Positions 1 through 21,593 of a stretch of DNA of 21,593 bases are shown piece by piece. A program made the translations under genes and the position numbers. How positions within the stretch are numbered: the first letter of the stretch is position 1; every line of letters begins with the position of its first letter. The DNA comes from Tolypothrix carrinoi HA7290-LM1 (lineage in GTDB: Bacteria > Cyanobacteriota > Cyanobacteriia > Cyanobacteriales > Nostocaceae): assembly GCA_019358935.1 (NCBI GenBank), contig JAHHIK010000130.1:1-21593 (forward strand). The letters are read 5' to 3'. A model generated the notes under the pieces. It did no database searches and had not been told where the DNA came from. It saw only the letters and a program-made list of their open reading frames with translations.

Positions 1-121
1 AGCATCTTTACGCTCAACTCTATAGCGTAATAATAGCACAAAAAGCACCACTGTGGGGTAAACCCCACGACGTGGTTTTCATCCCCGGCATGAATGCGCG
101 GGGCTTTCAACCTACCTTTTT
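1..121 (-). mobile_element. Left end of an IS200/IS605-family (IS891/IS1341-like) element; probable tnpB starts at 5 on the - strand and runs off the window
   Basis: The - strand reads TTAC|AAAAAGGTAGGTTGAAAGCCCCGCGCATTCATGCCGGGGATG: TTAC target tetramer (122-125), then a subterminal hairpin (83-103), a second hairpin GTGGGGTAAACCCCAC (53-68) and ATGCT at 5..1. This matches the usual cyanobacterial IS605-type left end. The transposase/TnpB sequence itself is not visible. Confidence 0.6.
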
Positions 122-271
122 GTAACACCGGATAGAAGTATCTACTGTAGTGATAAGAAAGTCAAAAGCCATGCTGAAGGGAACGCTTGGATTAAGACTT
201 GTGGTTTCTCTGGGAAAGCTGAACTCCGGAATACTCGACCTGATCAAGCATTAAGTTGTCCTCCTCGTTAA
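122..271 (+). pseudogene. 3' remnant (49 codons) of a small Cys-containing protein gene cut by the IS605-type insertion
   Basis: Open frame VTPDRSIYCSDKKVKSHAEGNAWIKTCGFSGKAELRNTRPDQALSCPPR* from the IS junction to TAA 269-271. HIP1 follows at 287-294. No family recognised. Confidence 0.45.
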
Positions 272-353
272 CAGGTTAAGGTTAGTGCGATCGCCTGATA
301 TTGTAGCGTGAGTTACACTTCGTTAACCCGCCATCGGTATCATTATCATTAAA

Positions 354-386
354 TTGGGTGGGTTACGCTGTCGCTAACCCACCCAA
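354..386. repeat. REP-like palindrome
   Basis: TTGGGTGGGTTA-cgctgtcgc-TAACCCACCCAA, perfect 12-bp arms. A degenerate relative lies at about 302-332. Confidence 0.7.
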
Positions 387-415
387 CGTTTTATTGCGAT
401 TACGGATCTTGTAAT

Positions 416-531
416 GCGATCGCTTTTTGTTTGATTTATTTACGGGAGAGCGATCGCTTATCTTTAGTCAGAAAGTGCGATCGCCTTTGATTTACGGGAG
501 TGCATAGGTGTAGCCCATCGTAGGCGATCGC
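416..531 (+). repeat. HIP1 tandem array 1 (4 intact GCGATCGC)
   Basis: HIP1 at 416, 450, 477 and 524 with T-rich then GA-rich linkers; SDR-like insert at 502-531. Confidence 0.85.
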
Positions 532-570
532 ACTAGATTTGCTAAACTAGAAAAACATATACTTATTATC

Positions 571-783
571 ATGTATTCAACCAGTCAACACGAACAAATT
601 CTAGAAGCGATCGCTAAACTTAGCGAACAACAAATCCAAATAGTCTTACAATTTATTCAAACTCTCCAATCCAAGCAAATCTCTAATTCACTCTCTACTC
701 CATTCGATCCACTGGCTAACTTTGTTGGAGCCACCAATCAGGGTAATCTTGCCCAAGAGATTGATGCAACGCTCTATAAGTAA
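571..783 (+). CDS. Putative antitoxin (70 aa) of a VapBC-like pair
   Basis: Short ORF overlapping the start of the PIN-domain gene; helical N-terminus (QILEAIAKLSEQQIQIVLQFIQTL) and DPLANFVG motif typical of small TA partners. Confidence 0.65.
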   Translation: MYSTSQHEQILEAIAKLSEQQIQIVLQFIQTLQSKQISNSLSTPFDPLANFVGATNQGNLAQEIDATLYK

Positions 784-1213
784 TGTAATATTTATTGATA
801 CATGGGGCTGGCTCACCCTAAATGATGCAGGTGAACGTAGACATAAAGATGTTGTCCGCTTGTATCAGACCTTAATATCTGAGAAAACACTCATTTATAC
901 CACCACATTTATTTTAGATGAGACATTCACATTATTTTTCAAACGACTCAACTCTTTCCAAGCCCAGCAAGCAATGCTTCAACTAACTGCTGCATTTTTT
1001 ACGGAACAATTTCAACTAATCCAAATTGATGAATCTCGCTTTACTCAAACCCAAATGTTGCGGTTGAAGTATCTTGATAAGCCCCAAATCTCTTTTACTG
1101 ACTTAACATCAATATTAATTATGCAAGAATTTAATATCTATAGAATCCTAACAGAAGACGCTCATTTTACTCAAGTTGGCTTGGGATTTCAACTTGAACC
1201 TGCTATTTCTTAA
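764..1213 (+). CDS. vapC: PIN-domain (VapC-like) toxin, about 149 aa
   Basis: IFIDTWGW...ILDETFT...ISFTDLTS...ILTEDAHF acidic PIN motifs. Start placed at in-frame ATG 764 rather than TTG 722. Confidence 0.85.
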   Translation: MQRSISNVIFIDTWGWLTLNDAGERRHKDVVRLYQTLISEKTLIYTTTFILDETFTLFFKRLNSFQAQQAMLQLTAAFFTEQFQLIQIDESRFTQTQMLRLKYLDKPQISFTDLTSILIMQEFNIYRILTEDAHFTQVGLGFQLEPAIS

Positions 1214-1219
1214 CTTCAA

Positions 1220-1567
1220 GTGATCGCTTTTTGGAATTTGTCAGGACGATCACTTTTTTTATGGGAGTGCGATCGCTTTGGGAATGTGGGAAGTGCGATC
1301 GCTTTCATGATGGGAGATTAGGGAGTGCGATCGCTTTGGGAATGTGGGAAGTGCGATCGCTTTTTTTATAAGAGATTGGGGAGAGCGATCGCTTTGAGGA
1401 TTTGGGAAAGGCGATCGCTTTTTTGTCGGGAGAAGGGCGATCGCCTTTATTTACAGGAGTGCGATCGCTTATCTTTAGTCAGAAAGTGCGATCGCCTTTG
1501 ATTTACGGGAGTGCGATCGCTTTGAGGATGTGGGGACTGCGATCGCCTAAATAAAAGTGGCGATCGC
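1220..1567 (+). repeat. HIP1 tandem array 2 (12 intact + 2 degenerate HIP1)
   Basis: HIP1 at 1269, 1295, 1327, 1353, 1385, 1411, 1437, 1461, 1488, 1513, 1539, 1560; degenerate copies at 1220 and 1246; unit length 21-32 bp. Confidence 0.95.
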
Positions 1568-1619
1568 TCATCAATTTTCATCCCTTAGTTGACCACTTGT
1601 AGAAAGGAGAATTTTCAAC

Positions 1620-2138
1620 ATGATAAAAATACCATATCGCTTGATTCGTAAACTAACATGTGTGTTGGCTCTTGCTGCTGTACTTGTCACCAGCTTTGTC
1701 TCACCATCTTATGCGGACAACTGTCACACTTTTACCATGTCGGCTGTCTCTGAAACAGCATCATAAACAGACAAATTTACAGCACCAGATGGATGTAAGG
1801 CAGTAACTAAAAATGGCACTAATCAGCATACCATGATTGACGCAGCTGTCTCTCAGGGTGGAACAAAGTTTAGACGAGCAAACACATGGACAGCAAATAT
1901 TCCACTTAGCGAACTGGGGATCACACCAGAGTGTTATAAGGGCTATTTCAAGTTTAATGAATACCAAGTGGACGGCACTACCTTGAGAGAGTGGTGGCAA
2001 TCTAATTTCGTGCTAGGAACATTCAAGTATTTTTACAAAAGTAATCTGCGTGAGAATACAAGCCCCAATGCTAAATACTTGTGGTTTGCCGGAGATGAAA
2101 TTCAATGGCAGAAAGGAGATGGCAAAAATTGCACCTAA
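1620..2138 (+). pseudogene. Secreted hypothetical protein (172 codons) with in-frame TAA at codon 49
   Basis: AGGAGA RBS (1605-1610), ATG 1620, signal peptide MIKIPYRLIRKLTCVLALAAVLVTSFVSPSYA|D, TAA at 1764-1766. The same frame then continues into the 1833-2138 ORF. Confidence 0.8.
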
Positions 2139-2190
2139 AACAAAGGTTGTAGTTTAATTACTCAGTATTAAACTACAACCTTTGTTTTAG
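2135..2190. terminator. Perfect 24-bp inverted repeat overlapping the stop codon (probable terminator hairpin)
   Basis: CTAAAACAAAGGTTGTAGTTTAAT-tactcagt-ATTAAACTACAACCTTTGTTTTAG. Confidence 0.7.
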
Positions 2191-2198
2191 CAATAAGC

Positions 2199-2378
2199 TA
2201 GGACTTACGCATTGACAGAAAAATCATGGTGAGGGGTATGGTTTTCTGCCCTTCTTTGTTGATTTTTCTATTCTGCACGGTTGCGATCGCAACCAATAAA
2301 AGATGGTTGATAAAAGCTTGAAACAACGTATTTCCGTTGATACACAAGATGATTCGTTTGTACAATGCGTAAGTTCTA
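2199..2378. mobile_element. MITE-like element (about 180 bp)
   Basis: Terminal inverted repeats TAGGACTTACGCATTG / CAATGCGTAAGTTCTA (15/16 match); same end motif as the element at 19829-19922; internal 16-bp palindrome GGTTGCGATCGCAACC (2279-2294). Confidence 0.7.
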
Positions 2379-2398
2379 TTCTATAAAAGCCCACACCT

Positions 2399-2761
2399 AT
2401 GCAAGTTACCTTTGATCTACCTGATGATGTTTTCGCCCAACTTCACCCCCTTGAAGACAAACTCCCTCAAATCTTAGAATTAGGGTTGCGAGAACTTAAC
2501 GCTATCACCCAAGTTGGATTTTCAGGGGTAGCTGAAGTTCTGGAATTTCTGGCTAGTCTCCCCACTCCGGAAGATATTATTGCTCTGCGACCCTCTGAAA
2601 CTCTACAAGCTCAACTCACTAACCTACTAGAGAAAAATCGCACGGTGGGCTTGACCTCAAACGAAGAACAGCTATGGCAAGGGTATCAATATCTAGAGCA
2701 TATTGTCAGAATGGCAAAGGCTAGAGCATTCTTAAAACTCAAGGAAGCTCACAGGGAATGA
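2399..2761 (+). CDS. Hypothetical 120-aa protein, putative antitoxin-like partner of the HNH nuclease
   Basis: ATGA overlap with the HNH gene; MQVTFDLPDD...EVLEFLASLPTPEDIIALRPS signature typical of HNH-associated partner genes. Confidence 0.75.
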   Translation: MQVTFDLPDDVFAQLHPLEDKLPQILELGLRELNAITQVGFSGVAEVLEFLASLPTPEDIIALRPSETLQAQLTNLLEKNRTVGLTSNEEQLWQGYQYLEHIVRMAKARAFLKLKEAHRE

Positions 2762-3173
2762 GTATGACATATATTCCCGTAGCCCTGCGAAGACAGGTTT
2801 ACGAACGAGCAAAAGGCTGTTGTGAGTATTGTCTGATTCCTGATTTAGCCGCTTTCTCTGCTCACGAGATTGACCACATCATTGCCGAAAAACATGGTGG
2901 CTTGACTGAAGCCGAAAACTTAGCTCTTTCCTGTACCTTATGCAACAAGCATAAAGGAAGCGATCTCACGTCTATCGACCCACAGACAAGCCAGATTGTA
3001 ACACTTTACCATCCTCGCCAAGACCTCTGGCATGAGCATTTTCAACTCAAAGAGGCTGAATTTGTCCCCTTATCAGCACAAGGTCGGGGACAATTCGACT
3101 ATTGCAGTTGAATCGTCGTGACAGAGTTGAGGAACGTCAACTTTTGCTACAGGCTGGAATGCTCAAAGCGTAA
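2758..3173 (+). pseudogene. HNH endonuclease with a 1-nt frameshift near 3088
   Basis: CEYC...HEIDHIIAEKHGG...NLALSCTLCNKHKG HNH/zinc motifs. After QGR the family-like tail (TIRLLQLNRRDRVEERQLLLQAGMLKA*) is in another frame ending at TAA 3171-3173; the annotated frame stops at 3111. Confidence 0.8.
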
Positions 3174-3196
3174 GTGATTAACCGGACATGATATGA

Positions 3197-3925
3197 GCGA
3201 TCGCCTTTTATTTAGGGGAGATGAGCGATCGCCTTTATTTACAGGAGTGCGATCGCTTTTTATTTATTGGAGTGCGATCGCTTTGAGGATGTGGGGAGAG
3301 CGATCGCTTTTTTATAGGAGATTGGGGAGTGCGATCGCTTTGGGGATGTAGGGAGAAGTGCGATCGCTTTTTTTGTGGGAGAGCGATCGCTTTGAGGATG
3401 TAGGGAGTGCGATCGCTTTGATTATGGGAGATTGGGGAGTGCGATCGCTTTGAGGATGTGGGGAGAGCGATCGCTTTTTTATAGGAGATTGGGGAGAGCG
3501 ATCGCTTTTGTGTAGGCAGAAGTGCGATCGCCTTTGATTTACGGGAGTGCGATCGCTTTGAGGATTTGGGGAATTTGGAAGTGCGATCGCTTTTTTTATA
3601 GGAGATTGGGGAGAGCGATCGCTTTGGGGAATTTGGAAGTGCGATCGCTTTTTTTATGGGAGATTAGGGAGTGCGATCGCTTTGGGGATGTAGAAAGGGC
3701 GATCGCTTTTTTTATGGGAGATTAGGGAGTGCGATCGCTTTGGGGATGTGGGGAGTGCGATCGCTCTTTTTATGGGAGTGCGATCGCTTTGGGGATGTAG
3801 GAAGTGCGTAGGCGAGCTTTTCGTAGACATCGCTTTGATGATGGGAAATTGGGGAGTGCGATCGCATTGGGTGGATATAGGGAGAGCGATCGCTTTGATG
3901 ATAAGAGATTGGGGAGTGCGATCGC
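3197..3925 (+). repeat. HIP1 tandem array 3 (25 intact + 1 SDR-interrupted HIP1)
   Basis: GCGATCGC every 23-34 bp from 3197 to 3918, mostly alternating about 26-bp and 31-32-bp units; the HIP1 at 3806-3833 is split by a 20-nt insert. Confidence 0.97.
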
Positions 3926-4170
3926 CTTAATAAATCTTCCCAGTCACCTTCAACGGGAAAAATTAGCCCAAAGTGCCTGGGATAGATACCGCGTTGGGAT
4001 GTTAGAGGTTCTTTGGTCATGTGCGCTACCAATTGATGACCGTAAAGATTGAGAATCAGCGCGTGCTTATTTTCGCGACCGGCAACGCAGCCAAGCCCAT
4101 CGACATAATATACCTTGGTTTGGGCAATGTCAGTAACCGGGAAAGCGAGATGAAATAAAGTTTGGCTCAT
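3712..4170 (-). pseudogene. VOC (glyoxalase/bleomycin-resistance) family protein, native sequence truncated after about 84 aa and fused to repeat-derived sequence
   Basis: FHLAFPVTDI...YYVDGLGC...LNLYGHQLVAH...PRHFGLIF VOC motifs. From the HIP1 at 3925-3918 the translation becomes repeat-coded (RSHSPIS...) and the final VOC beta-strands are missing. Confidence 0.8.
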
Positions 4171-4350
4171 AGATGGGGTTGATACTATTTACAATTTATT
4201 GTGCCTTCTTCATCCAAGGCTTCGCTGCTTTTCCCATCAAACAAAATCAGGAATGAGCGCAAAAACCCGAAAATTAGGTTAAACAACAGATGCACAAAAT
4301 TGGTAATTGTGTTAACGTTTGTTTTGCCAAAACTACAGGTGATGCATTTA

Positions 4351-5136
4351 ATGCTTTCTTTTATTTCTTCTTTAAATCCGTGGCTGGTGGGAATAGGATT
4401 GAACACAGTTTTATTGGGTGTAGCTTTTATTGCTCCCAAAAAGCTGCTTACCCCAGCTGGTTTATTGCACGCTTGGTTTCTAGGTGTCCTACTTTGGGGA
4501 ACCCTCGGCTGGCAAGGATATGTAGTAGTAATGTTCTACTTTCTTGTTGGTTCTGCGGTTACACGCATTGGTATGAAGCAAAAAGAAGCTGAAGGAATTG
4601 CCGAAAAGCGTTCTGGGGCAAGAGGTCCAGAAAACGTTTGGGGTTCAGCTTTGACGGGGGCGCTGTGTGCTTTGGCAATCGGGATAATAAATTCGGGATT
4701 TTTTCCCACTCCCCACTTTCTACTCCCCACTCCCCACTCCCTACTCCTATTAGGTTTTGTTGCCAGTTTCAGCACCAAACTTTCTGATACCTGTGCAAGT
4801 GAAGTTGGTAAAGCTTATGGTAAAAGCACCTTTTTGATTACTACACTGCAACCAGTGCCACGAGGGACAGAAGGAGCGGTAAGCTTAGAAGGAACTTTGG
4901 CTGGAATGCTTGCTTCAGCTGCGATCGCACTTTTTGCTTGGGGAGTCGGTCTGATAAATATACTCGGTGTAGTTTGGTGTATTCTGGCAGCCTTTATTGC
5001 TACTAACATAGAAAGTCTGATTGGCGCAACTTTGCAATCTAAATATACATGGTTAACTAACGAAGTAGTCAATATAGTAAATACATTAATCGGTGCGATC
5101 GCTGCAATGCTACTCGCCTTAATATGGGCAATCTAG
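4351..5136 (+). CDS. DUF92/TIGR00297 membrane protein (TMEM19/VTE6-like), about 261 aa
   Basis: Multiple TM segments; RGPENVWGSA, KLSDTCASEVGKAYG, VPRGTEGAVSLEGT, NEVVN motifs. Start placed at ATG 4351 (ATG 4342 also possible). Confidence 0.9.
   Translation: MLSFISSLNPWLVGIGLNTVLLGVAFIAPKKLLTPAGLLHAWFLGVLLWGTLGWQGYVVVMFYFLVGSAVTRIGMKQKEAEGIAEKRSGARGPENVWGSALTGALCALAIGIINSGFFPTPHFLLPTPHSLLLLGFVASFSTKLSDTCASEVGKAYGKSTFLITTLQPVPRGTEGAVSLEGTLAGMLASAAIALFAWGVGLINILGVVWCILAAFIATNIESLIGATLQSKYTWLTNEVVNIVNTLIGAIAAMLLALIWAI
4704..4748 (+). repeat. In-frame heptamer STRR (CCCCACT-type) inside the DUF92 gene
   Basis: cccactccccactttctactccccactccccactccctactcc encodes PTPHFLLPTPHSLL. Confidence 0.8.
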
Positions 5137-5542
5137 ACACAATTGCCGCTCAAACAAGCTTTTAAGCCGGAAAACTCTTTGAAGTGATTAATTTTAGGCT
5201 TCATTTTTATTTTATAGTTAGCTTCTTCAAAGTCAGCGCGATCGCCGTTTATAAGGAAATTGCCTGTTGTCAAACCTTTAATTTCAGTTCTTTGCTCAAT
5301 TCCCGCTTCGCGCCTGTCTTTCAATGATGAACAGCCATCCAAATTGCTTGAAGATGGCTGTTTTATCGTCTGCAAGAAAAAAATTGCCATCAAGCTGCGA
5401 ATTTCTTGCTCAATATTTAGCTTTCCGGAAATACCTTGCCCCTGAGGTTACACTAAAATTGGCAGTTAATCAAGTTCAAAATATGCCAGATTGATTGACA
5501 ATTATAAGTATACTTTTATAGTCGATTTTACGTAACCCCTTC

Positions 5543-6301
5543 ATGGAAAATTCATCATTTTTGCTAGTAAATGACCAGACAATTTCTATCCAGCAAGCAG
5601 TAAAATATTTGCAAGCCTCCGGAAAACTGGGACAGTTTATGAGCGATATTCTCCGCCAGTATGTAATTGAGCAAGAAATTCGCACGCGAGAAGATATTGA
5701 CATCAGTCCGGCTTTAACCGAACAGACAATCATTGATTTTCGGCTGAAAAACAAACTCACAGACCCCCAAAGTTTCCAAGAATGGCTAAAAAATAACGGT
5801 ACAGATTACGCTACCTTTTACTCATCAGTAGCTTTAGGCTTCAAATTAGAAAGACTTAAAGCCGTAGTTACACAAGCAAAACTCCCAGAATATTTTATTG
5901 AGCGCAAAATTTATTTAGATCGAGTAGTACTTTCTCGGATAATAGTTGATAATCGAGAACTCGGTGAAGAACTGCAAATCCAAATCGAAGAAGGAGCAAG
6001 TTTTGAGGAACTGGCAAGAGAATATTCTCTTGCAGATGACAAAATAGTAAGCGGCATGATGGGACCGGTAAGTAGGGGAACGATGCCGGATATACTAAGG
6101 GCGGCTGTTGATGTGGCAAAGCCCGGACAATTGGTAGGACCGATAGAACTAGAAGGACGCTATGGTTTGTTTCGAGTAGAACAATTTCTGACCGCGTCTT
6201 TAGAAGATACTCAACTAAAGCAAGCACTACAAAATGAGTTGTTTGAGAAATGGCTAGCAGAGAAAATTCAAAAGCTGACAGTGAAGCTGCAAGTGAGCTA
6301 A
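5543..6301 (+). CDS. PpiC/parvulin-type peptidylprolyl isomerase associated with T1SS
   Basis: SFEELAREYS...GMMGPVSRGTMP...VGPIE rotamase motifs; overlaps the start of the hlyB-like gene. Confidence 0.85.
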   Translation: MENSSFLLVNDQTISIQQAVKYLQASGKLGQFMSDILRQYVIEQEIRTREDIDISPALTEQTIIDFRLKNKLTDPQSFQEWLKNNGTDYATFYSSVALGFKLERLKAVVTQAKLPEYFIERKIYLDRVVLSRIIVDNRELGEELQIQIEEGASFEELAREYSLADDKIVSGMMGPVSRGTMPDILRAAVDVAKPGQLVGPIELEGRYGLFRVEQFLTASLEDTQLKQALQNELFEKWLAEKIQKLTVKLQVS

Positions 6302-9162
6302 AACTTGGGGAAAATGAATCTTTAAAAATAAGCGTGCTAGCAACTTTACCTTGGAATCAACCTCCCCTAGGCTGGCTGACTCCCGAACAACAATCTCAAT
6401 TGCAAAATCGGTCAGAAATCCGTCGGTACAAGCTTGGGGAAAAAATCTGGTCAAAGCAAGAAGGAATTTATCAGTTCTTTATTGTTTCTGGTAAAGTCCG
6501 CTTGCGTGAGGAAGGTATCGGTACGCCGTTAGCAACCCTAGAAGCGGGGGATTGGTTTGGTGAGTTGCACTCATCCTCTGTAGATTTTAAAGCAGTAGCT
6601 GCCAGTAAAGAAGTAGTAGTAGTTCGCTGGGATAAAGCACTGTGGGCAGAATTTTCCACACCACAAATGATCGCGTTCTTTTGCGGTGAAGAGGGGGAGA
6701 CGGGGAGAGGGGGAGACGGGGAGAGGGGGAGACAAGGGGGACAAGGGGCGACGGGTGTGGGGGGACAAGGGGAGGACACTTCCGTGCGGGGGACAAAAAG
6801 CTCAGAACGTGTCCGTGGACGACAACCAGACAACCAGACAAGCAGACAAGAAGAATTTTCCGTCCTCTCGTCATCTCGCCATTCCTCCCAACCCCCCTCC
6901 GTGGGCACTCCAAAGCCCCCCATCCCCACGCCAGAAGTCTCTCCTTATGGAGACGTTGCAACAACGGAGGACACCTCCGCACAGCGCTGGCGATCCTCTC
7001 CCACTCCTCCACTCTCGTACTCCTCCACTGCTGTATCCGGTTATCCATTTGTTGCTAACTCAAACACAGCCGCTGCCTGTTTAACAATGGTGGCGCAAAA
7101 GTTAGACAATCCCTTGCAACTCGAATGGGTACAACGCCAACTCAGAGGACAACGCCCGAAAAATGTTGTGGAAGCCGCCGAAAAGCTAGGCTTTGTATTG
7201 CGGCGTTTGCAAGTAAGTTGGAGTGAATTACGTTCGTTATCTTTCCCGGCTTTGTTGCAGTGGGGTGGTGAGCAAGGGAAACAAGGAAATTGGGTGGTAG
7301 CATATGGCATGAGAGGCGATCGCCTCATTATCGCCAATCCCAAATCGCGCGATCGCACTTGTGAAGGCGTTTCGCAAGTCATAGCCGAAACAGCTTGGGA
7401 TGGACAACTTTGGCAAGTAGAAGTCATCCAGCAGCAAGAAAAATTCAACCTCAGTTGGTTCATTCCCGCAGTTTCAAAATACAAGGGATTACTCGGCGAA
7501 GTCTTGCTGGCATCTTTTACTTTGCAACTTTTGGGATTAGCAACACCGCTAATTACCCAAGTCGTCATCGATAAAGTGATGGTGCAAGAAAGTTTGCCCA
7601 CACTTGATGTGATGGCGATCGCTCTTTTGTCAGTCTCACTTTTTGAAGCAGCACTCGGCATCCTCCGGCTGTTTATCTTTACTCATACAGCTCGTCGTCT
7701 GGATCTGAGTTTATCAGCGCAGCTATTTCGCCACCTGATGCGGTTGCCTTTAGCTTATTTTGAAGCGCGACGCGTCGGCGACACAGTAGCACGAGTTCAA
7801 GAACTCGAACAAATCCGCCAGTTTCTCACAGGTACAGCATTAACTGTAATATTGGATAGCATCTTTGCCGTGGTTTACCTGGCATTGATGTTTTACTATA
7901 ATGTTCAACTTACCGCAGTCGCCTTAGCAGTACTGCCGTTGTTTGCCATATTGACAATTGTCTCAACACCAATTTTGCGAGGTTGGCTGAACGAAACATT
8001 TAACCGCAGTGCTGACAGTCAATCGTTTCTGGTAGAGACGGTGACAGGAATTCACTCAGTCAAAGCACATGCAGCCGAACGAGTAGCACGCGATCGCTGG
8101 GAAGGCTTATTTGCTCGCTTCATCCGCACAGGTTTCAAAGCCTCCACCACCTCCAACATTAGCAGCAACATCGGTGACTTTCTCACCAACTTTTCCAGCC
8201 TGCTAATACTCTGGTTTGGCGCCAAATTAGTCATCGAACAAAAACTGACCATCGGGCAGTTAGTGGCATTTCAAATGCTTTCTGGAAGGGTAACAGGACC
8301 ATTATTGCGCTTAGTCCAACTATGGCAAAATCTTCAACAAGTTCTACTTTCAGTAGACAGAATTGGTGATATTCTTAACGTTGCCCCAGAAGCTGAAGCC
8401 GGAACCGGTCTAGTTTTACCAACCCTCAAAGGAGAAGTCGCCTTTGAGCAAGTCTTTTTCCGCTACCGACAAAATACTGAACCGGTTCTGCGGGGAATCT
8501 CTTTTAACGTTCAACCAGGACAGTTTGTTGGCATTGTCGGACGGTCAGGGTCTGGTAAAAGTACTCTTTCCAAGCTGTTGCAGCGCCTTTATCAAATAGA
8601 ATCAGGACGCATCCTCATCGATGGTTTTGATATCAAAAGTGCCGATCTCGCCTCATTGCGTCAACAAATTGGGGTAGTTCTCCAAGAAGACTTTTTATTC
8701 AACGGTACCATCTTGGAAAATATCACCCTCGGCAATCCCGACATCACCGCCGAACAAGTAGTAGAAGCTGCCAGACTAGCTGTTGCCCACGATTTTATCA
8801 GTCAATTACCCTACGGCTACGAAAACAATGTTGGCGAACGTGGTACAGCTTTATCTGGTGGACAACGGCAACGTATTGCTTTAGCTCGGTTATTTCTCTC
8901 CCAAGCGCCAATTTTAATTTTAGATGAAGCTACCAGCGCCTTGGATAGTGAAACTGAACAGCAGGTTCTGCAAAACTTGCAAAAAGTTTCTAGTAACCGC
9001 ACCGTGTTTCTTATTGCCCACCGCTTTGCACCCCTCAAACGTGCCGATTTGATTTTGGTGATGGAACGTGGTGTAATTGCCGAACGTGGTACGCACTCAC
9101 AACTGTTGCAAGAAAAAGGTTTGTATTGGTCACTATATCAACGGCAGCAGGCAAATATATAA
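6250..9162 (+). CDS. hlyB: HlyB-family type I secretion ABC transporter (cNMP-binding domain + C39-like domain + TMD + ATPase)
   Basis: FFIVSGKVRL...LEAGDWFGE (cNMP); TAAACLTMV (C39-like); RRVGDTVARVQE; Walker A GRSGSGKST, LSGGQRQ, ILILDEATSALD, IAHR. Confidence 0.93.
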   Translation: MASRENSKADSEAASELKLGENESLKISVLATLPWNQPPLGWLTPEQQSQLQNRSEIRRYKLGEKIWSKQEGIYQFFIVSGKVRLREEGIGTPLATLEAGDWFGELHSSSVDFKAVAASKEVVVVRWDKALWAEFSTPQMIAFFCGEEGETGRGGDGERGRQGGQGATGVGGQGEDTSVRGTKSSERVRGRQPDNQTSRQEEFSVLSSSRHSSQPPSVGTPKPPIPTPEVSPYGDVATTEDTSAQRWRSSPTPPLSYSSTAVSGYPFVANSNTAAACLTMVAQKLDNPLQLEWVQRQLRGQRPKNVVEAAEKLGFVLRRLQVSWSELRSLSFPALLQWGGEQGKQGNWVVAYGMRGDRLIIANPKSRDRTCEGVSQVIAETAWDGQLWQVEVIQQQEKFNLSWFIPAVSKYKGLLGEVLLASFTLQLLGLATPLITQVVIDKVMVQESLPTLDVMAIALLSVSLFEAALGILRLFIFTHTARRLDLSLSAQLFRHLMRLPLAYFEARRVGDTVARVQELEQIRQFLTGTALTVILDSIFAVVYLALMFYYNVQLTAVALAVLPLFAILTIVSTPILRGWLNETFNRSADSQSFLVETVTGIHSVKAHAAERVARDRWEGLFARFIRTGFKASTTSNISSNIGDFLTNFSSLLILWFGAKLVIEQKLTIGQLVAFQMLSGRVTGPLLRLVQLWQNLQQVLLSVDRIGDILNVAPEAEAGTGLVLPTLKGEVAFEQVFFRYRQNTEPVLRGISFNVQPGQFVGIVGRSGSGKSTLSKLLQRLYQIESGRILIDGFDIKSADLASLRQQIGVVLQEDFLFNGTILENITLGNPDITAEQVVEAARLAVAHDFISQLPYGYENNVGERGTALSGGQRQRIALARLFLSQAPILILDEATSALDSETEQQVLQNLQKVSSNRTVFLIAHRFAPLKRADLILVMERGVIAERGTHSQLLQEKGLYWSLYQRQQANI
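6690..7030 (+). repeat. In-frame low-complexity repeat/SDR cluster in the hlyB linker
   Basis: GGGGAGAC/GGGGAGAG octamers, GACAACCA/GACAAGCA octamers, C-rich tracts and an SDR-like hairpin at 6929-6992. Confidence 0.8.
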
Positions 9163-9180
9163 ACGAAAAATATTTACCAT

Positions 9181-9220
9181 AAGTCTGAGCTGCACAAACT
9201 GTAGCTCAGACTTTCTCTTT
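9181..9220 (+). terminator. Rho-independent terminator after hlyB
   Basis: AAGTCTGAGCTGCA-caaac-TGTAGCTCAGACTT followed by a T-rich tract. Confidence 0.75.
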
Positions 9221-9255
9221 ATTTATCATATTTACCCTGTTAAGTAGCCATTATT

Positions 9256-9374
9256 AACTGTGCTTCTGTGAAGTCCGTAGGGTGCGCCATTCGTAGTAAC
9301 GCACCCTACATCTATCAACTGTGCTTCTGTGAAGTCCGTAGGGTGCGTTAATGTAGTAACGCACCCTACATCTA
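9256..9374. repeat. Two tandem copies (61-bp period) of a REP-like unit
   Basis: AACTGTGCTTCTGTGAAGTCC-GTAGGGTGCG...CGCACCCTAC-ATCTA at 9256 and 9317. Confidence 0.9.
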
Positions 9375-9524
9375 CTTAGCCACTTAGTTTTATTATTAAC
9401 ATAAAGATTAAGTAAAATTTTTATATTTTCTTTGTTAATTTAAGCACAAAATAATTTTTTTTTTACAAAAGAAAGCCATCATCTAATTTGATAAAATATA
9501 TACCTCCAGTACCGGATCGAAAAT

Positions 9525-11279
9525 ATGCCAGTGGATTACGCAGGCAACAGTCTAGATAAAGCTAGAAAACTTGATATTAATAGCAATGCCCAAAGTTTTA
9601 GAGATAGAGTCGATAATCTCGACCTAAATGATTTTTACAGCTTCAACCTCAGCAGTCGTAGCAGTTTTCATCTTAACCTGGATAAGTTAAAAGCAGATGC
9701 TGATGTAGCGCTGATTGGGGATGCCAACAATAATGGTCAATTTGATCAAGGGGAGGTATTAAGTGCTTCCACTCGTAGTGGTAAGCAAGCAGAATCAATT
9801 AATGAAATCTTGGGTGCAGGCAGTTATTACATACGGGTTTACCCGGATGGTAATGCAAAAACGAACTATAAGTTGACTGTCTGGGCAACACCCCTTGATG
9901 ATGCTATTAGCACCATAGTTTCTACTTCTGCTGATTTAGCAATAAATTCGACTTCTGTTAACACAGAGGTGAGTGTAGGGAGTGCGATCGCATCCGCATC
10001 TCCTACTAACAACACAAACATTGTAGCCGGAACTCTCAGGGCAGATACCTTTAATTTTCAATCTGGCTTCAACCGAACAATTTACTTTGGAAATGGTAAC
10101 GTTGACTACAGTACTGGAGCGCGAGACCTGCTCAATTTATCGCAGATTGCTTCTACTTCAGTCACAACCAACTATGCAGATAACTTAAAAGGAGGTGTAG
10201 TTTACAACGCAGGCAATGGTAATCGTTTATATGATGCCATAACATTTAGCGACGGTAGCCAAATTTTGTTTCAGGGTATTGAAAGCATTCAATTTAAAGA
10301 CAAAACCGTTAACTTATCTGTAACACCCAACGACCCTTTGTTTAATCAGCAGTGGGACTTGCAGATGACAAATGTTCACAATGCGTGGAATATTACTCAA
10401 GGTTCAGATAAAGTGGCAATTGGCATTGTAGATACAGGGTTGGCAGCCAATAGCAATGGTATTCACCCCGATCTACAACCCACCTCCACAGTGGCTGACA
10501 ACTACTTCGATGAATCGGCAACTTACTCCCACGGTACTGAAGTTGCAGGAACCATTGCTGCTGCTAGTAACAATGGTGTGGGGATAGCTGGTATTAACTG
10601 GATATCTCCTGTTGAGATAATCGATGTCATCGGTGATAACCCAGGAGATTATGATTTAGTAAAAGCTACACAGACACTGATTGATTGGGCTGGAGATCGC
10701 AAGCTGGTTGTGAACCTCAGCTTGTCTGGTGGTAACTCACCTGCATTTGAGAAACTGGTTGCTGATAACAAAGATAAAGTCTTATTTGTAATTGCATCTG
10801 GTAATCAAAACCAAAAAACAATTGCCAGTCCCGCATCATTAGCACAAAATAACGAAAATGTCCTTGCAATAGGTTCTTCTTTTGGAACTCAAGACTCGTA
10901 TGGCAATGCAAAAACACCAGGCGATCGCATCTCCTATGAAGGTTGGTGGGGTTCTAACTATGGAGAGGGTTTGACTTTAATGGCACCATCTGAGTTTATT
11001 GCTACATCTGCTACTCGTGCTGATGCATCTGCAAACTATGAGTTCGGCTACTATGACCGTTTTAATGGAACTTCAGCATCAGCAGCCGTTGTTACAGGGA
11101 TAGCTTCTTTGGTGTTGAGTGCTAATCTAAATCTCACTGCTGGACAAGTCAAGACTATTCTCTCAGAAACAGCCTACGATTTGGGTGCAGCCGGCTATGA
11201 CACGGTTTATGGCTACGGACTAGTTAATGCGGATGCTGCTGTACGACGAGCAGAAGCTCTTGACAGGGGTTTTGCTTAA
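9525..11279 (+). CDS. S8 (subtilisin-like) serine peptidase with N-terminal PPC domain
   Basis: PPC-like DFYSFNL...GSYYIRV; triad IVDTG / HGTEVAG / GTSAS; oxyanion ASGN; C-terminal YGYGLVNADAAV; no signal peptide. Confidence 0.9.
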   Translation: MPVDYAGNSLDKARKLDINSNAQSFRDRVDNLDLNDFYSFNLSSRSSFHLNLDKLKADADVALIGDANNNGQFDQGEVLSASTRSGKQAESINEILGAGSYYIRVYPDGNAKTNYKLTVWATPLDDAISTIVSTSADLAINSTSVNTEVSVGSAIASASPTNNTNIVAGTLRADTFNFQSGFNRTIYFGNGNVDYSTGARDLLNLSQIASTSVTTNYADNLKGGVVYNAGNGNRLYDAITFSDGSQILFQGIESIQFKDKTVNLSVTPNDPLFNQQWDLQMTNVHNAWNITQGSDKVAIGIVDTGLAANSNGIHPDLQPTSTVADNYFDESATYSHGTEVAGTIAAASNNGVGIAGINWISPVEIIDVIGDNPGDYDLVKATQTLIDWAGDRKLVVNLSLSGGNSPAFEKLVADNKDKVLFVIASGNQNQKTIASPASLAQNNENVLAIGSSFGTQDSYGNAKTPGDRISYEGWWGSNYGEGLTLMAPSEFIATSATRADASANYEFGYYDRFNGTSASAAVVTGIASLVLSANLNLTAGQVKTILSETAYDLGAAGYDTVYGYGLVNADAAVRRAEALDRGFA

Positions 11280-11302
11280 TCATGGTGAAATTAATGCGTA
11301 TT

Positions 11303-11332
11303 TGTAGGGACAATTCATGAATTGTCCCTACA
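11303..11332. repeat. REP-like perfect 30-bp palindrome
   Basis: TGTAGGGACAATTCATGAATTGTCCCTACA. Confidence 0.85.
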
Positions 11333-11379
11333 CGAGCGCTCGCTCATGTATTGTACACAACTCTTAAGCGCTATATATG

Positions 11380-11414
11380 CTCTGCCTTAATCTTCAGTGG
11401 AGGCAGAGTTTTTT
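11380..11414 (+). terminator. Probable intrinsic terminator
   Basis: CTCTGCCT...AGGCAGAG followed by TTTTTT. Confidence 0.5.
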
Positions 11415-11830
11415 AGTAGTTCGAGGAGTGAATGGAGCGCGATCGCAACTCCTCATAGAATCAAAACTACCTGTCACTTCAATTCAGGTAATGCATGATT
11501 TTTGCGACATAAAAAACGTTACTCTTTTCTCCTCAGTGTTTTTCCCTCTGTGGAGAAGACTGCTTTGTTGAATCAAATAATTTTAGTATAATTTATAACT
11601 TAAATTTTATAAGTTTTCCGCTTTAGTCTCAGCAATTTATCGGAAAAATATCTAACTAATAGTATTTAAAAATACGTAAATTTATCCTAGCTGTTTTGGT
11701 AGATAAAGCAGCAGTATAGAACTACGCATATTCAACTTCATTTTGAGACGTAGCTATAAAAGCTTTACAAAACACAGAGTTCAGGGTGTGTTTTGTCAAT
11801 TTATCTTGAGCATAGGACGCAGAAATATTT

Positions 11831-13927
11831 ATGCCACTTGATTCTGTCGGCAATAGTTTAAGTACAGCAAATCAGCTAAAAATTACTTCAATTAACAGTA
11901 AAGTTACAGAATGGGTTGGCACAAGCGATCCAAACGATTATTACACCTTTAATCTCAGTGGTCGTAGTAGCTTTAATCTTGCCCTTAACGATCTATCAGC
12001 GAATGCAGATGTGCAGCTGTTAGACAAAAATGGAGCCGTAGTTACAGGTTCTTATAGTGGTAGTCGCAAGGCTGAATCTATCAGCAGAACTCTAGAAACA
12101 GGTAGTTACTACATCCGAGTCAACCGAGTAGGTGGTGCGAATACTAGCTACAAACTGAGCGTTTCTGGCAACGAAGCACCGCAATTATTACAATTTGGCA
12201 CCGATAAAAGCAGCTATCAAGTAGGTGAAACTGTCAAACTTACTAACGCTACAGTATTTGATGGCAATGGTGTCAGTGACTTAGCGCAAGTAGATTTCCG
12301 ATTGCAAAAAGATGGTGGAAGCTGGGACATCATCAGCAATGCAGACAAGTTCAGCGCTGACAGCAACAGTAACCGTGCTAGCTTTAACTACAGTTTAAGT
12401 AATCTAACTGCTGGTAAATATCAGTTATGGGCGAAAGCCTACGATAAATCCGGTGGTACTAGCAACACTTACCAAACAAGCTTTAGCATTTCTGCCAACG
12501 AAGCACCGCAATCATTACAATTTGGCACCGATAAAAGCAGCTATCAAGTAGGCGAAACTGTCAAACTTACCAACACTCAAATATTTGATGGTAATGGTGT
12601 CAGTGACTTAGCGCAAGTAGAGTTCCGATTGCAAAAAGATGGTGGAAGTTGGGACATCATCAGCAATGTGGATAAATTCAGCGCTCAAGGCAGCGATAAC
12701 CGCAATGCTAGCTTTAACTATGCGATTAGCGGTCTAAGTAATGGTAAATATCAGTTGTGGGCACGAGGATACGATCAATCCGGTGCTACTAGTAACACTT
12801 GGCAAACAAGCTTTAGCATTTTGCAACCGACTCCTGTAGTTGCCGATCCTGGGGATTGGTTTGACCAGAATATTCAGGATAGTGGTATACGTGCAGCGAC
12901 AAGGTTGCGTTTTGCTGATAACGTGTTAGACCGCAACGATATTATTAGCATCTTGCGTGAAGCTAAAGATAACAGTGTAGTTTATGCTACAGAAGTTAAA
13001 GACCTTCGCACTTTAGTTAGCAATGCCTCTTACTTAAAAATTCCCGAACATGTCCGCGTTTTGGCTAACAAAGTTGTTAACGGTGATGTTGCTAATCAAA
13101 AGTATCAAAGTAATACACTGGGTAACTTGGATGCTGGTAGTAGTGACGTGCAGTTGGAGAACTTAATTAGTAAGTGGTTTTATGGTGGCGATCGCCCAAC
13201 AACTTCCTACACTTATCAATATGCTAGTGGTTCTCTGTTCCAAAATGGCATCAGTTATCAAGACATAAAACAAGGTGTGATTAATGACTGCTACTTATTA
13301 GCAGGTTTAGCAGAAACGGCTTTCCGTTCACCCAGCACAATTGAAAATATGTTTATTGATAACGGTGATAATACTTTCACCGTGCGTTTCTGGCAAAATG
13401 GGGTAGCTGACTATGTGACAGTAGACAGATATTTACCAACCACTGATACAGGGTATTTAGCTTATGCAAATAAGGGGAATTACTATAATAATTCTACGAA
13501 TGAATTATGGGTAACTCTTGCCGAAAAAGCTTATGCCCAACTCAATGAATCTGGATGGATTTATCAAGATAATACCAATTCTTACAAGGGTATTAGTCAT
13601 GGTGGATATATGAGTGATGCTTTTGCACAAATCACCGGACGTAATGTTTCTAGTTTTAACGTTCTTGACTTTAACTCAATAGTCAATGCGTTTAATTCCG
13701 GTCAATTAATTGGGTTAGCGACTTTAGGAACTGGAGTTGCATCAAATATCCTCACCGATCATGGTTATGCACTGGTTGATTACAATTCCTCTACTCAAAA
13801 GTTTACTCTTTTCAACCCTTGGGGAATCGATAACGGCTCCTCAAAACCGGGCATCCTAGAATTGGCTTGGAATGAAATTGCAAGCAACTTTAGTTATTGG
13901 GATTCTACAAAAACTATATCAACTTAG
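11831..13927 (+). CDS. Calpain-like (C2 family) cysteine protease with PPC domain and two tandem beta-rich repeats
   Basis: QGVINDCYLLAGL (catalytic Cys), LAEKAYAQ, HGYALV (His), FNPWG (Asn); N-terminal PPC; duplicated 109-aa module; no signal peptide. Confidence 0.88.
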   Translation: MPLDSVGNSLSTANQLKITSINSKVTEWVGTSDPNDYYTFNLSGRSSFNLALNDLSANADVQLLDKNGAVVTGSYSGSRKAESISRTLETGSYYIRVNRVGGANTSYKLSVSGNEAPQLLQFGTDKSSYQVGETVKLTNATVFDGNGVSDLAQVDFRLQKDGGSWDIISNADKFSADSNSNRASFNYSLSNLTAGKYQLWAKAYDKSGGTSNTYQTSFSISANEAPQSLQFGTDKSSYQVGETVKLTNTQIFDGNGVSDLAQVEFRLQKDGGSWDIISNVDKFSAQGSDNRNASFNYAISGLSNGKYQLWARGYDQSGATSNTWQTSFSILQPTPVVADPGDWFDQNIQDSGIRAATRLRFADNVLDRNDIISILREAKDNSVVYATEVKDLRTLVSNASYLKIPEHVRVLANKVVNGDVANQKYQSNTLGNLDAGSSDVQLENLISKWFYGGDRPTTSYTYQYASGSLFQNGISYQDIKQGVINDCYLLAGLAETAFRSPSTIENMFIDNGDNTFTVRFWQNGVADYVTVDRYLPTTDTGYLAYANKGNYYNNSTNELWVTLAEKAYAQLNESGWIYQDNTNSYKGISHGGYMSDAFAQITGRNVSSFNVLDFNSIVNAFNSGQLIGLATLGTGVASNILTDHGYALVDYNSSTQKFTLFNPWGIDNGSSKPGILELAWNEIASNFSYWDSTKTIST
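12170..12820 (+). repeat. Intragenic tandem duplication, 327-bp period
   Basis: AACGAAGCACCGCAAT... starts at 12170 and 12497; the copies are highly similar at DNA level. Confidence 0.9.
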
Positions 13928-13981
13928 AATATCGTGGGGCGTTGCGCGTACAAAGCCTTCCAAAGCGCAGGCTTTTAGACA

Positions 13982-14187
13982 TTACGGCGATTTTCAGTTG
14001 AGTAGACTACAAGAAAAAACCTAACCCCCTACCCCCTTCCCTACTAGGGAAGGGGGAAATTCAAAGCCTCTCCAGTAATAAAAGCTGCTCCTCTTCCCTC
14101 CCCTTGTAGGGGAGGGTTAGGGAGAGGTAGGAGAGAGGTTTACCAGAGAGGTCTGCGTGTAGTTTATTCATTTGAAAACTGCTGTAA
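13982..14187. mobile_element. MITE-like element (about 206 bp) with nested G/C-rich hairpins
   Basis: Imperfect 30-bp TIRs TTACGGCGATTTTCAGTTGAGTAGACTACA / TGTAGTTTATTCATTTGAAAACTGCTGTAA (23/30); internal CCCCCTTCCCTACTAGGGAAGGGGG and CCCTCCCCTTGTAGGGGAGGG hairpins. Confidence 0.65.
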
Positions 14188-14478
14188 GTCCTTGTCATGC
14201 GGACGAGCGTTTTTGTAGCCGCGACTTTATCGGGTAATGAGTTTTGTATCTATCTAATTTGTTAGTTATTAAATATACAAATAAAGACTTTATTAAAATA
14301 TTTTTTTAATGACAATTGTTACTTGCATATTCTTGTTTGTAAGCAAATTGGCATTTTCACATTTCAATTCATAGTAATTATTGGCAAAGGGAAGTAATTT
14401 CTTTTTAAAACCTTGGCAGAAAGGTTTTAACAGCTTGTGCTGTCAAAAAAACTTGATACATATTAGGAAATAAGACTT

Positions 14479-15981
14479 ATGAAAATTGATTCTCATAACA
14501 ACAATTATTATTATGATAACAAGCTTAATTTCACTCCTATATCCTCAGTAGATTCCTTTAATCAAAAGGATGATTACAACTTTCGTTTTGGCAGTCACAG
14601 CAGCTTGAATACAGCGAAAAATGACGTGCAGATGCTCGATTCGTCTACTACTGCTTATAGTGAAAACTATAACTATACTGATGGCTATGGTTTAATTAAT
14701 GCCGCAGATGCAGTGAGTAAAGCTGCTGGTAAGAAGACTTTTGCTGATGTTCCTAACCTTGGTGGCAATAATTGGGGTGCTGACCTTGTAAAAGCGCCGT
14801 CAGCGTGGGCGACGGGATACACTGGTAAGGGTGTTGTGGTTGCAGTGGTGGATACTGGGGTTGACCGCAACCATGACGACTTAAAAGATAATATCTGGAC
14901 TAATAGTAAAGAAATTCCTAACAACGGCAAAGATGATGACGGCAATGGTTATGTTGATGATGTTTACGGTTGGAATTTTGACGGCAACGATAACAACACT
15001 TTAGATGTAGCCGGTCATGGCACTCATGTTTCTGGTACTATTGCTGGAGAGAACAACAACTTTGGTGTGACTGGCATTGCCTATGATGCTTATATTATGC
15101 CAGTCAAAGTTCTAGATGACTCTGGTAGTGGTTCTTATGATGCGATCGCACAGGGTATTCGTTATGCTGCGGACAATGGAGCCAATGTCATCAACTTAAG
15201 CTTAGGTGGCGATTATCCTGACAGCGGTCTAGAATCAGCTTTGAAATATGCTAGCAGCAAAGGAGCGATCGTTGTCATGGCAGCGGGTAATGAGAGTGGC
15301 TTCCAACCAGGATACCCTGCCCATTACGCAGACGAAACCGGAATTGCTGTTGGTGCTGTCGATAATAAAAATAATTTGGCTAGCTTCTCTAATCTAGCTG
15401 GATTTAACCCGCTCACCTACGTCACAGCTCCAGGAGTCGATGTCTACTCGACACTTCCGGGTAACAAATATGCTTTTTATAGTGGCACATCGATGGCAAG
15501 TCCTCACGTTGCTGGTGTAGTAGCCTTGATGTTAAGTGCTAACCCTAATTTAACAGATGCTCAAGTGCGTCAAATTCTCGAAGATACTTCTGGAAATAGT
15601 ACACAAGCTGCAAATTCTAACTTCAGCTTAAATTCTGCAACTCAGAGCGATCGACTGGTTGCAAATATATCTACTACCTCATTTGAATCTTCCCCCGAAA
15701 TTGCCGACGACTTTTTGCAAAGTTTTAGCAGTGGAATTGAAAGTAATTCTATAAATTTTTTCCCAAGTTACAAGCCGGCAACTTTCAGCTTCACCGATAG
15801 TTCTATTCAAGATAATGAAATGTTGATACCACAATTCGGGTTACAATCCCAATATTATCAGGATATTTTCAGCATCAATAGCTTTGACGATGCTGTTGTT
15901 GAAAACATATTAAAACAACCAAAAACACAAATCGAAGAGTATCGCGATTGGTTGTTTGATATCAATTCAGAAATAGTTTAG
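14479..15981 (+). CDS. S8 (subtilisin-like) serine peptidase
   Basis: VVAVVDTG, DDDGNGYVDD Ca-binding loop, HGTHVSG, AAGNE, SGTSMASPHVAG; Ser/Asn/Phe-rich C-terminal tail; no signal peptide. Confidence 0.92.
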   Translation: MKIDSHNNNYYYDNKLNFTPISSVDSFNQKDDYNFRFGSHSSLNTAKNDVQMLDSSTTAYSENYNYTDGYGLINAADAVSKAAGKKTFADVPNLGGNNWGADLVKAPSAWATGYTGKGVVVAVVDTGVDRNHDDLKDNIWTNSKEIPNNGKDDDGNGYVDDVYGWNFDGNDNNTLDVAGHGTHVSGTIAGENNNFGVTGIAYDAYIMPVKVLDDSGSGSYDAIAQGIRYAADNGANVINLSLGGDYPDSGLESALKYASSKGAIVVMAAGNESGFQPGYPAHYADETGIAVGAVDNKNNLASFSNLAGFNPLTYVTAPGVDVYSTLPGNKYAFYSGTSMASPHVAGVVALMLSANPNLTDAQVRQILEDTSGNSTQAANSNFSLNSATQSDRLVANISTTSFESSPEIADDFLQSFSSGIESNSINFFPSYKPATFSFTDSSIQDNEMLIPQFGLQSQYYQDIFSINSFDDAVVENILKQPKTQIEEYRDWLFDINSEIV

Positions 15982-16025
15982 AAAAATGTCCAAAAATTAA
16001 CAGTAATAAAAACATACCTACCGTC

Positions 16026-16055
16026 GTAGAGACGTTCCACACCGAACGTCTCTAC
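16026..16055. repeat. REP-like palindrome between convergent genes
   Basis: GTAGAGACGTTC-cacacc-GAACGTCTCTAC. Confidence 0.8.
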
Positions 16056-16114
16056 AGTATATGTGATTTGCGCTCCCACGATATGAGAAGCTGCGCGTCT
16101 TTGCACCCCCAATT

Positions 16115-17611
16115 CTACCTCACAGAGAAAGCCTCACTAAACCTGCGTGTCACCGGCTCCATGATGAAAGTCAAAATCGACTTTTTACGAGTGACAATTT
16201 CACCATTAGCAGTCATCCCTGGTATGAATGCAACTTCTTTATCCCGCACCATTATAGAATGTTTATTCAGCTTAATTCTTGTGGGGAAAACTAAACCCAA
16301 TTCTTTATCAACGATCGCATTCGGACTTACTTGCACAACCTCACCGTTAACTGTGCCAAATTCCTGAAAAGAAAAGGGTTGCATTTTCACTTTGGCTTTC
16401 ATTCCCTCACGAATAAAGCCAATATCGCGATTTAATACTTTCACCTCTAGCAATAAATCCTCACCTTCTGGTAAAATAGATAGTAACTCTTCACCTGATT
16501 GCACGGGTCCTTTGGTTGCTTTGATTCTGTAGATAGTTCCGGCAACCGGAGCTTTGATAGTTTCGTCATCTTGTTGCTTTCTTGCCTGTTCTAACTGACC
16601 TTCAACGTTGGTCATTTCTTCTTTGCGCTTGTTGATTTCAGTTAAAATTTCACTTTGACGCTCTGATGCTACACGTTGCGCTTGATTGCGGGCACCTTGA
16701 TAAGCTGCTTCGAGAGAGCGAGTTTCTTGCTTTTGCCCAGCGATATCTTTTTCTAAAGACGCTACTTTGTCTTGCTCTTCGTTAAGCTTGGTTTGAGCAT
16801 TGACTATCTCATCTTTTGCTCTGGTAATTTGTGCATTTGCCTGGTTGTATGATTCTTGCGCTTGCAAGTATTGTAATTTCGCTACTCCACCGCTAGCAAG
16901 TAAAGATCCGAGTCTGTCTACCCTTTCTTGGGCAATCTTCAAGTTAGGTAATGTTTGGTCGCGGACTTGTTTGGCGTTTTCCAGATTATTTCTAATATTA
17001 GCAAGATTACTTCTGGCGTTGTCTAAATTATCTTCCAAACGGGTGAGGCGTACTTTTGATTGGTCTATTAACGCTTGTTGGCGGTTGGCATCGGCTTCAG
17101 CTGCTGCTTGACGTGCTTTGAAGTCTTGCAAACGAGAGTTTAAAAGTTCATTTTGTAGTTGCGTTCCGGCTATTGTACCACCAATACGTTCTGCATCCAA
17201 ACGCCGCATGTCTTCTTGAATCAATTTTACAGATTTGCTGAGGCGGGCAACATCAGTTTTTTGCACATCCGGATCGCGTTGAAGCAAAACTTGGTCTTTA
17301 GCAACGCGATCGCCTTCTTTAACGTTGACTGCGACAATTGACCCACCACCCAACGATGTCACCGGTCGCACTTGTGCCGAAGGAATTAATTCTCCTGGTG
17401 CGATCGCTACTTCATCTATTTGCGAAAAATGCGCCCAGGCGATCGTTCCAAATATCACCGCACTAATTGTTCCTGCTAAAATTCTCGTGTATAGCGGCGG
17501 TAATTCCTGTACCGCTTTACCTAATTCATAAGATAATTGGTCTTCTGGTTTAGCAAATCTTTCTTTTGTCTGACGTGCTTGAGCAGCATTTGCAACTATG
17601 GAAGATTTCAT
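16115..17611 (-). CDS. hlyD: HlyD-family membrane fusion (periplasmic adaptor) protein
   Basis: N-terminal TM, IDEVAIAPGELIP, VKEGDRVAKDQVL lipoyl half, long coiled coil, IKAPVAGTI, RDIGFIREGM, PGMTANGEI. Confidence 0.92.
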   Translation of the reverse strand: MKSSIVANAAQARQTKERFAKPEDQLSYELGKAVQELPPLYTRILAGTISAVIFGTIAWAHFSQIDEVAIAPGELIPSAQVRPVTSLGGGSIVAVNVKEGDRVAKDQVLLQRDPDVQKTDVARLSKSVKLIQEDMRRLDAERIGGTIAGTQLQNELLNSRLQDFKARQAAAEADANRQQALIDQSKVRLTRLEDNLDNARSNLANIRNNLENAKQVRDQTLPNLKIAQERVDRLGSLLASGGVAKLQYLQAQESYNQANAQITRAKDEIVNAQTKLNEEQDKVASLEKDIAGQKQETRSLEAAYQGARNQAQRVASERQSEILTEINKRKEEMTNVEGQLEQARKQQDDETIKAPVAGTIYRIKATKGPVQSGEELLSILPEGEDLLLEVKVLNRDIGFIREGMKAKVKMQPFSFQEFGTVNGEVVQVSPNAIVDKELGLVFPTRIKLNKHSIMVRDKEVAFIPGMTANGEIVTRKKSILTFIMEPVTRRFSEAFSVR

Positions 17612-17621
17612 ATTTGGTTAA

Positions 17622-17780
17622 TGGTTAGGTGTTAGTTGTTAGTTGTTAGTTGTTAGTTGTTAGTTGTTAGTTGTTAGTTGTTAGTTATTAGTTGTTAGTT
17701 GTTGTTTTAATAACCACGCTCCCACTATCTACTATCCACTATCAACTATCAACTATCAACTATCCACTAACAACTAACCA
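17622..17780. repeat. Heptamer STRR tracts (GTTAGTT)n and (CAACTAT/CCACTAT)n in opposite orientation
   Basis: About 10 GTTAGTT units at 17630-17700 and about 8 C(A/C)ACTA(T/A) units at 17722-17777. Confidence 0.9.
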
Positions 17781-17781
17781 G

Positions 17782-18657
17782 TTAAACTGCTAAATAACGC
17801 TTAATGAAACTTTCTAAGGTTTCTAGCTTAAAATTGTAAATCGCCTCTAAATTGGCAATTTCCTCAGTTGTACAGAAAAATTCATTCGCTAGCAATGTAC
17901 GAAAGGTTCCCAAAGCTTTTTGTCCTTCAAAATTAAACAAACCTAATGCACCCCGTAACCCATCAACTAGCAAAAGTGGTGCGTTAATCAATACTGGCTC
18001 TTTGTTGAAGATGCGACCAAAAATCCGAGGAATATCTCCTCGCAATAAAATGGACGGTCCGCCGACTGGTAAAATTTTGTTACGAGCTGCGGCAACTCTC
18101 ACAGAATCTACTACCATTTTTGCTAAATCATCTGTACTGATAATTGAAGTACGGTTTTTCGGGTCGCCAATAAGCAAATAAAGTCCCGTTTCCCGAAACC
18201 GTTCTGCTAATGGCAGCAAATTTGATGCTAATCCAGCTGGGCGTAAAATAGTGTAATTTAAACCACTGGCTTGTAAATAGCGCTCTACTGCTCGTTTTGC
18301 TTTGAAAACCGGAGCATCTTCATACCCTCGGTCAACACCGAGTACGGAAATAAAGACAAAGTGCTGTACTTTATTGGCTTTTGCTTGATCGATTAATTCA
18401 ATATTCGCTCGGTAGTCCAGGGATAAGGCATTGCTACCAGAACCGTGGGCGCTGATAATATACTGTACGCCCTGACAAGCTTTCTGGATATCTTTTTCTT
18501 CTTGCAAATCGCCGATGAAGATGTCAGATCCTCGGTGTTCTAACTCGCTGTAACGCGATGTCAAACGTACAAATGACCTCACGGACATCTCGTGTGTACG
18601 TAGTAGTCGCACGACTCTGCGACCAATATCTCCTGTTGCTCCAGTGACCAGAAACAT
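17782..18657 (-). CDS. Atypical SDR/NmrA-like NAD(P)-binding oxidoreductase, 291 aa
   Basis: MFLVTGATGDIGRRVV Rossmann motif, FVFISVLG, SGLNYTILRP. The true start is ATG 18657; the upstream extension is repeat-derived. Confidence 0.88.
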   Translation of the reverse strand: MFLVTGATGDIGRRVVRLLRTHEMSVRSFVRLTSRYSELEHRGSDIFIGDLQEEKDIQKACQGVQYIISAHGSGSNALSLDYRANIELIDQAKANKVQHFVFISVLGVDRGYEDAPVFKAKRAVERYLQASGLNYTILRPAGLASNLLPLAERFRETGLYLLIGDPKNRTSIISTDDLAKMVVDSVRVAAARNKILPVGGPSILLRGDIPRIFGRIFNKEPVLINAPLLLVDGLRGALGLFNFEGQKALGTFRTLLANEFFCTTEEIANLEAIYNFKLETLESFIKRYLAV

Positions 18658-18672
18658 ATAAATTTCAATTAT

Positions 18673-18749
18673 GTGTTGGGTGTTGGTGGTTGGGTGTTGG
18701 GTGTTGGGCAATGGGCAATGGGCAATGGGCAATGGGCAATGGGCAATGG
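18673..18749. repeat. Heptamer STRR tract (TGGGTGT / TGGGCAA)n
   Basis: TGGGCAA repeated about six times, preceded by TGGGTGT units. Confidence 0.9.
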
Positions 18750-18790
18750 GAATAAAGCCAAATTTCGATCAATGCCCACTTGGACGCTTG

Positions 18791-18920
18791 CCCCATGCCC
18801 CATGACGGCAGGTGCTACAACGGAGGGAACCTCCGCAACGCACTGCCTCCCCCATGCCCCATGACGGCAGGTGCTACAACGGAGGGAACCTCCGCAACGC
18901 ACTGCCTCCCCCATGCCCCA
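18791..18920. repeat. Tandem 59-bp duplication of an SDR-like hairpin embedded in CCCCATG heptamers
   Basis: CCCCATGCCCCATGACGGCAGGTGCTACAACGGAGGGAACCTCCGCAACGCACTGCCTC at 18791 and 18850. Confidence 0.9.
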
Positions 18921-18945
18921 CTATCCACTAACCACATCCTAAAAT

Positions 18946-19728
18946 TTAAAATTCAACAATGACGGGTGTATGGTCGCTGGGTTGAGGTAATTTTCTCGGT
19001 TCTATGTCAATGGTGCAGCTGACTGCACGCTCGTACAAGGGAGCCGTTAGATAATGATGATCGATTCGCCAACCTAAGTTACGGCGAAAAGCGGCAGCGC
19101 GATAGTCCCACCAGCTATAATGTCCGCCTTCTGTGGTAAATTTACGAAAGGCATCAGCAAATCCTAAGGCGAGAATGTTTCGTAAGGCTTGACGTTCCTG
19201 TGGAGATGACATGATATGATTTTCCGCAATTACGCCTTCATGAATATCTTCAGGCTCTAAGGCTATATTAAAGTCGCCACACATGCAGATTGTTGTTTGG
19301 GATGATAAGAGCAATCGCAAATACTCTAAGAGCAATTTTAACCATTCAAGCTTATATTCATATTTTTCGCTGCCTACGGCTGAACCATTGGGAACGTAAA
19401 GATTAACGATGCGAATGCCATTATTTACACCTGTAATCACCCGCTTGGACTCATCCCAAGTTGGCTCTATATCCGCCAAAATTGACTTAAAACCAGTACT
19501 TACATCTGTAAGCGGTTCGCGACTAATCAAAGCCACACCGTTGTAAGCTTTTTGCCCTGATGTATACAGATGATAGCCTAATTCCTCAAAAGGCGATCGC
19601 GGAAAGTTACTATCTACAACTTTGGTTTCTTGTAAGCACAGCACATCAACCAAATTTTCACTCAACCAATTAACAACGTGTTCTAAACGAGTACGAATTG
19701 AGTTGACATTCCAAGTAGCTATTTTCAT
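18946..19728 (-). CDS. xth: Exodeoxyribonuclease III
   Basis: MKIATWNVNSIR, LCLQETK, YNGVA, NLYVPNG, CGDFNIA, YSWWDYR, WRIDH, PSDHTPV. Confidence 0.96.
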   Translation of the reverse strand: MKIATWNVNSIRTRLEHVVNWLSENLVDVLCLQETKVVDSNFPRSPFEELGYHLYTSGQKAYNGVALISREPLTDVSTGFKSILADIEPTWDESKRVITGVNNGIRIVNLYVPNGSAVGSEKYEYKLEWLKLLLEYLRLLLSSQTTICMCGDFNIALEPEDIHEGVIAENHIMSSPQERQALRNILALGFADAFRKFTTEGGHYSWWDYRAAAFRRNLGWRIDHHYLTAPLYERAVSCTIDIEPRKLPQPSDHTPVIVEF

Positions 19729-19828
19729 TCTTTTAAATTATCAGTAAGTCAATTGTTATTTATCAAGATTTATTAAGTTAGTTTTAGTCAACAAAAATTT
19801 AGTAATTTTGGCTACAAAATATCTAGTT

Positions 19829-19922
19829 TAGGACTAACGCAGAAGAATGAAAAAACGAACCGCAGAGGGCACAGAGGACACAGAAGTTGAGAGGAGCGAT
19901 CTTGGTTTTTGCGTAAGTCCTA
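19829..19922. mobile_element. Small MITE-like element (94 bp)
   Basis: TIRs TAGGACTAACGCA / TGCGTAAGTCCTA (12/13); internal CGCAGAGGGCACAGAGGACACAGA repeat. Confidence 0.7.
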
Positions 19923-20181
19923 TAGTTAATATATGATCCCGAAGATAGATGAAAGTATTTAGGATTACCCTGTAGGATGAAATTGAGATTGCCTGATAGC
20001 TGTGTGGTAATAGTATTTAATTAGTTAATTGTATTTTCCAAGTACGGTTAACCGATATTTTGGTCTGGGGAGTAAATAAGGTTAATTTAAATTGCAAACG
20101 CTTAAGTAGAAATGCTCTACCGTCATAATATTTAAGTGTCTGATGTGAGGACTTTTTCCACAAAACAAGCAAAGCAAAGAA

Positions 20182-21249
20182 ATGAAAATCGCTCAAGTAG
20201 CCCCCTTATGGGAACAAGTTCCACCTCCGAGTTATGGAGGAATTGAGTTGGTAGTGAGTCGATTGACTGATGAACTAGTGCGTCGAGGTCATGATGTAAC
20301 TTTGTTCGCTTCTGGCGATTCACAAACGTTAGCTGATTTAAAAGCAGTTTATCCGCGTGCATTGCGCTTAGACCCGAATGTCAAAGATTATGGCGTGTAT
20401 GAAACACTCGAACTCAGCCAAGTTTACCAAAATGCAGCGGAATTTGACATCATCCATTCCCATGTAGGGATTTCGGCGTTACCTTTAGCGAGTTTGGTAT
20501 CAACACCTACAGTTCATACTTTGCATGGGAAATTTAATTCCGACAACCGTAATGTATTTTCTCACCATCAAAAGCAAGCATACGTCAGCATTAGTAACGC
20601 GCAGCGTCAAATCGATCTGAACTACGTCGGCACAGTATACAACGGAATTAATCCGGCAGATTATCCTTTTGTCGCCAAACCTGAAGAACCGCCATATTTA
20701 GCATTCTTAGGACGCTTTTCACCAGAAAAGGGACCGCAACATGCGATCGCCATTGCGAAAAAAACAGGTTGGCGTCTAAAAATGGCTGGAAAAGTCGATT
20801 TAGTAGACTCTCAGTTTTTTGAACAAGAAATAGCTACAGAAATCGATAATCAGCAAATTGAATACCTCGGTGAAATTAACCACGCTGAAAAAGCTGAACT
20901 TCTGGGCAATGCTACTATTACGCTTTTTCCCATTAGCTGGAGCGAACCTTTTGGTTTAGTAATGATTGAATCAATGGCTACTGGGACACCAGTAATTGCC
21001 ATCAACTTAGGTTCAGTACCGGAAGTCATCGCCCAAGGTGTAACAGGTATGGTTTGCCAAAGTTATGATGAAATGGCGGCAATGATTAAATCTGCTTTAG
21101 AATTAAATCGTCAAACTTGCCGAGAATATGTAGAAAACAACTTTAGTGTTAGCCAAATGGTTAACGGCTACGAAGCGGTTTATGAAAAAATAATTCAAGA
21201 CCGTATTCATTCTAACGGGCGCGTTCGTGTCGGCAATATCCGCTTTTAA
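20182..21249 (+). CDS. Glycosyltransferase family 4 (GT-B)
   Basis: MKIAQVAPLWEQVPPPSYGGIE, FDIIHSH, FLGRFSPEKG, EPFGLVMIESMATGTPVI. Confidence 0.93.
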   Translation: MKIAQVAPLWEQVPPPSYGGIELVVSRLTDELVRRGHDVTLFASGDSQTLADLKAVYPRALRLDPNVKDYGVYETLELSQVYQNAAEFDIIHSHVGISALPLASLVSTPTVHTLHGKFNSDNRNVFSHHQKQAYVSISNAQRQIDLNYVGTVYNGINPADYPFVAKPEEPPYLAFLGRFSPEKGPQHAIAIAKKTGWRLKMAGKVDLVDSQFFEQEIATEIDNQQIEYLGEINHAEKAELLGNATITLFPISWSEPFGLVMIESMATGTPVIAINLGSVPEVIAQGVTGMVCQSYDEMAAMIKSALELNRQTCREYVENNFSVSQMVNGYEAVYEKIIQDRIHSNGRVRVGNIRF

Positions 21250-21307
21250 TTAACGCTTTTTTAGCACTTAAAACAAACAACGATTTTTTGTCAAGGAGGA
21301 CATTCGT

Positions 21308-21508
21308 ATGAGTATGAGAGCCAACACCTGTCCGTGTTGCGGTGCTTCCCTGCTACGTCATGTCCGTCAAGGTGAATTATACTGGTTTTGTCAATCTTGT
21401 CGCCAAGAAGTTCCACAGTTAACAGTTTCTCGCTCGACTAACAAAGAAACCAGAATCACAGGAGTGCTTACCGCTTCTAAATGTGTGGACAGAACTACCA
21501 CTAGCTAG
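21308..21508 (+). CDS. Small zinc-ribbon-like protein (66 aa)
   Basis: AGGAGG RBS; CPCCG...WFCQSCRQEVP double CxxC. Confidence 0.75.
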   Translation: MSMRANTCPCCGASLLRHVRQGELYWFCQSCRQEVPQLTVSRSTNKETRITGVLTASKCVDRTTTS

Positions 21509-21593
21509 ATAATTTGTCCATACCTCACTCCACGGTGTAAGTGAAAGCGTTCTTTCCTAGTGCTTACGCTTCCTCGGTTTCGAGGTTGGCTAG

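Follow-up and report, generated by a model that had tools for sequence, protein, structure and literature searches.

Polar HIP1 arrays in a cyanobacterial accessory island as candidate recombination landing pads for toxin-antitoxin cassettes

Introduction

Can small accessory genes be exchanged and reordered in the manner of an integron where no integrase accompanies them? The question is raised by a contig of Tolypothrix carrinoi HA7290-LM1 (JAHHIK010000130.1; all 21,593 nt of it are here called the window), in which toxin-antitoxin (TA) and secreted-protein genes are interspersed with arrays of HIP1, the palindromic 8-mer GCGATCGC. A sequence-only reading had taken this locus for an integron-like cassette array. 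The accessible portions of PMC4390886 and PMC13756078 cite several cases of HIP1-mediated recombination (Gupta 1993, for the excision of smtB; Akiyama 1998; Robinson 1997), the smtB excision running from HIP1 to HIP1 (PMC13756078), and HIP1 raises integration after transformation (bioRxiv 2024.09.10.611283). In the portions of PMC5861425 and PMC13756078 at hand, the function of HIP1 is still open. The literature searched, whose coverage does not extend to Elhai 2008, yielded no account of TA cassettes among polar HIP1 arrays.

Polar HIP1 arrays at the edge of an accessory island

The window holds 60 exact HIP1 copies (the only ones counted in site totals), 44 of them within 287–3925 and 16 across the remaining 17.7 kb. 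Measured against the genome-wide background of 0.99 per kb, the density in 287–3925 amounts to an enrichment of about 12-fold; shuffling gives a mean of 0.15 for the window, an unfair control to which we prefer the genome background. Two HIP1 clusters in the window, of 22 and 12 copies, are larger than any other in the genome. A single HIP1 at 287–294 leads into an inverted repeat, presumably REP-like (together 287–384), common to the related genome G006 up to the first array HIP1. Three arrays follow on the plus strand: array 1 (416–531) has four exact sites and a split-HIP1-like unit at 502–531; array 2 (1220–1567) has 12 exact sites and degenerate copies from 1220; and array 3 (3197–3925) has 25 exact sites, partly arranged as 58-bp dimers. 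Their units are polar, with a purine-rich end before HIP1 and a T-run after it, just as the sequence-only reading had described them, and their length of 21–34 bp is a little wider than the 25–32 bp it had given. The spacers (13–26 nt) resemble one another, though 278 of 317 are distinct and only the 8 bp of HIP1 are constant. One of their strands has almost no C (2.7%), which leaves HIP1-HIP1 pairing as the only strong fold of the array DNA (z −5 to −8). Exact direct repeats of 30–61 bp occur within and between arrays, and a perfect 54-bp direct repeat on the plus strand (450–503 and 1461–1514) brackets the PIN cassette. Where the orthologous arrays of G000 and G006 are compared, homology stops at the HIP1 at 416–423 and the units differ beyond it. 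Slippage accounts for part of the array, and we read the long ORFs that run through the arrays as by-products of the repeats. A CRISPR array was rejected, given that only 8 bp are constant, that the spacers are mutually alike and that a search of four loci against Rfam gave no match.

The four modules between the arrays do share the plus strand in the window, and the distances claimed between HIP1 and their stops and starts all agree with the sequence. The supposed ORF remnant at 122–271 (plus strand) belongs to an 89-aa secreted-type gene that an insertion sequence has divided, and encodes its C-terminal half; the N-terminal half lies at 126–245 of contig C50, and the two halves align to bases 1–120 and 125–270 of the intact G006 allele (L094 9196–9465). 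The element responsible, of which 1–121 (minus strand) is one end, is multicopy and breaks the contig (1–125 is common to 10 other contig ends); from the end motifs of IS608-type elements we take it to belong to the IS605-type family. C50 starts with its other end. The island is larger than the window, which contains its right end, and it continues past this element in C50 (reverse strand). There the claimed co-orientation of cassettes breaks down, with a Gp49/RelE-HTH pair on the other strand.

The second module comprises a putative antitoxin (571–783, plus strand), with a weak DUF2281 match below cut-off (E 0.004) and a role suggested by its place before the toxin, and a PIN/VapC toxin (764–1213, plus strand), whose identity is confirmed by a VapC20 match (E 9e-8; PIN clusters at 0.98). 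The third (1620–2138, plus strand) is an orphan gene, probably secreted to judge from its signal-peptide-like start; among 300 family genomes it has no convincing relative (one E 9e-4 match, with stops), and it finds no family match in Atlas or Pfam. The array expected between this gene and the fourth module is absent; in its place stands a single HIP1 (2283) inside a MITE-like element of 180 bp with 13-bp inverted ends (2199–2378). The stretch 2300–2380 recurs in many family genomes, and other strains share the fourth module only from 2383 onward. The latter consists of a putative antitoxin (2399–2761, plus strand), which has no Pfam match and accompanies the HNH gene in relatives, and the HNH endonuclease gene itself (2758–3173, plus strand; PF01844, E 3e-13), again as predicted. 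Both the secreted gene and the HNH gene are broken, the former by an in-frame stop at codon 49 and the latter by a frameshift near 3088 (first stop at 3111). Run X1, which may be the source sample, carries both breaks as well. More generally, IS and MITE-like elements accumulate in the island and several of its cargo genes are broken.

On the right, the island meets the 5' fragment of a VOC/glyoxalase gene (3918–4170, minus strand); the gene is truncated at a HIP1 inside it, the same one that ends array 3. Beyond it lies the conserved anchor, a DUF92 gene (4348–5136, plus strand; PF01940) present in 40 of 41 genomes. The fragment matches a full copy at C50 7996–8426 in 250 of 259 bases, and the DNA upstream of the two copies is of two different relative types. 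From the VOC HIP1 on, the window aligns continuously to the empty-site genome G001. An X1 contig spans 3720–3946, with 29 letters on the VOC side, just below the 31-letter rule. Since the two copies differ at nine of 259 bases and this contig crosses the joint, an assembly artefact was rejected.

Cassettes change order and keep direction

Across related genomes the polar arrays sit among different small accessory genes and reordered toxin-antitoxin cassettes. Both orders were found for 11 of 17 cassette pairs, whereas direction relative to array polarity is constant in all 43 shared blocks; these genomes are related, so counts across them are not independent. Order is likewise permuted at fixed direction for two cassettes from islands of opposite polarity. 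Four block rows with the other orientation (three in L146, one in L109) are more distant copies or come from mixed arrays. The genes themselves run both ways, 56 with the array polarity and 62 against it, and the nearest HIP1 lies at a median of 31 nt from stops and 86 nt from starts. The cassettes have room for their own promoters, which they probably carry; a scan for promoters and terminators came out at chance level (9 versus 7.9 expected).

Joints at HIP1

Comparison of the DUF92/VOC locus across relatives, the check suggested with the original proposal, shows that cassette content does vary. Several breakpoints fall exactly on HIP1. Most block ends in the islands lie elsewhere; precision at HIP1 in both partners was seen for only 24 of 305. 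Of 339 island block ends, 36 fall within an exact HIP1 copy, whereas 3.4 would be expected for any position and 10.1 for intergenic positions, with array masking biasing ends towards array edges. Outside arrays, eight of 412 block ends coincide with the edge of a HIP1, where about 1.2 are expected by an estimate from genome HIP1 density, implying that the host makes such joints anyway. The PIN cassette has a 96% identical counterpart in another genus (G186), where homology ends within the HIP1 position 1220–1227; in all three non-source runs it ends at 1225. A RelE/Gp49-type gene of G008 is cut at a genic near-HIP1 and fused to an array unit, and at both this joint and that of VOC the HIP1 core is the only shared sequence. 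Truncations and fusions away from HIP1 also occur in these islands (an HTH gene in G004; fusions in G269 and G205). The idea that clean insertions generally target HIP1 was rejected, as none of 63 clean indels genome-wide had HIP1 at the empty site (1.5 expected). Distant homologues of the cassettes are mostly not array-flanked; arrays flank one of 16 for PIN and one of 16 for HNH. The X1 contigs contained no excised form or skipping joint, assembled contigs being prone to drop rare forms.

Proposed host recombination at HIP1 and its alternatives

Polar arrays, variable and permuted cargo with kept polarity and several HIP1-exact joints occur here together, with no linked integrase, and this looks like integron-style gene-swapping without an integrase in filamentous cyanobacteria. 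Our preferred reading, to which we assign a probability of about 0.55, is that the arrays are recombination landing pads where the host carries out crossing over within HIP1, oriented by the polar flanks and probably on transforming DNA. The cassettes would be short DNA pieces ending in HIP1 units, mostly TA pairs or else secreted-protein genes, and we infer crossover in the HIP1 core by host machinery as the active step that swaps them. Entry would be by natural transformation; ComEC and DprA are intact. Direction would be fixed by the unit flanks, which are alike and run one way, or by a long homologous anchor at the far end of the incoming DNA. Repeated exchange and slippage would leave the arrays longer and scrambled, and TA addiction would help retain the cassettes. 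A further proposal, which we advance only tentatively, is a cassette platform that functions much as integrons do. Its recombination sites would be the polar HIP1 units, perhaps folded in single strands into HIP1-HIP1 hairpins whose loop is unstructured, and a host enzyme or an unlinked one would insert, excise and reorder TA and secreted-protein cassettes across genera; if this is true, HIP1 would have a definite part in the capture of genes.

The arrays may be best compared with the Neisseria NIME arrays, their closest analogue, in which dRS3 repeats are combined with RS spacers and which, in the available portion of Bentley et al. (2007, PMC1797815), are proposed to recombine with incoming DNA by one crossover at the repeat and another by RecA, growing by repeated exchange. 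As far as that portion allows comparison, both alternate a short conserved palindrome with variable spacers and vary in length between syntenic arrays. The likeness is one of analogy only, for HIP1 arrays use a genome-wide 8-bp repeat rather than the 20-bp dRS3, their spacers are 13–26 nt long, polar and C-poor, the pieces that come, go and change order are whole TA cassettes and not alleles of flanking surface genes, and no phage recombinase candidate is seen. The precise joints likewise recall the published HIP1-mediated recombination, although that, in the portions of the citing papers available, concerns single events or plasmid assays, whereas the polar arrays described here stack many HIP1 copies and organise the cargo. 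The VOC junction also fits homology-facilitated illegitimate recombination as outlined in part of PMC6382021, with one homologous anchor and a short microhomology, except that here one particular palindrome recurs as the microhomology.

A dedicated, unlinked site-specific recombinase that excises and inserts cassettes as IntI does, reading either a polar site that extends from the purine-rich flank through HIP1 to the T-run or a single-stranded hairpin of two neighbouring HIP1s, seems unlikely to us. The strict polarity, the very short stop-to-site distances, the C-poor spacers that leave one strong fold and the site-specific recombination at HIP1 cited in the accessible part of PMC4390886 all suit such an enzyme. 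Yet the folding arises trivially from palindromes that repeat, and the VOC and G008 joints share the HIP1 core alone. No recombinase was found in the window, as had been noted at the outset, elsewhere within the island or among 92 array-adjacent proteins. Inspection to the left, as had been advised, found no tyrosine or serine recombinase in C50 1–8900, with the IS gap between C50 and C130 unassembled; the same observations, at the island edge, tell against an integrative element with its own recombinase. The closest gene to match a resolvase, at C50 12372, is of IS type and lies beyond the island, and of the 20 PF00589 matches in G000 none is on C130 and one is on C50, about 29 kb beyond VOC. 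RAYT-like transposases, present at just three of 33 loci and found neither in G000 nor in a 1.2 Mb background, were rejected as drivers.

Slightly less probable still is that similar repeats recombine in the ordinary way, through RecA or slippage, with HIP1 appearing at joints merely as the most conserved part of the unit. The 30–61 bp direct repeats, including the 54 bp around the PIN cassette, and the 58-bp dimers agree with it, and polarity would be its natural outcome. It does not account for joints to genic HIP1 or near-HIP1 without other shared sequence (VOC, G008) or for the HIP1-edge joints outside arrays, and it leaves the origin of arrays at unrelated loci unexplained. It is improbable that neutral islands gathered these arrays as passive scars or by slippage while their genes came by other routes: the same TA families occur elsewhere without arrays, and broken cargo and mobile elements gather here, but in strains independent of one another close copies stop at HIP1, and the permuted order with kept polarity, including the two cassettes in opposite-polarity islands, largely refutes it.

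An integron-like array, as first proposed, finds an echo in the shuffled order with kept direction, but a classical array after integrase loss (CALIN) is very improbable: although the portion of Cury et al. (2016, PMC4889954) at hand describes likewise small, TA-rich, shuffled genes (here including secreted cargo) between repeated sites with stops close by, TIGR02249 (IntI) stayed below cut-off in five of five genomes, a plus-strand motif scan of the three arrays found neither RYYYAAC nor GTTRRRY (attC) cores, attI and Pc were not identified, and the HIP1 arrays have runs of empty units, genes on both strands and room for own promoters.

Returning to host crossover at HIP1, the islands supply natural, base-precise HIP1 junctions and a ready substrate, which makes HIP1 directly testable as a crossover site. 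They suggest a route by which TA modules may pass between cyanobacterial genera without an integrase, and may serve engineering as an orientation-fixed landing pad.

A minor feature of array 3 is a HIP1 interrupted by a 20-nt insert between its bases 3 and 4 (3806–3833, plus strand), a position that fits the passage in PMC4390886 on SDR5 of Nostocaceae (Elhai 2008). Going by that passage, such inserts of about 20 nt inside arrays are SDR5-like in their position; SDR5 is a passenger of HIP1 sites and does not form the unit of the arrays.

HIP1 arrays and their cargo

The window holds 60 exact copies of the 8-base palindrome HIP1, 44 of them inside 287-3925, where the genome-wide background is 0.99 per kb; the genome's two largest HIP1 clusters both fall within it. 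Three arrays (416-531, 1220-1567 and 3197-3925) consist of units running from HIP1 through a T-run to a purine-rich end. Across the loci studied, the spacers of polar arrays (n=262) have a median length of 19 nt and 2.7% C on the array strand, and 278/317 spacers are distinct. The arrays also hold 58-bp dimers and exact repeats of up to 61 bp, a sign of slippage or unequal exchange. The sequence-only reading of this region as cassettes delimited by HIP1 arrays keeps its coordinates, with corrections: the array placed between the secreted-protein gene and the partner/HNH module is absent, a single HIP1 lying there in a MITE-like element, and two genes are broken, the secreted one by a stop at codon 49 and the HNH gene (2758-3173) by a frameshift. 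The PIN assignment of the gene in the cassette at 571-1213 is supported by VapC20 similarity and Atlas clusters, a Pfam search having given no PIN match for it.

Distribution among cyanobacteria

The two-unit array pattern occurs in 31/301 genomes of the family, representing 15/68 genera, with none in a reversed control. A looser pattern recovered 23/401 genomes of the phylum, namely the source genome, 16/45 others of its family and 6 from other families of the order; it gave no match outside the order among these 401, where many small genomes may lack HIP1. An all-species genome scan returned 18 loci, every one cyanobacterial by title, and arrays were found at several unrelated loci. DUF92 (4348-5136) and VOC, a glyoxalase-type gene, are linked in eight same-genus genomes, of which two are empty, one has a short insert and five carry different cargo, bearing out the expectation that cassette content at this locus varies among relatives. 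One of these relatives, G008, shares the island's sigma-TPR module, accompanied by arrays and different toxin-antitoxin (TA) cassettes.

Among 112 array-adjacent proteins listed, 92 were scanned after omission of near-duplicates, the genes having been called with a simple in-house caller. Pfam matches were obtained for 55/92, 35 of these being TA toxin or antitoxin families by our count. Two of the 92 are transposase-type, and the Pfam scan detected no integrase or resolvase among them. RAYT-like (Y1 transposase) genes occur in 3/33 loci (L099 7994-8638, L108 3605-4249 and L111 8480-9046); none was found in the source genome.

Extent of the island and the VOC junction

The window begins at a contig end, and its bases 1-125 are an IS end common to 10 other contig ends. 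The other IS end forms the start of contig C50, and the gene halves flanking the IS correspond to positions 1-120 and 125-270 of an 89-aa gene that is intact in relative G006. Hence, we infer that C50 joins the window across the IS. C50 carries two further arrays of the same polarity as the window's and a full VOC gene. It also has a sigma factor gene, a TPR gene, a 138-aa secreted-type gene and, on the other strand, a Gp49/RelE-HTH pair; DsbA is present as a fragment and a TnpB element is broken. The window's VOC (3918-4170, minus strand) is a second copy, a 5' fragment identical to that of C50 at 250/259 bases, which stops at the gene's internal HIP1, itself the last HIP1 of the third array. 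From this HIP1 onward the window aligns unbroken with the empty-site genome G001. DNA upstream of the window VOC matches G001 (151/168), and that upstream of the C50 VOC matches the island-bearing G008 (87/98). The simplest history would be entry of a G008-type island into a G001-type site, with one of the two crossovers in homologous DNA and the other at HIP1; a HIP1-closed circle, if inserted, would leave an identical product.

A further repeat was observed in C50 (L031 300-520 and 2910-3110) and in L094, L041 and L095, where a segment made up of the TPR gene's 3' end and ~200 bp more recurs before successive secreted-protein genes, which vary between genomes. These repeats may constitute a second, homology-based cassette-swapping route tied to the sigma-TPR module.

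Cassette joints, order and polarity

Several joints support the proposal that breakpoints fall exactly at HIP1. The PIN cassette has a 96% identical counterpart in another genus, the homology stopping at the HIP1 position 6 nt past the stop codon, and in contigs of three other sequencing runs it likewise ends at 1225. A TA gene of G008 is truncated at a genic near-HIP1 and fused to an array unit, and an HTH cassette starts at the same HIP1 in the source genome, G004, G008 and locus L148. The proposal does not extend to most island ends, only 24/305 pairwise block ends being edge-precise at HIP1 in both partners. Island block ends lie inside an exact HIP1 in 36/339 cases versus 3.4 or 10.1 expected, a count favored by array masking, with many block ends reflecting divergence or paralogues. 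Away from arrays (1.2 Mb, G001 and G006 versus the source genome), 8/412 ends fall at the boundary of a lone HIP1, where ~1.2 is the estimated expectation, versus 0/63 clean indels with HIP1 at the empty site in the relatives' DNA compared. Together with the island counts, these figures suggest that the host makes HIP1-precise joints genome-wide as a minor process, and more often in islands. Fused or truncated TA cassettes with joints outside HIP1 are seen in L108 (16311-16683) and L106 (11261-11832).

Cassette order was compared for eight families in nine islands, eight of them anchored at a gene that we take to be chlH-like. Among pairs seen at least twice (n=17), 11 occur in both orders; each family keeps a single orientation relative to its local array (five against, three with), two of them also beyond the anchor, where array polarity is reversed, and 43/43 shared blocks follow array polarity, with the compared genomes being kin and these counts therefore not independent. 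Four exceptions to the polarity rule are more distant copies or mixed arrays. Array-facing stops lie a median of 31 nt from the first site (29/58 within 30 nt) and array-facing starts 86 nt (1/53), versus genome controls of 21/549 and 16/553; the genes were picked for their proximity to arrays, which leaves the contrast between stops and starts as the only fair comparison. In L099, L105 and L112, arrays on either side of the chlH-like gene are opposite in polarity and point outward from it, as though array direction were set by the anchor gene. Overall, there is good comparative evidence, drawn from genome sequences, for a putative HIP1-associated shuffling of cassettes.

Mechanism and known systems

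We favor host recombination with HIP1-biased crossover, at a probability of roughly 0.55. A palindromic core by itself would permit insertion in both orientations; preserving the polarity therefore requires the flanks or a second, homologous crossover. Joints to genic HIP1 indicate that at one end the core can be enough. Both observations fit this mechanism. ComEC and DprA are intact. Gupta 1993, Akiyama 1998 and Robinson 1997 reportedly concern HIP1-mediated recombination. HIP1 increased integration following transformation of a unicellular strain (bioRxiv 2024.09.10.611283), and smtB was lost by excision from one HIP1 site to another (PMC13756078).

A dedicated recombinase encoded elsewhere in the genome is less probable, and plain repeat recombination a little less so again. 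Downstream arrays accompany only 1/16 distant PIN and 1/16 HNH homologues (two more HNH copies are followed by a single HIP1), so the notion that cassette homologues elsewhere are array-flanked mostly fails; these array-poor homologues, fusions and truncations away from HIP1, the dimers and exact repeats within arrays, and the lack of an excised form in assembled run contigs, which could miss one, count against an obligate cassette system.

Likeness to an integron array extends to cargo and shuffling, and membership is rejected on the definition in PMC4889954: no IntI exceeded the cut-off in 5/5 genomes examined, the three window arrays have no attC core, and array-associated genes lie on both strands. 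Computed folding pairs adjacent HIP1s in single-stranded DNA, an attC-like property that follows from the palindromes themselves. The closest analogue is the Neisseria NIME array with its proposed mechanism (PMC1797815); PMC4390886, PMC5861425, PMC3184786 and PMC6382021 were also drawn on. Our literature search found no description of polar HIP1 arrays with TA cassettes, though Elhai 2008 or its supplements could hold one; the family-wide arrangement is real and apparently undescribed.

Other features

A terminator-like long inverted repeat (2137-2188) lies directly 3' of the secreted gene. Elsewhere in the genome, arrays built from different unit sequences also adjoin small accessory genes (C103 1454-2502, C57 14869-14970 and C22 42592-42831), and the start of C129, a contig end (L033 1-372), has a tandem repeat of 142 bp, each copy of which holds three HIP1. 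Heptamer tandem repeats, one within DUF92, and a 59-bp exact duplication occur at 4705-4747, 17624-17780 and 18673-18920. The segment 5543-17611 contains a rotamase gene with what are presumably an ABC-transporter-like ORF, three protease-like ORFs and an HlyD-like ORF, and looks like a type I secretion cluster.
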